From positions 549-64,548 of the forward strand of contig JBDTEQ010000069.1 of the NCBI GenBank assembly GCA_039922475.1: 64,000 bases of DNA, in the 5' to 3' direction. The stretch's first letter is position 1. The number at the start of each line of letters is the position of its first letter. The notes beneath the pieces were generated by a model that ran no database searches, was not told the DNA's origin, and worked only from the letters and a program-made list of their open reading frames with translations. Of this stretch, positions 1 to 64,000 are shown one piece after another. This stretch comes from Edaphobacter sp. Its GTDB lineage: Bacteria; Acidobacteriota; Terriglobia; Terriglobales; Acidobacteriaceae. Both the position numbers and the translations under genes were made by a program.

Positions 1-291
1 GCTGCCTTCCAATGCTTTGTTCAGCTTTGGCGAGTGGAACAGGATTCGAGTCAGCAGCCAGTTGATCGCCAGTAACGAGAACGCGCCGATGACTCCGCCT
101 GAAATCGAGTTGTCATCGCCGATCATCGCATTCTGCACGGTGTTCGACAGGCTGAGCAGAACCACCAGATCGAAGGGGTTCAACTGCGCAAGCTCCCGCT
201 TTCCGAACAATCGCAGAAAGCCGATCAGAAAAAGGTAGACGATCATCGGGCGAAGAATCTTTTCAAGCACAGGCAAATGCAGATGAAACAT
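1..291 (-). CDS. DUF421/YetF-family membrane protein, 5' part only (gene runs off the window start)
   Basis: Minus-strand ATG at 289-291, open to position 1: MFHLHLPVLEKILRPMIVYLFLIGFLRLFGKRELAQLNPFDLVVLLSLSNTVQNAMIGDD... The GKR.L.QL.PFDLV motif and hydrophobic N-terminus are typical of YetF/DUF421. Absent from the ORF track because there is no stop in the window. Confidence 0.65.
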   Translation of the reverse strand, partial: MFHLHLPVLEKILRPMIVYLFLIGFLRLFGKRELAQLNPFDLVVLLSLSNTVQNAMIGDDNSISGGVIGAFSLLAINWLLTRILFHSPKLNKALEGS

Positions 292-331
292 ACTCTCGAT
301 CAAGACAGTCTCCTTCGTGACTTCACAACTT

Positions 332-1303
332 TCAGGCGTAGCGCCTCTGATGCCACTCCCACGCGCTGGCGATGATCTGGTCCAGTTGCGCAAACTTCGG
401 CTTCCATCCCAGCTCGGCCTTGATCTTCTCCGAACTCGCCACCAGTACCGCCGGATCGCCCGGCCTTCGCGGACACTCTTCCACGGCGATGGGCTTGCCG
501 GTCACGCGGCGCACCGACTCGATCACCTCCAGCACAGTGAACCCCTGACCGTTGCCGATGTTGTAGATCAACCTGCTCCTCGACTCGCTCAATGCGCCCA
601 GAGCAAGTAGATGTGCCTCCGCGAGATCGCGCACATGAATGTAGTCGCGGATGCAGGTGCCGTCCTTGGTGGGATAATCCTTCCCGAAGATCTTGATGTT
701 CGCCCTGCGACCCAGCGCGACATCGAGAATTAGAGGAATCAAATGTGACTCCGGCTCATGTGCCTCGCCGTAGCCTTCGATCGCACCGGCGACATTGAAG
801 TAGCGCAGGCTTGCATAGCGCAGGCCGTGGCTTACATTCATCCAGCGCAGCATCTGTTCGACGAGCAGTTTGCTTTCGCCATAGGGATTTGTCGGTGCGA
901 GCTTCGCGTCTTCGAGGATTGGTGTGGACTCCGGTTCACCATAGCAGGCCGCGGTAGAACTGAAGACCAGACGATTATGCCCGGTTGCCAGCATTGCCTC
1001 CAGCAGCGTCAAGGTCGCGGCAGTGTTATTCCGAAAATAAATCTCCGGCACTTTCATGCTTTCGCCGGCCTCGATCAGTGCCGCAAAGTGCATGATTCCA
1101 TCGAAGCGTCCGATGCTTAGCGTCCTCTCCAGCAGAGCGCGATCGGCGACCTCTCCCTCCACAAATTCCGCTTGAGGTGCAACGGCTAACCGCTTGCTGT
1201 GGCAAAGGTTGTCGTATACCGTCACGGCGTGCCCTTCGGCGAGCAAAAGACGGGTCACCGTGCCCCCGATATAACCCGCGCCGCCAGTCACCAGAATCCT
1301 CAT
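332..1303 (-). CDS. galE: UDP-glucose 4-epimerase
   Basis: 323-aa ORF. N-terminal Rossmann motif MRILVTGGAGYIGG and catalytic YGESK (YxxxK). Full-length GalE-like layout. Confidence 0.9.
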   Translation of the reverse strand: MRILVTGGAGYIGGTVTRLLLAEGHAVTVYDNLCHSKRLAVAPQAEFVEGEVADRALLERTLSIGRFDGIMHFAALIEAGESMKVPEIYFRNNTAATLTLLEAMLATGHNRLVFSSTAACYGEPESTPILEDAKLAPTNPYGESKLLVEQMLRWMNVSHGLRYASLRYFNVAGAIEGYGEAHEPESHLIPLILDVALGRRANIKIFGKDYPTKDGTCIRDYIHVRDLAEAHLLALGALSESRSRLIYNIGNGQGFTVLEVIESVRRVTGKPIAVEECPRRPGDPAVLVASSEKIKAELGWKPKFAQLDQIIASAWEWHQRRYA

Positions 1304-1663
1304 CGTTTCTCCTCGCTTCTGCTCCTAGTTGGATACCACAAAAGTACCAGTGTCAATCACTTACGCTTACGGCAATATACTTGCAGTAGAGAAGAGCAGC
1401 GCACCGGCACATGAACGAGATGTGACTCCCCAGAAGCACGGTGCCTGCTACAACCTTTTTCTTCGCGGCTTGCGTCTGTCTTAGAGAACCAAGCGCAACT
1501 TCCGCGACCTTCCCCTGGTTGTACAAGTAGTCGGGTCCGAGAACCAGGTTCGATCTAATACTACGGCGCTCTTCGGAGTTGATCTCCAACGTACCGGTTC
1601 TGGCAGGTTGCCATCGCCGGTTTCGATATCCCGCCTCCGGAAAGGGGCCTTCAAGGATTTTCT

Positions 1664-2758
1664 ATGGCAAAGCCGCTTCGCACCGACGATCCCCACCCGC
1701 AGAGCATGCAATTCGCACACTTCGGCGTTCTCAACGATGGGAACCAGAGCAAGAGTTCGCTCTTCACCTCCATCGCATTGAACATTGTCCTCGCCCTGTG
1801 CGCAATCATCATCGGAGCGGCCGCAAAGAAGACGATCGATAACCGCATCAAGCTCACGCATCTTGACGAGCCGATTCCTCTGAAAAAGCCTGACGAACCG
1901 CCGCCGGTCAAGATCAAGCCGCCTAAACTTCCCCCTCTGCCGCCTGTCGCTAAGATCGAGCCGCCCAAGATCAAGTTGCCGGACGTGAAGCTTCCGGACG
2001 TTCCCAAACCGCCAGAGATCAAGATGGTCCAGCCGATGCCGGTGATTCTTCCCGCGCCTCCCAAACTCGTTCAGCCTCCTCCGGCCCCTAAGGTTGTCAG
2101 TCTCGCCCAGGCAATGCCTGCATCGGTGCCGAACAACTCTCCGCATCCGACAGCCGTTGCGCTCGGCTCCACATCCAACCCCATTGCCGTTTCAAACCGA
2201 ACTTCCGCTACCGCCATCAATCTTGGCAACAAGGGAATGTCGGGCATGCCGCCCTCCAATAATGGCGCTGGAGCACAATCTACCGTTGTCAACCTTGGTT
2301 CCGGCTCTCCCAACGGGGAGAACATGAGAGGCCGGGGCGCTGTAGCCGTTGCGGGCGTCAAACTTGGAGTCGCTGGAGGTACCGGTCCGAACAATGCAGT
2401 AGGCCGTGTAGCCGGTCCCGTCAATCTCGGACAGAACACGCCGCCTCCAATGCCGCATCCCATGGGGGCTTCCTCTATAACCGCGAAGAGCGGACCCAAG
2501 GTTCTCTATAAACCCAAGCCAGAGTACACCGCGGAGGCCATCAAGCTTCATATCGAAGGCACCGTTTCGGTTCGGCTTCGTGTCTCTTCTACTGGCGCCG
2601 TCCAGGTATTGGGCGTCACCAGCGATCTTGGTCATGGTCTCGGCAATTCGGCAGTTCGTGCCGTCGAAGCCACTCGATTTAAACCTGCCACCGACGATAC
2701 GGGACGCCCGGTCGATTGGGAAGGCGTCGTCAATGTCGCATTTCAACTGGCAGGGTAA
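1664..2758 (+). CDS. TonB-family energy transducer
   Basis: 364 aa. N-terminal membrane anchor (SLFTSIALNIVLALCAIIIGAA), long Pro/Lys-rich spacer (PPPVKIKPPKLPPLPP...), and a C-terminal TonB-like domain (KPKPEYTAEAIKLHIEGTVSVRLRVSSTGAV...RFKPA). Confidence 0.8.
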   Translation: MAKPLRTDDPHPQSMQFAHFGVLNDGNQSKSSLFTSIALNIVLALCAIIIGAAAKKTIDNRIKLTHLDEPIPLKKPDEPPPVKIKPPKLPPLPPVAKIEPPKIKLPDVKLPDVPKPPEIKMVQPMPVILPAPPKLVQPPPAPKVVSLAQAMPASVPNNSPHPTAVALGSTSNPIAVSNRTSATAINLGNKGMSGMPPSNNGAGAQSTVVNLGSGSPNGENMRGRGAVAVAGVKLGVAGGTGPNNAVGRVAGPVNLGQNTPPPMPHPMGASSITAKSGPKVLYKPKPEYTAEAIKLHIEGTVSVRLRVSSTGAVQVLGVTSDLGHGLGNSAVRAVEATRFKPATDDTGRPVDWEGVVNVAFQLAG

Positions 2759-2849
2759 CAAACATATTTTTGATTTTGTTGTTGCAGCATGCACTAGCAT
2801 CTAGTCCATATTAAGGCTGACCCTCGGGTCGCCGCAGGAGCCGTATATC

Positions 2850-4706
2850 ATGATTCTCGGGAAAAAGTCTATCGCCGGTCTAGCCCTGGCACTCTTCGTC
2901 GCAACAACTCTCCCAGCCGGAGCAAGCCTCCTGCACGGAAAGAAGAAGAAGGATGACGATGATCTCGCGACTTCGCGCAAACCCACAGCCGCGCAGAATG
3001 AGCTGATCAACAAGGCCATCCTCCGTGAAAAGGTCGTCGTTAAGACGATCAAGGAACGCGCACCGTTGGTGGAGACCTACATCCAGAACATGAAGCCCGA
3101 TCCCGTTCTGGGCCAGGTTCCCGAGTCCGACCAGCACTTTCTCAGCCGTGTCGACTTTAAAAGTGTCATTAATGACCAAACCTACGCGGTCAACAAGGAC
3201 ACGTCGACCGGAGCTACCGGCAGCAAGCTGGGATTCTTCAAGCACTCCCTCTCTACGGTCGCCAATCTCGGCGGCAGCCTTCACCTCACCTTCCATGAGG
3301 CTGGCTTCGTTCAGATGTTGCTGATGGATTCCAACAACTTTGACCGGCAGCACTACAAGTTCGGCTATGTGCGCAACGACTTCCTCGGCAACACTCCTAC
3401 CGCGGTCTTCGACGTGACCCCGATCTCGAGCAAGAAGGACTTCGGCCGCTTCTTTGGCCGCGTCTGGGTCGAGACCCGCAGCGGCAACGTCGTTCGCTTC
3501 AATGGCGATTTCGCCGGAACCCAGGAGGACCAGAAGGAGTTCTATCACTTCGACAGTTGGCGCACAAACGTTCAACCCGACCTTTGGCTGCCAACCTCGT
3601 TTTACGTTGAGGAGAGCGATCCCAAGAGTGTCTCCCGCACCCTCAAGTTCAAAGCCATTAACCACATCTGGGGCTACCTCCTGAAGGTTCCTCCGCCGGA
3701 GTCTGAAAACACCTCCATGGATGTCGTCGGCGCAACCGACGTCAGCAACGAGGCGCAGGACGTCAGCCCGCTCGGTGCCCAGCGCGCCTGGGTCCAGCAG
3801 GCTGAAGACAATATCGTCGAGCGCCTCTTCCAGGCTGGTCTTCTCGATGCGCCCAGCGAGTTCGACAAGACGCTGGAGGCCCTGGCGAACAATATTCTCG
3901 CCTACAACAACATCACACTCTCGAGGCCGATCCGCTGCCGTACGCTTCTGACCGAGCCTCTGGAGTCGCTCGCCATCGGCAACACGATCGTCATCTCCAA
4001 GAGCCTGCTCGATACCACCGGCGTAGTGACGCAGGATGGCGCACAGCAGATGGGCAACCTGAATGCGATTCTCGCCTTCCAGATCGCGCACATCATTCTT
4101 GCTCACCGGCTCGACACCAAGTACGCCTTCAACGATCGCCTGCTGTTCCCGTCAACGAGCGTGTTCAACCGCATCCCCATGCATCACACGGATGCCGACA
4201 ACACAGCGGCGGCCAAGAAAGCCATGGAGTTATTGAGCGCGAAGGAGCTGGAAGGCGGACAGCAGTACTTCAGCCTTTACCTGCAGCAACTGCAGCAGCG
4301 CGTCAAGAGCCTCAAGGCGCTCAATGAGCCCATGATCGGCGACGGCCTCGTCAAGAGCGACGATGATCCAACCTTCTGGATGGCGGCCATCGAATCCAAA
4401 GGACCCAAGCTCGACATGAAGGACCTCAAACAGCAGGCTGCAATGCCGCTGGCGAGCTTCCTGCGTTTCGACCCCTGGACCGATCAGGTGTTCGTCATGC
4501 ACACTGCGTTCGAGCCTCTGCTCACCGCAGCGGACAAGATGCCCTTCGAGGTTGAACCGGTTTATCTGAAGCTCAGCTACTATAAACCGCCAGTCGAGGC
4601 TGCTCCCGCACCTGCAACTGCTGCACCGGCTGCTGCTGACGCAACTGCTCCGGCAACTGCCGCAGCACCGGCAACTCCTCCACCAACAACGCCACAGCAG
4701 AACTGA
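2850..4706 (+). CDS. secreted M48-like (BepA/YfgC-type) domain protein with degenerate metal motif and an Ala/Pro-rich C-terminal tail
   Basis: 618-aa ORF with a signal-like N-terminus (SIAGLALALFVATTLPAGA). The segment GNTIVISKSLLD...LNAILAFQIAHIILAH resembles the M48 core, but HExxH is replaced by FQIAH. Confidence 0.7.
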   Translation: MILGKKSIAGLALALFVATTLPAGASLLHGKKKKDDDDLATSRKPTAAQNELINKAILREKVVVKTIKERAPLVETYIQNMKPDPVLGQVPESDQHFLSRVDFKSVINDQTYAVNKDTSTGATGSKLGFFKHSLSTVANLGGSLHLTFHEAGFVQMLLMDSNNFDRQHYKFGYVRNDFLGNTPTAVFDVTPISSKKDFGRFFGRVWVETRSGNVVRFNGDFAGTQEDQKEFYHFDSWRTNVQPDLWLPTSFYVEESDPKSVSRTLKFKAINHIWGYLLKVPPPESENTSMDVVGATDVSNEAQDVSPLGAQRAWVQQAEDNIVERLFQAGLLDAPSEFDKTLEALANNILAYNNITLSRPIRCRTLLTEPLESLAIGNTIVISKSLLDTTGVVTQDGAQQMGNLNAILAFQIAHIILAHRLDTKYAFNDRLLFPSTSVFNRIPMHHTDADNTAAAKKAMELLSAKELEGGQQYFSLYLQQLQQRVKSLKALNEPMIGDGLVKSDDDPTFWMAAIESKGPKLDMKDLKQQAAMPLASFLRFDPWTDQVFVMHTAFEPLLTAADKMPFEVEPVYLKLSYYKPPVEAAPAPATAAPAAADATAPATAAAPATPPPTTPQQN

Positions 4707-4825
4707 ACTTCAGAGCGTGGTCAGCCGATAGCCTTATACGGCTGTCCACGTTTTTTCACTGCCTGAGGCCAGTTTGCCTCAAAACATGAAACGCCGCACG
4801 TTTCAATTCCCAAGGAGGCACCCCG

Positions 4826-5368
4826 TTGAAGCGGCATATTCTTATCGGTTGGTTCGCCTGCGTCCTCGGTATAACCACCATGTCGCATGCTCAGGCGATC
4901 CCCACGGCTTCGCGCGTCAGTTCGATACAGGTTGGTGTTGGCGGCATGATCACCAGCCCCGACTACGCTCAGCAGCACATCAAAGGCGTGACACTCTACG
5001 GAGACTACAACTTCCAGCACAACATTGGAGTGGAGGGCGAGATACATTACTCCCTGATTACTCCGACTGACCTCAGCGAAAATACCTATCTGATCGGCCC
5101 GCGCTATGTTGTACGCCACAATAACTTCACCGGTTATCTCAAAGTGCTCGTTGGAATGGGTCGATTCGGAACCCAGGGAGGCAGCTTCGGAACCACCGCA
5201 ACCACCTCCTACACCGCGTATGCCTTCGGCGGCGGACTCGAATATATGGCACCCCACAATCTCAATGTCCGCATCTTCGATGTCGAACTCCAGAAGTGGC
5301 CCAGCTTTCCTACAAATGGCCTCTCACCGATCTCTTATTCGATCGGCGTCGCCTACGCCTTTCACTAG
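4826..5368 (+). CDS. small outer-membrane beta-barrel protein (OmpW/Opa-like porin family)
   Basis: TTG start 8 nt after AAGGAGG. Signal peptide MKRHILIGWFACVLGITTMSHAQA. Alternating beta-strand pattern with an aromatic C-terminus (IGVAYAFH). Confidence 0.75.
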   Translation: MKRHILIGWFACVLGITTMSHAQAIPTASRVSSIQVGVGGMITSPDYAQQHIKGVTLYGDYNFQHNIGVEGEIHYSLITPTDLSENTYLIGPRYVVRHNNFTGYLKVLVGMGRFGTQGGSFGTTATTSYTAYAFGGGLEYMAPHNLNVRIFDVELQKWPSFPTNGLSPISYSIGVAYAFH

Positions 5369-5479
5369 CCAACCCATTTTCATTGGAAATTTGCCCCGTT
5401 GCCTGAGGTGATTCAGCCTGACTCAGACTTTCTGCAATTACCTAATCCAATTTTTAGGGGAATATGCGTGCTGACAAGA

Positions 5480-6019
5480 ATGATCATCTTCCTTGGCCTG
5501 CTGGGCACAGCATCGATCATGCATGCTCAGGCCCTCCCAACCGGCTCACGTGCGGGAGATCTCAAGATCGGCGGCGGCTACTCAATCGCCAACTCGGACT
5601 ACGGCAACCGCTTTTACGGCGGAGCCGCTTACCTGAACTTCGATTTTCTCCCCCACATCGGCGTCGAAGGGGAGTTTCACTTCGTCAAGGAGAGTCCCAA
5701 CGACCTTTACGAGAAGACCTATGAAGCCGGTGGCCGCTACTTCCGCAACTACCGTCGATTCGCTCCCTACGCCAAGGGGATGTATGGGCGCGGCGTCTTC
5801 AACTTCCCTCCCCTGAGTAACGGAGCTCGAGCGAATCTTGCCTACAACCTGATCGCGGTCGGCATAGGCACCGACTACAAAGTAAACCCGTGGCTCTACG
5901 TCCGTGCCGACTTGGAGTACCAGCACTGGTTCGCCTTCCAGAACTCCAGCCTCTCACCCAGCGTTCTCACAGTGGGCGCAGCATACCGCTTCGGTACCCG
6001 TTCTCTTCGCAGCAGATAA
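5480..6019 (+). CDS. small outer-membrane beta-barrel protein, paralog of 4826..5368
   Basis: ORF track frame 5399..6019. The likely start is the internal ATG at 5480 (MIIFLGLLGTASIMHAQA signal). Shares the motif GVEGE(F/I)H with the neighbouring ORF. Confidence 0.7.
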   Translation: MIIFLGLLGTASIMHAQALPTGSRAGDLKIGGGYSIANSDYGNRFYGGAAYLNFDFLPHIGVEGEFHFVKESPNDLYEKTYEAGGRYFRNYRRFAPYAKGMYGRGVFNFPPLSNGARANLAYNLIAVGIGTDYKVNPWLYVRADLEYQHWFAFQNSSLSPSVLTVGAAYRFGTRSLRSR

Positions 6020-6021
6020 GA

Positions 6022-6045
6022 AAGCCCCGGTCAGCGCCGGGGCTT
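6022..6045. terminator. bidirectional hairpin between convergent OMP genes
   Basis: AAGCCCCGG-tcagcg-CCGGGGCTT, a 9-bp GC-rich stem. On the minus strand it is followed by a TTTCTT run. Confidence 0.6.
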
Positions 6046-6065
6046 CGAACTTTACTTCACTGCGG

Positions 6066-6671
6066 TTAGAAGTGGTACGCAATACCAATCGACGGGGTTG
6101 AGATAACCTCGTACCGGTTGGTATTGAACACACCGCCCGGAAGGCTGAAGCTCGGGGTCTTCACCAGAAAAGCGCGATACTCCGCCCGTATATCGAAGCT
6201 GGGACTCAGCTCATACGCCACGCCACCGCCAAACAGCGCGCCGATCGCTGTGGTCTGCCGCGCGTCCAGATCCGACGTCCCCACATCTTTCAACGGAGAG
6301 AAGATCATGGCACCAGGACCAGCTTCCAGGAACGGGTTGAAGTTCTTGAAGTTCAGATTGAAGACATACGCTCCGCTGATCTCCTGCTGCAGCGTATGGA
6401 TACCGCCGTTCTTCTTCCCAAACACCTGGTAGTACTGGGTATTCTGCTGATATCCGTAGTTGACCTCAAGAGCGCTTCGCGGTGTCAGCATGTAGCGATA
6501 GCTGGCCACGAGGCCGATCGTCATGCTTGTGTTCTTCTGCACGCTGTTTCCTGTGACCGCGGGAGCAAACGCCGCCGAACCGCTTATGCTCGCATCCTGC
6601 CGGCTCTCCTGCGCATAACCGGCCGCCGCAGATAACATCAGCGCGCCCAACAACAACATCGTCTTCTTCAT
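6066..6671 (-). CDS. outer-membrane beta-barrel protein, third paralog
   Basis: ORF track 6066..6731. The likely start is the ATG at 6671 (MKKTMLLLGALMLSAAAGYAQE signal). C-terminal SIGIAYHF is typical of OMP barrels. Confidence 0.75.
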   Translation of the reverse strand: MKKTMLLLGALMLSAAAGYAQESRQDASISGSAAFAPAVTGNSVQKNTSMTIGLVASYRYMLTPRSALEVNYGYQQNTQYYQVFGKKNGGIHTLQQEISGAYVFNLNFKNFNPFLEAGPGAMIFSPLKDVGTSDLDARQTTAIGALFGGGVAYELSPSFDIRAEYRAFLVKTPSFSLPGGVFNTNRYEVISTPSIGIAYHF

Positions 6672-6812
6672 TCTTAGCTGGATCCCTTCAAATTCGTCCG
6701 TAACTCTTTCGCCGTCCCGCAGGTAACGCAAGGTCAGGAATTACGGAGCGCCTTATTCACTGTTCTTCATTGTAACCGCACCCGCGCCGAAAGGGTGGCC
6801 GCTCACGCAAGA

Positions 6813-6842
6813 AGGCCGGAGGAGAAAGCTCCCCTCCGGCCT
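6813..6842 (-). terminator. hairpin downstream of the LTXXQ gene
   Basis: AGGCCGGAGG-N10-CCTCCGGCCT, a 10-bp stem about 35 nt after the stop of 6875..7336. A short T-rich tract follows on the minus strand. Confidence 0.5.
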
Positions 6843-6874
6843 GCTGCTCTTTGCGATTTATGGTATAGCGCGCA

Positions 6875-7336
6875 CTACAGTTGTGGCTTAGGAGGAGGAG
6901 GAGCACCCTGTCCGTCGCCGTGGTTCCCCCTGCGTTCTCGCATCTCGGCCTGTAGCGCGTCGAACTTCGTCTGTTGATCCGGTGTCAACAATGCGCGAAT
7001 CCTGCCTTGCGACGCCTTGCGAATCTCCATCATCTTCGCTCGCTTGTCGGGCCCTGCCGTCGAGGTGTCCTCACGCAGCGCCTTCATCTGGTTCCACGAG
7101 TCCGTGTCGATGGCCTTCACCTGGGTTACCTGGTCCGGCGTCAGGTTCAGCTTCTCGGTGAGAAACTCCACATGACGGCCTGGTCCGCCGCGCCCGCCAT
7201 GTTGTGGCCCAGCCTGATCCTGCGCTGTCGTCGCAGGAGGGTTCTGCGCCAACACCGGCAGTACAACCAGCGCCGTCGTACCCAGCGCCAGAACCGTTAC
7301 TTGCAGCATTGCGTTACGCAACGTTATTTTCTTCAT
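6875..7336 (-). CDS. periplasmic Spy/CpxP-like LTXXQ-motif protein
   Basis: 153 aa with a signal peptide. Two LTPDQ motifs (LNLTPDQVTQV, LLTPDQQTKF). Confidence 0.75.
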   Translation of the reverse strand: MKKITLRNAMLQVTVLALGTTALVVLPVLAQNPPATTAQDQAGPQHGGRGGPGRHVEFLTEKLNLTPDQVTQVKAIDTDSWNQMKALREDTSTAGPDKRAKMMEIRKASQGRIRALLTPDQQTKFDALQAEMRERRGNHGDGQGAPPPPKPQL

Positions 7337-7449
7337 CGGATTCTCACTCTCATGTTCATCATCTCGCCGGAGAGTGGCTCTCCGGTTGGGTCATCTAGTA
7401 ACTACAGACGCGCTTTTCCGAAAAATGTCTTCGTACCGCGAAAATTCGC

Positions 7450-8373
7450 TTACATGCCTCGTTCCGGCTGAAAACAGTACGGGTCCCCATGTGCCGCCGC
7501 ATACGCCTCCACCACCTTCAAAAACGCCAGCGCTGCGTGCGACAGACTCGCCTGTTTCCGATACACCAGCCGTAACTTACGCTCGATCTGCAGCTCGGGA
7601 ACCTGCACCCGCACCAGAGTGCCGCTCTCAAGCTCTGGCCGTACTGTCAACCCCGGAACCAGCGCCACACCGTTGCCCATCTGCACAAACCGCTTGATCG
7701 CTTCCAGCGACGGCAGCTCCACTCCCATCTGCAACGGCGTCTTATGCCGCTTGAACGTCTGGATCACCTTCTGCCGCTGGGGCGAGGGAATATTGTGAGC
7801 AATAAAGTTCTGCGCGCCCAACTGCCGGATCGACACCTTCTCCGCTCCAGCCAGCGGATGCCGCGGGTTCACCACAAACGCCAACTCATCCCGGTACACC
7901 ACCATCGACTTCACCTGCGTATCGTCGGGCCGGAACGACAATACTCCAAGCTCCACCGAGTGCATCAATACTTCATCGGAGATGCGGCTGGCCAGCGTCC
8001 GCTGCACCGCCAGCTTGATTCTCGGGTTCTGACGCCGAAACTCGTCCAGCAGCGGCAGCAGATAGAGACACGTGTACTCGTTCGCTGCCAGGTTCAGCCG
8101 ACCCCGGTGCAGCTCCCGCAGTTCAGTCAGCGCTCCCGTCGCTTCGTTACGTAGATTCAGCAACTTAGCCGCATACTCCCGCAGTACTTCGCCCGCGTCG
8201 GTCAGGGTTCCGTCGCGCGATGATCGTTCGAATAACACCTCCCCCAGTTCATTTTCCAGTTTTGCGATTGCCTGACTAACCGCTGGCTGAGTACGATGGA
8301 GCCGTGCCGCCGCTCGCGAAAAACTCCGTTCCTCCGCCACCGCCAGAAACGTCTCCATCTGGACTAAGTCCAA
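7450..8373 (-). CDS. LysR-family transcriptional regulator, divergent from the leu/ilv operon
   Basis: 307 aa. N-terminal wHTH (FLAVAEERSFSRAAARLHRTQPAVSQAIAKLE) followed by a LysR substrate-binding domain. Confidence 0.9.
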   Translation of the reverse strand: MDLVQMETFLAVAEERSFSRAAARLHRTQPAVSQAIAKLENELGEVLFERSSRDGTLTDAGEVLREYAAKLLNLRNEATGALTELRELHRGRLNLAANEYTCLYLLPLLDEFRRQNPRIKLAVQRTLASRISDEVLMHSVELGVLSFRPDDTQVKSMVVYRDELAFVVNPRHPLAGAEKVSIRQLGAQNFIAHNIPSPQRQKVIQTFKRHKTPLQMGVELPSLEAIKRFVQMGNGVALVPGLTVRPELESGTLVRVQVPELQIERKLRLVYRKQASLSHAALAFLKVVEAYAAAHGDPYCFQPERGM

Positions 8374-8425
8374 CTGTCACCTCGCTCGGAGCAGAATATA
8401 TCTGCCGAATATCGTAATTAGAATT

Positions 8426-8465
8426 TATGATAAACCTTCAACTCATCATAAGCATGCATTATAAT
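8426..8465 (+). promoter_or_regulatory. candidate LysR box (TATGAT-N13-ATCATA) plus TATAAT -10 hexamer upstream of leuA
   Basis: Perfect 6-bp inverted repeat at 8426-8431 and 8445-8450 in the AT-rich divergent intergenic region. TATAAT lies at 8460-8465, 29 nt before the leuA ATG. Confidence 0.35.
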
Positions 8466-8493
8466 CAAGTCCAGATCGAAAGAGTCAGCCACT

Positions 8494-9672
8494 ATGTCCT
8501 CTAATCAGATCGTCTTCTTCGACACCACCCTTCGCGATGGCGAACAGTCTCCCGGCTGTACCATGCACCACGAGGAAAAGCTCCGCATGGCGCATCAGAT
8601 TGCGGCGCTTGGCGTTGACGTCCTCGAAGCCGGCTTTGCCATCGCCTCCGACGGAGACTTCAACGCCGTCAGATCCATTGCCCGCGAGGTCAAGGGAACA
8701 CGCATCGCCTCCCTCGCCCGCTGCAAGCGCGAGGACATCGAAGCTGCCGCCCGTGCCGTCGAACCTGCCGCCAGCAACCGTATCCACGTCTTCCTCGCCA
8801 CCTCCGACCTGCACCTCGAAGCCAAGCTCAAGATCACCCGCGAGCAGGCCGTCGAACAGGCAGCGGAGGCCGTCCGTCTCGCCCGCACCTTCGTCGACGA
8901 TGTCGAGTTCTCCACCGAGGATGGCACCCGCACCGACCCCGAGTTCCTCATCAAGATGGTTACCGTAGCCGTTCAGGCCGGGGCCAACACCATCAACATC
9001 CCCGACACCGTCGGCTATTCGACGCCTGCGGAGTACGAGGCAATCTTCCGCACGGTCAAGGCTCGCGTCCCAGGCATCGAAAACGTAATCCTTTCCACTC
9101 ACTGCCACGACGATCTCGGTATGGCCGTCGCCAACTCGCTCGCCGGTATTCAAGGCGGTGCGCGTCAGGTTGAGTGTGCCATCAATGGCATCGGCGAACG
9201 TGCCGGAAACGCCGCGCTCGAAGAGATCGCCGCTGCACTCATGGTCCGCCGCGATCAGTTCCCTTACACCAACAACATCAAGATGAACCAGCTCTATCCC
9301 ACCAGCCAATTGCTGGCGGAGTTCATCAGCTTCGGCTGCTCGCCCAACAAGGCCGTCGTCGGAGCCAATGCCTTCGCACACGAATCCGGAATCCATCAAC
9401 ACGGCATGATGGCAAACCCACTGACCTACGAGATCATGACGCCCGCCTCGGTAGGCGTCATCGGAACCAATCTCGTGCTTGGCAAACACAGCGGCCGCCG
9501 CGCTCTTGCAGACCGGCTCGAAAAACTCGGCCACACCTTAACCCGCGATCAACTCGATGACGTCTACCATCGCTTCACCGAACTCGCCGACCGCAAGAAA
9601 AACATCTACGACCAGGATCTGCTCAGCCTTCTGCATCCGGGCAAAGCAGTCCCGGTTGCAACCGTCTCGTAA
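8494..9672 (+). CDS. leuA: 2-isopropylmalate/citramalate/homocitrate synthase family enzyme, short form without the LeuA regulatory domain
   Basis: 392 aa. DRE-TIM motifs FFDTTLRDGEQSPG and HCHDDLGMAVANSL, HESGIHQ. First gene of the leu cluster. About 130 aa shorter than E. coli LeuA (523 aa). Confidence 0.8.
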   Translation: MSSNQIVFFDTTLRDGEQSPGCTMHHEEKLRMAHQIAALGVDVLEAGFAIASDGDFNAVRSIAREVKGTRIASLARCKREDIEAAARAVEPAASNRIHVFLATSDLHLEAKLKITREQAVEQAAEAVRLARTFVDDVEFSTEDGTRTDPEFLIKMVTVAVQAGANTINIPDTVGYSTPAEYEAIFRTVKARVPGIENVILSTHCHDDLGMAVANSLAGIQGGARQVECAINGIGERAGNAALEEIAAALMVRRDQFPYTNNIKMNQLYPTSQLLAEFISFGCSPNKAVVGANAFAHESGIHQHGMMANPLTYEIMTPASVGVIGTNLVLGKHSGRRALADRLEKLGHTLTRDQLDDVYHRFTELADRKKNIYDQDLLSLLHPGKAVPVATVS

Positions 9673-9705
9673 ACATCAGGCAATTCGCTGCAACATTCGC
9701 AAATT

Positions 9706-9746
9706 TCGTCTCTTATCGACAGTTATCGCTCTTATCACCGTTACGC
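9706..9746 (+). repeat. family-E repeat (nonamer GATNNNNNN-type units ending in ATCACCGTTACGC)
   Basis: tcgtctcttatcgacagttatcgctcttatcaccgttacgc in the leuA-leuB spacer. Related copies lie at 36916..36960 and 37031..37082. Confidence 0.7.
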
Positions 9747-9766
9747 TTTTTTCTTAGAGGTAGGTA

Positions 9767-10891
9767 ATGCGTCTCAAAATTGCAGTTCTCGCCGGCGACG
9801 GCATCGGCCCCGAAGTCACCCGCGAAGCCACCAACATCCTCCGCGCAGTAGCCGAACTTGGCGGCCACGACTTCACCTTCGTCCCCGGCCTCATCGGCGG
9901 TATCGCCATCACTGAAACAGGTTCCCCGCTCCCCACCGCCACGCTCGACGCCGCACTTGAATGCGATGCAGTCCTCCTCGGCGCAGTCGGCGATAACAAA
10001 TTCAACGCGCTCCCGCCGGATAAGCGCCCCGAAGCCGGTCTCCTTCAAATCCGTCAGGCTCTCGGAGGCTTCGCCAATCTGCGTCCTTCGATCGCCTACA
10101 CCGCGCTCGCCGAAAGCTCCCCACTGCGCCCCGAGGTCACCAAAGACGTTGACATCCTCTTCGTCCGCGAACTTCTCGGCGGCCTCTACTTCGGCGCGCC
10201 GCGCTGGTGGAACAAGGAACCCGCATCTGGGGAACAGGAAGAAGCCATCAATACGATGCGCTACACCAAGGCTGAAGTCGTCCGCGTCGCCCGCATCGCA
10301 TTCGAACTTGCAGCCAAACGCCGCAACAAAGTCACCTCTGTCGATAAGGCCAACGTTCTCGAAGTCTCGCAGCTCTGGCGCGCCACCGTCACCGAAGTCG
10401 CGAAGGAGTATCCCAGCGTCACGCTCGAACATCAGCTCGTAGACTCCATGGCGATGCACATCATGAACATCCCGCGCAACTTCGATGTTGTCCTCACCGA
10501 AAACCTCTTCGGCGACATCCTCTCCGACGAGGCAGGCGTCATCACCGGCTCGCTCGGCATGTTGCCCTCGGCCACTATTGGCGGCGCAGTCAATCTCTAC
10601 GAGCCCGTTCACGGCAGCGCTCCGGACATCGCAGGCACAGGCAAAGCCAATCCACTCGGCGCAATCCTCACCGCTGCAATGATCCTGCGGCACTCGGCAA
10701 ATCTCGAACAGGATGCAAAAGCAATCGAACAAGCCGTCAACAAAGTTCTCAATGCCGGCTACCGCACCGCCGACATTGCACGAGGACAGCAACCCGGCCA
10801 GACCCCGGTCAGCACGCAGGAGATGGGCAAGCTCGTCCATCAGGCCCTGGCCGAATCCATCGACCGCCGCCAGGCCATGCACGCCGTATGA
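9767..10891 (+). CDS. leuB: 3-isopropylmalate dehydrogenase
   Basis: 374 aa. Motifs LAGDGIGPEV and ENLFGDILSDEA. Confidence 0.95.
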   Translation: MRLKIAVLAGDGIGPEVTREATNILRAVAELGGHDFTFVPGLIGGIAITETGSPLPTATLDAALECDAVLLGAVGDNKFNALPPDKRPEAGLLQIRQALGGFANLRPSIAYTALAESSPLRPEVTKDVDILFVRELLGGLYFGAPRWWNKEPASGEQEEAINTMRYTKAEVVRVARIAFELAAKRRNKVTSVDKANVLEVSQLWRATVTEVAKEYPSVTLEHQLVDSMAMHIMNIPRNFDVVLTENLFGDILSDEAGVITGSLGMLPSATIGGAVNLYEPVHGSAPDIAGTGKANPLGAILTAAMILRHSANLEQDAKAIEQAVNKVLNAGYRTADIARGQQPGQTPVSTQEMGKLVHQALAESIDRRQAMHAV

Positions 10892-11070
10892 CCCGCTGGT
10901 TCCGAATCAAAGCCGTGCTGATTAACTGCGGCATCGCTGCTGCCCTCATCTATCGATACTGGACCGGCACGCCGCTGCTCATCATCGCGATCGTCGCCAT
11001 CTTCGTCTTTGGATTCGCCAACGTACTGATGGTCCTCGCCGCCAGGCAACAGACCAAACGAACCAGATAA
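10888..11070 (+). CDS. small two-helix membrane protein embedded in the leu operon
   Basis: 60 aa. Its ATG overlaps the leuB stop (ATGA). Two hydrophobic stretches (AVLINCGIAAALIY, LLIIAIVAIFVFGFANVLMVLAA). Confidence 0.5.
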   Translation: MTRWFRIKAVLINCGIAAALIYRYWTGTPLLIIAIVAIFVFGFANVLMVLAARQQTKRTR

Positions 11071-11074
11071 CCAA

Positions 11075-11772
11075 GTGACTCGACCTCTCCAACTCGCCGC
11101 TGCTTTTCTCATCCTCACCTTTGCGGGAGCGGCGGCGCGTGCGCAGATCTTCAAGCACAAGGAAGACAAGCAGCCTAAAGAAAACGTCGAGTGGCTCTGG
11201 CAGTACGGCCCTCCTCCTGCTGAAGGCCGCGAAAATCAGCTCGTTCTCGACCCGCGCTTCCGCCCCTTCCTCGCGCAGTTTCTCACCACGCCGCAGACCT
11301 TCTGGGGCAACCCGAAGACCGGCTACAAATCGCTTGGAGAGACCGCGCTCGACTTCCTCTCCGTCCCCGACAAGGTCCTCACCGACGACAACCGCTACCT
11401 CACCATCACCGGCTGCGTCTTCCGCTTCTGTCCCTCGCGCGGCCTGCTCTGGGTGGATCTCAACGGCCCTCATCACCTGGTCGTCTTCGCCGCCATCGAC
11501 TGGATCAAAGAGAGCAAAACCCCAAGCGACCCCGGTGCCGAATACACTCTCTGGATCTTTCCCAACCATCCCATCGATCCCGCGCACATTCCGGCTGCAT
11601 TCGTTCACAGCATGGCCCGCTGGACCGCACAGCCACCCGGCGGCAGCACTTTCATTCAACAGATTCGTAACGCAATCCTCGTCGACCCCGACGGCACGCC
11701 ACACCCCGTCGAACCGAAAACAACCGGGGCCAACACCTTCACCCTCCCACCAACCGAGCAAAAGGCACACCC

Positions 11773-11776
<4 letters not shown>
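11075..11776 (+). CDS. secreted hypothetical protein embedded in the leu operon
   Basis: 233 aa with a GTG start. Signal peptide [20 protein letters not shown]. Its stop overlaps the leuC ATG (ATGA). No family recognised. Confidence 0.6.
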
Positions 11777-13281
<1,505 letters not shown>

Positions 13282-13292
13282 CCCTTAAACCC

Positions 13293-13342
13293 TGTCATCC
13301 TTCGCGCAGCGGAGGATCTGCTTCTCGCACTTGCACTTCGTC
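13293..13342 (+). repeat. family-A repeat (short form), leuC-leuD spacer
   Basis: tgtcatccttcgcgcagcggaggatctgcttctcgcacttgcacttcgtc. Hairpin ATCCTTCGC-gca-GCGGAGGAT. 39/40 identical to the copy inside ilvB. Confidence 0.9.
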
Positions 13343-13389
13343 TTTACCAACAACTAACAACAAGCAACTGTTCCGAAGGAACAAACTAT

Positions 13390-14025
13390 ATGCACCCGAT
13401 CAACATCATCGCCAGCCACGCAGTCCCGCTCGACCGCCCCAACGTCGACACCGACCAGATCATCCCCAAGCAGTTCCTCAAGCGCATCGAGCGCACCGGC
13501 TACGGCGACTTCCTCTTCTACGACTGGCGCCGCATCCAGGAAGGCCCCAAAGCCGGCCAGCCCGACGAAACCTTCGTCCTCAACAAGCACCATCACAAGG
13601 GCGCAAAGATCCTCATCGCTGGAAAGAACTTCGGCTGTGGCAGTTCCCGCGAGCACGCCGCCTGGGCACTCACCGACTTCGGCTTCCTCGCCGTCATCGC
13701 CCCCAGCTTCGCCGACATCTTCTTCTCCAACGCCGGGAAAAACGGCATGATCCTCGTCCGATTACCCGAACCCGACGTTCAAACGCTGATGCAGCGCTCA
13801 GAGAAAAACCCAGCACACAAGATCACTATCAACCTCGAAGCCCAGACCATCACCGACGACGAAGGCTTCACCGGAAAATTCGAAATCGACCCGTTCCGCA
13901 AATACTGCCTCCTGAACGGCCTCGACGACATCGGCCTGACTCTCCGCCATGAAGCCGAGCTAGACAAATACGAATCGAAACATGACGCCGAATTCTGGTT
14001 AAAGCCCCGCGCCATTGCTTCTTAG
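13390..14025 (+). CDS. leuD: 3-isopropylmalate dehydratase small subunit
   Basis: 211 aa. Motifs VDTDQIIPKQFL and NFGCGSSREHA. Confidence 0.95.
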   Translation: MHPINIIASHAVPLDRPNVDTDQIIPKQFLKRIERTGYGDFLFYDWRRIQEGPKAGQPDETFVLNKHHHKGAKILIAGKNFGCGSSREHAAWALTDFGFLAVIAPSFADIFFSNAGKNGMILVRLPEPDVQTLMQRSEKNPAHKITINLEAQTITDDEGFTGKFEIDPFRKYCLLNGLDDIGLTLRHEAELDKYESKHDAEFWLKPRAIAS

Positions 14026-14040
14026 CAATCGCTTTCTAGT

Positions 14041-14111
14041 TGTCATCCTTCGCGTAGCGGAGGATCTGCTTCTCGCTTTTGCAATTTGTTGTTTCTCGTT
14101 TTGCGTTTTGC
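14041..14111 (+). repeat. family-A repeat (short form) with a long T/G-rich tail, leuD-ilvD spacer
   Basis: tgtcatccttcgcgtagcggaggatctgcttctcgcttttgcaatttgttgtttctcgttttgcgttttgc. Confidence 0.9.
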
Positions 14112-14185
14112 TTAAGCACGCGGCTTCAACCGTGTGAATCAGCTACCAATACAACGGGGCTTTAGCCCCTGAGGGAATCTCACAA

Positions 14186-15883
14186 GTGAGTAACGAAATC
14201 AATCCGAAGAAATACTCGATCCCCCTGACCGAAGGCCCCAACCGCGCCGCCGCCCGCTCCTATCTGCGCGGCGTAGGCTTCACCAAAGAGGACCTGCACA
14301 AGCCCATCATCGGCGTAGCCAACACCTGGACCGAGATCGGCCCCTGCAACTTCCATCTTCGCGACGTCGCCGCCGCCGTCAAACAAGGCATCCGCGACGC
14401 CGGCGGCACGCCGATGGAGTTCAACACCATCACCATCTCCGACGGCATCACCATGGGAACCGAAGGCATGAAGGCCTCGCTCATCTCCCGCGAAGTCATC
14501 GCCGACTCCATCGAACTCGTCGCCCGCGGCAACCTCTTCGACGGCATCGTCTGCATCGCCGGCTGCGACAAGAACATGCCCGGCACCATCATGGCGATGG
14601 CGCGCCTCGACATCCCCGGCATTATGCTCTACGGCGGCAGCATCGCCCCCGGCCATCTCAAACAGCCCGACGGCAGCAGCAAAGACATCACCATCCTCAA
14701 CGTCTTCGAAGGCATGGGCGCGCACTCGGCTGGCAAGATCAGCGACGCCGAGCTCGAAGCCCTCGAAGCCGCAGCCTGTCCCGGCCCCGGAGCCTGCGGC
14801 GGCCAGTTCACCGCCAACACCATGGCCATGGCCGGCGAGTTCCTCGGCATCTCGCCCTTCAACCTCACCGGCGTCCCCGCCATGGACCCGCACAAAGCCT
14901 CCGCCTCGCGCGAAGCTGGCCGCATGATCATGGACCTCTGCCGCCGCGACGTTCGCCCCAGCAAGATCGTCACGCGCCAGGCGATCGACAACGCCATCGC
15001 CGCCGTCTGTGCATCGGGCGGCAGCACCAACGCTGTCCTGCATCTCATCGCCATCGCCAGCGAGTTCGGCATTCCACTTTCGATGGACGACTTCGACCGC
15101 ATCTCCGAGCGCACGCCCTTCATCTGCGACCTCTCACCCGGCGGCAAGTACGTCGCGAAAGATTATCAAGATGCAGGCGGCAGCCGTGTCCTCGCCAAAC
15201 GCCTCCTCGACGCTGGCCTGCTCAAAGGCGACAGCATCACCGTCTCCGGCAAGACCCTCGCCGAAGAGGCAGCCATCGCAAAAGAAACACCCAACCAGCC
15301 AGTAATCCGCACACTCGAGAACCCGCTCAAGCCCACCGGCGGCCTCGTCATCATGCATGGCAACCTCGCCCCCGACGGCGCAGTCATCAAAGTCGCCGGC
15401 CACGAGCGCATCTTTCATCAGGGGATCGCTCGGGTGTTTGAATCCGAGGAAGACTGCCACGCCGCCGTCGAAGCTGGAAAGATCAACCCCAACGACGTCC
15501 TCGTCATTCGCTACGAAGGCCCACGCGGCGGCCCAGGCATGCGCGAGATGCTCGCCGTCACCGCCGCCATCAAAGGAATACCCGCGCTCTCGGAAACGGT
15601 AGCCCTCCTCACCGACGGGCGTTTCTCCGGTGCAACGCGTGGGTTAATGGCCGGCCACGTCGCCCCCGAAGCTCAACTCGGCGGCCCCATCGCCGCTGTC
15701 CACGAAGGCGACACCATCACCTTCGACATCCCCAACCGCAAACTAACCCTCAACGTCCCCGAAGCCGAAATCGCCAAACGCCTGGCAGCATGGAAGGCTC
15801 CTGAACCCCGCTTCAAACGCGGCGTCTTCGCGAAGTACGCCAACTCTGTCAGCAGCGCTAGCGAAGGAGCAGTTACCACATAG
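14186..15883 (+). CDS. ilvD: dihydroxy-acid dehydratase
   Basis: 565 aa with a GTG start. Motifs CDKNMPG, SDGITMGTEGM and TDGRFSGAT. Confidence 0.95.
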   Translation: MSNEINPKKYSIPLTEGPNRAAARSYLRGVGFTKEDLHKPIIGVANTWTEIGPCNFHLRDVAAAVKQGIRDAGGTPMEFNTITISDGITMGTEGMKASLISREVIADSIELVARGNLFDGIVCIAGCDKNMPGTIMAMARLDIPGIMLYGGSIAPGHLKQPDGSSKDITILNVFEGMGAHSAGKISDAELEALEAAACPGPGACGGQFTANTMAMAGEFLGISPFNLTGVPAMDPHKASASREAGRMIMDLCRRDVRPSKIVTRQAIDNAIAAVCASGGSTNAVLHLIAIASEFGIPLSMDDFDRISERTPFICDLSPGGKYVAKDYQDAGGSRVLAKRLLDAGLLKGDSITVSGKTLAEEAAIAKETPNQPVIRTLENPLKPTGGLVIMHGNLAPDGAVIKVAGHERIFHQGIARVFESEEDCHAAVEAGKINPNDVLVIRYEGPRGGPGMREMLAVTAAIKGIPALSETVALLTDGRFSGATRGLMAGHVAPEAQLGGPIAAVHEGDTITFDIPNRKLTLNVPEAEIAKRLAAWKAPEPRFKRGVFAKYANSVSSASEGAVTT

Positions 15884-15885
15884 CA

Positions 15886-16107
15886 ATGGCTATTACTTCT
15901 CAATCCGTATTAGAAGGTTGGATTCCCGCGATCGTTGGTTTCCTGCTCGCAATCTATGGATTTTTCGGCTCGCGACTAGGAACACGCGCATTCGGAAACC
16001 CCAGCCGTCAACAATTAGAACGTATTCCAACGACCCGAGATCGCGCGATTCACATCAGCTTTGCATTGCTTATATGTCTATATGGGATTTTTAATTTAAC
16101 GAAGTAA
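15886..16107 (+). CDS. small two-helix membrane protein between ilvD and ilvB (AT-richer than its neighbours)
   Basis: 73 aa. The ATG lies 2 nt after the ilvD stop. Hydrophobic segments WIPAIVGFLLAIYGFFG and ISFALLICLYGIF. Visibly lower GC than the flanking genes. Confidence 0.45.
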   Translation: MAITSQSVLEGWIPAIVGFLLAIYGFFGSRLGTRAFGNPSRQQLERIPTTRDRAIHISFALLICLYGIFNLTK

Positions 16108-16151
16108 TTTCAATCTCGGACTTCGAGTTTCAGAATCTTGAATGAGGTTTT

Positions 16152-17951
16152 ATGCCGAAAACGCATTTGAGCGCAAACAAAGATCAACACCCCCAACTCA
16201 CCGGCTCCGAAATCCTCTGGGCCACTCTCGTCGGCGAGGGCGTAGACAAAGTCTTCGGCTACCCCGGCGGAGCCATACTCCCCGCCTACGACGCGCTGCG
16301 CAAGTTCCCCATCCACCACATCCTCGTCCGGCACGAGCAGGGTGCCGCGCACATGGCCGACGGCTACGCCCGCGCCTCCGGCAAGGTCGGTGTCTGCATC
16401 GCGACCAGCGGCCCCGGCGCCACCAACCTCGTCACCGGCATCGCTACCGCCATGCTCGACTCCATCCCTATCGTCTGCATCACCGGCCAGGTTGGCAGCA
16501 AAGTCCTCGGGAGCGACGCATTTCAAGAGATCGACATCACCGGCATCACCCTGCCCATCACCAAGCACAACTACCTCGTCACCCGCGCCGAAGATATCGC
16601 CCCCGCCATTCGCGAGGCGTTCCAGATCGCGAAGTCCGGGCGTCCAGGTCCGGTACTCGTCGACATAACAAAAGACGCGCAACAAGCTACTGCGTCATTC
16701 AACTTCGAGACCGCCGCACCCAAGCCCTACCGCCCGCACCCCATGCTGCGCGCCGAATCCTCTTCGATCCAACAGGCCATCGAGCTAATCAAAGCCGCGA
16801 AGAAACCCGTCATCCTCGCCGGCCACGGCATCACACACTCTGGAGCTGAAGCCCAGGTCCTCGCCTTCGCCGAACGCCAGCAGATTCCCGTCGCCAGCAC
16901 GTTGCTCGGTCTCGGCGGAGTCCCCACAAATCATCCGCTCTCACTCGGCATGATGGGCATGCACGGCGAGTCGTGGGTGAACAATGCAATCCAACAGGCC
17001 GACCTTCTCCTCGCCTTCGGGATGCGCTTCGACGACCGCGTCACCGGCAACCTGGCGCTCTACGCTCCCAACGCGAAGAAGATCCACATCGAGATCGACC
17101 CTTCCGAGATCAACAAGAACGTCCGCGCCGACGTAGCCCTCATCGGCGATCTCAAAGAAGTCCTCGAACTCCTCCTCCCACTGCTCGAAACTTGTCATCC
17201 TTCGCGCAGCGGAGGACCTGCTTCTCGCACTTCTCCCTGGCTCCGCGAGATCAACGTTATGAAGGGCGACGCCGCCGTCCGCGACATCATCAACCTGCCA
17301 GACAACGGCCACCTCTACGCCGCCCACGTCATCAACGACATCTGGCGCGAAGCCCACGCCGCCGGCCGCGCCGACCAGACCATCATCGTCACCGACGTAG
17401 GCCAGCACCAGATGTGGGAGGCCCAGTACTACAAGCACGACACCCCGCGCTCGCTCATCACCTCAGGCGGCCTCGGCACCATGGGCTTCGCTCTACCTGC
17501 AGCCATCGGCGCAAAGGTCGCCTGCCCGGAGAAAGATGTCTGGGTCATCGCCGGCGACGGCGGCTTTCAGATGACCGCCGCCGAACTCTCCACCATCGTG
17601 CAGGAAAACCTCGCCATCAACATCGCCGTCATCAACAACGGCTTCCTCGGCATGGTCCGCCAGTGGCAGGAGGCCTTCTACGACAAGAACTACGCCGCCT
17701 CCCCCATCCTCTCGCCCGACTTCGTCAAGCTAGCCGCAGCCCACGGCATCGACGGCGCAACCGTCAACAAGCGCCAGAGTGTAACCCCCACAGTCACAAA
17801 AGCGCGCACCAGCGGCAAACCTTTCCTCATCAACTTCCAGGTAGAAAAAGAAGACGGCGTCTACCCCATGATCGCCCCCGGCTCCGCCCTCCACGAGATG
17901 GTCCGCAGGCCACAAAAAGACCCGCTCCTCGAAACCGCGGAGGATGAGTAA
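16152..17951 (+). CDS. ilvB: acetolactate synthase large subunit, carrying an in-frame repeat insertion
   Basis: 599 aa. ThDP-enzyme motifs GYPGGAILP, GLGTMGFALPAAIGA and GDGGFQM. Extra segment [17 protein letters not shown]. Confidence 0.95.
   Translation: MPKTHLSANKDQHPQLTGSEILWATLVGEGVDKVFGYPGGAILPAYDALRKFPIHHILVRHEQGAAHMADGYARASGKVGVCIATSGPGATNLVTGIATAMLDSIPIVCITGQVGSKVLGSDAFQEIDITGITLPITKHNYLVTRAEDIAPAIREAFQIAKSGRPGPVLVDITKDAQQATASFNFETAAPKPYRPHPMLRAESSSIQQAIELIKAAKKPVILAGHGITHSGAEAQVLAFAERQQIPVASTLLGLGGVPTNHPLSLGMMGMHGESWVNNAIQQADLLLAFGMRFDDRVTGNLALYAPNAKKIHIEIDPSEINKNVRADVALIGDLKEVLELLLPLLETCHPSRSGGPASRTSPWLREINVMKGDAAVRDIINLPDNGHLYAAHVINDIWREAHAAGRADQTIIVTDVGQHQMWEAQYYKHDTPRSLITSGGLGTMGFALPAAIGAKVACPEKDVWVIAGDGGFQMTAAELSTIVQENLAINIAVINNGFLGMVRQWQEAFYDKNYAASPILSPDFVKLAAAHGIDGATVNKRQSVTPTVTKARTSGKPFLINFQVEKEDGVYPMIAPGSALHEMVRRPQKDPLLETAEDE
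17193..17233 (+). repeat. family-A repeat (short form), in frame inside ilvB
   Basis: tgtcatccttcgcgcagcggaggacctgcttctcgcacttc. It starts exactly on a codon boundary and is 39/40 identical to the intergenic copy at 13293. Confidence 0.9.
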
Positions 17952-18553
17952 TGGCACGCCCGATAGGCATCGATTGCCCAATCTTCGATAGCGCTGCCAG
18001 AAAAGTGCCAACGGCGCTACCTATACCAGCATGGGGTTTCACACCATGGTGTAAAGGCAAGCCATCAGCGCTTTCACTATCGATGAAGGCTGCTCTCGCT
18101 TTCTGCCTGCTCCTCCCATCAATCGCCATCGCCCAACCACCCCACCACCTCCGCATCCGAATCATCAACGCCCAAACCAACAAACCCATCCACGACGAGA
18201 GGCTAAACGTAGCCCTCAAAACCGATCAGATCGGCTCCGTCGCCATGGCCACCGACAAACACGGCATCATCCTCGTCGACACCGGCAACGCCACCACCAT
18301 CCGCATCCTCGCCAACATGTACGCCGACTGCCGCCCACGCGCCGAGCTCTACACCGACTACTCCATCGACACCATCCATCACTCCGGCATCACGACTGGC
18401 AACCTCTGCGGCGGCGAACAACACAGAGCCCACCCCGGCGAACTCCTACTCTACGAGATCCCCAAGACCTACATCCCAACCTATCCGCATCCACCCGTCA
18501 GCTCGATGCCGCACTCCGACGAGAACCCACACAAGCCGAACAAACCTCAGTAG
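17951..18553 (+). CDS. secreted or membrane-anchored hypothetical protein between ilvB and ilvN
   Basis: The ATG overlaps the ilvB stop (TAATG). An alternative start at 18083 gives the signal peptide MKAALAFCLLLPSIAIAQ. Possible beta-sandwich (LRIRIINAQTNKPI...). Family not recognised. Confidence 0.55.
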   Translation: MARPIGIDCPIFDSAARKVPTALPIPAWGFTPWCKGKPSALSLSMKAALAFCLLLPSIAIAQPPHHLRIRIINAQTNKPIHDERLNVALKTDQIGSVAMATDKHGIILVDTGNATTIRILANMYADCRPRAELYTDYSIDTIHHSGITTGNLCGGEQHRAHPGELLLYEIPKTYIPTYPHPPVSSMPHSDENPHKPNKPQ

Positions 18554-18555
18554 AG

Positions 18556-19179
18556 ATGGGCCGCATCCCGATTGAACTACCTGAGAACCAACTCTTGCCC
18601 CAAACACTCCAACTCGAAACCCCACGCCTCCTCCTTCGCCGCTGGCAGGAGGCCGACCGCGAACCCTTCGCCGAAATGAACGCCGACCCTGTCGTCATGC
18701 ACTTCTTCGCAGCGCCCATGACTCGTGAACAAAGCGACGAAGCCATCGACCGCTATCTCGCGGCCTTTGATCGCGAAGGCTTCAGCCTCTTCGCCGCAAC
18801 GGAGCGCGGCACCGGCGACTTGATCGGAACCATCGGACTGCAAACCATGCGCGACGCCGTCCCCAATCTCCCTCAACCCGCAGTCGAGATCGGCTGGCGT
18901 CTTGCGCAATCCGCCCAGGGCAACGGATTCGCGACCGAAGGCGCACACGCAGTCGTCAACTTCGCCTTCAACCAACTCGCACTCACCGAGGTCGTCGCAA
19001 TCACCGCACTTCCCAATCAAGCCTCGCGCCATGTGATGGAAAAACTAGGCATGACCCATCGCCCCGAACTCGACTTCAACCATCCCCGTGTCCCCGCAGG
19101 CCACCAGTATCAACGCCACACCCTCTACAGTCTGCGAAATCCAAACGTCAACGAGGTCCCATGCTCCACACCTTCGTAG
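18556..19179 (+). CDS. GNAT-family N-acetyltransferase (RimJ/RimL-like)
   Basis: 207 aa. LETPRLLLRRWQEADREPFAEMNADPVVM is a typical N-terminus. Also GNGFATEGAHAVVNFAF. Confidence 0.8.
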   Translation: MGRIPIELPENQLLPQTLQLETPRLLLRRWQEADREPFAEMNADPVVMHFFAAPMTREQSDEAIDRYLAAFDREGFSLFAATERGTGDLIGTIGLQTMRDAVPNLPQPAVEIGWRLAQSAQGNGFATEGAHAVVNFAFNQLALTEVVAITALPNQASRHVMEKLGMTHRPELDFNHPRVPAGHQYQRHTLYSLRNPNVNEVPCSTPS

Positions 19180-19799
19180 CCCACGTCCAGGACAAGCCCG
19201 GCGTCCTCACGCGAGTCGCCTCGCTCTTCCGCCGCCTCAACATCAACATCGTCTCCCTCACCGTAGGCGAGTCCGAGCGCGAAGACATCTCCCGCATGAC
19301 CATCGTCTGCGAGGCGCCCGACCACGCAGCCCACCGCATTCGTGCCTCGCTCTACAAACTCGAGATCACCGTCGATGTCGACGAGGTTGGCCGCAGCGAA
19401 GCCGTCATCCGCGAACTCTGCCTCGTCAAAGTTGCAGCCGGCCCATCACACCCACTCGGCCAGCACTCGCGTTCGCAGATCTTCGAGCTCGCCAACGTCT
19501 TCCGCGCCCGCATCGTCGACCTCGCTCCCGAATCCATCATGCTCGAGATGACCGGCAGCTCCTCCAAGATCGAAGGCCTCATCCAGGTCATCACCGAGAG
19601 CGGCTACACCATCCTCGAAGTCTCCCGTACCGGTCGCATGGCAATGCGCAGAGGACACCACACCGGTCGCGTCATGAAAGCTCTCGGCACACCCGACCCC
19701 ACCGACCCAGACGACTCCACCTTCACCAAAGACCTCGGCACAGAAGAAACTCTACCCACCGAATTCCGCCACGTTCACGGTGACGAAGAAGAAGACTAG
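19161..19799 (+). CDS. ilvN: acetolactate synthase small (regulatory) subunit with a C-terminal acidic extension
   Basis: 212 aa. ACT domain HTFVAHVQDKPGVLTRVASLFRRLNINIVSLTVG. Overlaps the GNAT gene by 19 nt. About 45 extra C-terminal residues relative to E. coli IlvH (163 aa). Confidence 0.9.
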   Translation: MLHTFVAHVQDKPGVLTRVASLFRRLNINIVSLTVGESEREDISRMTIVCEAPDHAAHRIRASLYKLEITVDVDEVGRSEAVIRELCLVKVAAGPSHPLGQHSRSQIFELANVFRARIVDLAPESIMLEMTGSSSKIEGLIQVITESGYTILEVSRTGRMAMRRGHHTGRVMKALGTPDPTDPDDSTFTKDLGTEETLPTEFRHVHGDEEED

Positions 19800-19929
19800 G
19801 ATAGAAGTAGCACAACAAAAGTGATCCTCAACAATCGCGACCGCCCTTAGTTCAGAGACTTACGCGCAATGATTCCAATAATTTGAACAAAAACAGGGAG
19901 TACGGCTCCCGTAAAGGATTGAACGAAAA

Positions 19930-20955
19930 ATGGCAAAGGCATACCACGACGCAGACGCAGACCTCTCCCTCATCCAGACAAAAAAAGTCGCCATCATCGG
20001 CTACGGCTCTCAGGGCCACGCTCACGCCCTCAACCTTAAAGACTCCGGCGTTGACGTTCGCGTCGGCCTCCGCCCCGACTCCCCTAACGCCGAGCGCGCC
20101 CGCAAAGCTGGCCTCGTCGTCGACACCGTCGCCAACGTCAGCAAGTGGGCCGATGTCATCATGAACCTGACGCCCGACCAGACCGCCGCCAAGGTCTACC
20201 ACGCCGAGATCGCACCCAACATGAAGCCCAACGTCACGCTCATGTTCGCGCACGGCTTCAACATCCGCTTCCGCACCATCACGCCACCGGCGACAGTAGA
20301 TGTCTCGCTCGTCGCTCCCAAAGGTCCGGGCCACCGCGTCCGCGAGGTCTTCACCGAAGGCGGCGGCATCCCCGGCCTCGTTGCCGTCGAGCAGGACGCT
20401 AGCGGCCACGCCCTCGCTCTCGCGCTCAGCTATGCGAAGGGAATCGGCTGCACCCGCGCCGGTGTTCTCCAGACCACCTTCACCGAAGAGACCGAGACTG
20501 ACCTCTTCGGCGAGCAAGCAGTCCTCTGCGGCGGCACCAGCGCGCTCGTCAAAGCAGGATTCGAAACTCTCGTCGAAGCCGGCTACCAGCCCGAGCTCGC
20601 CTACTTCGAGGTTCTCCACGAGCTGAAACTCATCGTCGACCTGATGTATCGCGGTGGCCTCGAATACATGCGCCACTCCATCTCTGACACCGCCGAGTGG
20701 GGCGACTACGTAGCCGGACCACGCATCGTCACTGCCGAAGTAAAGAAAGCGATGAAGTCCCTGCTCAATGACATCCAGGACGGCAGTTTCGCAAAAAGAT
20801 TCATCGCCGAAAACGAGACCGGCGGCCACGAATTCGCCCGCATCCGCAAGGCCGAAGCCGCGCTGCAAATCGAAAAAGTAGGCGCTGAACTCCGCAAGTC
20901 CATGCCCTTCCTCGACCCGGTCGTCGTCAAGGACGGCCAGGTTCAAAAGGCCTGA
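19930..20955 (+). CDS. ilvC: ketol-acid reductoisomerase
   Basis: 341 aa. Motifs [18 protein letters not shown] and class-I KARI length. Confidence 0.95.
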
Positions 20956-21155
20956 CTCAAATTAAATTCAGATCGATAGATGCAAATTTTACAAATCGAA
21001 GTCAAACAGGCGGCATCTAACCAGGTGTCGCCTCTTCAATTCCGTCACTGTATTCCTGCTGCCAAAAGACTGCGAATTGGAACCCCTGTAACAATGAAGA
21101 CGTAGAAGGATAGAGACGATTCGACGCACAAGCAGCAAGTAGAAGGAGCTTCGAG

Positions 21156-22667
21156 ATGGCCACTGCAAACAGCTACCAAGGCCTGCTTCCCGCCCAGGAA
21201 CTTAATCAGACCGACCAGCCGGTTATGGCGGGTGCCCCCGCGCAGCCTACTCCGCTGCCGGAGATCATCGCCGCTCTGCGCACCGTCACACAGCTCGACG
21301 GTCTGACCGAAGAGGAGTACACCTGGCTCGCCACTCACGGCAACGAGCGTGTCGGCCCCGACCGCGCCCTTCTCTTCCTCGACAACGACCCTGCCCGCAA
21401 CATGAACTTTATCCTCCGCGGTGAAGTGCAGGTGCGGCGTCGCCAGTCGGGAAATATCGCCTTGTTCATCGGACGCGCAGGCTCCATGACCGGCAAGCTT
21501 CCGTTCTCGCGCATGAAGAACTACGGCGGCGAAGGCTTCGCAGTCGGCCCGGTCTGGTCGCTCGACATCCCCGACACGCTCTTCGCCGACATGCTCGCCG
21601 CCATCCCTTCCATGGGACAGCGTTGCGTCTCGGTCCTGCTCGACCGCGTCCGCGAAGTCACCCGCATCGAGCAGCAGTCGGAAAAGCTCAATGCCCTCGG
21701 TAAACTCGCCGCCAACCTCTCGCACGAGCTCAACAATCCCGCCTCCGCCGCCCAGCGCTCTGCTGCCAGCCTCTTCGGCGAACTGCGCGCGTACGGCGAC
21801 CAGAAGTACCGCCTTGGAAACCTCTGCCTCACCGAAAAAGAAAGTAACGACTACCGCGACTGGGTCGAGATTGCCCGTACCCGTATGTCCGCCTTCTCCT
21901 CTGCGCATTCGCAGGGGCCGCAAAGCCCTCTCGCCGTCACAGACCGCGAAGACGTTCTCGTCCGCTGGCTTGAAGCTCACAACGTCCCTCAACCCTGGAC
22001 GATCGCTCCAGCGCTCTCCGAAACCAACCTCCCCATCGACCTCCTCGATGAACTCGCCACCATCACCCGCCCGGAGGTGCTGCCCGTCGCCGTTGCCACC
22101 GTCGCCAGTTCCCTGCGCGTCGAGCGGATGGCAGAAACCGTCGTCGACTCCACCGTCCGCATCTTCGACCTCATCAGCGCGATCAAGGACTACTCCTACA
22201 TGGACCAGGCGCCCATTCAGGATGTCGATCTCGCACAGTCGCTGGAAAACACGCTCGTCATGTTCAACTCGCGGCTGAAGGAGGTCACGGTCGAACTCAA
22301 CTTCGATCCCGAACTTCCTCCCGTCAGCGCCTACGGCAGCGAGCTCAACCAGGTCTGGACCGCACTCATCGAGAACGCGCTTGAAAGCATGAACTACATG
22401 GGAACACTCAAGCTCATCGCCCACCTCAACGGCTCCATGGCGCTCGTCGAGGTCTGGGACGACGGCCCCGGCATCGACCCCACCATCCGCTCCCGCATCT
22501 TCGAGCCGTTCTTCACCACCAAGGCCCCAGGTCGCGGCCTCGGTCTCGGCCTCGACTCGGTCCAGCGCATCGTGAGCAAGCACTCCGGCTTCGTCACCGT
22601 CGAATCGAAGCCCGGCGCCACCTGCTTCCAGGTGCGTCTCCCACTCGACCGCGCACAGGCCTACTAG
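21156..22667 (+). CDS. orphan sensor histidine kinase with an N-terminal cNMP-binding-like domain (tentative)
   Basis: 503 aa. H-box LSHELNNPASA, N-box ALIENALES, G-boxes DDGPGI and GRGLGLGL. No adjacent response regulator. Confidence 0.85.
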   Translation: MATANSYQGLLPAQELNQTDQPVMAGAPAQPTPLPEIIAALRTVTQLDGLTEEEYTWLATHGNERVGPDRALLFLDNDPARNMNFILRGEVQVRRRQSGNIALFIGRAGSMTGKLPFSRMKNYGGEGFAVGPVWSLDIPDTLFADMLAAIPSMGQRCVSVLLDRVREVTRIEQQSEKLNALGKLAANLSHELNNPASAAQRSAASLFGELRAYGDQKYRLGNLCLTEKESNDYRDWVEIARTRMSAFSSAHSQGPQSPLAVTDREDVLVRWLEAHNVPQPWTIAPALSETNLPIDLLDELATITRPEVLPVAVATVASSLRVERMAETVVDSTVRIFDLISAIKDYSYMDQAPIQDVDLAQSLENTLVMFNSRLKEVTVELNFDPELPPVSAYGSELNQVWTALIENALESMNYMGTLKLIAHLNGSMALVEVWDDGPGIDPTIRSRIFEPFFTTKAPGRGLGLGLDSVQRIVSKHSGFVTVESKPGATCFQVRLPLDRAQAY

Positions 22668-22676
22668 AAAGCAAAT

Positions 22677-22705
22677 GGCGGGACAGGCCTCAAGCCGATC
22701 CCGCC
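22677..22705. terminator. hairpin between convergent kinase and DUF427 genes
   Basis: GGCGGGA-N15-TCCCGCC, a 7-bp stem with no strong U-run. Confidence 0.35.
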
Positions 22706-22732
22706 ACAATTCCTATCTTCAATCGACGTCAG

Positions 22733-23017
22733 TTACTTGATGATTTCGACGCCCCGCCAGAACGCCACGTGATGTTTCACATTCCGTGCTGCGGGCTTAG
22801 GATCGGGGTAGTACCACGCCGCATCCGGGTTTTCCTGCCCATCCACAATGATCGTGTAGTATCGCGCCTGACCCTTCCAGGGGCAACTGGAAGTCGTCGA
22901 ACTCGTCTTGAGAAACTCCCGCTTTACCGACTCTTCAGGGAAATAAAGATTCCCCTCAATTACTTCCGTCTTTTCGCTCTCGGCCAATGTCTGACCATTC
23001 CAAACTGCCTTTGCCAT
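22733..23017 (-). CDS. DUF427-domain protein
   Basis: 94 aa. MAKAVWNGQTLAESEKTEVIEGNLYFP...CPWKGQARYY matches the DUF427 pattern as I recall it. Confidence 0.7.
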   Translation of the reverse strand: MAKAVWNGQTLAESEKTEVIEGNLYFPEESVKREFLKTSSTTSSCPWKGQARYYTIIVDGQENPDAAWYYPDPKPAARNVKHHVAFWRGVEIIK

Positions 23018-23196
23018 AATCCACTACCTGCATTCTTTTCAACAATTTACGAGTCGCACACCGCACCGGCGGGCTTTAGTCGTTCCATCCTGGCCCCTTA
23101 GCCTACTATACATTTGTAACAGAAACAGGGCATCAATGGAAGGCCCCTCGTTCCAGTCGAACGCCCAGCGATCTCCAGCTCCGCAGCCTGTTCTCG

Positions 23197-23625
23197 CTAA
23201 GAACTCGACGCAGCCGCTGGCCCGAACCTCTTCGCGAAATCCTCATAGCGCGCCCGCGCCGAAGGATACCGTTCAATCAGCGTCGCCGTCTGCTTCATAA
23301 ACCTGTTTCCACTCTCCTTCTCGGTCTCAGCGTGAAAGTGGTGGAACTTGGCGTAGAGCAGAATCCCCTCCACATTCGATTCCAGAAACAGCTCAGGATC
23401 CAACGCCTCATGGAGTACCAGCGACGCTGCCATCTCCCAGAAGCTCAGCGCCTGTCGCCAGAACACATTCTTATCCGACTTCGGATCTCTGGAAACCGCT
23501 CGCAGCTCCTCTACGGTCTTCGGATTGAAATCGAAGATCATAAACCGCCTTGCATTGCGCAGTGTCTCTTCCCGACGAAGTTCATACAGCTTCAACACCA
23601 GTTCCGCATCTGTCGCAGTTGCCAT
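23197..23625 (-). CDS. hypothetical cytoplasmic protein downstream of topA
   Basis: 142-aa ORF, 19 nt after the topA stop on the same strand. Helical composition. No family recognised. Confidence 0.55.
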   Translation of the reverse strand: MATATDAELVLKLYELRREETLRNARRFMIFDFNPKTVEELRAVSRDPKSDKNVFWRQALSFWEMAASLVLHEALDPELFLESNVEGILLYAKFHHFHAETEKESGNRFMKQTATLIERYPSARARYEDFAKRFGPAAASSS

Positions 23626-23644
23626 TCGTACTCGCTTTCTTGGT

Positions 23645-26536
23645 TTAAGCTACGCTCTCAACAACTGCCCGGGTCTTCTCCGGGTCAGGCCGCTCCATCA
23701 CCGGCACTGGGGCCGGCCCTGCAGTCTTCTTCTCATACGTGCAAGCCGGAGTCTTCGGTTCTTCCTCCGGCGCACCCTTCTTCTTCCGCCTCTTCGGCAG
23801 CGACTCGCGATTGTTCGGGCACACCAGGTACGTCCCCTTGTCGTTCTTCACTTCAAGCAGGTACGCGCTGTCGCACTTCGGACAGGTCTGATCAATCAGC
23901 TTCAGGTTCGAAGCAAAGTCGCACTTCGGATAGTTCACGCAGCCATAGAACACATCGCCGCGCTTGGTCTTGCGAACGGCAATATCGCCGCTGTCCTTCG
24001 GGCACTTAACATCCAGCAACTCCTGCTTGATGTACTTGCACTTCGGATACCCGCTACAACTGATGAACTCGCCATACTGCCCATTGCGCAGCAGCAACGG
24101 CTTGCCGCACTTCGGACAATTCTCTTCCAACTGCACCGGAGGCTTCTGCTGCACCTTCTGGTTCAGCTTCCGAATCGTCTTGCACGGCGGATCTTCGTTG
24201 TACCCTGGGCAAGCCATAAACGGCCCCCACGGCCCATTCCGCAGCACCATCACGCGTCCGCAGTTATCGCAGAACTCCTCTTCCGCAACCTCGTCCGCTC
24301 CCGGCGCGCTCAGGTCAGGCTTCGCGGCAAAGTTCTCCTTGGTAAAGTCGCAACTGAACGCTTCGGCAGTCACCTTCCTGCCGAGCGCCATCGCCTCATC
24401 GATCGCCGCCGTCAACTCCTTCGCGTCGTCGGTCTCCTTGGAGTACTCAACCACATCCTCCGCCGTAGCCTTCACGGTAATCGGATAGTGCAGTGCCTTC
24501 GTAATCTTCTTCAGCACCGTCTTCGAGTCCTTCTTCCACGGACCGGCAGCCACGGTCATCGGCTTCAACTTCGAGAAATTGCTGCACGCGTAGAAGCTGC
24601 CGAATTTGCCCCACTTCAAGATCAGCGGCGCTCCGCAGTTATCGCAGACCTCGTTCGTCTTCTGCTCCATCCGCTTCACGTCTTCCATATTCTTTCCGGC
24701 GACGCTCAGCTCCTTCTCGAAATAGTCGTAGAACCCCTTCAGCAAATCGGTCCATCGCTCCTTGCCATCCTCCACCGCATCCAGCTCGCCTTCGAGCTTA
24801 GCCGTGTAGGCCGTGTCGAAGATGTAAGGGAAGTTCTTCACCAGCAACCCTGTCACGACCGTGCCAATCTCCGTCGGCACAAACTTCGCCTGGATCTTCT
24901 TCACATAGTCGCGGTCCTGAATCGTATTAATGATGGACGCATACGTCGAAGGCCTTCCAATCCCCTTCTCTTCCAGCGTCTTCACCAGGCTGGCTTCGTT
25001 GTACCGTGGCGGCGGCTGCGTAAACTTCTGCTGCTGATCCAGCTTCTCCAGACGCAGCGCCTCACCATCGCTCAACTCCGGCAACCTGCGCTCAGCTTCC
25101 TCGTCGCCATCCGCCTGAGCATCCTGGCCAACAGGCTTAGCAACCTCAGCCTCTTCCTTCGCTACCTTATCCTTCGCTGCCTGCCGCGCGCGCTTGTCTT
25201 CTTCATCGAACTTCAGGTGCCCATCGAACTTCAACACACTGCCCGTCACGCGGAAGTCGTAAGCCTGCCTCGCCTGCGCAACAATATCCACTGTCGTCTG
25301 GTCGAAGATCGCCGAAGTCATCTGGCTCGACACAAACCTCTGCCAGATCAGCTTGTACAGCCGAAACTGCTCGTCCGAAAGATACTTGTGAATTGAATTC
25401 GGCGTGTACGCTACACTCGTCGGCCGAATCGCCTCATGCGCGTCCTGTGCCTGCGCCTGTTTCTTTCCGGCATATTCGTTCGCACTCGCGGGCAGATACT
25501 GCGCGCCCAGCTTCCCGATAAATTCGCGAGCCTCCGCAATCGCATCTGCACTCACACGCGTCGAATCGGTTCGCATATACGTAATCAGGCCAACCGTACC
25601 CTCCGACCCGATCTCCACGCCCTCATACAACCGCTGCGCCACACCCATCGTGCGCCGCACATTGAAGCCAAGCCGTCCCGAAGCATCCTGCTGCAGCTTG
25701 CTCGTCGTATACGGAGCGCGTGGATTGCTTCGTCGTTCCTTCTTCTCAACCGAACGCACCCTCCACTTCGCATCCTTCAGATCACCAAGCGCCTCATCGA
25801 CTGCCTCTTTATCCGGCAGCGCGTTCGAAAGAAAAAGCTCCTTGCCTTCTTCGTCCTTTCCGTTCGCAACCCGCGACGGCACGCCATTCACCCCGACAAA
25901 CCGCGCCACAAAGCTCTGCTTGCCCTTCGGCTCCAGCTCAGCGTCGATCGTCCAGTACTCTACCGGCTGGAACGCATTAATCTCCTGCTCGCGCTCAACA
26001 ATCAATCGCAGCGCAACCGTCTGTACACGTCCTGCAGACAAACCACGCCGAACCTTGTCCCACAGCAGAGGAGAAACCTGGTACCCCACCAGCCGATCCA
26101 GAACCCGCCGCGTCTGTTGCGCGTCCACCAGATTCTCGTCAATATCGCGCGCATGCTGAAACGCCGCCTGCACCGCCTTCTTCGTAATCTCGTTGAACGT
26201 AACTCGCCGTACCTTCGATTTGTTCTTCACCATCGGCAGCAGCTGAATCGAAAGATGCGCGGCAATTGCCTCACCCTCGCGATCCGGGTCAGGCGCCAGA
26301 TAAACCATATCCGCCTTGGCCGCCAGCTTCTTCAGCCGTTCAACAACTTTTTCCTTCCCTGGAGACACGATCAGCGTTGGCTCAAACGTCCGGTTCTTCA
26401 GCTCCACGCCGATGTCGTTCTTCGGCAGGTCCATGATGTGCCCAATCGAGGCTTCCACCACGTATTCGCTGCCGAGATATTTCCCGATCGTCTTCGCCTT
26501 TGCCGGCGACTCCACGATCACAAGTGACTTTCCCAT
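23645..26536 (-). CDS. topA: DNA topoisomerase I with multiple C-terminal zinc ribbons
   Basis: 963 aa. Toprim KSLVIVESPAKAKTIGKYLG and five CxxC...C(P/S)xY(P)xC ribbon repeats. Confidence 0.95.
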   Translation of the reverse strand: MGKSLVIVESPAKAKTIGKYLGSEYVVEASIGHIMDLPKNDIGVELKNRTFEPTLIVSPGKEKVVERLKKLAAKADMVYLAPDPDREGEAIAAHLSIQLLPMVKNKSKVRRVTFNEITKKAVQAAFQHARDIDENLVDAQQTRRVLDRLVGYQVSPLLWDKVRRGLSAGRVQTVALRLIVEREQEINAFQPVEYWTIDAELEPKGKQSFVARFVGVNGVPSRVANGKDEEGKELFLSNALPDKEAVDEALGDLKDAKWRVRSVEKKERRSNPRAPYTTSKLQQDASGRLGFNVRRTMGVAQRLYEGVEIGSEGTVGLITYMRTDSTRVSADAIAEAREFIGKLGAQYLPASANEYAGKKQAQAQDAHEAIRPTSVAYTPNSIHKYLSDEQFRLYKLIWQRFVSSQMTSAIFDQTTVDIVAQARQAYDFRVTGSVLKFDGHLKFDEEDKRARQAAKDKVAKEEAEVAKPVGQDAQADGDEEAERRLPELSDGEALRLEKLDQQQKFTQPPPRYNEASLVKTLEEKGIGRPSTYASIINTIQDRDYVKKIQAKFVPTEIGTVVTGLLVKNFPYIFDTAYTAKLEGELDAVEDGKERWTDLLKGFYDYFEKELSVAGKNMEDVKRMEQKTNEVCDNCGAPLILKWGKFGSFYACSNFSKLKPMTVAAGPWKKDSKTVLKKITKALHYPITVKATAEDVVEYSKETDDAKELTAAIDEAMALGRKVTAEAFSCDFTKENFAAKPDLSAPGADEVAEEEFCDNCGRVMVLRNGPWGPFMACPGYNEDPPCKTIRKLNQKVQQKPPVQLEENCPKCGKPLLLRNGQYGEFISCSGYPKCKYIKQELLDVKCPKDSGDIAVRKTKRGDVFYGCVNYPKCDFASNLKLIDQTCPKCDSAYLLEVKNDKGTYLVCPNNRESLPKRRKKKGAPEEEPKTPACTYEKKTAGPAPVPVMERPDPEKTRAVVESVA

Positions 26537-26809
26537 TCGTTCCCTTCATTTACCGAAGCGTCCTGCCGCAGCAAAACGTCCCGTGTCTTCCCTGTTCCAT
26601 TGCGAACCTAACACGGTTTCTACAAACGCGTCATCTTTTGGTGCAGTTCCTCAACAGACGGAAACCACTCCAGAAGGTCATAATCGCAGAGCATCTTTCC
26701 ATCAAAAAGTTGCAAGACAAACCAACTGCCAAACCGAACGACAGACAACACTTACATTTATTTTCAGAATCTTTCCACCCTCACCGGGAACCCACCGTAT
26801 CGATACGCC

Positions 26810-28003
26810 TCAAAATGCCCGTACATAATTTTTTCCAGGAAGCTGTCGAACGCGCCCTGCAAGCTCCAGTTCGAACAGAGCTGTGAATATCTCCGCCGAC
26901 CCCAGTTTCGGCTCCAACTGTTCGATCAACTCATCCAATTGCGTCGTTTCATCATGCCGCAGCCGGTCAAAGACAATCCGCTCATGCGTCGGCAGCGGCG
27001 CATCATTAAATAGAGATGCAGCCCCCGCGGCTTTCGATTCACCCTGCCCGCCCGCAGCCGCCAACTCATCCTCCAGCCCCAGCCGAATCTGCGACGGCAG
27101 ATCCTCCCAGACGTCCTCCCACGTAGCGGTCAGCTTAGCCCCCTGCTTTATCAACGTGTTAGGCCCCCAGGCGTTCTTGTTCGTCACGTTCCCCGGAACC
27201 GCGAAGACGTCCCGATTCTGCTCCATCGCGCACCGCGCCGTAATCCGTGTCCCGCTATACTCCGCTGCCTCGATCACCAGCACCCCAACGCTCATCCCGC
27301 TCAGGATGCGATTGCGAATTGGAAAGTTCTGCGGCGCAGGAAACGTCCCCAGCGGATACTCACTCACAATCGTCCCACCCGTCGCCACAATCTGCTCCGC
27401 CAGCTTCTTGTTCTCCTTCGGGTAGATCACATCGATCCCCGTCCCCCAGACCGCCACTGTCTTTCCTCCGGCCTCAATCGCTCCCTTGTGCGCCGCCGTA
27501 TCCACGCCCCGAGCCATCCCGCTCAAAATCACCATCCGCCGGTTCGCCAGATCGCGCGACAGCAGTTCGGCCATCCCCGTCCCATACGGTGAAGGCTGCC
27601 GCGTCCCCACCACAGCAATCCCAGGCCGTGCCAGCAACCCCACATCACCGCGAATCCAAAGCACCGCCGGCGGATCGTAGATCTCGCGTAGCCGCTCCGG
27701 GTAAGCAGCATCCTCCGGTGTCAGAATCGTTCCACCAGCCTCAGCCGTGCGCTTCATCTGGTCTTCCGCCGCTACTCGCGCCTTGCCTTCAAAGACAAAC
27801 TGCGCCGCCGCCGCCGGCATCCCCAGCCCCTCCAGCTCCGTCAGCGAAGCCTCGAACAGCCGCTCCGCCGCCGCCAGCCGCCCCATCGCTCTCCAAATTC
27901 GCGTCGGCCCCATGCCCGACGTCAACGTCAACGCCATCCATGCCATCTTCGCCGCATCCACCTGCTTCAGCGCAAACTGCTCTGCGTCGCTGCTAGTCTT
28001 CAT
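26810..28003 (-). CDS. dprA: DNA-processing protein DprA
   Basis: 397 aa. Motif GMARGVDTAAHKGA. Conserved dprA-topA adjacency. Confidence 0.9.
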   Translation of the reverse strand: MKTSSDAEQFALKQVDAAKMAWMALTLTSGMGPTRIWRAMGRLAAAERLFEASLTELEGLGMPAAAAQFVFEGKARVAAEDQMKRTAEAGGTILTPEDAAYPERLREIYDPPAVLWIRGDVGLLARPGIAVVGTRQPSPYGTGMAELLSRDLANRRMVILSGMARGVDTAAHKGAIEAGGKTVAVWGTGIDVIYPKENKKLAEQIVATGGTIVSEYPLGTFPAPQNFPIRNRILSGMSVGVLVIEAAEYSGTRITARCAMEQNRDVFAVPGNVTNKNAWGPNTLIKQGAKLTATWEDVWEDLPSQIRLGLEDELAAAGGQGESKAAGAASLFNDAPLPTHERIVFDRLRHDETTQLDELIEQLEPKLGSAEIFTALFELELAGRVRQLPGKNYVRAF

Positions 28004-28138
28004 GGCCCTCTTGCTCCAACCTCTCTGCTGAAAAACTACATCCGCTGGAGACTATCACGGCATCCCACAATCATTCGTTCGAACCACAACTCTCCGCACC
28101 TGCAAGAGCACTGCATCGACAGAATCCAACCGCCAACG

Positions 28139-28354
28139 CTACTTCATCTCTTCATCGCACTTCTTGCACTCCATCATTCGCCCAATCCGCGCCGCCCGTC
28201 CCTCTTCCGTGATCACCCACTCCCGCACCATCCACGGAGGATCGTGCCGCACATGCTGTCCATGCCCGCACTCCAGCCGCGCCGCCCAGTGCCCTTCTTC
28301 GTCCTGATAGAAACCAACTACAGCCCGCTGCATCCCACACTCTCCTTCTCCCAT
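28139..28354 (-). CDS. DUF3565-like small protein
   Basis: 71 aa. GFYQDEEGHWAARLECGHGQHVRHDPPW...CKKCD. The start may be the internal M at 28333. Confidence 0.6.
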   Translation of the reverse strand: MGEGECGMQRAVVGFYQDEEGHWAARLECGHGQHVRHDPPWMVREWVITEEGRAARIGRMMECKKCDEEMK

Positions 28355-28397
28355 CCAATAAACTAATTCCTAAGCTAATTCTTAAGCTAATCCTTCG

Positions 28398-29276
28398 ATG
28401 ACCCAATCGCCACCCAACCTGCTCCGCGTCGCCGCCATCAACTTCCTCAACCCCGCTCCTCTCATGTGGGACTTCGAGCATCCGCCTCTCGCCGCCGAAC
28501 TGGCCCAGCGCTACAGCCTCCACTACACTCAGCCCTCCCTCTGTGCCGACGAGCTACTCGCCGCCCGCGCCGACCTTGGCCTCATCCCCATCGCCTCCCT
28601 CACGCACGAACTCGCCATCGTTCCCGGCTGCACCATCGCCTCGCTCGATGAAGTCCGCTCCATCCAGCTCATCGTAAAATCTGGGAACGCGAAATCCCCC
28701 CGCACTCTCTCCACCATAAAAACCATCGCAGCCGACACCGCCTCACGCAGCTCTCTCGCCTACGCTGAAATCCTCTTCCGCAAATTCCTCGGCACCCATC
28801 CCACCTTCATTCCCGCCGCAGCCGACCCCATCGCGATGCTCCAACAAGCGGACGCCGCCATCCTCATCGGCGACCCCGCTCTGCTAGCCCTCGAATCCCG
28901 CAACGCAATCGAAGAAAAAATTGGCCCCTGCCAATGGTTCGATCTCGCCCACGAGTGGCACGCGCGCACCCACCTCCCCTGGGTCGCCGCCGTCTGGGCC
29001 GTCCGACCTGAGGCTCTCCGCGCATCCGGCCTAAACGCAACTCAACTCACCCAGGACCTCGAAGCCTCCCGCAACCACGGCCTTCTGCACATTCAAGATC
29101 TCGTAGAACAGTGGACGCCCCGCATCGCAGTCCCTCCCGCCATCATCCGCCGCTACCTCACCCGCAACATTCACTACACCCTCGATCTTGACTGCATCCA
29201 CACCATCGAGCTCTTCCGCCAGTACGCCGCCGAAGCCGACATCCTCCCCCCGCTCCCTCGCCTCCGCTTCCTGTAA
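28398..29276 (+). CDS. mqnA: chorismate dehydratase (futalosine pathway)
   Basis: 292 aa. LRVAAINFLNPAPL N-terminus and PWVAAVWAVR, typical of MqnA. Confidence 0.75.
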   Translation: MTQSPPNLLRVAAINFLNPAPLMWDFEHPPLAAELAQRYSLHYTQPSLCADELLAARADLGLIPIASLTHELAIVPGCTIASLDEVRSIQLIVKSGNAKSPRTLSTIKTIAADTASRSSLAYAEILFRKFLGTHPTFIPAAADPIAMLQQADAAILIGDPALLALESRNAIEEKIGPCQWFDLAHEWHARTHLPWVAAVWAVRPEALRASGLNATQLTQDLEASRNHGLLHIQDLVEQWTPRIAVPPAIIRRYLTRNIHYTLDLDCIHTIELFRQYAAEADILPPLPRLRFL

Positions 29277-29332
29277 TCGATCAATCTGCACATTCCGCGA
29301 CTCGGCAGCACCCAACCACGTCATAATCAGGT

Positions 29333-30061
29333 ATGAAGTTCCTCGCGGCTGCCCACACCACGGTAAAGCTCCTCGCTGCCGCCGCACCTCAGGCCGCCCG
29401 CGCGCATCGGCGCACCCACAGCTCTCTCATGCATCTCTTCTTCAGCTTCGGCATCTTCGGCGTCTTCCTGGTCTCCATCGTCGACAGCTCCTTCGTCCCT
29501 CTTCCTCTTCCCGGCATCACCGACATCATGATCATCATCATGTCGGCCCAGCATCAAAACGTCATCCTCCTCGTTCTTCTCGCAACTGCAGGCTCAGCGC
29601 TCGGCGGATACTTCAGCTATCAGGTCGGCCATCGCGGCGGTATGACCTTCCTTGAAAAACACGTTCCCGCCCGCATCTTCAAGCGCGTCTGTGCATGGAT
29701 GGAGGGCCACGCCATTCTCTCCGTCGCGCTTCCGGCAATCCTTCCGCCACCGATGCCGCTCAGCCCCTTCGTCCTCGCCGCCGGCGCGCTCAACATGTCG
29801 CGAAAGAAATTCATGATCACCTTCACCGTCAGCCGAGCGATTCGCCACATCGTCGCCGCGTGGCTTGGCATCCACTACGGCCGCCACATCCTCCGCCTCT
29901 GGGACGGCCTCTCCGACAAATACGCTACACCCGTTCTCATCGTCATCTGGGTAGGCATCGGCATCAGTTGTGCCATCGCCTTCTGGAAGCTCTACAAGAC
30001 CTCCCGCACTGTCGGCATCCGCTCTAAAAATCTGGCAGGCCGTCCCAACCAGACAGCCTGA
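29333..30061 (+). CDS. YqaA/DedA-type (VTT domain) membrane protein
   Basis: 242 aa with multiple TM helices. FGVFLVSIVDSSFVPLPLPG. Alternative start at 29429. Confidence 0.7.
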   Translation: MKFLAAAHTTVKLLAAAAPQAARAHRRTHSSLMHLFFSFGIFGVFLVSIVDSSFVPLPLPGITDIMIIIMSAQHQNVILLVLLATAGSALGGYFSYQVGHRGGMTFLEKHVPARIFKRVCAWMEGHAILSVALPAILPPPMPLSPFVLAAGALNMSRKKFMITFTVSRAIRHIVAAWLGIHYGRHILRLWDGLSDKYATPVLIVIWVGIGISCAIAFWKLYKTSRTVGIRSKNLAGRPNQTA

Positions 30062-30107
30062 CCTACGCCACCGCCTTTACTTCTCGAGCAATCGACCATG
30101 CGCCGCG

Positions 30108-30139
30108 CAAAAAAGAAGAGGCGGGAGAATATCCCCGCC
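30108..30139 (-). terminator. intrinsic terminator after fabH
   Basis: Minus strand reads GGCGGGgatattctCCCGCC followed by TCTTCTTTTTT. Confidence 0.6.
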
Positions 30140-30144
30140 GCCTT

Positions 30145-30178
30145 CTACTCCCTACACCTTATTCCCTATTCCCTGCCT
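30145..30178 (+). repeat. family-F heptamer array (CTAYWCC x5) abutting the fabH stop codon
   Basis: ctactcc ctacacc ttattcc ctattcc ctgcctt. A near-identical array lies at 49329..49363. Confidence 0.75.
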
Positions 30179-31195
30179 TTAGAACTCCCACCGCAACAGC
30201 GTCGCCCCAATCGTAAAGCCAGCGCCAACGCTCGCCAGCAACACCAGGTCGCCCTTCTTCAACCGCTTCTCCTCGATCGCTGTCTGCATCGCCATAGGGA
30301 TCGTCGCCGCCGTCGTATTCCCGTACCGGTCGATATTGATAATCACCGACTCCTCCGGCATCCCCAACCGCTCCGCCGTCGAAAGAATGATCCGCTTGTT
30401 CGCCTGATGCGGAATGAAACATCCGAGGTCTTTGCCCTCCAAGCCATTGCGCGTCAGGATCAGCTCCGCGGCCTCCGCCATCTTGCGCACCGCAAACTTG
30501 TACACCGCCTGCCCCTCCTGGTGGACATAGTGCATCTTCTTCTCCACCGTCTCCGCGGTTGACGGATGCAGACTTCCGCCGCCCGGCATATTCAACGCCG
30601 GCCCACCTGACCCATCGATCTCATGAAAATAATCGATCAACCCGATCTCGCCTTCCTCGCAAGGCTCCAGCAGCACCGCGCCCGCGCCATCGCCAAAGAT
30701 CACGCACGTCGCCCTGTCGGTATAGTCGATGATCGAGCTCATCACATCCGCTCCAATCACCATCACCTTCTTGTGCATCCCGCTCTCAACCAGCTTCGCC
30801 CCCACCTGCAGCGCATACGGAAACCCCGAGCACGCCGCCGACAGATCGAACCCCCACGCTCCCTTTGCCCCCAGCCTGTCCTGCACCAGACAAGCCGTCG
30901 CCGGAAAAAACATATCCGGCGTCACCGTAGCGACGATGATCACCTCAACCTCGCTCCCCTCGATCCCCCGCGCAGCGAGGCACTTCTTCGCCGCCTCAAA
31001 CGCCAGATCGCTCGTCGCCACACCCGAATCCACAATATGCCGCTCGCGAATTCCTGTGCGTTCCGTAATCCACTGGTCGTCGGTCGCGACCATCTTTTCC
31101 AGATCCGCATTCGTCAACAACCGCGGAGGTACATACGTCCCAACCGAACTGATCTTCGCGCGCACCTGGGTCCGCGGCTTCAACATCAAACTCAA
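30179..31195 (-). CDS. fabH: 3-oxoacyl-ACP synthase III
   Basis: 338 aa. Active-site AACSGF, HQANKRI and GNTTAATIP. Confidence 0.95.
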
Positions 31196-31367
31196 ACTCT
31201 CACCTCACCTGGTTTTATCGCAAACAAAAATATGACAAAGGAACCAACGTCCCTGCTGCAAATCATTCTCTCCGAGAAGCGCTCCCATGTCACGCACGCT
31301 GAACCCGCAAACAGTCACGTCGCGACACTTAACTTCGCGCCGTCAGTATTGCTAGAGGGATAAAGAT

Positions 31368-31452
31368 GGAGGGGGGAGTTCAATGCACCGGGCGACCTGC
31401 GGGCATCACAGCATCTCGCGGAGGGGGAAATTCAGTGCACCGGGCGACCTAC
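31368..31452 (-). repeat. 33-nt direct repeat (29/33) duplicating the 3' end of the SRP RNA gene plus its flank
   Basis: 31368-31400 ggaggggggagttcaatgcaccgggcgacctgc versus 31420-31452 ggagggggaaattcagtgcaccgggcgacctac. Confidence 0.8.
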
Positions 31453-31533
31453 TGCGCCCATAATTACCCGTTACCGTTGCTTCCTTCCGGACCTGGCGGG
31501 GTTGGCGGGATTACGTCGCGTAGGACCCGGCAC
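31435..31533 (-). ncRNA. ffs: signal recognition particle RNA (small 4.5S type)
   Basis: The minus strand contains AGGUCCGGAAGGAAGCAACGG (plus 31475-31497), matching the conserved helix-8 GGAA tetraloop region. The termini pair (GUGCCGGGUCCUACGCG with CGCAGUAGGUCGCCCGGUGCAC). About 99 nt. Confidence 0.8.
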
Positions 31534-31696
31534 AGGAACCAGTTTACCACCCAACCAGCTTCCGCCGCATCCGCCCAGTCTTCCGAGATCACCGTGTAGC
31601 ACCCAGACGGACTCAATCCTCCCGGCATCCGTATGGTTCCCGTCGTCGGCGCCAAATACAAGGTCTGGAGGTCATCGCCGCAACGGCCTCGCCTCG

Positions 31697-31875
31697 GTAG
31701 TATCGACATATAGTTGGGTCTTAAATCTTGATTTTTTAAGGACTGTCATCCTGAGCGCAGCCTCTCGCAGCATTATCGCGAGAGGCGGAGTCGAAGGACC
31801 TGCGGTTTGCTCCTGGCGTCACTCTCGTTTTGCCCCATTCGCGGCAACACCTTGTCATCTATATGTCGATACTGC
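31697..31875. repeat. 17-nt inverted repeat pair (15/17) bracketing a family-A copy
   Basis: gtagtatcgacatatag (31697-31713) and ctatatgtcgatactgc (31859-31875). Confidence 0.6.
31744..31813 (+). repeat. family-A repeat (long form)
   Basis: tgtcatcctgagcgcagcctctcgcagcattatcgcgagaggcggagtcgaaggacctgcggtttgctcc. Internal 9-bp hairpin GCCTCTCGC/GCGAGAGGC. Confidence 0.9.
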
Positions 31876-31937
31876 CTGGCTATTTTCAAAGATTAAATTC
31901 TGTAGACGGTTCCGTATAGTTGATCTAATCTTGCGCA

Positions 31938-33251
31938 ATGATTCGCTCGGCTCTGTTCCTTTTGTTCTTGGTTCTACCTGCCACTCGCGCTCTTTCACAA
32001 TTCGACGATAATCCCCCCGCCATCCAAGGCTACGTCACCCGCGTGGCCTCTCTTGCCGACTTCGATGCAAGCGGGTATCGCGTCATAATCAACAAAGCAA
32101 CAATGGTCCGCATTACTGGAACGGGTGGTGAGAGCTTCATCACCACCGTTACTCCGTATTTCGGCCAGGGCGTCACCATCTACGGCACATTGAAGAAGAA
32201 GAAACATCAGGTCATCGCCGAAGATGTAGTCTTCCACCCTGTCGACCAGAGCGCGCTCAGCGGAATCGCCATCATCGACCGCGTACTTTCACCTGGCAAT
32301 CCAGTTAGCGGCGCGGGACGGCTGCTCATGCGAGCGGACGGTTATCTCATTCTGGTCAACGCTGCGACCAAAACCAGCTTTCAAGCGCCCTTGGACTCCG
32401 CTACCGATGTAAAGCCAAATGTCTGGATCGAATATCACGGCAAGATGCAGGCCGACGGCATCCTCCTCGCCGACACAGTAGTCTTCATCGAAAATAAGGT
32501 TGCCGACAACGAAGCCAAGTTACTCGACAAATTTGACTATGATCCATCGACCGTAGATGCGAATGCAAAACAGAACATCGCCAAAGAAATCGTCATCGGT
32601 CGCGACCCCAAAAAAATTCCGCCTTTCAAAGATGCTGCCTTGCAAGCTCGCGTCAATCGCATCGGCAACAGCCTTATTCCTGCCTATCAACAAAAACTTC
32701 CCGAAAGCGATCTCACCAAAGTTGTCTTCCGCTTTCAACTCATCGACGATCCCAAAATGAACGACGCTCTCGCCCTTCCCAGCGGCGTCATCCTTATTCC
32801 GTTTCAGATCGTCAATTACCTCAAAGACGACTCTCAGCTAGCCACCGTCCTCGCCGACAACATCGCTACAGTTCTGGAAAAACAGTCGTACAGAATATTG
32901 CCCGCTGAACACATGATGGCTGCGGCCAATCTCTCATCCGCGGCCGTCGGCCTGTTGATTCCGGGCGTCGGCCTCGCCTCTGGCATCGCCACATACACGC
33001 GCAGCAAATCCATACAGACCGATCTCCTCAACCAAAGCGGCCGGGTTAGCCTCGGGCTTCTTCACGACGCGGGCTACGACATCAATCAGGCTCCCATCGC
33101 ATGGTGGCTGCTCGCGACAAACTCCGCAGACAAGCTTCCATCCACGCCGCTTCCGCACCGAGCGGCTAACCTGTACAAGGCACTGGGCACCACATGGCGC
33201 AACTACTCCGAAGACACAACCTCGGCGACAACCACTCTGCAAACGAAGTAG
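31938..33251 (+). CDS. secreted M48-like (BepA-type) domain protein with degenerate metal motif
   Basis: 437 aa. Signal LFLLFLVLPATRALSQ. NDALALPSGVILIPFQIVNYLKDDSQLATVLADNIATVLEKQ parallels the M48 core, but HExxH is replaced by DNIAT. Confidence 0.7.
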   Translation: MIRSALFLLFLVLPATRALSQFDDNPPAIQGYVTRVASLADFDASGYRVIINKATMVRITGTGGESFITTVTPYFGQGVTIYGTLKKKKHQVIAEDVVFHPVDQSALSGIAIIDRVLSPGNPVSGAGRLLMRADGYLILVNAATKTSFQAPLDSATDVKPNVWIEYHGKMQADGILLADTVVFIENKVADNEAKLLDKFDYDPSTVDANAKQNIAKEIVIGRDPKKIPPFKDAALQARVNRIGNSLIPAYQQKLPESDLTKVVFRFQLIDDPKMNDALALPSGVILIPFQIVNYLKDDSQLATVLADNIATVLEKQSYRILPAEHMMAAANLSSAAVGLLIPGVGLASGIATYTRSKSIQTDLLNQSGRVSLGLLHDAGYDINQAPIAWWLLATNSADKLPSTPLPHRAANLYKALGTTWRNYSEDTTSATTTLQTK

Positions 33252-33289
33252 CCCAGGCAGAGTGCCTCTCGCGCAGGTAAAATAGAAAT

Positions 33290-35053
33290 GTGCCGTTTTC
33301 CGCCCAAAATTCTTCCAATAACGCTGTCCTGGACCCCGCCTTACCCGACCAGCCTCACGCGAAACCCAAGGTAGGCTTCGTCTCTCTCGGCTGCCCCAAA
33401 AACCTCGTAGACTCCGAGGTCATGATGGGCCTGCTCCACCACAACGGAGCCGAGCTCACCCCCAACGCCGAAGACGCCGAGATCATCGTCATCAACACCT
33501 GCAGCTTCATCGACTCCGCCAAGCAGGAGTCCGTCAACACCATCCTCGAAATGGTCCAGCTCAAGCAGCAGAACGGCGGAAAAGCCCAGCGCATCGTAGT
33601 CGCCGGCTGCCTCGTCGAGCGCTACCGCGACGAGATTCAAAAAAACATCCCCGAAGTAGATGCCGTCGTAGGCACCGGCGAACTCGAAGCCATTCTCTCC
33701 GCCGCCGGCCTCACCCCCACCGGCCACGCCAACAACTCCCCTTTCAACATCCTTCCTCGATCCACAAATTCGGGTACCCCATCTACACCGCAGTCTCATC
33801 GCGGTTTAGGTGGGCATTCGCAAAGCGAACCGCCTTCCTCCAACGAACCGCTGATCTCAAGAGCCCCCAGCGCCGTCCACCAGCACTCCCACCCCACCGA
33901 AATCGGCACTCAACTAAAAGATCAAAATAGAACTGTCATCCTGAGCGAAGGCGCAGCAGTAGTCGAAGGACCTGCGGTTATCTCTGGACAAACCAGTCGT
34001 CCCGAAGGCGACGCCCGCGAGCAATCCGGCCGCTTCTCCCGCGCCTCATGGGACGGAGCCACCGCCGCCCTCCCCGAATACCTCTACTCCGACGAAACTC
34101 CGCGCATCCTCACCACCCCGCGCGCCAGCGCCTACATCAAGATCGCCGAAGGCTGCGACCACCCCTGCAGCTTCTGCATCATCCCGCAGCTTCGTGGCAA
34201 GTTCCGCTCCCGCCGCATGTCGTCGATCATCCGCGAGGCCGAAAACCTCATCGCACAGGGCGTCCGCGAGATCACCCTCATCGGCCAGGACACCACCTGC
34301 TACGGCGAAGACCTCGGCCTCACCGAAAACGGAGAACCGGTCGGCCTCTCGCAACTTCTCGAAGCACTGGCCGTACTCCCCGGCCTCCGCTGGCTACGCT
34401 TTCTCTATACCTACCCCAACAAAGTAACCACGCGCCTCCTCGAAACAATGGCGAAGCACGACACCATCGCAAAGTACCTCGACGTTCCTCTCCAGCACGC
34501 AAGCCCCAGCGTCCTCAAACGGATGAAGCGCGGCGGCAACGCACAGATCTTCCTCGACCTCATCGCCAGGGCGCGCCGCATCGTCCCCGGCATCGTCATC
34601 CGCACCAGCTTCATCGTCGGCTTCCCCGGCGAAACCGAAGCCGACTACAAAGAACTCGAAGCCTTCATCACCGCCGCAAAGATCGACTGGCTAGGCGTCT
34701 TCACCTACTCCGACGAAGAGGGCGCCAAGGCCTTCGAACTAGCCGACGAACTCAAAATCCCCAACCGCACCATCCAGTCGCGCCGCAACAAACTGATGAA
34801 GCTGCAACAAAAGATCAGCACCAGATCCAAAGCCGCCTGGGTAGGCCGCGAGATCGACCTCCTTGTCGAAGGAGAATCCGAAGAGACCGAACTCCTCTGG
34901 CAGGGCCGCACCCCGCTCCACGCCCCCGAGATCGACGGCAAAGTCCTCATCAACGACTTCGGCCCTCACGAAACCCTGGTCCCCGGTACTTTCTACCGAG
35001 CCGAAATCACCGAATCCCACGACTACGACGTAGTAGCCCGCATCCTCGAATAG
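33290..35053 (+). CDS. rimO: ribosomal protein S12 methylthiotransferase with a ~130-aa insertion containing two repeat elements
   Basis: 587 aa with a GTG start. MTTase N-domain VGFVSLGCPKNLVDSE, radical-SAM CDHPCSFCIIP and a TRAM C-terminus. E. coli RimO is 441 aa. Confidence 0.9.
   Translation: MPFSAQNSSNNAVLDPALPDQPHAKPKVGFVSLGCPKNLVDSEVMMGLLHHNGAELTPNAEDAEIIVINTCSFIDSAKQESVNTILEMVQLKQQNGGKAQRIVVAGCLVERYRDEIQKNIPEVDAVVGTGELEAILSAAGLTPTGHANNSPFNILPRSTNSGTPSTPQSHRGLGGHSQSEPPSSNEPLISRAPSAVHQHSHPTEIGTQLKDQNRTVILSEGAAVVEGPAVISGQTSRPEGDAREQSGRFSRASWDGATAALPEYLYSDETPRILTTPRASAYIKIAEGCDHPCSFCIIPQLRGKFRSRRMSSIIREAENLIAQGVREITLIGQDTTCYGEDLGLTENGEPVGLSQLLEALAVLPGLRWLRFLYTYPNKVTTRLLETMAKHDTIAKYLDVPLQHASPSVLKRMKRGGNAQIFLDLIARARRIVPGIVIRTSFIVGFPGETEADYKELEAFITAAKIDWLGVFTYSDEEGAKAFELADELKIPNRTIQSRRNKLMKLQQKISTRSKAAWVGREIDLLVEGESEETELLWQGRTPLHAPEIDGKVLINDFGPHETLVPGTFYRAEITESHDYDVVARILE
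33772..33832 (+). repeat. family-D double-hairpin repeat, in frame inside rimO
   Basis: gggtaccccatctacaccgcagtctcatcgcggtttaggtgggcattcgcaaagcgaaccg. Same architecture as 36155 and 39561 (GGGTRCCCCAT...hairpin...GTGGGCAT + TCGYR-aaa/gaa-hairpin + CCG). Confidence 0.7.
33934..33984 (+). repeat. family-A repeat (long form), in frame inside rimO
   Basis: tgtcatcctgagcgaaggcgcagcagtagtcgaaggacctgcggttatctc, translated as (T)VILSEGAAVVEGPAVIS. Confidence 0.85.
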
Positions 35054-35159
35054 CTTCGGCACCACCAACTACTTCAAACCGCGTCATTACCCTAAAACCT
35101 CACCCCACTGTCTCCAACCGCACTACACCCTCTAACCTTTAGCCACTACTCATAAACTC

Positions 35160-35203
35160 TGTCATCCTTCGCGAAGCGGAGGACCTGCTGTCGCTCTTCA
35201 CCG
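35160..35203 (+). repeat. family-A repeat (short form)
   Basis: tgtcatccttcgcgaagcggaggacctgctgtcgctcttcaccg, downstream of rimO. Confidence 0.9.
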
Positions 35204-35215
35204 TTCCCTCTTCAT

Positions 35216-35270
35216 TGTCATCCTTCGCAAAGCGGAGGATCCGCTGCTGTCCCTTGCCGTCGTCGCCGCT
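35216..35270 (+). repeat. family-A repeat (short form)
   Basis: tgtcatccttcgcaaagcggaggatccgctgctgtcccttgccgtcgtcgccgct, tandem to the copy at 35160. Confidence 0.9.
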
Positions 35271-35484
35271 CCTGGTAAAACGCGCGCGTTCCCGATAGCG
35301 ATTACGACCTCATCCTCGAATAACCGCATAATGTAGAATCAAAGTCTAAGTGACCATCTTCCTTCAGCCACGGCTAGCGACACTGCAAGGCATCCTGCGC
35401 CGTCCTGTCTGCTGCATTATTCCATCCATTATTTCGCCCATCGCAGGTGGCGCTCCGTAGACTTCAGACCCCTCTGAAATTTCG

Positions 35485-35522
35485 AAGCCGCCACAGCGAA
35501 AGCTATGGCGGCTTTTTCTTTT
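35485..35522 (+). terminator. strong intrinsic terminator 25 nt upstream of the ACT-like ORF
   Basis: AAGCCGCCAcAGC-GAAA-GCTaTGGCGGCTT followed by TTTCTTTT. GNRA loop. Confidence 0.75.
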
Positions 35523-35546
35523 CCCTAACCACTCAAAGGATCAGCC

Positions 35547-35777
35547 ATGAAATGGACGTATCAGATCACTGCAGCCTCAAGACCGCGAGTTCTAATGCGT
35601 CTCGTCCAGGTCTTCGATCAGCAATCGCTGGCCATACGTTCTCTCGAACTCACTCTGCTCGATAACCATGTCAAAATCAACTTGACCGTGGAGATCGAAC
35701 CCGACCTGGCCCGCCGTCTTCAGGCCAAGCTTTACCTTCAGACAGATATACAAAATGTAGATCTTCTTATGGGCTGA
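35547..35777 (+). CDS. small ACT-like protein (IlvM/ACT_5-like, tentative)
   Basis: 76 aa. RVLMRLVQVFDQQSLAIRSLELT...VKINLTVE resembles the IlvM-type small-subunit pattern. Confidence 0.45.
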   Translation: MKWTYQITAASRPRVLMRLVQVFDQQSLAIRSLELTLLDNHVKINLTVEIEPDLARRLQAKLYLQTDIQNVDLLMG

Positions 35778-35922
35778 GGCCTTGTCCCGCACGCACCATC
35801 GCTTCCAAACAGTTGGCCGAACCATCTAATCCGCATCGTAGTGTGAGCAATCCCTTGAACAAAAGGAGCTCTTTGCGCCACACTAAACCAGCGCCATCGA
35901 ATCTCGTTCCAAGAAGCTTATT

Positions 35923-36138
35923 ATGCCCACACCAAAAACCCTACGCTGCCCCACCTGCCGCACCCTCGTCCTCCAAAAGAACGAAGACTTCCCCTTCTGC
36001 TCCGACCGCTGCCGCCGACTCGACCTCGGCAAATGGGCCAGCGGCGACTACAAGGTCTCATCCCCCGTTCAGGACCCAGACCTCCTCGAAGAGCTAGCCC
36101 GCTCCAACAAAAACAATCGCCAGAACGACGACGAATAG
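35923..36138 (+). CDS. yacG: DNA gyrase inhibitor YacG (zinc finger)
   Basis: 71 aa. CPTCRT...FCSDRCRRLDLGKWASGDY. Confidence 0.8.
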   Translation: MPTPKTLRCPTCRTLVLQKNEDFPFCSDRCRRLDLGKWASGDYKVSSPVQDPDLLEELARSNKNNRQNDDE

Positions 36139-36139
36139 A

Positions 36140-36206
36140 GCCCCAAACGGGTGCGGGTGCCCCATATCTCGATTTTGAGATGTGGGCATCGTGCGGAGCA
36201 CGACCG
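36140..36206 (+). repeat. family-D double-hairpin repeat, starting 2 nt after the yacG stop
   Basis: gccccaaacgggtgcgggtgccccatatctcgattttgagatgtgggcatcgtgcggagcacgaccg. Confidence 0.85.
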
Positions 36207-36257
36207 GCTTTTGTTAAGACTTCCCTCAAATAAAAGTCCTGCTCCCTGCAAAGATAA

Positions 36258-36365
36258 CCTCCCTGAATGGAAGACTTTACCTCAATATCCAGCCTTTCTC
36301 AACCGGAAGTCCGAACCTAACCCACCTGAATCGAAGACTTTACGCACATTCAGGCGGGTGGGGGG
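36258..36365 (+). repeat. direct repeat pair sharing CCTGAATSGAAGACTTTAC (18/19)
   Basis: Copies lie at 36262-36280 and 36325-36343. The second copy lies in the hairpin CCCACCTGAAT...ATTCAGGCGGGTGGG. Confidence 0.6.
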
Positions 36366-36391
36366 ATATACACCCGCTACACTAAAAGCCG

Positions 36392-36901
36392 ATGCCGAAC
36401 TCCTCTGCACAACTCCACCCTCCCGCCAAAAAGAAGACCCTCTGGGCCTGGCTCATCGGCACCTTCTTCGGAGCAGGCCTGCTCAAACCCGGTCCCGGCA
36501 CCTACGGCAGCATCTCCGCCGTCCTCCTCTGGTACGCCGCCGCCCACATTCTCCACCCAACCCCCACCACCCTGGCCGTCGGCACAGTTATAGCCGCAGT
36601 CGCAGTCACATTAATCGGCATCCCCGCTGCCACCATCGTAGCCCGCGAATCCGGCCGCGAAGACCCCGGCCATGTCGTCATCGACGAGGTAGCCGGCCAA
36701 CTCATCGCCCTCATCGCCATCCCCATCGACTGGCAGCACGCCGCAATCTCTCTCATCCTCTTCCGCCTCTTCGACATCCTCAAGCCGCCACCCATCCGCC
36801 AACTCGAACGCCTACCCACCGGCACCGGTATCATGCTCGACGACGTAGCCGCCGGCCTCTTCGCCCTCGCCGTCGCGCAACTCATCCATCTCCGCTTCTA
36901 G
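36392..36901 (+). CDS. pgpA: phosphatidylglycerophosphatase A
   Basis: 169 aa. GAGLLKPGPGTYGS, DPGHVVIDEVAGQ and FRLFDILKPPPI. Confidence 0.9.
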   Translation: MPNSSAQLHPPAKKKTLWAWLIGTFFGAGLLKPGPGTYGSISAVLLWYAAAHILHPTPTTLAVGTVIAAVAVTLIGIPAATIVARESGREDPGHVVIDEVAGQLIALIAIPIDWQHAAISLILFRLFDILKPPPIRQLERLPTGTGIMLDDVAAGLFALAVAQLIHLRF

Positions 36902-36915
36902 TAAGCCTCCAAAAA

Positions 36916-37082
36916 CCGTAACGGTGATCAAACGGATCAAAGGGATCAAAACGATAAGACCTGATACGAGAAGAGCATGACCGAACCTGCCTTTTTTGTT
37001 GAATCGGCCTTCCTGATTCCTTTGCCTTTTTTATCGTCTTATCGCTCTTATCCGCTTCTATCCCTTCGATCACCGTTACGCC
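36916..37082. repeat. two family-E repeats in inverted orientation (36916-36960 and 37031-37082)
   Basis: ccgtaacggtgatcaaacggatcaaagggatcaaaacgataagac versus ttatcgtcttatcgctcttatccgcttctatcccttcgatcaccgttacgcc. The outer 13 nt are perfectly complementary (CGTAACGGTGATC). Confidence 0.8.
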
Positions 37083-37127
37083 TTCGCATTTGCACTCCCC
37101 CGCACACCCGTCTACGCTAAACCCAGC

Positions 37128-38207
37128 ATGACCACCCTCCGCTCCCTCCTGGCCCACGACAAGCACGACGCTCCGGCCCCGCACCTCGACCGTGTCTCTC
37201 CCGTCGCGGCCATGCCCGGTGGAGAGATCGACGTCCACGGCCAACATCTCGATCCCCTCGGCCCCCACATCCCCCACGCCACCATCGGCGACATCGCCGT
37301 CCCCGTCACCCTCAGCCGCTCCACCCGAGCCACCATCCGCATTCCTGACGGTGCCATCACCGGCGATCTCATCTTTCATCGCAGCGCAACCGACAGCAAT
37401 CCTCTCAACGTGCGCATCGCCGTTCCGATGGCCGAAAACCTTCACCCTGTAGCCAACCCGGCAGTCGACGCCGACGGCAACGTCTACGCCACCGTCTCCG
37501 GAGCCCGCGGCCAGGCCGTCCCCGTCTCCATCTTTCAAATCCAGCGCGACTTCCAGATGCGCCCCTTCGTCCGCGATCTGCTCAACGCCACCGGACTCGC
37601 CTTTGGGCCCGACGGCTATCTCTACGCCAGCTCCCGCGCCGAAGGCACCGTCTACCGCATCTCCCCCGACGGAGCCCTCTCCACCTACGCCGAAGGCATG
37701 GGCATCGCCACCGGCATCGCCTTCGACCGCGACGGCAATCTCTACGTCGGCGACCGCTCCGGCACCATCTTCAAGATCAACTCCGCCCGCGAGATCTTCG
37801 TCTTCGCCACGCTCGAACCCAGCATCGCCGCCTACCATCTCGCCTTCAACGACGCGGGAATGCTCTTCGTCACCGGCCCCACCACCAGCAGCAACCAGGC
37901 CATCCACGCCATCGACCGCGACGGCAACGCAACCGTCTTCTACCAGGGCCTCGGCCGCGCGCAAGGCATGGCATTCGACGTAGAAGACAACCTCTACGTA
38001 GCCGCCAGTCTCCACGGCCAGCGCGGCATCATCCGCATCACTCCCCGCCACGAAGCCACATTAGCCATCTCCGGCAGTAATCTGGTCGGCCTCGCCTTCC
38101 TTGAAGACGGCAACGCTGCCCTCGCCACCCGCGAAACTCTGGGAGCAGGAATCAGTGGCGCCCTCTATCACGTCTCTCTGGACATCCAGGGCCGCCCTCT
38201 TATCTAG
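37128..38207 (+). CDS. IPT/TIG plus NHL/SMP-30-like beta-propeller repeat protein
   Basis: 359 aa. Repeated (A/G)xDxDGNLYV-type blades (FDRDGNLYVGD, GPDGYLYASS, VEDNLYVAAS). Confidence 0.75.
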   Translation: MTTLRSLLAHDKHDAPAPHLDRVSPVAAMPGGEIDVHGQHLDPLGPHIPHATIGDIAVPVTLSRSTRATIRIPDGAITGDLIFHRSATDSNPLNVRIAVPMAENLHPVANPAVDADGNVYATVSGARGQAVPVSIFQIQRDFQMRPFVRDLLNATGLAFGPDGYLYASSRAEGTVYRISPDGALSTYAEGMGIATGIAFDRDGNLYVGDRSGTIFKINSAREIFVFATLEPSIAAYHLAFNDAGMLFVTGPTTSSNQAIHAIDRDGNATVFYQGLGRAQGMAFDVEDNLYVAASLHGQRGIIRITPRHEATLAISGSNLVGLAFLEDGNAALATRETLGAGISGALYHVSLDIQGRPLI

Positions 38208-38274
38208 CAGCGCTCGAAACCAACTATCATGGTCGAAGAGTCACATTGGCCCAGCCGGAGACACGACACCAGAC

Positions 38275-39546
38275 ATGATCGCTGAAATCATCGCAGTCGG
38301 CTCGGAGATGCTCACACCCTTCCGCCAGGACACCAACTCCCTCTACCTCACTGAAGGTCTCAACGATCTCGGCGTTCAGGTCGCCTTCAAAACCATCGTC
38401 GGCGACAATCTCACGCATCTCACCAACGCTGCACGCATCGCTCTCTCCCGCGCCGACATCGTCCTCTTCTCTGGAGGCCTCGGGCCCACTGAAGACGACC
38501 TCACCCGCGAAGCCGTCGCCGCCGCACTCGGCATCGGCCTTCACAGCGACAACACCTCCCTCACCGCCCTCTACAAGCGCTTCGCCGCCCGCCAGATGGT
38601 CATGCCACCCAACAACGCCAAACAGGCCGACATCCTCGATGGTGCCACCATCCTCGAGAATAAAAACGGCAGCGCCCCCGCGCAATATCTCGACACCACC
38701 ATCGCCGACACCAACGGAAGACCCGTCCGCAAGCTAGTCATCCTCCTTCCCGGCCCACCAAAAGAACTCAAGCCGCTCTTCGACGAAGAAGTCAAACCGC
38801 GCCTCGCCACCTCGCTCCCTCCGCGGCATCTCGCCAAACGCATGCTCCGAATGGCTCTCATTCCCGAGTCGCACGTCGACGCCCGCAGCGCTCCGATCTA
38901 CAAGCAGTACGCCGATGTCGAAACCACTATCCTCGCCGGAGCAGGCGAAATCCAGCTCCACTTTCTCTGCGCCAAACCCACGCTCGCCGAAGCCCAGAGT
39001 CGCGTCGACGAGCTAACCGAGAAGATCGAAGCCGAGATGGACGACGCCATCTTCTCCTCCCATGGCGAATCGCTCGAAGAGGTCGTACTCCTCAATCTGG
39101 GCCTCCGCGACCTCACGCTCGCCACTGCCGAGAGCTGCACCGGTGGCCTCCTCGCCCAGCGTCTTACGGCCATTGCCGGCAGCTCGCGCTACTTTCTCGG
39201 CGGCGCGGTCGTCTACAGCGACGCGCTCAAAACCGCCTTCGCCGAAGTCCCCGCAAAACTCGTCGCCAACAAAGGCCCTGTCTCTCCCGAGGTAGCGCGC
39301 GCGCTTGCAGAAGGCATCCGCTCCCGCACCAAAGCATCCCTCGGCATCTCCATCACCGGTATCGCCGGCCCCGGCCCTGGCTCACCCGGCCCCGACGCCA
39401 ACAAACCCATCGGCCTCGTCTACATCGCCCTCGCCGACGGCCAACATACCCAGGTCAAAGAACTGAACCTCCCCGGCGATCGCGAGCGCATCCGCTTCGG
39501 GGCCAGCCAGCACGCCCTCGAACTCATCCGCCACCACCTCCTCTAA
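38275..39546 (+). CDS. cinA: CinA-family competence/damage-inducible protein (NMN amidohydrolase type)
   Basis: ORF track frame 38101..39546. Likely start at ATG 38275 (MIAEIIAVGSEML). C-terminal ESCTGGLLA. Confidence 0.9.
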   Translation: MIAEIIAVGSEMLTPFRQDTNSLYLTEGLNDLGVQVAFKTIVGDNLTHLTNAARIALSRADIVLFSGGLGPTEDDLTREAVAAALGIGLHSDNTSLTALYKRFAARQMVMPPNNAKQADILDGATILENKNGSAPAQYLDTTIADTNGRPVRKLVILLPGPPKELKPLFDEEVKPRLATSLPPRHLAKRMLRMALIPESHVDARSAPIYKQYADVETTILAGAGEIQLHFLCAKPTLAEAQSRVDELTEKIEAEMDDAIFSSHGESLEEVVLLNLGLRDLTLATAESCTGGLLAQRLTAIAGSSRYFLGGAVVYSDALKTAFAEVPAKLVANKGPVSPEVARALAEGIRSRTKASLGISITGIAGPGPGSPGPDANKPIGLVYIALADGQHTQVKELNLPGDRERIRFGASQHALELIRHHLL

Positions 39547-39550
39547 TCGT

Positions 39551-39612
39551 GCCACAAACCCGGGTGCCCCATATCTCGACTCTGAGATGTGGGCATCGTG
39601 CGAAGCACGACC
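39551..39612 (+). repeat. family-D double-hairpin repeat, starting 5 nt after the cinA stop
   Basis: gccacaaacccgggtgccccatatctcgactctgagatgtgggcatcgtgcgaagcacgaccg. Confidence 0.85.
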
Positions 39613-39699
39613 GCTCCCGCCCCTCTCGATATACCCGCAACTCTGAGCCAAGGCATCTTCACCGCATCGCGCCATCTTGCTAAACTCATCCAAACGATC

Positions 39700-40307
<608 letters not shown>

Positions 40308-40311
<4 letters not shown>

Positions 40312-41300
40312 GCCGTATCGCCATCCTCGGTGCCGGAGCCTGGGGCACAGCACTCGCTCTCTCCCTCGCCCGTCGCGGCGGACACGATCTCTGTCTCTGG
40401 GCTCACTCCACCACCCTCGCCGAGCAGCTCACCGACGCCGGCGAAAACCTTCCCTACCTCCCCGGCTTCACACTCCCCGTCGACATCGACGTCACCGCCG
40501 ACCTGCCACGCGCCATCTTCGAAGCCGACATCCTCCTCTGCGTCACGCCCTCGCAGCATCTTCGCGGCATCATCACTCACATCGCTCCGCTACTAACAAA
40601 AGATCAGATCATCCTCAGCGCGAGCAAAGGTCTCGAGGAAACAACCTTCCTCCGCATGTCGCAGATCGTAGCCGCCGCTACGAACAACTCCTTCGCAGTC
40701 CTCAGCGGCCCTTCCTTCGCGCAGGAGGTCGCCGCCGGAATGCCCACTGCAGTCGTCGCTGCCTCCTCATCGCCACAAATCGCCCAGATCATCCAACGCG
40801 ACTTCACCTCGCCCACCCTCCGCGTCTACACCAACGATGACGTCCCCGGCGTAGAACTCGGCGGAGCCCTGAAGAACGTCATCGCCCTCGCCGCCGGTGT
40901 CGCCAACGGCCTCAACCTCGGCTACAACTCCTCCGCCGCTCTCATCACACGAGGCATCGCCGAGATGACCCGTCTCGCCATAGCCTGCGGAGGCCGCCGC
41001 CAGACCCTCGCCGGACTCTCCGGCATCGGCGACCTCGTCCTCACCTGCACCGGCTCCCTCTCCCGCAACCGCACCGTCGGTATCGAGCTCGGACGCGGCC
41101 GCCACCTTCCCGACATCATGGACGGCCTCCACGGCAAAGTCGCCGAAGGCGTCCGCAGCACCACCGCTGCTCTCGGCCTCGCCACACGCTACGCCGTGGA
41201 AATGCCCATCACCCAGCAGATGGACGCCATCCTCCACCACAACAAAAGTCCCAAAGAAGCCATCCGCGAACTGATGTCCCGGCCTGGCCGAGATGAATAG
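40308..41300 (+). CDS. gpsA: NAD(P)H-dependent glycerol-3-phosphate dehydrogenase
   Basis: ATG at 40308 overlaps the plsY stop (ATGA). MSRIAILGAGAWGTALA. About 330 aa. Confidence 0.9.
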
Positions 41301-41382
41301 CCGAGACGAATAATCGCCGCCTCCCGAAATATTTACCCCGTCACCTGACACACAACCGCGTTGTCAAAGTAAGCTTGTCTGC

Positions 41383-41622
41383 ATGTCTCAACACAACCAC
41401 GAACGCGACCACGAGCACGGCCACATCCCCCCGCCTGATCTTCCCAGACACAAAACCATCATGGGATTCAGACCTCACATCTTCATTGGTGGCCTGGTCC
41501 TTATCGCCATCCTTCTCATCTACCTGCTTCTTCTCGTCCGTCCCGGCATCTACTCCTCGGCTCCGCCAAAACCTGCTTCAACATCGAGCTATGCCCCCGT
41601 TTCGCTAACCCGTTTTGCCTGA
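41383..41622 (+). CDS. small single-pass membrane protein with a His-rich N-terminus
   Basis: 79 aa. MSQHNHERDHEHGH... followed by the TM helix IFIGGLVLIAILLIYLLLLV. Confidence 0.4.
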   Translation: MSQHNHERDHEHGHIPPPDLPRHKTIMGFRPHIFIGGLVLIAILLIYLLLLVRPGIYSSAPPKPASTSSYAPVSLTRFA

Positions 41623-41673
41623 GCAAATCGCCCAATCTTCTACCTCGTGCGGCCGAATCGCATCTAATGTGTC

Positions 41674-41886
41674 ATGAAAGACTCTATTAGTCGCGCGAGA
41701 CTTCGCACACAGAAACACCCTAACTTCGCGTTGGTTGTTCTCTTTGCCGGAATAGCCTTCATCGTTGTCTTTATCCTCGCCTATCTCGTTCTCGGCATAG
41801 GAGGAAAAAAGCTTCTTCCTAAAAACCCCCATCCCCACCCAACCTCCTACCTCGTCCACTCGCCATCACAAATTGTTGACGCTTAA
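41674..41886 (+). CDS. small single-pass membrane protein
   Basis: 70 aa. Basic N-terminus, then the TM helix FALVVLFAGIAFIVVFILAYLVLGI. Same architecture as the preceding ORF. Confidence 0.4.
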   Translation: MKDSISRARLRTQKHPNFALVVLFAGIAFIVVFILAYLVLGIGGKKLLPKNPHPHPTSYLVHSPSQIVDA

Positions 41887-41911
41887 GCGAAGCATCCTGT
41901 ATCCAATACAG

Positions 41912-42838
41912 ATGTCTATGAGGATTCTTGTCGTGGGTGCCGGCGCAGTCGGAGGTTATTTTGGAACGAAGCTCGCGCAAGCCGGCCGCGACGTCACCTT
42001 TCTCGTTCGCCCCTCGCGTGCGCAGCAGCTTCATCGCGACGGCCTCCACATCATCAGCCCTTATGGCGATCTCACCATCAAGCCCCGCACCATAACCTCC
42101 GACCAACTCCACTCCCCCTGCGACATCATCTTCCTCAGCGTAAAGTCTCTCGCTCTCGACAGCGCCATCACCGACATGGCCCCAGCCGTCGGCCCCGAAA
42201 CAATGATCTACCCCGTCCTCAACGGAATGCGTCACATGGACATACTCGCCCGACGCTTCGGTTCCGCCAGCGTCCTCGGAGGAGTCTGCATGGTCTCCAC
42301 CGAACTCGATCCCCAGGGGCGCATCGTGCAGTTCAACGAGATGCAAACCCTTACCTATGGCGAGTGCGACGGACAGATCACCCCGCGCATCCGGCAACTC
42401 GACGACACCTTGCGCGATGCCGGATTCGGAACTGAGCTCTCCACCACCATCATGCAGGCCATGTGGCAGAAGTGGGTCGCCATCTCGACCCTGGGTCTGG
42501 TCAACTGTCTCTTCAACGCCTCCATCGGCGAGATCAACGCCGTCCCCTGCGGCGAAGAGACCGCCCTTCAGGCCCTCGACGAGTGCTCCTCTGTCGCCTC
42601 TGCCTCTGGCTACCCTGCCGCCAAGGCGTTCCTCGATACAGTCCGCCAGCGACTCATCACCAAAGGGTCGAAGCTCACCTCCTCGATGTACCGCGACATG
42701 CAGAAGGGCGCAAACCTCGAGTTCGACGCCATCCTCGGAGATCTCTTCGACCGCGGCCTCTCACTCAACCTCAAAACCCCTTTGCTCCAGGCCGCCTGCG
42801 TCCGTCTACGCGTCTACCAGCAATCCATATCTTCCTGA
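41912..42838 (+). CDS. panE: 2-dehydropantoate 2-reductase
   Basis: Start at 41912 or 41918 (MSMRILVVGAGAVGGYFG). ApbA/PanE length and C-terminal domain. Confidence 0.8.
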   Translation: MSMRILVVGAGAVGGYFGTKLAQAGRDVTFLVRPSRAQQLHRDGLHIISPYGDLTIKPRTITSDQLHSPCDIIFLSVKSLALDSAITDMAPAVGPETMIYPVLNGMRHMDILARRFGSASVLGGVCMVSTELDPQGRIVQFNEMQTLTYGECDGQITPRIRQLDDTLRDAGFGTELSTTIMQAMWQKWVAISTLGLVNCLFNASIGEINAVPCGEETALQALDECSSVASASGYPAAKAFLDTVRQRLITKGSKLTSSMYRDMQKGANLEFDAILGDLFDRGLSLNLKTPLLQAACVRLRVYQQSISS

Positions 42839-42937
42839 AAACCCTTGTCGCGGAAACATCGCGTCTCCACGCATCTCCGCAAGCTGACGGCATCTCAGGG
42901 CGAAACTCGCCGCCGGATTGCTAAACTGGAAGGCAGC

Positions 42938-43990
42938 ATGGCTTTCTCTCTCTTCGGCAAACGCCCCACAGAACCTGACCAGCCCACCGCCTCCGAACCC
43001 CAGGAGCCGAAGCGCGGCCTCTTCGATCGCATGAAGCAGGCGGTCACCCGCACCCGCGAGTCCTTCACAGAGTCCATCAGCTCCGTCATCGCCCTCACCC
43101 GCGAAGTCGACGAGACCACCCTGGTCAATCTCGAGCCACTCCTCCTCGCCGCGGACCTCGGCGCTCCCACCACTGCCCTTGTCATCGAAAACCTTCGCCA
43201 GCGCGCTCTCCGCACCGGCATCCAGGGCGGCGACGAGCTCAAGCAGCTCCTCAAATCCGAGCTCAAGCAGATCCTCGACGGCGTATCCCGGCCCATCCAT
43301 CACCCAGCCGCTCCACCCGAGGTCATCACTATGGGAATCGGCGACGCAAGCAATCGGGCGGCCTCGGCTTCACATAGCACCCTCGAAGTCATCATGATGG
43401 TCGGCGTCAACGGCACCGGCAAAACCACCACCACCGGCAAGCTGGCAGCCTACTTCACCGCACAAGGCCGCACCGTCCTCCTATGCGCCGCCGACACCTT
43501 CCGCGCCGCCGCCATCGAGCAGCTCGAAGTCTGGGCCCAGCGCTCCGAAGTCCAGATCATCAAAACCAAACAAGGCGGCGACCCCTCCGCCGCACTCTAC
43601 GACGCCTGCGCCGCCGCCAAAGCCCGCAACACGCAAATATTAATCGTCGATACCGCAGGCCGCCTCCACACCAAGACCGACCTCATGAAGGAGCTCGACA
43701 AGATGCGCCGCACCGCGGAGAAGCTCGTTCCCGGTGCCCCGCACCAGACTCTCCTCGTCATGGACGCGACCACCGGACAGAACGGCCTCCAGCAGGCCCG
43801 TCTCTTCACCGAAGCCGCTCACGTCACCGGCATCGTCCTAACCAAACTCGATGGCACCGCAAAAGGCGGCATCGTCTTCGCCATCGCCACAGAACTAAAG
43901 CTCCCAGTCGTCTACGCCGGAGTAGGCGAAAAGCTCGAAGACATCCTCCCCTTCGACTCCTCCGCCTTCATCGACTCTCTCCTCGACTAA
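42938..43990 (+). CDS. ftsY: signal recognition particle receptor FtsY
   Basis: ORF track frame 42845..43990. Likely ATG at 42938. GVNGTGKTTT, DTAGR and TKLDGTAKGG. A 22-aa extra segment lies before the P-loop. Confidence 0.9.
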   Translation: MAFSLFGKRPTEPDQPTASEPQEPKRGLFDRMKQAVTRTRESFTESISSVIALTREVDETTLVNLEPLLLAADLGAPTTALVIENLRQRALRTGIQGGDELKQLLKSELKQILDGVSRPIHHPAAPPEVITMGIGDASNRAASASHSTLEVIMMVGVNGTGKTTTTGKLAAYFTAQGRTVLLCAADTFRAAAIEQLEVWAQRSEVQIIKTKQGGDPSAALYDACAAAKARNTQILIVDTAGRLHTKTDLMKELDKMRRTAEKLVPGAPHQTLLVMDATTGQNGLQQARLFTEAAHVTGIVLTKLDGTAKGGIVFAIATELKLPVVYAGVGEKLEDILPFDSSAFIDSLLD

Positions 43991-43992
43991 CC

Positions 43993-46900
43993 CTACCGGC
44001 TCAGCCGCAGCGCAAACTGCACCACCCGCGGATCGGTCGTCGTGCTCGTAATACTCCCGAACGCCGCCGACCCGAAACTCCCATTCGGCTGCGAGAACTC
44101 CGGCGTATTCGTAAGGTTGAACATCTCCGCTCGGAACTCCATGTCCATTCCCTCAATCAGCTTCGTATGCTTTACCAGCGCTAAATCCAGATCGCGATAC
44201 GCAGGTCCCCGCACCGGATTCCGTGAAGCTGTGCCTATGACAAACTGAGGTGCCGTAGCAAACGCGGCTGTATTGAAGTAGTGGGCTGGCGTCCTCTGCG
44301 ACGCGGGCAAACTCGAATTCCCCACAATATTCGGCCGTTGCAGCGCAAATCCCGCAAACGAATTATTGTTCGTCGACTGCGTCACAGTCACCGGCATCCC
44401 GGACTGCAGCGTCAAAATCGTATTCAGCTCCCAACCTCCCAGCAGCGCATTCCCCACCCCCGACGATGCAAACCAATGTCCCCTCCCCGCAGGCAGATCG
44501 TAGGTCCCGCTGAACGAAGTCACATTCGCCATATCGCCGCTCGACGAATCCCGCTCCAGATAAGGCCGGAATGTATCCGCCGCCACCAGGCTGCTCGTAT
44601 TCGGCGACGAAAGCACCGTAGACGAAAACACCGACGAAGCATCATCGATCAGCTTCGAGTGCGTATAGGCAAACAGGAACGAAACCCCATGCGAAAACCT
44701 CTGCTCCACCTTAGCTTCAAGAGCGTTGTAGTTCGTATCTCCGCTATTGTTCCGGTACGTAGCAATATTCAAAAAACGCGGATACGGCTTCAACAGTTGC
44801 GCCTGGCTCACCGTCTTCCCCCCGACCGAGCTCGAAGCCGGAATCTGTCCGAAGTAAGGATTCGTCACCTGCGCCAGCAGCGACGAACCCTGTGCGAGCT
44901 GAGCCGTCGTCAGCTGATTCAAATTCGAGTCGGGAATCCCCACATGCACAATATGCGACCCAACATAGGCAATCTCGGCCGACATGTTATTCGTAATCTG
45001 TCGCTGCACCGCCAGGTTCCACTGCTGCACATATCCCGACCCAGCCGTCTTCTTCGCCGTATAAACGCTCTGGCCCAGTCCCGCATCCGGCGTAAACGGT
45101 ATCGGTGCCACGGAAGGCCCACCCGACAGCCCAAACGCAGCATTCACACTGTCCTGTGTCTTCTGCTGCACGTTCTGAATAAACGGGAACTGCGGCGTTG
45201 TGAACGGAGTCGTAATCCCGGACTGGTCGATAAACACAATCCCGAACCCCGACCGCACCACCATCTTCGGCGTCGCCAGAAACGACAAACCAATTCGCGG
45301 CGCAACATTGCCATCGTGCAACTCGCGCGCACTCCGCGAATTCCCATTCTGCCCCAGGTAATCCAGTTGCTGCGTCGCCAGGTTGAACACCGCTCCCTGA
45401 TTGTTCTTCTCGTTCGAAGGAAGATGCAGCGTCCATCGCGCGCCAAGATTCAGTGTCAGCCGCGGATTCACCTTCCAATCGTCCTGCAGAAAATACTCTT
45501 CGATCATGTCCCTCGGACGAATCTTGCTCTCCTGTAGGTCGATCGAAAACGTATCCACCTGCCCAAGCAGAAAACTCGCCAGCGAATTACCGCTATTCGT
45601 CACGCCCTGCTGATTGGTTCCCGTCGTCGTAAACGCAAACGACCCCGTCGGATTTGGCGGCGATATCGTATTCAGTTGATACCAGCGAAGATCCAGCCCC
45701 GCCTTGATCGCATGCGCCCCCCGCGTCATGTTCACCGTATCCACCATCTGCCACACTGCTGTCTGAAACTGCGCAAACGTGCCCGCCGCAGGACCAAGCT
45801 GCTGAAATCCCGTCATCGTAAACAGCGGCAGCGCATTATTGAACGATGCATTCGTCGGAATCCCAGGAATCCCCAATGCCGCCGACGCCGTCGTGTTCAG
45901 CGTCGGCCCCGCCACCGTATTGCCGCGCCGCGTATAGCCCAGCGCAAAGTTATTCAACAGCCGCGCAGAAAATGTGTGCGTCTCGTTGATCACTCCCTGC
46001 TGCCCCAGCACATTTGACAGTCCCACCACCCCGCCGGTCCCCAGCACCGAGCCCGAGATCAACCCTCCTCCATCCGGCAGCGGCGCGACCGGCAGCTCTA
46101 CCTCGTTGTAGTAGGAGTAGCGCCCGAACGCCCGATCCCGGCTACGAAACGTTCCATCCACGCGCACGTCGAACTGATTCTGATGATCCGAGTCGTTCGC
46201 CGTCCTGCTGAAATTATTCGCCGCGTTTCCATTGCTCGGCATTGGGAAACGAGTCAGCAGAGCCTTCGCCGCCGGATCGAGAGGAATGTTGATCGTGTCG
46301 TTGGGAAACTCCTGCCGCACAAACTTGCCCTCCACCACCTGCGTCGTCGTCGGATCGAAGATCTTCGACACGCCAGTAAAAATTCCCTGCCGCTCATTCG
46401 CCGTCGGTATGGTCGAGATGCGCGTCACCCCGATCAACTGCTTCACCCCCTGGTAATCGCCAAAGAAAAAGAGCTTGTCATGGACAATCGGCGCGCCGAG
46501 CGTTGCCCCATACAGATTGCGCCGATACTCCGGCTTGCGCACAGTCGCCGACGCAAAATAATTTCGACCGTTGAGAATTTCATTGCGAAAATACTCGAAC
46601 AAACTTCCATGAATCACATTCGACCCGGAGCGCGTCGCCACATTCACCACGCCGCCGTTGAACCGGCCAAACTCAGCCGGCACATTATCCGACTCCACCG
46701 TGAACTCGGCGATATCGTCGAGGATCGGGAAAAACACAACCTGTCCCGGTTCAGGCTGCAGAGCGGAGACGCCGTCATACAGATACTCATTCGTCCTCGG
46801 CCGCCCTCCATTGATGCGTGGCAACAGCGTTCCCGGCGGCAGCGCCACGCCCGGAGCCAGCGTCGAAAGCTGAATGAAATTGCGCGTATTCAGAGGCATC

Positions 46901-47331
46901 GCCGCAATCGTAGGTCGCGATATGTTCGTCTGAATGTCGCTCGTCCCCGCCTGCATCACCGGAAAATCGCTGCTCACCTCCACCGTCTGCTGATCTCCAC
47001 CCGGGCTCAACGTCAAATCTGCGTTCACCGTCTGCCCCACAACCACAGTAATGCCGGTGTGGTCGAGCGTCTTGAAACCTGCCGCCATCACCTTCACGCT
47101 ATACGAGCCTGGATTCAGATGCGTGAACACATAATCGCCCGTACTCGAAGTCATTGTCCTCTGATGAATGTTTGTCTCCGACTCAGTCAACTCCACATGC
47201 GCATTCGCCACTGACGCACCCGAAGGATCAATTACACGTCCGCGAAGATCGGCCGCAATCTGAGCAAAAGCCGCTGCCCCCGCGACTGACATGAGCAGGA
47301 AAAGCGCAAAAGGAGTTCGGGGAGATTTCAT
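43993..47331 (-). CDS. TonB-dependent outer-membrane receptor with an N-terminal carboxypeptidase-regulatory-like domain
   Basis: 1112 aa. Signal peptide, then DLRGRVIDPSGASVANAHVELTES...GDYVFTHLNPGSY, followed by plug and barrel regions. Confidence 0.85.
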   Translation of the reverse strand: MKSPRTPFALFLLMSVAGAAAFAQIAADLRGRVIDPSGASVANAHVELTESETNIHQRTMTSSTGDYVFTHLNPGSYSVKVMAAGFKTLDHTGITVVVGQTVNADLTLSPGGDQQTVEVSSDFPVMQAGTSDIQTNISRPTIAAMPLNTRNFIQLSTLAPGVALPPGTLLPRINGGRPRTNEYLYDGVSALQPEPGQVVFFPILDDIAEFTVESDNVPAEFGRFNGGVVNVATRSGSNVIHGSLFEYFRNEILNGRNYFASATVRKPEYRRNLYGATLGAPIVHDKLFFFGDYQGVKQLIGVTRISTIPTANERQGIFTGVSKIFDPTTTQVVEGKFVRQEFPNDTINIPLDPAAKALLTRFPMPSNGNAANNFSRTANDSDHQNQFDVRVDGTFRSRDRAFGRYSYYNEVELPVAPLPDGGGLISGSVLGTGGVVGLSNVLGQQGVINETHTFSARLLNNFALGYTRRGNTVAGPTLNTTASAALGIPGIPTNASFNNALPLFTMTGFQQLGPAAGTFAQFQTAVWQMVDTVNMTRGAHAIKAGLDLRWYQLNTISPPNPTGSFAFTTTGTNQQGVTNSGNSLASFLLGQVDTFSIDLQESKIRPRDMIEEYFLQDDWKVNPRLTLNLGARWTLHLPSNEKNNQGAVFNLATQQLDYLGQNGNSRSARELHDGNVAPRIGLSFLATPKMVVRSGFGIVFIDQSGITTPFTTPQFPFIQNVQQKTQDSVNAAFGLSGGPSVAPIPFTPDAGLGQSVYTAKKTAGSGYVQQWNLAVQRQITNNMSAEIAYVGSHIVHVGIPDSNLNQLTTAQLAQGSSLLAQVTNPYFGQIPASSSVGGKTVSQAQLLKPYPRFLNIATYRNNSGDTNYNALEAKVEQRFSHGVSFLFAYTHSKLIDDASSVFSSTVLSSPNTSSLVAADTFRPYLERDSSSGDMANVTSFSGTYDLPAGRGHWFASSGVGNALLGGWELNTILTLQSGMPVTVTQSTNNNSFAGFALQRPNIVGNSSLPASQRTPAHYFNTAAFATAPQFVIGTASRNPVRGPAYRDLDLALVKHTKLIEGMDMEFRAEMFNLTNTPEFSQPNGSFGSAAFGSITSTTTDPRVVQFALRLSR

Positions 47332-47450
47332 GGATGGCCTTCAGGGATAGGGCTCGGACTCTGTATCCGGCGGGTTGGCAATGAGCTGCGAATGAGATCT
47401 CGCACAAGCACGAAGCGTTGAATCGCCCCAAGGCTCTACATATCGGGTAC

Positions 47451-47476
47451 TACGAAACTAGACGTTTCGAATCGTA
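47451..47476. promoter_or_regulatory. candidate operator palindrome between the HTH-TOBE regulator and the receptor
   Basis: TACGAAAC-tagac-GTTTCGaaTCGTA. The core CGAAAC/GTTTCG is a perfect 6-bp inverted repeat, about 120-145 nt upstream of the receptor ATG. Confidence 0.3.
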
Positions 47477-47571
47477 TAGTCAAACATGATCGAATCTTCC
47501 CACTCCGCGAAACGCAAATCCGCCCTTGAGAGATGGTTTGTTAGAAGCTGGAGCCTGATTTCGCTCTTCGG

Positions 47572-47997
47572 CTACACGAGATCGTCAAGCCGCTCGATCA
47601 TCACATCAGTCGATTTGATCAGAGCCGCTACCGTATCGCCCTTCTTCAACTGAAGTTCGCGAGCCGCATTCGCCGTAATGATCGACGTCACCCGCGCATC
47701 CCCCACAGCAAGCACAACCTCCGCCAGTAGTCCTTCAACCCGCAGGCCCACCACCTTGCCCGCAAGCTGATTTCTCCCGCTCACCCGCCGAAACCTCCGC
47801 CGCGACTCACCCGCCGGTTTCATTGTGTCCTTCTGTAGAAACGGCTGCAACGCAGACTCCGAAACTCGATGATGTCCCCCCGGCGTCTGCACCGTCTTCA
47901 ACTTCCCATTCAGAATCCACTGTTTCACCGTCGCATAGCTCACCCCGAGCAACCGCGCCGCCTCACGAGCCGTCAGCATTGGAGTCGAACTTCGCAT
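47572..47997 (-). CDS. excisionase/MerR-type HTH plus TOBE (molybdate/tungstate-binding-like) regulator
   Basis: 141 aa. LTAREAARLLGVSYATVKQWILNGKL followed by NQLAGKVVGLRVEGLLAEVVLAVGDARVTSIIT...LKKGDTVAALIKSTDVMIE. Confidence 0.8.
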   Translation of the reverse strand: MRSSTPMLTAREAARLLGVSYATVKQWILNGKLKTVQTPGGHHRVSESALQPFLQKDTMKPAGESRRRFRRVSGRNQLAGKVVGLRVEGLLAEVVLAVGDARVTSIITANAARELQLKKGDTVAALIKSTDVMIERLDDLV

Positions 47998-48060
47998 CGC
48001 CTACAGTTGTAACATCTTGTTCTTAGCATCTGCATGCCAAAACCGCTATCCTTGATAACA

Positions 48061-49320
48061 ATGCCGCACGATTCGCCGCAACGAGCACAGGACGAGACTT
48101 TCATGCAGCGAGCCCTCGACCTCGCCACCGAGACCATCGGCCTCGCCTCGCCCAATCCGCACGTAGGCTGCGTCCTCACAAAAAATTCTTCCAAGGGCTC
48201 ACCAGAGATTATCGGCGAAGGCGCTCACCTCTACGCCAACCGCGATCACGCCGAGATCGTCTCCCTCAAGCAAGCCGCCGCACGAGGCATCTCCACCCAC
48301 GGCGCCACTGCCTACGTCACCCTCGAACCCTGCAGTCACCACGGCCGCACCCCGCCCTGCGCCAACGCCCTCGTCGAAGCAGGCATCGCCCGCTGCGTCA
48401 TCGCCACAAAGGACCCGAACCCTCTAGTCTCTGGAGGAACGCCAGGCGGACAGGGTATCGCCAAGCTTCGCGCCGCCGGAATCGAAGTCGCCCTCGGCAT
48501 CCTCGAACAACCGGCTCGCGATCTCAACGAAGCCTTCGCCCACTTCATCCAGCACCGCACTCCTTTCGTCACCCTCAAAGCCGCGCTATCCGCCGATGGC
48601 AAACTCGCCCCACCACCCGCCACGCGTCTCCTCAACCAACCTCACTGGCTCACCGGCCCAGCCGCCCGTCATCAGGTCCAACTTCTTCGCCACGCCTCCG
48701 ACGCTGTCCTCACCGGCATCGGCACCGTTCTCGCCGACGATCCGCAGCTCACCGATCGCAGCGGAATGCAGAGTCCCGACCGCAGCGGAATGCAGAGTCC
48801 AGCCAGCAGCGGAAAGCCGCGCCGCCGCCCGCTCCTTCGCATCATCCTCGACACCCACCTCCGCATCCCGCTCGACTCGAAACTCGTCCGCTCCGCAAAC
48901 AGCGCCAACAACTCCGCCCCAGACCTCCTCATATTCTGCGGCGAAGCCGCTCCCAACACCAAACGAACCGCACTGGAAAGATGTAACGCTCAGGTCGAAA
49001 CCATCCCCGACCACGCCGGACTCCTAAGCCTCTCGACCGTCCTCTCCACTCTCGCCGAACGCAACATCCTCAGCCTCCTCCTCGAATGTGGCTCCCACCT
49101 CAACGGAGCCTTCCTCCAACACGACCTCGTCGACAAAGCCGTCCTCTTCTACTCCCAAACCGAACTAGGCGATCAAGCCATCCCCTTCGCCCACGGCATC
49201 GCCTCCCCGCACGTCTTCGAGCGTTCCCTCGCCCACGCAACCCGCACCACCGTTGGCTCTGCTGAAAAACAAGACATCCGCATCACCGGCTACCTCCACT
49301 ACCCCTGGCCAAATCCCTGA
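48061..49320 (+). CDS. ribD: bifunctional riboflavin biosynthesis deaminase/reductase
   Basis: ORF track frame from 48034. Deaminase zinc motifs HAEI and PCSHHGRTPPC, plus a reductase C-domain. Contains an in-frame tandem repeat. Confidence 0.9.
   Translation: MPHDSPQRAQDETFMQRALDLATETIGLASPNPHVGCVLTKNSSKGSPEIIGEGAHLYANRDHAEIVSLKQAAARGISTHGATAYVTLEPCSHHGRTPPCANALVEAGIARCVIATKDPNPLVSGGTPGGQGIAKLRAAGIEVALGILEQPARDLNEAFAHFIQHRTPFVTLKAALSADGKLAPPPATRLLNQPHWLTGPAARHQVQLLRHASDAVLTGIGTVLADDPQLTDRSGMQSPDRSGMQSPASSGKPRRRPLLRIILDTHLRIPLDSKLVRSANSANNSAPDLLIFCGEAAPNTKRTALERCNAQVETIPDHAGLLSLSTVLSTLAERNILSLLLECGSHLNGAFLQHDLVDKAVLFYSQTELGDQAIPFAHGIASPHVFERSLAHATRTTVGSAEKQDIRITGYLHYPWPNP
48757..48816 (+). 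repeat. 24-nt tandem repeat (about 2.5 copies), in frame inside ribD
   Basis: cgcagcggaatgcagagtcccgac / cgcagcggaatgcagagtccagcc / agcagcggaaag, giving (D)RSGMQSPDRSGMQSPASSGK. Confidence 0.9.
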
Positions 49321-49328
49321 ACCAAGCC

Positions 49329-49363
49329 CTACTCCCTACTCCCTATTCCCTATACCCTGTACT
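49329..49363 (+). repeat. family-F heptamer array (CTAYWCC x5) filling the ribD-ribE spacer
   Basis: ctactcc ctactcc ctattcc ctatacc ctgtact. It ends 1 nt before the ribE ATG. Confidence 0.8.
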
Positions 49364-49364
49364 T

Positions 49365-50027
49365 ATGTTCACCGGACTCATCGAAACCACCGGCACCCTT
49401 CTCGCCATCACGCCCACTGAAGGCGCAACACGCATCACCATCGCCGCGCCCACGCTCACCGCGCGTCTCAACACCGGCGACAGCATCGCAGTCAACGGCG
49501 TCTGCCTCACTGCACTCAGCATCGAACCCAACGCCTTCCCTCCGCGCTTCTCCGCCGACCTGGCAGCAGAGACTATCGCCCGCACCACACTCTCCCACCT
49601 GCGCCCCGACGCCACCGTCAACCTCGAACTTCCCACACCCGTCGGCTCACCCCTCGGCGGCCACGTCGTCCAGGGCCACGTCGACGGCACCGCCACCCTC
49701 GTCGCCCTAGATCCCATCACACCCGGCGCGTCCCAAACCGACTGGCGACTCCGCATCCGTCTCCCCGACGCCCTCACCCGCTACGTCGTCCCCCAGGGCT
49801 CCATCACCATCGAAGGCATCAGCCTCACCGTCGCTTCCATCATTGCCAACGAAGTCGAAGTCGCCATCATCCCCCACACCTACCAGGCCACCAGCCTTCG
49901 CACCCTTACCCCCGGCAGCCTGCTCAACATCGAAGTCGATGTGCTCAGCAAATACGCCGAACGCCGCCAGAACCCGTCGGAAAAATTCACCCTCACCGAG
50001 AAGTACCTCATCGCGAACGGCTACTGA
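49365..50027 (+). CDS. ribE: riboflavin synthase alpha chain
   Basis: 220 aa. MFTGLIETTG with two lumazine-binding repeats. Confidence 0.9.
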   Translation: MFTGLIETTGTLLAITPTEGATRITIAAPTLTARLNTGDSIAVNGVCLTALSIEPNAFPPRFSADLAAETIARTTLSHLRPDATVNLELPTPVGSPLGGHVVQGHVDGTATLVALDPITPGASQTDWRLRIRLPDALTRYVVPQGSITIEGISLTVASIIANEVEVAIIPHTYQATSLRTLTPGSLLNIEVDVLSKYAERRQNPSEKFTLTEKYLIANGY

Positions 50028-50515
50028 GCGCCCATCCGCATCCCACGTTCCTTCGTCCACTTTGCAAGCTCGTCCGGATTCATCGTCATCTTCACCAGGT
50101 TCAGCCCGCCATGGTCAAGATCGACTACGATCATGTCGATCCGGCTGTTCTCCGCTCGGACATAGACAAGAGATTCGCCGCTGTCACGCTTCCACTCCCG
50201 CACCATCTGCGACCAATCCTCGCCCAGACTCGAACGAACAGTCTTATCAAACCCTCCGGAATCATCCGGCTCCGCAAAGTTCTCAAACTCCACAACTCGC
50301 ATTCCCCGCACACCGCCATGCGTCGCACCCCGTGCGCACAGACTCACCATCCACATCAACGGAATCGTCTTTGGCTGCACCGAGTAGTGCGCGCTCAGTC
50401 CCTTCACCAGCGCATCGAAGCTGTCGCCGCCTCGCTCCGATGCATGTACGCCCTGCACAACCAGCAGCACAACTCCAAACGCTACCAGTAAAGATCCCCC
50501 CAGTCGTCGCATCAT
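50021..50515 (-). CDS. secreted protein, last gene of the ECF operon (DUF4252-like context, tentative)
   Basis: 164 aa. Signal LLVAFGVVLLVVQGVHA. 4-nt overlap with the upstream gene. Confidence 0.6.
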   Translation of the reverse strand: MMRRLGGSLLVAFGVVLLVVQGVHASERGGDSFDALVKGLSAHYSVQPKTIPLMWMVSLCARGATHGGVRGMRVVEFENFAEPDDSGGFDKTVRSSLGEDWSQMVREWKRDSGESLVYVRAENSRIDMIVVDLDHGGLNLVKMTMNPDELAKWTKERGMRMGAQ

Positions 50516-51081
50516 TTGATCTTCTCCTTCTTCTTCGGACTGTCCTGCGGCACGCCGTAATGCGAGCCCATCTTCATCAGATCATTCGAAGACATGTGCC
50601 CCTTCAGATGAACAAACGTAAGCTCCTTCGGTTCCGCGCTGATCACAACCAACTCGCTGAACTGCCCGTCCTGCCCCAGCTTGACGCATACATCCGTACT
50701 CTCGGTCGCGCTTCTCTCCTTCACGACATGCGACCATCCGCCATCTTCAAGCCGTTTCCGAAACTCTTCGACATCGGACATCTTGTACTGTCCCGCCGTC
50801 TCATACTCATACGAGCGCACAATCACGAAGTCCATCTTCCTGGCCAGATCAGTCCCGCTTTTATCGTCACCCTCATCGCCAAACTTGCCCACCATCCCCA
50901 GCATGTTCTTATCCAGGTTCACCTCAGTCGTAGACTTCGCTCCCTGAGAAAACTTCTCCGCTCCGGCGAAGAGATCGTCCTTCTGTTGCAGCGGCTCCAG
51001 CGCACGCACATTCCCAGCCACCATCAGGAACGCTGCCGCAACCGCAATCACCCTCATGCCCGCCACTCTCTGTCGTATCAT
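50512..51081 (-). CDS. secreted protein of the ECF operon (DUF4252-like, tentative)
   Basis: 189 aa. Signal VIAVAAAFLMVAGNVRA. 4-nt overlaps on both sides. Confidence 0.6.
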   Translation of the reverse strand: MIRQRVAGMRVIAVAAAFLMVAGNVRALEPLQQKDDLFAGAEKFSQGAKSTTEVNLDKNMLGMVGKFGDEGDDKSGTDLARKMDFVIVRSYEYETAGQYKMSDVEEFRKRLEDGGWSHVVKERSATESTDVCVKLGQDGQFSELVVISAEPKELTFVHLKGHMSSNDLMKMGSHYGVPQDSPKKKEKIK

Positions 51082-51431
51082 TGCTCTCCTCTTTCGTCTT
51101 TCACTGCCACCTTGCTGATGTGCTCTCCAACTCCATTCAATGTCTTTCCCGCCACCTGCATCGCAACTTCAAACTGATGCTGCACCAGCTCTGCCTGTCT
51201 CCGCTCCTCTCGCCTGTGTGCCGTCTCCCCCAGGCCGAACAACACCGCAAGCAGCACCATCGCAGCAACCGCCGTCTGCCACACATACGAGATCCTCTGT
51301 GGCATCACCCGCAATCGCAGGCGCTCCTTCTTCGCAATCCGCTCCATCACACGTCCGGCGAAACCCTCCGGTGCCGGAACGCGCTGCAACCCTTCCTTTA
51401 ACTCCTGTTCCAACTCATCGCTCACGCACAA
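51078..51431 (-). CDS. single-pass anti-sigma factor (putative)
   Basis: 117 aa. Central TM helix WQTAVAAMVLLAVLFGL. Overlaps the sigma gene by 17 nt. Confidence 0.6.
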   Translation of the reverse strand: MCVSDELEQELKEGLQRVPAPEGFAGRVMERIAKKERLRLRVMPQRISYVWQTAVAAMVLLAVLFGLGETAHRREERRQAELVQHQFEVAMQVAGKTLNGVGEHISKVAVKDERGEQ

Positions 51432-51942
51432 ACTCCTTCAACATCGAATCCGCCTTCCGCCGCAGCATCACCAGCCCGCGCTGCAGATTGCTCTTCACCG
51501 TAGCCAAGGGCTGCTCCAGCGTCTTCGCAATCTCGTCCGGCGTCATCTCCTCCTGGTACCGAAGCACAACCGCCGCCCTCAAGCTCTGCGGTAACGACAA
51601 CACCATCTCCTCCAGCCGCGTCCCTACAACAACCGCGTCAAACGAACGCCCATCCACATGCCGGCAATGCTCCTCAGTCCACTCCTCCGCCATAAACTCC
51701 GGCCGCAGACTCCGCCGCCTCAGATAATCGGTCGCTCGATGCGTCGCCACCTTTCTCAACCAGAACAACACATGCTCATCCGACTCCAGTCGTCCTATCG
51801 ATCGATGCAATTCCACGAACACGTCCTGCGCAACCTCTTCAGCAGCTCCGTGATCTCCCAGCACTCGAAGCGCAATCGAGAACACCATCGACTGATGGCG
51901 CTCAACCAACCTGCGAAACTCTTCGTCGTTCGTTCTCATCAA
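51415..51942 (-). CDS. ECF-type RNA polymerase sigma-70 factor
   Basis: 175 aa. Region 2 (MVFSIALRVLGDHGAAEEVAQDVFVELHR) and region 4 (MTPDEIAKTLEQPLATVKSNLQRG). Confidence 0.9.
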   Translation of the reverse strand: MMRTNDEEFRRLVERHQSMVFSIALRVLGDHGAAEEVAQDVFVELHRSIGRLESDEHVLFWLRKVATHRATDYLRRRSLRPEFMAEEWTEEHCRHVDGRSFDAVVVGTRLEEMVLSLPQSLRAAVVLRYQEEMTPDEIAKTLEQPLATVKSNLQRGLVMLRRKADSMLKEFVRER

Positions 51943-51969
51943 GCTCGCTTACCTGCCTATACGCAGTCC

Positions 51970-51997
51970 ATACCGTCGCGGAATGCAAAAAGTTCAC
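51970..51997 (-). promoter_or_regulatory. candidate ECF-type promoter (GTGAAC-N16-CGGTAT)
   Basis: Minus strand reads GTGAACtttttgcattccgcgaCGGTAT, 30-55 nt upstream of the sigma ATG. Confidence 0.25.
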
Positions 51998-52050
51998 AAC
52001 TTTCCTTTTTTTTCGCTGGCAAGCCCGGTTCGAGCAACAGCAGATCAGCC

Positions 52051-52191
52051 TTAAGAGTCCCCGCTGTTGCTGTTGCAGTCGCAGTCGCAGTCGCAGTTGC
52101 AGTTGCAGTCGCAGTTGCAGTTGCAGTCGCAGTCGCAGTCGCAGTTGCAGTCGCAGTTACAGTTGCTGTTGGCTGCCCTTTTGGTTGTCAT
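52051..52191 (-). CDS. possible 46-aa Cys-rich peptide, (C-D/N)15 core, encoded on the microsatellite
   Basis: My translation: MTTKRAANSNCNCDCNCDCDCDCNCNCDCNCNCDCDCDCNSNSGDS*. The ATG lies inside a family-A repeat and the SD is weak. Below the 60-aa ORF-track cutoff. Confidence 0.2.
   Translation of the reverse strand: MTTKRAANSNCNCDCNCDCDCDCNCNCDCNCNCDCDCDCNSNSGDS
52063..52170. repeat. hexanucleotide microsatellite (GYWGTY)18, mostly GCAGTC/GCAGTT
   Basis: 108 nt of uninterrupted 6-nt periodicity. Confidence 0.95.
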
Positions 52192-52222
52192 CCCGTAGGG
52201 ATCTGCTGTTGCCTGTCGTTGC
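52186..52222 (+). repeat. family-A repeat (minimal form)
   Basis: tgtcatcccgtagggatctgctgttgcctgtcgttgc. Hairpin ATCCC-gta-GGGAT. Confidence 0.85.
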
Positions 52223-52235
52223 TTTATAGTCCGAC

Positions 52236-52293
52236 GGGTGGCCCATCCTTTGCGCTTTTTGCAAAGGGTGGGTTATCGAGCGAAGCTCGACCG
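52236..52293 (+). repeat. family-D-like double-hairpin repeat
   Basis: gggtggcccatcctttgcgctttttgcaaagggtgggttatcgagcgaagctcgaccg. Confidence 0.7.
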
Positions 52294-52312
52294 CCTTACC
52301 CCCAAAAAGAAT

Positions 52313-52407
52313 CGTCATCTCGACCGGAGCAACAGACAGTCTCATCGTCTGTTGCGCAGTGGAGAGATCCCCGCATTTCGCTTTTGTCTTTGCTGTTGCC
52401 CGTTCTC
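52313..52407 (+). repeat. family-B repeat
   Basis: cgtcatctcgaccggagcaacagacagtctcatcgtctgttgcgcagtggagagatccccgcatttcg plus a T/G-rich tail. Second copy at 57805. Confidence 0.9.
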
Positions 52408-52430
52408 TGGCCACAACACCAACAGTAGAT

Positions 52431-52470
52431 CTTAAATAGAAAACGGCGCGATGCCATCAGCACCGCGCCG
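52431..52470 (-). terminator. intrinsic terminator after rho
   Basis: Minus strand reads CGGCGCGgtgctgatggcatCGCGCCG followed by TTTTCTATTT. Confidence 0.7.
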
Positions 52471-52490
52471 CACAGTCCACACTACCTGGA

Positions 52491-53741
52491 CTAAATCGAA
52501 CTCATATTATGCAGGAACTCCTGGTTATTCCGAGTCTTTGCCAGCTTATCCGTCAACAACTCCATCGCCTCAACCGGCGACAGCGGATTCAGCACCTTCC
52601 GCAGAATCCAAGTCCGCTGCAAATCTTCCTTCGGAATCAGCAGCTCTTCCTTACGTGTACCCGACCGCTGAATATCGATCGCCGGAAACACGCGCTTGTC
52701 GACGAGCTTGCGATCCAGGATCACTTCCATGTTGCCCGTTCCCTTGAACTCTTCGAAGATGACTTCGTCCATACGCGAACCCGTATCGACCAGCGCCGTA
52801 GCAATGATCGTCAACGAACCGCCCTCTTCGATATTTCTCGCCGCGCCGAAGAACCGCTTCGGCCTCTGCAGCGCATTCGAATCCACACCGCCCGATAGCA
52901 CCTTGCCCGATGGCGGCACAATCGTGTTGTACGCACGCGCCAGACGCGTAATCGAGTCCAGCAGAATCACAACATCGCGCTTATGCTCCACCAGCCGCTT
53001 TGCCTTCTCGATCACCATCTCGGCAACCTGTACGTGGCGCGCCGCCGGTTCATCGAAGGTCGAAGAGATCACCTCGCCCTTCACCGACCGCTGCATATCC
53101 GTAACTTCTTCCGGCCGCTCATCGATCAGCAGCACGATCAACACAACCTCTGGATGATTCGTCGTAATGCTGTTCGCAATCGCCTGCAGCAGCATCGTCT
53201 TGCCGGTTCTCGGCGGAGCCACAATCAATCCGCGCTGCCCCTTGCCCACCGGCGTCAGCAGGTCCATCACGCGCCCGGAAAGATTCTCCCGCACCGTCTC
53301 CATCTTCACCCGCTCGGCGGCATACAACGGCGTCAGGTTGTCGAACAGAATCTTGTTCCGCGTCTCCTCAGGCGACTCAAAGTTGATCGCCTCAATCTTC
53401 ACCAGCGCAAAATACTTCTCGCCCTCATGCGGAGGACGCACATTACCGCTGATCGTATCGCCTGTCTTCAGGTCGAACTTGCGGATCTGCGAAGGCGAAA
53501 CATAAATATCATCCGGCCCCGGCAGATAGTTGTAATCCGGAGACCGCAGAAATCCGTAGCCATCCGGCAGAATCTCCAGCACGCCCTCCGCGAAGATGTG
53601 CCCTTCTTTTTCGCTCTGCGCCTGCAGAATCTTGAAGATCAAATCCTGCTTCCGGAGACCGCTGGTGCCGGCAATATCGAGTCCACGCGCAAGCTTGCTC
53701 AGCTCGGCGATATTATGTTCTTTCAATTCAGAAATAGTCAT
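52491..53741 (-). CDS. rho: transcription termination factor Rho
   Basis: 416 aa. Rho N-terminal and cold-shock-like RNA-binding domain. Walker [12 protein letters not shown]. Confidence 0.95.
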
Positions 53742-53926
53742 GTTTTACCTGGGATTTGAATTTTTAGGAGGGGATGTTTGGAACTGAGGCGGGATCTGCT
53801 TGACAAGGGGGTCGTGCGGAAGGCCAGAAGAGAGCGAAACCTGTGTAAAGCGGATGGGGTTGTAATGCGGGGTAAACGGTTAGCGGTTAGACACCAGGAA
53901 AATGGGAAGGGTGAAACAGCCGCGCA
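53742..53926 (-). promoter_or_regulatory. C-rich, G-poor rho leader (candidate rut-like autoregulatory attenuator)
   Basis: The plus strand here is strongly G over C, so the rho 5' leader transcript is C-rich and G-poor over about 185 nt. Confidence 0.4.
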
Positions 53927-54145
53927 TTAAGCTGCGCGGCGTTCCTGCAATTGTACCTTCTCAACAACAGCGTCGGACTCGTCCATCGGAATCGTGTCCT
54001 TGAACCGGTCAAGTACCTCATTGGTCGTGTCCTGCAGCCGCGTATTCGGCTTGTGCAGTTTGCGCGTCGCCTTCGACGCCAACTGGCACAGTTCGTAGCG
54101 GTTGTTCACGTGCGTGAGAGCTCCAAAAATAAGATCCGAGCGCAT
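53927..54145 (-). CDS. rpoZ: RNA polymerase omega subunit-like protein
   Basis: 72 aa. ALTHVNNRYELCQLASKATRKLH resembles the omega core (NRF/Y.L...A.+RAR). Confidence 0.5.
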   Translation of the reverse strand: MRSDLIFGALTHVNNRYELCQLASKATRKLHKPNTRLQDTTNEVLDRFKDTIPMDESDAVVEKVQLQERRAA

Positions 54146-54681
54146 AGTTTCTCCTTCTTTCCTTTAAGACGTAAGCGTCTAATTAGCGCTCACTCGCCTG
54201 AAATACTTCAATTGGCAACCGCTTCGATTCAACTGCTGCCACAATCCTGCTGCATTTGTTAGACGCGGAACACCCCCTAAGGTACTCCACAATCCTTCTA
54301 CAATCTCACTCGCTTTTTATGCTCGTCAGCCTGGCAGACAAGCAAAACCGCAACTGCCTAAAACCAGTAGATTCTGCAAACTGCCTCGTCCGTATGATTC
54401 CGCGCTCACCGCGCCTGGGCTTGAAACAGATTAGCTGGCCAGCAGCCTGGCGAGCCCTGACTGCATCGCAACCACCTGGCACTCTGATCACATCCTGCCA
54501 GCCCGGTAATTACGACACTCATGCAAAGTAAACTGTCTGGTTCACAAGGTCAATACTTTTTTTGGGAACCTGCAATTAACGATATTCCAGAAACAGAATT
54601 CCATCAACCAAAAAATTCACCGCATCAATTACCACCAAAATACCAGCGAAATGCACCTAAAAATCCAGCAACCTGCCACGA

Positions 54682-56286
54682 TTACGACCAGTAACTACGG
54701 TCCAAAGTCCTGTACTGGATCGCCTCCGCAATGTGCTTCACTGCGATATCCTTCTCCCCGCCAAGATCCGCTATCGTCCTTGATACCTTCAAGATACGGT
54801 CATGCGCCCGCGCACTCAAACCCTGCTGCTGCATCGCCCGCTCCAGCAGCCGCTCGGCATCGGATGAAAGTTCGCAGTAAGTCCGTATCTGCTGCGTATT
54901 CATCTGCGAATTCGAAAAAATCTGCCGCGAAGCCCCCTTCGCCGACCCCCCACTGTTACGCCCAGTCCTCTCGCTAGCCTGCCCAAACCGCTCATGCTGC
55001 CGCTCTCTCGCCGCCAACACCCGCTCCCGTATCTGCTGCGACCCTTCAGCCGCCGCCCCTCCCCGCAACTCCTTATACTGCACCGCGGGAACCTCAATAT
55101 GAATATCAATCCGGTCCAGCAGCGGCCCGCTCACCTTCGACACATACCGTTGAATCATCGGCGGAGTACACATACACTCCCGCGATTTGTCGTTAAAATA
55201 CCCGCAAGGGCAAGGATTCATCGCCGCCGCCAGCATAAATCGCGCCGGAAAGCTCAAGCTCATCGCCGCCCGAGCAATCGTCACCTGACCATCCTCCAAC
55301 GGCTGTCGCAACACCTCCAGCACGTTCCTCGGAAACTCCGGCAGCTCATCCAGAAACAGCAGCCCGTTATGCGCCAGCGAAACCTCACCCGGCCGCGGAA
55401 TCATCCCTCCGCCAATCAGCCCCGCATCCGAAATCGTATGGTGCGGTGACCGAAACGGCCGATGCGCCACTAAACCCTGCTCCGCATCCAAAACTCCGGC
55501 GACAGAATGGATCTTCGTAGTCTCCAGCGCCTCTTCAAAACGCAGCGGAGCCAGAATCGAAGGCAGCCGTTTCGCCAGCATCGTCTTCCCCGACCCCGGC
55601 GGCCCGATCATCAGAATATTGTGCCCACCCGCAGCCGCCACCTCCAGCGCCCGCTTCGCCACCTGCTGCCCGCGCACATCCTTGAAGTCGAAAGGAAAGT
55701 GCTGCATCTCGTTCAGCAGTTCAGTCGTCGCGACCTTCAACGGAGCCGCAGTAATCCCGCCCATCGCCGCCGAGTTCAGCAGCTCCCTCACCTCCAGCAG
55801 CGACTTCACCGGATAGACATTCACACCCTCCACCACCGCCGCCTCGCGAGCATTACTAGCCGGAATCACCAGGTTCTTAATCCCCTTCGCGCGCGCCGCC
55901 ACCGCAATCGGCAACATCCCCTGCACCGCCCGCAGGCATCCATCCAACCCCAACTCCCCCACCAGCAGATAGTCACTCACATCTTTGATATGCAGCGCCC
56001 CATACGCCCCCAGAATCCCGATCGCAATCGGCAGGTCGAACCCCGACCCTTCCTTCTTCAAATCCGCCGGAGCCAGATTGATCGTGATCCGCGTAGGCGG
56101 AATCTCAAACCCTGAGTTCTTGATCGCCGACCGCACCCTGTCGCGACTCTCCCGCACCGCCGCATCCGGCAACCCCACCGTATGGAACTGTTCCTGGTCT
56201 AACTTGACCTGCGAAAAATCGACTTCGACATCGATGATGTGCGCGTCAATCCCATACACTGCAGCACTGCGAGCCGTAAAAAGCAT
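54682..56286 (-). CDS. comM: YifB/ComM-family Mg-chelatase-like AAA+ ATPase
   Basis: 534 aa. Lon-like N-domain, Walker [12 protein letters not shown] and LFLDELPEF. Confidence 0.9.
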
Positions 56287-56346
56287 TGATAAGCCGATGA
56301 ACCCTTAGGGCAGAAGATTTTCGCCGAGTATAGCACCCGCCACGAC

Positions 56347-56428
56347 CCACAACCCTTGTCGCCCTTTCCACAACCCTTGTCCTCCTTTCCACAACCCTTG
56401 TCGTACTTTCCGCAACCATTGTCATCAA
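56347..56428 (+). repeat. 21-nt tandem array (about 3.9 units) CCACAACCCTTGTCNNNCTTT fused to the 5' end of a family-A repeat
   Basis: Units at 56347, 56368 and 56389, plus a degenerate unit at 56410. Each unit carries CCCTTGTC, the same sequence that precedes ATCC at the element junction (56430-56440). Confidence 0.9.
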
Positions 56429-56432
56429 CCCT

Positions 56433-56482
56433 TGTCATCCTTCGCCGAAGGCGGAGGACCTGCTGTTGTTTTGTAGTTGTTC
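56433..56482 (+). repeat. family-A repeat (short form)
   Basis: tgtcatccttcgccgaaggcggaggacctgctgttgttttgtagttgttc. Confidence 0.9.
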
Positions 56483-56730
56483 TTCAAACCCCGCACTTCA
56501 AACGAAAGCGCCCTTCAAACCAAACCCGCTCACGGCCTCCTTACGAGTGGCCCCCTCGCATTTTGCCTTGTCGTTGCCGAGTAGAGCACCCGCCACTGCT
56601 TCATCAATTCCAGTATCGAATCGTTAACTGAGTTGATTCGCACAGGTGCAAGTGGAAAAATCCCACACACAACAGCCCTACACTCGGCTCTACCAGAGCG
56701 ACAGGTTATCTACAAGCCGTGGGGATTCTA

Positions 56731-57711
56731 ATGAAGCGCCCAATGTTGAAGCCTCTTCTCTCTCTTCTTTGCATCGTCTCTGCGTCCGCAACTCTCTGCG
56801 CGCAGACGTCCTCCTGGCAGCCGTCACCCGGACACACGCAAATACCGATTTGGCCCGGAACAATCCCCAATGCCCGGCCCATCACCGGCCCGGAGACGAT
56901 AAAAGCCGACGCGCAGGATCTGGTCGCCGGCAAGCCGTGGCTTTATATCAACACCGTCTCGCAACCAACGATGACGGTCTACTCGCCGAAGGAAAAGAAT
57001 ACCGGCGTCGCAGTCGTCGTCTTCCCTGGCGGAGGCTATCAGATCCTGGCCATTGACCTGGAAGGCACAGAGGTCTGCGACTGGCTCACATCCAGAGGGA
57101 TTACGTGTGTGCTGCTAAAGTACCGCGTGCCGGGCGAGGCGAAGCTTCCGACATCGGGGCCGTATCCGGAATCACCCGAAGCGCTGGAAGATGCACAGAG
57201 GACGTTGGGATTGGTGCGCTTTCATGCGACGGAGTGGCACATCAATCCCCACAAGATCGGCGTCCTTGGGTTTTCAGCAGGCGGACATCTGGCAGCAGCA
57301 ACGAGCTTCCATTTTCAACGACGTTTATATCTGGCCGTCGATGTCGCCGACAAAGAGAGCTGCCGCCCGGACTTTGCAGTAGCGATTTATCCGGGACATC
57401 TCGTCCATAACACAAACAGTCTTGATGTCACCCCTGATATCCGCACTCACCTGACCCGTCAAACCCCGCCAACATTCCTGCTGCAGAACGAAGACGACAA
57501 CGTCGACGGCGTCGAGCAATCGCTGTCTTACTACGTTGCACTCAAAGACGCCGGGGTTCCCGTGGAGATGCATCTCTACGCGCAGGGCGGCCATGCCTTC
57601 GGGCTTCGGCGCACAAAGCTTCCAGTAACAGCATGGCCTCAGTTGGTGGAGACATGGCTAAACACGATCGGCATAACCTCGGAAGAAGCGTCCAACCCGC
57701 CGCGGCTCTGA
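56731..57711 (+). CDS. secreted alpha/beta-hydrolase (esterase/xylanase-type)
   Basis: ATG at 56731 (MKRPMLKPLLSLLCIVSASATLCAQ). VVVFPGGGY and nucleophile elbow GFSAGGHLAA. Confidence 0.85.
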   Translation: MKRPMLKPLLSLLCIVSASATLCAQTSSWQPSPGHTQIPIWPGTIPNARPITGPETIKADAQDLVAGKPWLYINTVSQPTMTVYSPKEKNTGVAVVVFPGGGYQILAIDLEGTEVCDWLTSRGITCVLLKYRVPGEAKLPTSGPYPESPEALEDAQRTLGLVRFHATEWHINPHKIGVLGFSAGGHLAAATSFHFQRRLYLAVDVADKESCRPDFAVAIYPGHLVHNTNSLDVTPDIRTHLTRQTPPTFLLQNEDDNVDGVEQSLSYYVALKDAGVPVEMHLYAQGGHAFGLRRTKLPVTAWPQLVETWLNTIGITSEEASNPPRL

Positions 57712-57804
57712 GACTGGCTGGTAGGGAGCTAGCCCCGCATAAGGAACGCGGATTTAGACGCATAATGGCTGTTGCCCTTGCCTTTTCTTGTCACCCAACA
57801 AAAC

Positions 57805-57915
57805 CGTCATTTCGACCGAAGCCACTCACGGTCTCATCGTGAGTGGCGCAGTGGAGAAATCCCCGCATTTCGTCGTTGCCATTGGCTTTTGCCGATCTGC
57901 TCTTGCCCTTCTTGT
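57805..57915 (+). repeat. family-B repeat
   Basis: cgtcatttcgaccgaagccactcacggtctcatcgtgagtggcgcagtggagaaatccccgcatttcg plus a tail. The inner stem differs from copy 52313 by compensatory changes. Confidence 0.9.
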
Positions 57916-57952
57916 TGTCATCCCGAAGGGAACCTGCTGTTGCCTGTTCCTG
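57916..57952 (+). repeat. family-A repeat (minimal form)
   Basis: tgtcatcccgaagggaacctgctgttgcctgttcctg. Confidence 0.85.
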
Positions 57953-58426
57953 ATCCGTATCATCTGTGAAGATCCATGTTAAGCCTCTCCACCCTCAACA
58001 TCGAAGCCCACAGCTAAACCAATAGGAATAAACCACATACGCAAATCAAAAAATAAATTCTTCAAATTCAGCCCAAAAATCGCATGTCAAGTCCCGAAAC
58101 CACCTAACTCACTCAAACGAAAAGAAATAGAGTTGGCGTATTAGTTAGCTCCAATTCGCTATACTTAAAACAGTGGGAAAAAACGATCTTGATCCAGCCA
58201 ATAAGGTGTAACTCCTTTCCCTGGAAATATTTAGCTGCAACCCCTTTGTTTGGACATATTTACAGCGAGCCTTCTATCGTAAATCAATGAAACGAAACGG
58301 CTTGCCGCCTGGCAATGGGGGTGGGGTACCTCCGGAGGCGAAGAAAGGAGCAGGAATGACTACCGACCACACGGCTGCGGAGTCCTCAAACTCACCACCG
58401 GGCAGCAAACCGCCTTTGTAACCGAA

Positions 58427-58485
58427 GCCCCATATCTTCTCTCCTGTACACGGAGGATGGGGACGCATAAGCATCACCTGCGTCC
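58427..58485 (+). repeat. family-D-like repeat (degenerate) in the sdaA upstream region
   Basis: gccccatatcttctctcctgtacacggaggatggggacgcataagcatcacctgcgtcc. The second hairpin is GGACGCA/TGCGTCC. Confidence 0.45.
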
Positions 58486-58641
58486 ACCTCAAACACGCCG
58501 ACGAGTCCATCATGGCCGGCGCTCTACAACCGCCTGGCGCAACCTGCAACAGGAGCAATCGCAAAAGGAAAACCCGACTCCAAAGCAAAAGAAATCCGCC
58601 AAATCCACCAACCCGGCCAAAACCTCTCACCGCACCCTACA

Positions 58642-60150
58642 ATGGTTATCGTGAATACCAGTCTCTTCGAACTCTTCAAAATCGGTATCGGCCCCTCGAG
58701 CTCCCACACCGTCGGCCCCATGCGAGCAGCGCTCCGCTTCACCCGCGAACTCGCTGCCGCAGACCTCCTCGATAAAACCGCAAAGGTCTCCGTCGACCTC
58801 TACGGCTCCCTCGCCCTCACCGGAATCGGCCACGGCACCGACCGAGCCATCCTCCTCGGTCTCCTCGGGGAAGCGCCCAACACCGTAGACCCCGCCACCG
58901 TCGAAGAAAAGATCGCCGCCATCCGCAAAACCAACTCCCTCGCCCTCGGCGGCTGCAAGACAATCCCCTTCACCGAATCCGAAGACCTGACCTTCCACCG
59001 CAACCAGATGTACCCGGATCCCGCCATCCACTCCCACCCCAACGGCATGCACTTCACCGCCTTCGATAACACCGGACGAAAGCTCGCTGACGAAATCTTC
59101 TACTCCATCGGCGGAGGCTTCATCGTCTCGGAAGCCGAGCGCACCGCCGAAGCCTCCACCAGCACCCGCAAAGTCCCCTACCCCTTCCGCAGCGCCGCCG
59201 ACCTCCTCTCCACCGCAAAGCAAAACAATCTCACCATCGCAGAACTCCTCCTCGCCAACGAGGTCGCACTTCTCAACGACCCGAAGATTGCCATCACCCG
59301 CCCCCAGCCTTCAGTAGTTGAAGGTTGTCATCCTTCGCGAAGCGGAGGACCTGCTTCTTCCTCCTCAGCCATAGCTTCATCCCCCGAGGAAAAAATCAAA
59401 GCCAGCATCCTCGCCATCTGGCGCGTCATGCAGGAGTGCACCGAACGTGGCATCGCAACCGAAGGCATCCTCCCCGGAGGCCTCAACGTTCGCCGCCGCG
59501 CCTACCGCCTCGCCGAGCGCCTCAACACCATCGGCTCCAAAGACCCACTCGCACCCATCGACTGGGTCACCGTCTACGCCATGGCCGTCAACGAAGAGAA
59601 CGCAGCAGGAGGCAGAGTCGTCACCGCGCCCACCAATGGAGCAGCCGGCGTCATCCCCGCCATCGCCAACTACTACACCCACTTCATCGAAGGGACCGAA
59701 TCGGAGAAAGAAGAAGGCATCCTCCGCTACTTCCTCACCGCCGCCGCCATCGGCATTCTCTACAAGGAAAACGCCAGCATCTCCGGGGCAGAAGTCGGCT
59801 GCCAGGGAGAAGTCGGTGTAGCCTGCAGCATGGCCGCGGGAGGATTAGTCGCCGCCCTCAACGGAACCAACGCGCAAGTTGAACACGCTGCCGAGATCGG
59901 AATGGAACACAACCTCGGCATGACCTGCGACCCCATCGGCGGCCTCGTCCAGATCCCCTGCATCGAGCGCAACGGCATGGGAGCCGTCAAAGCCATCAAC
60001 GCCTGCCGCATGGCCATGCACGAGTCCGGCGACCACAAGCTCTCCCTCGACCAGATCATCGCCACCATGTACCAGACCGGCCTCGACATGCAGTCCCGCT
60101 ACAAGGAAACCTCCCTCGCCGGCCTCGCCCTCAACATCATCGAGTGCTGA
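58642..60150 (+). CDS. sdaA: L-serine ammonia-lyase (Fe-S, single chain), carrying an in-frame repeat insertion
   Basis: 502 aa. [17 protein letters not shown]-terminus. E. coli SdaA is 454 aa. Extra segment [23 protein letters not shown]. Confidence 0.9.
59326..59364 (+). repeat. family-A repeat (short form), in frame inside sdaA
   Basis: tgtcatccttcgcgaagcggaggacctgcttcttcctcc. Same reading frame ([11 protein letters not shown]) as the ilvB copy. Confidence 0.9.
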
Positions 60151-60172
60151 GCCCGACCATCACACACAGCAA

Positions 60173-60198
60173 AGCCGGTGCAAAAATTCGCACCGGCT
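60173..60198. terminator. bidirectional hairpin between convergent sdaA and OmpA-like genes
   Basis: AGCCGGTGC-aaaaattc-GCACCGGCT, a 9-bp stem. Confidence 0.6.
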
Positions 60199-60219
60199 CT
60201 GCACAACCGCAAATTACGT

Positions 60220-61398
60220 CTACTTCGCAGTAACCAGCAGCGAGATACGCCGATTCTGAGCACGCCCTTCTTCCGTAGCATTGCTCGCAACCGGATGCTC
60301 TTCGCCGTAACCCTTCGCTTCGAGCCGTGACGAATCGATGCCTGCCGCAACCAGAGCAGCCATAACATTCTTTGCCCGCTCATCGGAGAGCTTTATGTTC
60401 GCTTCTGCATCGCCTGTATTGTCGGTATATCCGCCGATCTTGGCATGAACGTTCGGATACGCCTTCAGGATCGCTGCAACATTGTTCAACTGCTCCTGCG
60501 ACGAAGTCTGTAGCGTGTCCTTGCCGGTATCGAAGGTCAGCCGGTCGAAGTCGAACCACGTCGTCTTATCCACTGGCTTCGACGAGTCGGCGATAAACGT
60601 CGCCAGCTTGTTCTCGATGCCCGTCTCAGGAACATTGAGACTTACGCCATCAGGCAGCTTCAGGGTAAAGAACCCCGCAGGCAAAGCCGGAGCTGGCGCA
60701 GCAGCTGGCGGTGGAGTCTCAACCGTCTCAGGAGCCTTCGACCGGTTGAAGTACCACAGCAAGCCGGCAATGATCGCAATCAGTATGATAACGGGCCACA
60801 GCCAGCGGTTGGCCGCGCCGGCCGCAACAGCAGGCACGGCAGCAGCTACATTCGGCACACCTCCCAGCAACGACCGGAAACCCGAAGGAAGAAACCCTTG
60901 AAGCTTCGAGGCATCTGCCTTGAGCGAGTTGCCAAGATCACTCGCGCTCAACCCGTTGTCACGAACATGCTGGCCCAGAAAGCCCAGCACCATGGGTGCA
61001 GCCATTGCGATCAACGAGCTGGCCTTGCCACCCGGCAGACCGGAGAATCGCCCGATCGCATCGGCAATTGCAGACTGGCCAGAACCGAAGATGCTGGAGG
61101 CGAACCTGCTGCCCAGATCACTCAACGGAGACCCGCCACCCGGAGCTGCTAAGGCAGGATTTGAAGCAAGGCTGGAGAGCGCGCCTGAACTATTCGCAGG
61201 ATTCGTAATAAGGCCGAAGATCTGACTCATAAATCCCGGTTGATCCGCCTTGGAAGCAATACCGGAAAGCATGGCAGCCGCGCTGCCTTGCAGCCCCCGT
61301 TGAACTGCATCCGTCGACTCGCCCAATCGTGAGGCGATAGGACCAGCTATCTGGGGACCCAACATACTCATCAAGCTATCTACGATAGAACCCGCCAT
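60220..61398 (-). CDS. DUF937 N-domain / OmpA C-domain envelope protein
   Basis: ATG at 61398, preceded by AAGGAGAG. N-terminus MAGSIVDSLMSMLGPQIAGPIASRLGES (DUF937-like), central TM helix, and C-terminal OmpA-like GGYTDNTGDAEANIKLSDERA...NRRI. Confidence 0.85.
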   Translation of the reverse strand: MAGSIVDSLMSMLGPQIAGPIASRLGESTDAVQRGLQGSAAAMLSGIASKADQPGFMSQIFGLITNPANSSGALSSLASNPALAAPGGGSPLSDLGSRFASSIFGSGQSAIADAIGRFSGLPGGKASSLIAMAAPMVLGFLGQHVRDNGLSASDLGNSLKADASKLQGFLPSGFRSLLGGVPNVAAAVPAVAAGAANRWLWPVIILIAIIAGLLWYFNRSKAPETVETPPPAAAPAPALPAGFFTLKLPDGVSLNVPETGIENKLATFIADSSKPVDKTTWFDFDRLTFDTGKDTLQTSSQEQLNNVAAILKAYPNVHAKIGGYTDNTGDAEANIKLSDERAKNVMAALVAAGIDSSRLEAKGYGEEHPVASNATEEGRAQNRRISLLVTAK

Positions 61399-61563
61399 AT
61401 ACTCTCCTTTTTGAACCAAGATTTGCGAGCCGCACGATGGGTCGACAAAACGAGGGGCCGGGCTCTCAGACGCGGCTCAGATATCAGCGAGCTAGCTGCG
61501 TATGATGTCTTTGGTTTGAAAGGCAGTTGTCCGTTCAGCGGAAATTGTATGAAATTACATCTT

Positions 61564-62763
61564 CTAGCTGCGCTCCACCGCCAGCGCCACCGAGTTTCCC
61601 CCACCAAGGCAAAGCGCCGCCACGCCCTTCTTCACATCCCGCCGCATCATCTCGTGGATCAGCGTTACCAGCACTCGCGCTCCACTCGCCCCAATCGGAT
61701 GCCCGATCGCCACCGCCCCGCCGTTCACATTCACCTTCGCGGCATCAAGCCCCAACTCCTGCATCACGCCCAGCGCCTGCACACTGAATGCTTCATTCAA
61801 CTCGTATAGATCAACATCGTCCCGCTTCCATCCAGCACGCTTCAGCACCAGCTTCACCCCCGTCACGGGAGCCAGCATCACCCACTTCGGCGCGACTCCA
61901 CTCGTAGCCTGCGCCTTGATCGTAACCAGCGCCTTCAATCCCAGTTCCTTCGCCTTCTCCGCCGACATCACCACAACCGCCGCCGCCGCATCATTCACCC
62001 CGGGAGCATTGCCCGCCGTCACTGTTCCATCCTTCTTGAACGCCGGCTTCAGCGCAGCAAGCGCCGCCAGCGCTGCAGCAGGATTATTGGCAGCGTCTTC
62101 TCTCACGCTCTCATCGCGCGACACCACCGTCACCGCGCCTTTCTTCCCTGGCACGCTCACCGGCACCACCTCTGCATCGAACCGCCCTTCTTTCCACGCA
62201 GTGCTCGCCTTTCTGTGCGAAGCCAGAGCATATGCATCCTGCTCCTCCCTCGTGATCGAGTGCTTCTCCGCCACATTCTCCCCCGTAATGCCCATGTGAT
62301 AGTCCTCACACGCACACCACAACCCATCCTTCACCATCGAGTCCACCACGACCGAGTCGCCCATGCGAAAGCCTTTGCGACCCTGTGGCAGCAGATACGG
62401 CGCATTCGTCATCGACTCCATCCCGCCCGCAACCACAATCTCCGCATCGCCAGCCATCACCGCCTGAGCAGCCAGCGCAACAGCCTTCAGCCCCGACCCG
62501 CACACCATATTGATCGTCATCGCCGAAACCGTGTCCGCCAACCCGCCCTGCAACGCAGCCTGCCGCGCCGGATTCTGCCCCAACCCCGCCGGCAGCACGC
62601 AGCCCATCAGACACTCATCCACGCTCGCCGGTTCGATCCCAGCCCGCCTCACTGCCTCACGAACCGCAATCGCTCCAAGCTGAACCGCCGTCATCTCTGC
62701 AAACGCCCCTTGAAACTTTCCCACCGGCGTCCGTACTGCAGCAACAATCACAACATCCTTCAT
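61564..62763 (-). CDS. acetyl-CoA C-acetyltransferase (thiolase II)
   Basis: 399 aa. MVCGSGLKA (active Cys), [15 protein letters not shown] and CLGGG. Confidence 0.95.
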
Positions 62764-62796
62764 CGAAGAAAATACCTCAATGAAAACTCTACTCCA

Positions 62797-64000
62797 CTAG
62801 TTCCCCTTCACACTAGGTGGAGTCGCACCCGGCGGAACAATGTCGTACTGCGGCTCCGGCATCCCCATCAGGTATTTGTCGAACCAGTTGACGATATTCT
62901 CCAGCCGCTCTACGCGATGCCACGGCTCACCACTACGCGACAGCTCATGACTCTCACGCGGAAACCGCACCATCACGGTATCGATATGCCTGTACTTCAG
63001 AGCGCGGAAGAAGTCTTCGCCACCAGCCGTCGGCGGTGTGCGATAGTCTGCATCGCCAAGAATAAACAGCATCGGCGTCTGCACCTTTGTGATGTAAGTA
63101 ATCGGCGAATACTTTTTGAACTCGTCCACTTTGTCGAACGGCGCGCCTTCAAACCACGTCGGCTGAAACAGAGTAAAGTCCGCCGTATACCACCAGTTCG
63201 ACCAGTCTGCGATATCCCGTTGCGCCACCGCTGCCTTGAACCGGTTCGTCTGCGTCACCGTCCAGTCTGTCAGCAGTCCGCCTCCGCTTCCGCCCGTCAA
63301 ACCCATCTTCGCGGGGTCGACATACCCCAGCTTCACCACCGCATCCACGCAATCCATCAGATCGTGAAAATCATCGCCCGGATAGTTGTGCTGTATCACG
63401 TTGGCAAACTGCTGCCCATAAGTCGTCGATCCCCGAGGATTCGGATACACCACCACATATCCCTTCGCCGCCATCCACTGCATCTCGTGGTCGAACACCC
63501 ATCCATAAGCCGAATGCGGTCCACCATGAATATTCAAAATCAGCGGATACTTCTTCGTCTTATCAAAATCGGGCGGTAGCTGCACGAACGACTCAATCTT
63601 GTTCCCCGCAATGTCCTTCGCATTCGCAGTCGGCATCACCCGCATATCTTCCGGCATCGTCAAGTTCAACTGCGAAAACAGCGCCTTGTTCACATCCGTC
63701 AACTGCGCCTGCTGCTTCGAACCGTCCATCGCCACCGAAAACAGGTCCCCAATATCGATCGGCGTAGAGATCAGTGCCAGCATCTTCCCCGCATCCGGCT
63801 TTACGCTGAACCCAACCACCGCCTGCTTCTCCGCTGTTAGTTCCTTCACGGCTCCCGTCGTCGTATCGACTGACACCAGCAGCGCGCTCCCCTGCTTGCC
63901 TACAACATCGATCAGCGACCTGCCGTCGGCAGCCCACACCAGCCCGCCACGTCCACCACCCCGCGGAGCCGTATTATCGCCGCCCACTCCTCCACCCATC
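62797..64000 (-). CDS. S9-family serine peptidase (prolyl oligopeptidase/acylaminoacyl peptidase type), C-terminal part; gene continues beyond the window end
   Basis: Open to the window edge. Beta-propeller remnants followed by the catalytic domain with LTGGSGGG (GxSxGG) and GDADYRTP. Confidence 0.85.

Follow-up and report, generated by a model that had tools for sequence, protein, structure and literature searches.

How does a short sequence that also lies between genes come to stand in frame within the gene of a housekeeping enzyme? This question is raised by ilvB, the gene for the large (catalytic) subunit of acetolactate synthase (AHAS), which occupies 16152..17951 on the + strand of the 64-kb stretch of Edaphobacter sp. 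DNA analysed here, called the window below. A preliminary description had pointed to a segment of this gene that is almost identical to a sequence in the leuC-leuD spacer, and had taken the near-identity as an argument for recent spread and against an ancient shared coding sequence. Our sequence comparisons support the latter part of this view: the ilvB segment is a copy of a dispersed repeat family and is not ancestral in AHAS. The recent spread, which had been derived from the near-identity, does not follow from it.

The repeat copy in ilvB

The open reading frame 16152-17951 has zero internal stops and is translated through the segment exactly as had been described. It encodes an intact protein of 599 aa in which Pfam finds all three domains, TPP_enzyme_N, M and C, complete, and the gene is under purifying selection (dN/dS 0.055-0.104 against four relatives; the nearest relatives compared stand at dS 0.35-0.42). 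The repeat copy spans 17192..17232 (+), encodes 13-14 residues and is positioned between TPP_enzyme_M (residues 206-340) and TPP_enzyme_C (residues 415-561). Positions 17192-17225 form the core that is conserved in the family, and the tail 17226-17232 is common to the copy at 13293; the hairpin extends over 17198-17216, with the stem TCCTTCGC/GCGGAGGA and the loop GCA. In alignments of AHAS large subunits, a check that the preliminary description had proposed, the segment is absent from most homologs and from the sequences of the solved structures, which carry unrelated sequence at this position. A structure model of IlvB built from a 35-sequence alignment had a mean pLDDT of 49.9, too poor for judging exposure or for a fold search; it gives a helix-coil-helix pattern around residues 334-370, and the reading of the site as a linker comes otherwise from the PDB and Pfam alignments.

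The likeness to the leuC-leuD spacer was confirmed: 17193-17232 (+) and 13293-13332 (+) agree at 39/40 positions, the sole mismatch being C/T at position 25, and over 41 nt the agreement is 39/41, as the last base differs too. The 40-mer has three matches in the window at no more than three mismatches, against a mean of 0.00 in 100 dinucleotide-preserving shuffles. The intergenic copy (13292..13333, +) indeed belongs to this spacer, because Pfam identifies the flanking genes 11773-13281 as Aconitase family (LeuC) and 13390-14025 as Aconitase_C (LeuD).

A family of short hairpin repeats

In total the window holds seven copies of the family, all on the + strand, and three further copies of a long-hairpin subfamily; six copies with the exact core and seven nhmmer copies stand against zero expected. 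Besides the two copies already named, one lies 15 nt downstream of leuD (14040..14086, +) and has an orthologous copy in the relative L083, from which it differs at approximately 3/45 nt, whereas the flanking spacer differs at about one third of its positions. Two copies in direct tandem (35159-35205 and 35215-35260, +) follow a RimO-like gene. At 56432..56468 (+), in a divergent intergenic region and preceded by 21-nt tandem units, stands a copy that has diverged and whose stem is longer by one pair (CCTTCGCC GAA GGCGGAGG). The seventh copy (59325..59368, +) lies in frame in the L-serine dehydratase gene sdaA (58642-60150), where it uses the same frame as in ilvB and encodes 15 residues. As for the long-hairpin subfamily, one copy (12561..12612, +) encodes 19 residues in frame in leuC and is part of a 78-nt insert (approximately 12544-12621) that is missing from the LeuC of L082 and L084; another is intergenic (31743..31808, +) and has an inner 8-bp stem CCTCTCGC/GCGAGAGG; the third (33933..33979, +) is in frame, in the VIL frame (TVILSEGAAVVEGPAV), in an expanded linker of the RimO/MiaB-like methylthiotransferase that Pfam identifies at 33290-35053. 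A single 64-kb window thus contains in-frame copies in four genes: ilvB, leuC, the rimO-like gene and sdaA.

The consensus of approximately 35 nt, TTGTCATCCTTCGCG-N-AGCGGAGGAyCTGCTTyT, forms a hairpin of 8-9 bp with a GNA triloop. Over 134 copies, positions -1 to about +33 alone have a high information content, and the flanks are uninformative apart from a weak T-rich 5' context. Across variants the hairpin is kept: three stem pairs are changed on both sides, a number reached by 4/500 shuffles, and 82.8% of cells are paired, compared with 27-49% for slid partners. Folded singly, a copy has an unexceptional energy (z = -1.5 as RNA, -1.4 as DNA) and a z of about -1.5 is not significant; therefore, the evidence for structure comes from the comparison of variants.

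The family was found in at least 116 stretches of species-representative genomes. The listed stretches are labelled Acidobacteriaceae, Terriglobales or Acidobacteriota, except for two MAGs that are apparently mis-binned. Among 176 copies there are 26 neighbouring pairs within 300 nt, and all 26 are direct and none inverted. At the gathering threshold Rfam 15 finds the SRP RNA alone in the window and leaves the element unmatched, and E-value scans of five copies returned just chance-level matches to eukaryotic families. A scan of viral contigs gave nothing for the element, and the literature, searched both for the sequence and on repeats in Acidobacteria, yielded no description of the family.

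Copies are mostly found 10-150 nt past the end of a gene and mainly in sense orientation, with a median of 65 nt from the stop codon upstream of them; where the neighbouring genes are unidirectional, sense copies number 49 and antisense copies 19. The gene finder places 26/139 copies, approximately one in five, within genes. Hosts confirmed by Pfam are PolX, UvrC, an FtsJ/TlyA-like protein, TrmD, pyrimidine nucleoside phosphorylase, class II RNR, RecG, MutS, TrpE and SdaA, to which the window adds LeuC and the RimO-like gene. The CHP frame is used by 8/10 verified sense intragenic copies (p ~0.003 if the three frames were used equally).

Occupancy of the sites among relatives

A linker of 5-9 residues is present at the ilvB site in 81/120 closest IlvB homologs and in all more distant Terriglobia loci, which argues that the segment is not ancestral; the other 39 homologs carry at least five unrelated types of insert at this same site. 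The presence or absence of the segment, whose variation among relatives had been named as a check, does vary: the ilvB DNA of L081 and L082 has the empty site and that of L083 and L084 is filled with other variants. The intergenic copies vary as well, and the segment is not conserved where the family is lacking. Metagenome IlvB loci were, among the matches listed, mostly 70-88% relatives, and the close relatives were taken individually. In the filled ilvB alleles the ancestral 18 nt are replaced rather than simply interrupted, and neither a target-site duplication nor a clean junction can be read at this site. LeuC shows a clean 78-nt presence/absence difference between relatives, and the SdaA loop is likewise polymorphic. 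An NJ tree of the 120 IlvB proteins, from which the linker had been cut out, has alleles with and without inserts scattered among one another; its branches, at 90-95% identity, are too short for counting gains and losses.

Comparison of the copies gives no support for taking the near-identity as a sign of recent spread. Copies of different genera have an identical 24-nt core, which therefore cannot serve as a clock, and the ilvB copy is matched equally well by the leuC-leuD copy and by one in the unrelated MAG L163. Moreover, relatives at dS ~0.4 are already filled with a repeat at the ilvB site: the 3' junction CTGCTTCTCGCACyTC...TGG is common to the window, L083 and L084, whose hairpins belong to different subfamilies. 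The sdaA element, too, is common to at least 15 relatives. In the sdaA orthologs the core is conserved beyond synonymous sites, as 2/11 of its third-codon positions vary compared with 50.5% gene-wide, in a weak test on five sequences (p ~0.03). Conservation of this kind, in sdaA and in the spacer downstream of leuD, is not expected of a purely neutral passenger.

Discussion

Our data make it quite probable that the 41-base segment of ilvB belongs to a short interspersed hairpin family specific to Acidobacteriaceae and was inserted and tolerated. The family is dispersed in many copies, its sites are occupied differently in related genomes, and a considerable minority of its copies lies within housekeeping genes that are intact. 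In ilvB, a copy would have landed in, or been copied into, the short surface linker after the central domain of AHAS, and the enzyme would have remained functional. The copy may have survived because the element is free of stop codons in five of its six frames and because the frame in use gives a flexible 11-residue peptide, rich in Ser, Gly and Pro, that a linker tolerates. Permissive loops would collect several unrelated repeat families because selection purges insertions elsewhere in such proteins. The copying most likely proceeded by a mechanism that recognises hairpins in single-stranded DNA, or by recombination or gene conversion between copies. The intergenic copies probably act as transcribed hairpins at 3' ends; the one in ilvB is most likely a passenger that the gene tolerates.

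One would argue that the insertion is old and that its copies were homogenised. A repeat could have reached the ilvB linker when the window lineage had yet to separate from L083 and L084, and the likeness to the leuC-leuD copy, 3.9 kb away, would then be due to gene conversion or replacement by another copy. We hold this history to be possible, if somewhat doubtful. It agrees with the 3' junction shared by three lineages at dS ~0.4, with the kept core of the orthologous sdaA copies and with the slow change of the copy downstream of leuD relative to its spacer. However, selection on the hairpin could equally explain the conservation of the core, the IlvB tree is too poorly resolved for ordering the events, and the unrelated repeat families at the ilvB site need independent insertions anyway. 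Selection is central to another reading, that of co-option, in which the in-gene copy is kept either since a host factor binds or processes its hairpin in the ilvB, leuC or sdaA mRNA or in single-stranded DNA (e.g. in the processing or stability of operon mRNA or in translational pausing), or since the loop has a role in the enzyme. The sense bias of 49 to 19 would fit such a role, and so would the folding of the sense strand, which is better than that of the antisense strand due to a T.G pair in the stem (-12.5 vs -11.1 kcal/mol); the core is also conserved beyond neutral expectation in the sdaA orthologs and in orthologous intergenic copies. Nevertheless, the IlvB of most close relatives has no insert and that of others has unrelated sequences, thus nothing is required at this site. 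Approximately 30% of the copies are antisense, including those in MutS, RecG and TrpE, no Rfam family and no terminator-like signature were found, and the sdaA test is weak. Co-option seems improbable to us.

It could also be that the in-frame copy arose in assembly, when reads of a metagenome were joined across a repeat, as repeats are classic sites of misassembly and the exact IlvB allele is represented by one sequence only, on this contig. However, the reading frame remains open, and on both sides the sequence runs collinear with the ilvB genes of four relatives. Analogous in-frame copies are present in independent assemblies and in isolate genomes (the TrpE copy on the chromosome of Tunturiibacter empetritectus M8UP27, CP132929; copies in Granulicella rosea DSM 18704), and the sdaA copy is common to at least 15 independently assembled homologs. 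We hold an artefact to be very improbable.

The element resembles the phenomenon of in-gene repeats that is already described in Rickettsia and some other bacteria. The RPE (Ogata et al. 2000) are, as two sources present them, palindromic repeats of approximately 100-150 bp assigned to Rickettsia only, an obligate intracellular organism with a reduced genome (PMC10969869, PMC3733652). As portrayed there, they are likewise dispersed palindromes that lie between genes and in frame in many unrelated housekeeping genes, with intact host genes and with encoded peptides apparently in tolerant parts of the proteins. In our family, too, in-frame palindromes are found in many functional genes (four in the window and nine elsewhere). 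Size, host and presumably sequence set it apart from RPE, as the element has approximately 35 nt and is hosted by free-living soil Acidobacteriaceae, in which, moreover, several unrelated repeat families share the same loops.

In size the element is closer to the intragenic GTAG- and CGTC-tagged REPs, hairpins of 20-40 nt of which some lie in genes for DNA replication and repair (uvr, rec, polymerases) (Di Nocera et al. 2013, PMC3733652). Both favour the DNA that follows coding regions, at unidirectional or convergent genes, G.T pairs in the stem suggest transcription in both, and both have an intragenic fraction, with hosts in Acidobacteriaceae that include UvrC, RecG, MutS, PolX and RNR. An imperfect palindrome of this length is present in many copies (7 in the 64-kb window; at least 116 stretches), and the tetranucleotides GTAG and CGTC are absent from both ends of the consensus TTGTCATCC...GGAyCTGCTTyT. 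REPIN-RAYT systems are similar as short, high-copy hairpin repeats that persist vertically in a bacterial lineage, and single-copy Y1 (RAYT-like) genes exist beside ilvB in related genomes. However, REPINs move as inverted doublets of REPs (Bertels and Rainey 2011, PMC3116915), whereas the Acidobacteriaceae copies are singletons or direct tandems, and inverted pairs of the REPIN or BIME kind account for 0/26 neighbouring pairs. Neither the window nor any of the 116 repeat-bearing loci has a Y1_Tnp gene. Searches by tblastn with two Y1_Tnp queries located such genes solely beside ilvB in six loci (L004, L006, L013, L015, L081 and L083), where hairpin repeats of other kinds (GGGCTGAAGGCCC and the like) flank them, and on these loci a RAYT link was rejected.

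The enterobacterial RU-1/ERIC and other repeats are MITE-like, 100-170 bp long and bounded by terminal inverted repeats (Delihas 2007, PMC2759123). They share with our element the open frames and the occasional intragenic position that adds peptide segments, and differ from it, a single hairpin of 35 nt, in build. For the same reason the element is not a MITE, which would have TIRs, a TSD and approximately 70-300+ bp; no duplication is seen at the ilvB, leuC and sdaA junctions. Nor is it an intrinsic terminator, since CTGCTTyT follows the stem instead of a direct T run; a terminator scan of 13000-18000 left the element's hairpin uncalled and gave one alternative weak stem at 14056. A CRISPR-like array, considered for the direct tandems, was rejected because most copies are dispersed singletons, the spacers measure 10-121 nt and copies lie inside genes.

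A bolder reading, which we put forward as speculation and consider rather unlikely, is that sense-strand hairpins of several families are actively maintained at the nucleotide level throughout the lineage, even inside essential genes, and that the same few surface loops (in IlvB, SdaA, LeuC and repair proteins) serve as safe harbours; selection or concerted evolution could be what maintains them. If this were true, the Acidobacteriaceae would parallel the RPE of Rickettsia in free-living bacteria with large genomes and would offer a natural experiment on the origin of new protein loops.

In-frame insertion of repeats into essential genes is documented mainly in Rickettsia and in a few REP-rich bacteria, and it seems to be frequent also in soil bacteria that are free-living and abundant. 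The copies form a tractable data set on the protein sites that accept new loops and on the reading frames that persist, and they allow testing for nucleotide-level constraint on repeat hairpins inside coding sequence. They are also a warning for annotators and phylogeneticists, as length variation of housekeeping proteins in Acidobacteriaceae is often derived from repeats.

Results

Our comparison of IlvB homologs indicates that the large subunit of AHAS has acquired, by in-frame insertion into a linker, a hairpin repeat of about 35 nt, which lies at 17192-17232 (+) of the window. In the 120 closest homologs (at least 84% identity) this linker has 5-9 residues in 81 cases, typically LLPLLP-KKSDTS-W, while the remaining 39 carry longer, varied sequence at exactly that point; all more distant Terriglobia loci have the short form. 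The site is polymorphic also at the DNA level: the related loci L081 and L082, with IlvB proteins 94% and 92% identical to that of the window, are empty and read CCG AAA AAC TCC GAC ACC AGC TGG, and a repeat replaces this DNA in the window and in the related loci L083 and L084. The large-subunit alignment and the presence/absence differences among relatives thus bear out the preliminary description, which had taken the segment for an insertion and not for ancestral coding sequence. The insert sits between Pfam TPP_enzyme_M and TPP_enzyme_C; its region aligns with NRAEELKLDFGVW of Arabidopsis AHAS (1ybh), and across it the alignment to E. coli IlvB (6lpi) is interrupted. The 599-codon ORF (16152-17951) is open and reads through the repeat, as had been stated, and ilvB is still under purifying selection, with dN/dS of 0.055-0.104 in comparison with four relatives (dS 0.35-0.42).

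Pfam domains agree with the gene names given earlier for LeuC (11773-13281, Aconitase family), LeuD (13390-14025, Aconitase_C) and IlvB (16152-17951, TPP_enzyme_N, M and C), and also identify IlvD (14186-15883), the AHAS small subunit (19161-19799) and KARI (19930-20955). The reported near-identity of the ilvB copy to the one in the leuC-leuD spacer is equally sound: 17193-17232 (+) and 13293-13332 (+) share 39 of 40 nt, the sole mismatch being C/T at position 25, and differ twice over 41 nt. With up to 3 mismatches allowed, the 40-mer has three matches in the window and none in 100 dinucleotide-preserving shuffles. The leuC-leuD interval holds only repeat-filled spacer in the window and L082, without the ORF of 122-123 aa, lacking a Pfam match, that lies there in L081 (142-513), L083 (282-650) and L084 (1446-1817).

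The repeat is dispersed. Searched with a profile of the six exact-core copies, the window yields seven copies, all on the + strand, at 13292, 14040, 17192, 35159, 35215, 56432 and 59325; a related subfamily, whose central hairpin is longer, occurs at 12561, 31743 and 33933 (+). Scanning one genome per species for the exact pattern gave at least 116 stretches, the matches listed including Granulicella rosea, G. aggregans, Granulicella sp. L46, Tunturiibacter empetritectus and many Edaphobacter, Acidobacteriaceae and Terriglobales MAGs; judged by its IlvB homologs, the window itself belongs to the Edaphobacter/Tunturiibacter/Granulicella group. Two Rhodanobacteraceae-labelled MAGs also carry it (contigs L101, L122, L131, L144, L167, L174 and L182) and are probably mis-binned, because these contigs show 74-84% identity to, and partial synteny with, Acidobacteriaceae loci. 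Rfam and viral contigs gave no match to the repeat.

Across 134 copies with flanks among the matches listed, high information content is confined to -1 to about +33, with the core consensus TTGTCATCCTTCGCG-N-AGCGGAGGAyCTGCTTyT preceded by a weak T-rich and TAG/TAA preference. The core centre is an 8-9 bp stem, ATCCTTCGC/GCGGAGGAT, with one T.G pair and a GNA triloop (GAA, GCA or GTA); GNA triloops of the d(GCGAAGC) type form unusually stable DNA mini-hairpins. The hairpin is conserved: pairing is kept in the ATTCCC/GGGAAT variant, with an extra C:G pair (e.g., the 56432 copy), through double changes G:C to A:T and C:G to T:A, and in the CCTGAGCG...CGAAGG subfamily with its tandem G.A/A.G pairs. 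In 22 distinct 28-nt variants, both-sided changes at three stem pairs were matched by 4 of 500 shuffles, and 82.8% of cells were paired versus 27-49% with the partners slid. The fold of a single copy is unremarkable (-12.5 kcal/mol; z = -1.5 as RNA, -1.4 as DNA), and the antisense strand folds less well than the sense strand. Directly 5' of the diverged 56432 copy, at 56340-56430, a 21-nt unit (CCACAACCCTTGTCnnCCTTT) recurs in tandem three and a half times; it is similar to the 5' end of the element (CCTTGTCATCC), as though by reiteration of it.

Placement was assessed in the at least 116 loci with a simple codon-usage gene finder trained on the window. Among the matches listed, 113 of 139 exact-core copies are intergenic and 26 (19%) lie inside called genes; copies between unidirectional genes show a sense bias (49 versus 19 antisense, z about 3.6), 20 lie between convergent and 8 between divergent genes, and the upstream stop codon lies at a median distance of 65 nt. 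REPs have been described as distributed in the same way (PMC3733652). Copies that neighbour each other always run in the same direction: for 176 copies among the matches listed, 26 pairs lie no more than 300 nt apart, and not one of them is inverted.

In-frame copies are tolerated in several enzymes. By Pfam, copies lie in DNA polymerase X, UvrC, an S4/FtsJ methyltransferase, TrmD, pyrimidine nucleoside phosphorylase, class II ribonucleotide reductase and L-serine dehydratase, and antisense copies in RecG, MutS (two) and anthranilate synthase I, the last in a T. empetritectus isolate chromosome. The frame Cys-His-Pro-Ser/Glu-Arg-Ser... is read in 8 of 10 verified sense copies and Val-Ile-Leu in 2; one of the antisense frames is interrupted by a stop codon. 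The 64-kb window alone has four in-frame copies: besides that in ilvB, one in sdaA (L-serine dehydratase, 58642-60150) at 59325-59368 (+) in ilvB's reading frame, a long-hairpin relative at 12561 (+) within a 78-nt in-frame insert of leuC (12544-12621) that the LeuC proteins of two close relatives, L082 and L084, lack, and one at 33933-33979 (+) in the Val-Ile-Leu frame (TVILSEGAAVVEGPAV) of a RimO/MiaB-like methylthiotransferase (33290-35053), housed in a low-complexity, expanded linker of about 155 residues between UPF0004 and Radical_SAM.

Two linkers receive more than one family. Among the 120 IlvB homologs this very element is found in the window only; others carry variants of the same superfamily (CHPERSAQRGVEGPAF, LLSSRSEAKGSASRTS, CHSERSEEPPHF) or unrelated repeat-derived peptides (VPHPSQSHREGWD, GAPGPDSGTWD, SFRPKAAGRSGETRFS), and 14 share a conserved 42-residue insert, DYTLDRDKGT... 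(DYTLDRDKGTITFGDGVDGKRPPSGN...GGGAAGN; L021 698-880 and proteins P0012, P0014, P0015, P0018, P0020 and others), of whose DNA no repeat was found among the loci compared. As judged from 121 homologous sequences, the SdaA loop is an insertion hotspot, its repeat-derived inserts being of at least four unrelated types: the loop is short in 48, with inserts of CHPSRSGG type in 16-17, VPHPSQSHREGWD type in about 30 and LVKGTASAVPQ type in about 21, some nested or in tandem. Peptides such as LVKGTASAVPQ may derive from other REP-like hairpin repeats.

Such families (GGGGCTTTAGCCCC, GGGCTGAAGGCCC, CCTAGGCCGAAGGCCTAGG) occur at 14156-14169 of the window, fill the leuC-leuD spacer in L082 (1724-1815), and flank Y1_Tnp genes in L081 (3640-3730, 4170-4560) and L083 (5850-6085, 6530-6980). 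The window also contains a GCAGTY hexamer array of about 20 units (52051-52182) and a different family, a 53-nt repeat with an inverted repeat (CGGGTGCCCCATATCTCGA...TGAGATGTGGGCATCG), at 36154-36206 and 39561-39613 (94% identical).

Discussion

The preliminary description had read the ilvB/leuC-leuD match as recent spread, and this is not established. Copies from different genera have the same 24-nt core, which leaves only the 17-nt tail as a source of timing information; the distance to the ilvB copy is typically 7-9 mismatches in 41 (137 other sampled copies among the matches listed), but the L163 copy, from an unrelated MAG, has 2, equal to the leuC-leuD copy. Moreover, the site is already filled in L083 and L084, which have the 3' junction CTGCTTCTCGCACyTC...TGG in common with the window and hairpins of another subfamily; this suggests that the site was occupied earlier and later underwent replacement or conversion. 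In five orthologous filled sdaA alleles, 2 of 11 third-codon positions of the core vary versus 50.5% gene-wide (p about 0.03), and the copy downstream of leuD differs between the window and L083 at about 3 of 45 nt versus about a third of the adjoining spacer. Something therefore holds the core constant, which could be hairpin selection or homogenisation among copies.

The repeat behaves as Rickettsia palindromic elements and the intragenic REPs of Di Nocera et al. do, and here as there repair and replication genes are over-represented among the hosts (PMC3733652, PMC10969869). It belongs to neither, however: it lacks a GTAG or CGTC tag, inverted doublets, flanked RAYT, terminal inverted repeats or target duplications, and we found no description of this family in the literature searched. 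Y1_Tnp (RAYT-like) genes of 148-150 aa do adjoin ilvB in six related loci (L004 11858-12307, L006 5483-5926, L013 9283-9732, L015 2910-3359, L081 3726-4172, L083 6080-6532), but they are flanked by the other hairpins GGGCTGAAGGCCC and CCTAGGCCGAAGGCCTAGG; none lies near copies of our repeat in the loci compared, and the window has none.

The ilvB copy would have arrived by the normal copying process of its family, and its freedom from stop codons, together with the flexible hydrophilic peptide that it encodes, would have let it survive in a permissive linker. Selection is the simplest explanation for different families recurring at the same loops, since insertions are tolerated at few sites of such enzymes. 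The interest of this repeat lies mainly in the frequency of in-frame copies in this lineage and in the multi-family hotspots of IlvB and SdaA.

Follow-up and report, generated by a model that had tools for sequence, protein, structure and literature searches.

In the rimO gene of an Edaphobacter sp. contig, the linker between the N-terminal and radical-SAM domains contains one copy each of two dispersed repeats, here called families D and A, and both are read in frame within an uninterrupted gene. The copies occupy two hot spots of the linker, at which related bacteria show clean presence or absence of each element and a turnover of alternative cassettes. Very probably, dispersed A and D repeats were incorporated into the rimO frame, are tolerated there as passengers and turn over at these two sites. 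The coordinates of all features are collected in Table 1, and the window refers to the whole 64,000-nt stretch of DNA that was analysed.

The rimO gene and its interdomain linker

The rimO ORF starts with a GTG at 33290 and ends with a stop codon at 35053, with zero internal stops and no frameshift, either of which the initial annotation had named as the mark of a pseudogene. The whole protein scored 492.4 bits against TIGR01125 (equivalog cut-off 356.95), and its three-domain set is complete (UPF0004, residues 27-128; Radical_SAM, 284-459; TRAM_2, 518-585). The cysteines C35, C71, C107, C289, C293 and C296 were invariant in 34 relatives. The closest solved structure is that of T. maritima RimO (4JC0, E = 2.2e-90), with which, as with MiaB-family methylthiotransferases, the window protein shares the three domains, both cysteine triads and the full-length TIGR01125 match. 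By its sequence, this is an intact RimO gene, and methylthiolation of S12 Asp88/89 is predicted for its product.

In the alignment with 4JC0, residues 27-138 of the window RimO corresponded to residues 2-110 and residues 262-582 to 122-426, so that 123 residues stand where T. maritima RimO has a connector of 11, a net gain of ~112 aa. The initial annotation had placed an extra block of ~130 aa between the N-domain and the radical-SAM domain; the position of this block held, but its size has to be lowered to the net figure, and the rest of the length excess over E. coli RimO is an N-terminal extension. T. maritima RimO lacks the insert, which also did not align to the TIGR01125 profile, contrary to the similar linker in distant phyla that had been named as a refuting observation.

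The length of the linker segment ranged from 77 to 228 aa in 80 Terriglobales orthologues. Only ~55 of the ~112 extra residues derive from the two repeats, around which the initial annotation had seen the insertion built. The remainder is an older extension, conserved family- or order-wide in Terriglobales, which includes SRAPSAVHQHSHPTE and SRPEGDAREQSGRFSRxxWDGATAALP (also written SRPEGDAREQSGRFSR..WDGATAALP). In an AlphaFold2 model from a 34-sequence alignment, residues 150-237 had no secondary structure and formed the least confident part (pLDDT 23-27), which is a relative statement only, as the model is poor overall with such a shallow alignment (mean pLDDT 50.2, pTM 0.38) and therefore points just faintly to disorder of the insert. 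Before the insertions, the linker already had a considerable length and was poorly conserved and probably unstructured. Translation of the insert within a RimO enzyme is predicted from the intact ORF, and the tryptic peptides predicted to span element junctions include GLGGHSQSEPPSSNEPLISR and TVILSEGAAVVEGPAVISGQTSRPEGDAR.

Table 1. Features of the rimO gene and copies of families A and D in the window.
Feature	Position	Strand	Evidence
rimO CDS, 587 aa, intact	33290..35053	+	ORF, TIGR01125, Pfam; start backed by homologues opening MPFSAQNPS
UPF0004 N-terminal methylthiotransferase domain, aa 27-128, with C35/C71/C107	33368..33673	+	Pfam, alignment
Hypervariable interdomain linker, aa 132-277	33683..34120	+	Structure alignment, orthologue comparison
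Family-D core: CACAAA leader, CGG/CCG closing stem, extended hairpin 1, hairpin 2; read as TNSGTPSTPQSHRGLGGHSQSEPPS	33763..33838	+	Covariance model, fold
Site-1 insertion, 87 nt = 29 codons (N160-L188)	33767..33853	+	DNA and codon alignments, protein comparison
Conserved spacer block ISRAPSAVHQHSHPTEIGTQL separating the two hot spots	33854..33916	+	Acidobacteriaceae-wide conservation
Site-2 variable cassette K210-S236: family-A unit, A-rich leader, pyrimidine-rich tail	33917..33997	+	DNA and codon alignments
Family-A long form: box 1 TGTCATCCTGAGCGAAG, 11-nt inner segment, box 2 GTCGAAGGACCTGC, tail GGTTATCTCTGGAC; read as VILSEGAAVVEGPAVISG	33934..33990	+	Exact pattern, BLAST, 126-copy architecture
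Order-wide linker block RPEGDAREQSGRFSRASWDGATAALPEYLY, not repeat-derived, predicted helical	33998..34087	+	Orthologue conservation, AlphaFold2
Radical-SAM CxxxCxxC motif (C289, C293, C296)	34154..34177	+	ORF, alignment
Family-A long form in frame in leuC	12562..12607	+	BLAST, translation, gene intact
Family-A short form in frame in ilvB	17193..17223	+	Translation, gene intact
Intergenic family-A long form, inner hairpin 9 bp intact	31744..31805	+	BLAST, fold
Two family-A short forms directly 3' of rimO (35160-35190, 35216-35246)	35160..35246	+	
Family-D copy, 5' edge of ORF 36151-36921 (ORF without family match)	36146..36211	+	Fold, covariance model
Intergenic family-D copy	39553..39618	+	Fold, covariance model
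Divergent family-D copy, GGPSFALFAKGG type	52227..52298	+	Covariance model R1, E = 1.5e-7
Family-A short form in frame in sdaA	59326..59356	+	Translation, gene intact

The family-D and family-A elements of the linker

Membership in family D was scored jointly on the leader CACAAA..CGGGTGCCCCA, hairpin 1, hairpin 2 and the closing CGG/CCG stem. Positions 33765-33840 fold into a closing stem with two hairpins (-14.9 kcal/mol, z = -3.9), and none of 200 shuffles was as stable. A covariance model (R1) made from 10 other D copies, site-1 rimO copies being excluded, matched positions 33763-33838 over its full length (E = 2.6e-7, 32 bits). Eight covarying pairs were present in the family-D alignment, a number matched by 1 of 500 shuffles, and its covariation score was reached by no shuffle. 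Both the double hairpin and its translation, SGTPSTPQSHRGLGGHSQSEP, thus proved to be as the initial annotation had them. Two of the six frames are open in this copy, and four to five are free of stops in most copies.

The covariance model was needed because hairpin 1 of the rimO copy differs from the family-D seeds used with nhmmer, a search that caught only the leader of this copy. An exact search for its inner hairpin in 185,579 species genomes gave only the rimO of one relative, for which reason a many-copy subfamily for this variant was rejected. As the inner hairpin is found almost nowhere else, the rimO D copy would be an old lineage-specific derivative and no recent arrival. The loop of this hairpin, GCAGTCTCATCGC, reappears in family-A inner hairpins of other genomes, and to call the two repeats unrelated, as was first done, is therefore too strong.

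Between carriers, the whole site-1 insertion was 73-88% identical in DNA, compared with 89-91% for the core gene; on this measure it appears to be under relaxed constraint, with a peptide that changes faster than the core gene. The D core itself was identical at 61 of 63 positions in three carriers, compared with 78-80% identity at third-codon positions of the core gene. Third positions within the D core agreed at 20-21 of 21 in these three (~0.79 expected), and the fourth carrier (82%) showed no excess. Such conservation may point to a degree of constraint on the nucleotides, or to gene conversion, over pure neutrality, the signal being weak and inconsistent. No clear target-site duplication was found around the elements. 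The one candidate, an 8-nt direct repeat, CCTTCCTC, flanks the D copy of the window only, is absent at those of the relatives L081 and L082, and is partly element tail.

At site 2, D211-S236 (78 nt) are extra with respect to the shortest empty allele, that of L081, in a cassette of 78-81 nt. The family-A long form was defined as box 1 TGTCATCCTGAGCGAAG, an inner segment of 4-34 nt and box 2 GTCGAAGGACCTGC. Positions 33934-33975 are an exact match to TGTCATCCTGAGCGAAG-N11-GTCGAAGGACCTGC, with exact 17+14-nt boxes, in agreement with the long form proposed for this place, and the same pattern was found in >119 places, every one of them in Terriglobales genomes. BLAST of the rimO copy matched the copies at 12562 and 31739-31812, and its 3' tail to ~33990 resembles that of the 31744 intergenic copy. 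Its frame, VILSEGAAVVEGPAV, differs as claimed from the CHPERS frame of the copies in leuC, ilvB and sdaA, three genes that are intact. The rimO A copy had no significant fold (z = -0.9), and its inner 11 nt, GCGCAGCAGTA, form no hairpin; hairpin-less subtypes with a 9-11-nt inner segment are present among 126 family-A copies. The two elements, described at first as nested, lie instead side by side, ~100 nt apart, with a conserved block between them.

The 15 A and D copies of the window are without exception single units on the + strand, and 115 of 126 A-long copies elsewhere were on the C-rich strand; GC skew remained negative over minus-strand genes. This polarity with respect to replication suggests mobilisation as single-stranded DNA. 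Long ORFs spanned 22 of 84 A-long copies, and their hosts include GlmS, a P-type ATPase, a class II aminoacyl-tRNA synthetase, an M28 peptidase and a PMT glycosyltransferase. Family A is spread across Terriglobales, often in frame in real genes. The only matches in an Rfam 15 scan of the whole window at E<=1 were SRP RNA and, spuriously, isrG on a hexamer repeat, with none for A or D, and these acidobacterial repeats were not described in the papers searched.

Linker alleles in relatives and alternative explanations

The two hot spots were defined by comparing ~190 RimO orthologues, 187 of 190 of which keep the reading frame. Site 1 was empty or held a D unit, decayed remnants or, in L077, six D-like units in tandem; the states of site 2 were A-long, A-like, D-type, heptamer-repeat, other cassettes or empty. 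At least five alternative cassettes were present at site 2 among ~120 close relatives, nearly all of which keep some cassette. Decay at site 1 could be followed as a series from GAPSTPQSHRGLGG... through GAPPQSRGDAS... and GAGAPSQNPAQDLIS to GAASPSQDLIS.

In DNA and codon alignments, the 87-nt D insertion was present in the window, L081, L082 and L084, and absent from its nearest relatives (L001, L002 and L083) and from L085, L086 and L004. The window, L083, L085 and L086 share an orthologous A cassette, and the inner hairpin is intact in L004. Presence or absence of the D insertion and of the A cassette was clean in the DNA alignment, and D-only, A-only, neither and both were all seen among relatives 83-87% identical. 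A D DNA profile seeded solely with the window's two intergenic D copies gave 8 new hits at E<0.01 in 695 kb, 7 of them in rimO linkers, which are 3.7% of that DNA. The reading of this linker as a permissive landing pad is thus supported by the coexistence of the four states in such close relatives, together with the range of linker lengths, the cassette turnover and the concentration of D hits.

A neighbour-joining tree of ~190 core proteins resolved the 83-87% identical relatives too poorly for counting independent gains. In a nucleotide tree of 10 genes, the window was placed beside L001, which has neither element, and D carriers never formed a clade; sliding identity along rimO revealed mosaicism. 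Because rimO is a recombination mosaic and the D carriers are not monophyletic, the linker states give no order for a stepwise acquisition of the two elements.

The same distribution could reflect more than tolerance, if pre-existing hairpins, remnants or a motif actively attracted insertions to the hot spots. With 7-8 copies in 25.6 kb, D elements are denser in rimO linkers than in the remaining ~670 kb searched, intergenic DNA included; of 22 other Acidobacteriota orthologues of leuC, by contrast, only one had an occupied site. The arrival of different families only a few codons apart at site 2 points the same way, as do the linker of L082, where a D leader precedes a further hairpin unit of another type, the six tandem units of L077 and the A-type inner hairpin of the rimO D copy. 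However, neither a target duplication nor a conserved target motif could be identified, the profile, being tuned to a single subfamily, may under-count the intergenic copies of other species, and common ancestry with recombination raises the apparent number of independent events. Targeting of this kind is possible, if rather unlikely, and would refine the passenger explanation instead of excluding it. Retention of the elements for a function was given a lower probability and is improbable on balance: in the mRNA they could act as hairpins between the two domain-coding parts, through translational pausing or mRNA stability, and in the protein as a spacer that tunes length or flexibility. It would account for the third-position conservation of the D core in three carriers, for the stable D hairpin and for the retention of some site-2 cassette in nearly all close relatives, but empty alleles at both sites occur in close relatives (L001, L002, L081, P0053, P0089), there is no relation between the cassettes in sequence or length, the fourth D carrier is divergent, the rimO A copy is without a significant fold and the insert peptide evolves faster than the core gene.

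Two further explanations are far less probable. The long linker could be an ancestral functional module of acidobacterial RimO with a coincidental resemblance to repeats, as SRAPSAVHQHSHPTE and SRPEGDAREQSGRFSR..WDGATAALP are conserved family- or order-wide and are not repeat-derived; this is valid for the conserved blocks only and very improbable as a whole, since it is contradicted for both elements, whose segments are polymorphic in relatives 83-87% identical, match dispersed intergenic repeats (E = 2.6e-7 for D, exact 31-nt boxes for A) and are read in other frames in other genes. That rimO is a pseudogene or an assembly artefact made by repeats is more improbable still: L077 does have a frameshift after a poly-C tract beside its D array, but the window ORF is uninterrupted with complete domains, and the in-frame insertions recur in independent assemblies from different samples (D in L081, L082 and L084; A in L083, L085 and L086).

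Proposed origin and comparison with known repeats

According to the passenger explanation, families A and D are dispersed repeats of Terriglobales genomes, short (~45-90 nt), non-coding and able to form hairpins, and two of them joined the rimO frame. Three properties would have made each of these tolerable, namely a length divisible by three, the absence of stops in the frame that is read and a location in a permissive linker, between the N-terminal Fe-S domain and the radical-SAM domain. The enzyme would carry two added peptides of 29 and 26 residues as passengers, not as functional modules. The hot spots are read as sites of arrival, decay by substitutions and in-frame deletions, and replacement by other elements, with homologous recombination shuffling linker states between lineages. 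Movement, as read from the distribution of the elements, would most likely involve single-stranded hairpin DNA at replication and a Y1/HUH-type enzyme, a route proposed because the elements are strongly biased to one replication strand. Self-splicing or bypassing of the insert was considered and rejected, as 45-90-nt hairpins lack such features and the frame is almost always kept.

It is also conceivable, at a fairly low probability, that A, D and the other cassettes form one modular, replication-strand-polarised hairpin system peculiar to Terriglobales, whose modules (e.g. a stem-variable hairpin with loop AGTCTCATC) are moved as ssDNA by a putative Y1/HUH enzyme and home to existing hairpins. 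If so, linkers like that of RimO would be continually rewritten, and the system would steadily produce new linker variants in housekeeping proteins, and not only rare accidents.

Rickettsia palindromic elements (RPEs), which lie in frame within protein-coding genes, were reportedly described by Ogata and colleagues in 2000. The likeness of families A and D to them is one of function, as in-frame palindromic inserts, and not a family assignment. In both cases a peptide is added at positions compatible with the fold and host genes stay intact, but RPEs are longer (~100-150 nt vs 45-90 nt) and their hosts have reduced intracellular genomes, unlike the large ones of free-living soil Acidobacteriaceae. 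Here, moreover, one gene linker was struck repeatedly with cassette turnover, and the bias to one replication strand is strong. RPEs and intragenic REPs are the precedent for in-frame insertion (PMC3733652, PMC10969869), and by analogy the A and D insertions would be the same phenomenon in a new lineage.

GTAG/CGTC REPs are small stem-loops, mostly intergenic, of which a minority lie in frame and encode 20-30 aa (Di Nocera et al. 2013, PMC3733652). A double insertion is known in uvrA of O. terrae, and recB of two Xanthomonas species has different REPs at about the same site (PMC3733652), so that the in-frame minority, the double insertions and the re-use of sites all resemble the present case. 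Neither A (consensus ends TGTCATCC.../...CCTGCGG) nor D (CGGGTGCCCC.../...CGACCG) has the GTAG/CGTC head, and, unlike REPs, both families occur as single units in one orientation without inverted dimers, the A layout being box, variable hairpin, box. With REP/REPIN-RAYT and the IS200/IS605 Y1/HUH systems they share hairpin repeats and a replication-related orientation bias, but A and D form no doublets and the proposed Y1 link comes from polarity alone. Single-strand transposition coupled to replication has been described, and so have acidobacterial class 3 Y1 enzymes with atypical secondary structures at their flanks (PMC6006769). Intragenic ERIC/RU and bacterial MITEs are likewise small non-autonomous repeats with open frames and in-frame fusions (PMC2759123, PMC2229807, PMC10969869); A and D differ from MITEs in being much shorter, with no terminal inverted repeats of known ISs and no target-site duplications seen.

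In-frame palindromic repeats in housekeeping genes, best known from Rickettsia, are thus common in an abundant group of free-living soil bacteria. The RimO linker is a clear natural experiment, in which one radical-SAM linker holds many repeat-derived cassettes in close relatives, and with it the insertion tolerance of a two-cluster enzyme linker, element decay, and tolerance versus targeting are testable. The replication-strand polarity offers a lead on how the elements are mobilised. Such elements can also produce assembly or frameshift errors in metagenome-assembled genomes, and they inflate and vary protein lengths, yielding spurious "hypothetical" peptide motifs such as VILSEG..VEGPA, CHPERS.. 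and GAPHLDSEMW.

The rimO gene and the size of its insert

The rimO ORF was read through without stop or frameshift, the signs by which a pseudogene would have been recognised. Its product scored 492 bits against the curated equivalog TIGR01125 (cut-off 357), and the cysteines C35, C71 and C107 of the N-domain and C289xxxC293xxC296 of the radical-SAM domain were invariant across 34 relatives. In alignment with the solved RimO of T. maritima (4JC0), residues 27-138 paired with 2-110 and residues 262-582 with 122-426, which leaves 123 residues where T. maritima has 11. Therefore, the insertion of about 130 aa proposed in the initial annotation is present, but with a net gain of about 112 aa relative to T. 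maritima; an N-terminal extension makes up the remaining excess over a 441-aa RimO. Homologues beginning MPFSAQNPS support the GTG start at 33290, and with it the 587-aa form, against the public gene call of 574 aa (P0001), whose start would fall at a CTG 13 codons downstream of 33290.

The insert had also been described as built around two repeat families, A and D. Both were found, although only 29 + 26 of the approximately 112 extra residues derive from these elements. The block RPEGDAREQSGRFSRASWDGATAALPEYLY was kept in all 80 Terriglobales RimO proteins compared and is missing from T. maritima RimO; predicted to be helical, it is an order-specific addition that is not repeat-derived. An AlphaFold2 model of the protein (mean pLDDT 50), in which residues 150-237 were the least confident and structure-free, was too poor to support more than low confidence and absence of predicted structure in this region.

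Features of the rimO region and other elements (window positions unless stated otherwise)
Feature	Position	Strand	Remarks
rimO ORF	33290-35053	+	587 aa
RimO UPF0004	aa 27-128		Pfam
RimO Radical_SAM	aa 284-459		Pfam
RimO TRAM_2	aa 518-585		Pfam
Family D, rimO site 1	33763-33838	+	full-length covariance model match, E = 2.6e-7
Family D, 5' edge of ORF 36151-36921	36146-36211	+	near-identical to 39553-39618 copy
Family D, intergenic	39553-39618	+	near-identical to 36146-36211 copy
Family D, further copy	52227-52298	+	covariance model
Loop GCAGTCTCATCGC	33790-33802		also L082 10456-10468 and 10637-10649; A-long copies in L101, L128, L142, L150
Family A, rimO site 2	33934-33975	+	TGTCATCCTGAGCGAAG + 11 nt + GTCGAAGGACCTGC
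Conserved block RPEGDAREQSGRFSRASWDGATAALPEYLY	33998-34087		
Family A, leuC	12562-12607	+	in frame
Family A, ilvB	17193-17223	+	in frame
Family A, sdaA	59326-59356	+	in frame
Bacterial small SRP RNA	31435-31532	-	66.8 bits, E = 1.4e-12
Tandem hexamer array (GCAGTY)n	52051-52182		gives spurious isrG match
21-nt tandem repeat	56347-56426		
112-nt two-copy repeat	52295-52406 and 57787-57898		75% identical

Structure of the A and D elements

The architecture of family A, drawn from 126 copies, consists of an A-rich leader, box 1, an inner hairpin, CGNA, box 2 and TT followed by a pyrimidine-rich tail; the stem of the inner hairpin varies between copies, and hairpin-less subtypes with an inner segment of 9-11 nt occur. 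The rimO copy is of the short-inner type, with no significant fold of its own (z = -0.9), and resembles the leuC copy and that at 31739-31812, including the tail GGTTnnCTCyTGG. When searched with a gap of 4-34 nt, the two-box pattern matched over 119 stretches in the species-genome collection, every one from Acidobacteriaceae/Terriglobales.

The D copies at 39553-39618 and 36146-36211 each form a closing stem of 3 bp and two hairpins, the first of 10 bp and the second of 6 bp (z = -3.9 and -5.1). The same fold is taken by rimO 33765-33840 (-14.9 kcal/mol, z = -3.9), but its first hairpin is longer than in these two copies and its second differs in sequence. On an alignment of 10 copies from the window and related loci, from which the tested rimO copy and its orthologues were excluded, the structure was 82% paired and 8 pairs varied on both sides, a number reached in 1 of 500 shuffles; the covariation score was reached in 0 of 500. 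The covariance model also matched the rimO orthologues of L082 (3.7e-9) and L081 (5.5e-6). The rimO D copy is stop-free in 2 of 6 frames, and within the species collection the inner hairpin of this variant was detected elsewhere only in rimO of the L082 genome. This copy is old and lineage-specific.

The loop GCAGTCTCATCGC occurs in the D copy of rimO, in L082's site-2 element and, in other genomes, within the inner hairpins of A units. As it recurs in three kinds of element, families A and D may share modules. No Rfam family was found for A or D, and no description of either was found in the literature searched.

The element translations first given for rimO were borne out, as was the different reading frame of the leuC, ilvB and sdaA copies (CHPERS..), whose proteins all score intact. 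In other genomes, 22 of 84 A-long copies lay within reading frames that run on, to either side, for 60 codons or more. Ten of these 22 frames were scanned and eight corresponded to recognisable genes, namely GlmS, a copper-type P-type ATPase, a class II aminoacyl-tRNA synthetase, an M28 peptidase, a PMT glycosyltransferase, a glutamine-amidotransferase-domain protein and two TPR proteins. Because most copies are stop-free in 4-5 of the 6 frames, the main hurdle to in-frame insertion is a length divisible by three.

Variation and history of the linker

The linker was compared in 80 Terriglobales loci (L numbers) and 120 close database proteins (P numbers); the best identity among the former was 84% aa, and therefore that collection lacks the species of the window itself. 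The segment from the GTGE motif to the AYIKIAEGC motif ranged from 77 to 228 aa, and its two variable positions are delimited by two conserved non-repeat blocks: SRAPSAVHQHSHPTE, found in the Acidobacteriaceae, and SRPEGDAREQSGRFSRxxWDGATAALPEYLY, found throughout the order. Site 1, after SPFNILPQS, was empty in most relatives; it reads GAPSTPQSHRGLGGHSQSEP in the window, P0002, P0003 and P0006, and is shortened in P0033, P0070/78, P0097 and P0118. In the DNA alignment, the site-1 insertion is a clean 87-nt block present in the window, L081, L082 and L084 and missing from L001, L002, L083, L085, L086 and L004. Site 2 precedes SRPEG, and among the 120 proteins it was filled by A-long (VILSEG..VEGPAV, about 35 sequences), an A-like unit (VIPSERSESRNPRIS, VILSxAKNPRIS), D-type units (GAPxLDSEMW, also with nested EPALSLSKG), a CTACTCC heptamer run (PSTPYSLLPTP) or GGPSFAVSSQRVG, and empty alleles also occurred. 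The A cassette is orthologous, with common flanks, in the window, L083, L085 and L086. At site 1 of L077 (3440-3900), from another Acidobacteriaceae genome, six tandem D-like units precede a long poly-C tract, and the reading frame is shifted beyond it; either the gene is a pseudogene or the assembly is wrong in the homopolymer.

A DNA profile built solely from the window's two intergenic D copies yielded 8 further matches in 695 kb (E<0.01), 7 of them in rimO linkers (L010, L019, L020, L025, L029, L030 and L077) and all of these in rimO orientation. These linkers account for 25.6 kb (3.7%) of the sequence searched, and the leuC insertion site was filled in just 1 of 22 other Acidobacteriota orthologues (L207). 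Therefore, the linker is a real hot spot, either through tolerance alone or through tolerance plus targeting. Its earlier description as a permissive landing pad is thus supported, with corrections, by these matches and by the turnover in relatives.

A comparison of strains had been proposed to test for stepwise acquisition. Relatives with D only, A only, neither and both all occur, but the order cannot be read from them. The nucleotide tree placed the window beside L001, which has neither element (84% bootstrap), and the D carriers formed a clade in 0 of 300 replicates. Sliding identity of the window rimO to L001 was 0.99 over the first 50 codons, at the 5' end; in alignment columns 416-465 it reached 0.99 for L082, against 0.80 for L084. 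Given this mosaic, linker alleles were reassorted by recombination; homologous recombination between lineages is likely for rimO of the window, L001 and L081-L086.

The D core was identical at 61 of 63 positions in three carrier genomes and 82-86% identical to the fourth. Among carriers, the whole insertion was 73-88% identical versus 89-91% for the core gene, and the insert peptide is thus under relaxed constraint; conservation at the nucleotide level is at most weakly hinted at. In L083, an intergenic A copy approximately 115-155 nt upstream of the rimO start was identical (41/41) to the linker copy (9847-9887 and 10574-10614), and the orthologous window copy differed from this pair at 2 inner positions. 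The identical pair suggests recent copying or gene conversion.

Strand polarity and comparison with known repeats

The copies in the window, 11 of family A and 4 of family D, are all on the plus strand, whose GC skew ranged from -0.11 to -0.37 over the whole window. The skew stayed negative across minus-strand genes (TopA, DprA, a TonB-type outer-membrane protein, Rho, a ComM-like protein, OmpA and a thiolase), and therefore it marks the replication strand and not transcription. In other genomes (L088-L206), 115 of 126 A-long copies were on the C-rich strand, or 98 versus 2 where |skew| exceeded 0.1. The A and D elements are thus polarised with respect to replication. Such polarity is produced by replication-coupled single-strand (Y1/HUH) transposition, by which the elements may move, and in Acidobacteria a Y1 enzyme class with flanking atypical hairpins has been reported (PMC6006769). 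A link of A and D to an enzyme of this type would be conceivable.

In-frame palindromic repeats in housekeeping genes are established from three groups: Rickettsia palindromic elements (PMC10969869), intragenic ERIC/RU elements (PMC2759123) and intragenic GTAG/CGTC REPs. Among the REPs, a single gene can hold two insertions, and recB has insertions at the same site in two Xanthomonas species (PMC3733652). A and D work like these three groups. In contrast to REPs, however, they lack the GTAG/CGTC head and are not doublets, and no target duplication of the MITE type was seen. The phenomenon is of a known kind; what is new is the lineage, the element families and the unusual activity of a hot spot within a single enzyme linker.

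Identical A-short units in inverted orientation, about 400 nt apart, were also detected just downstream of rimO in L003 (4865-4892, plus; 5268-5295, minus) and L010 (4756-4785, plus; 5161-5190, minus), and it may be that each pair encloses a small gene or marks the ends of a composite element.
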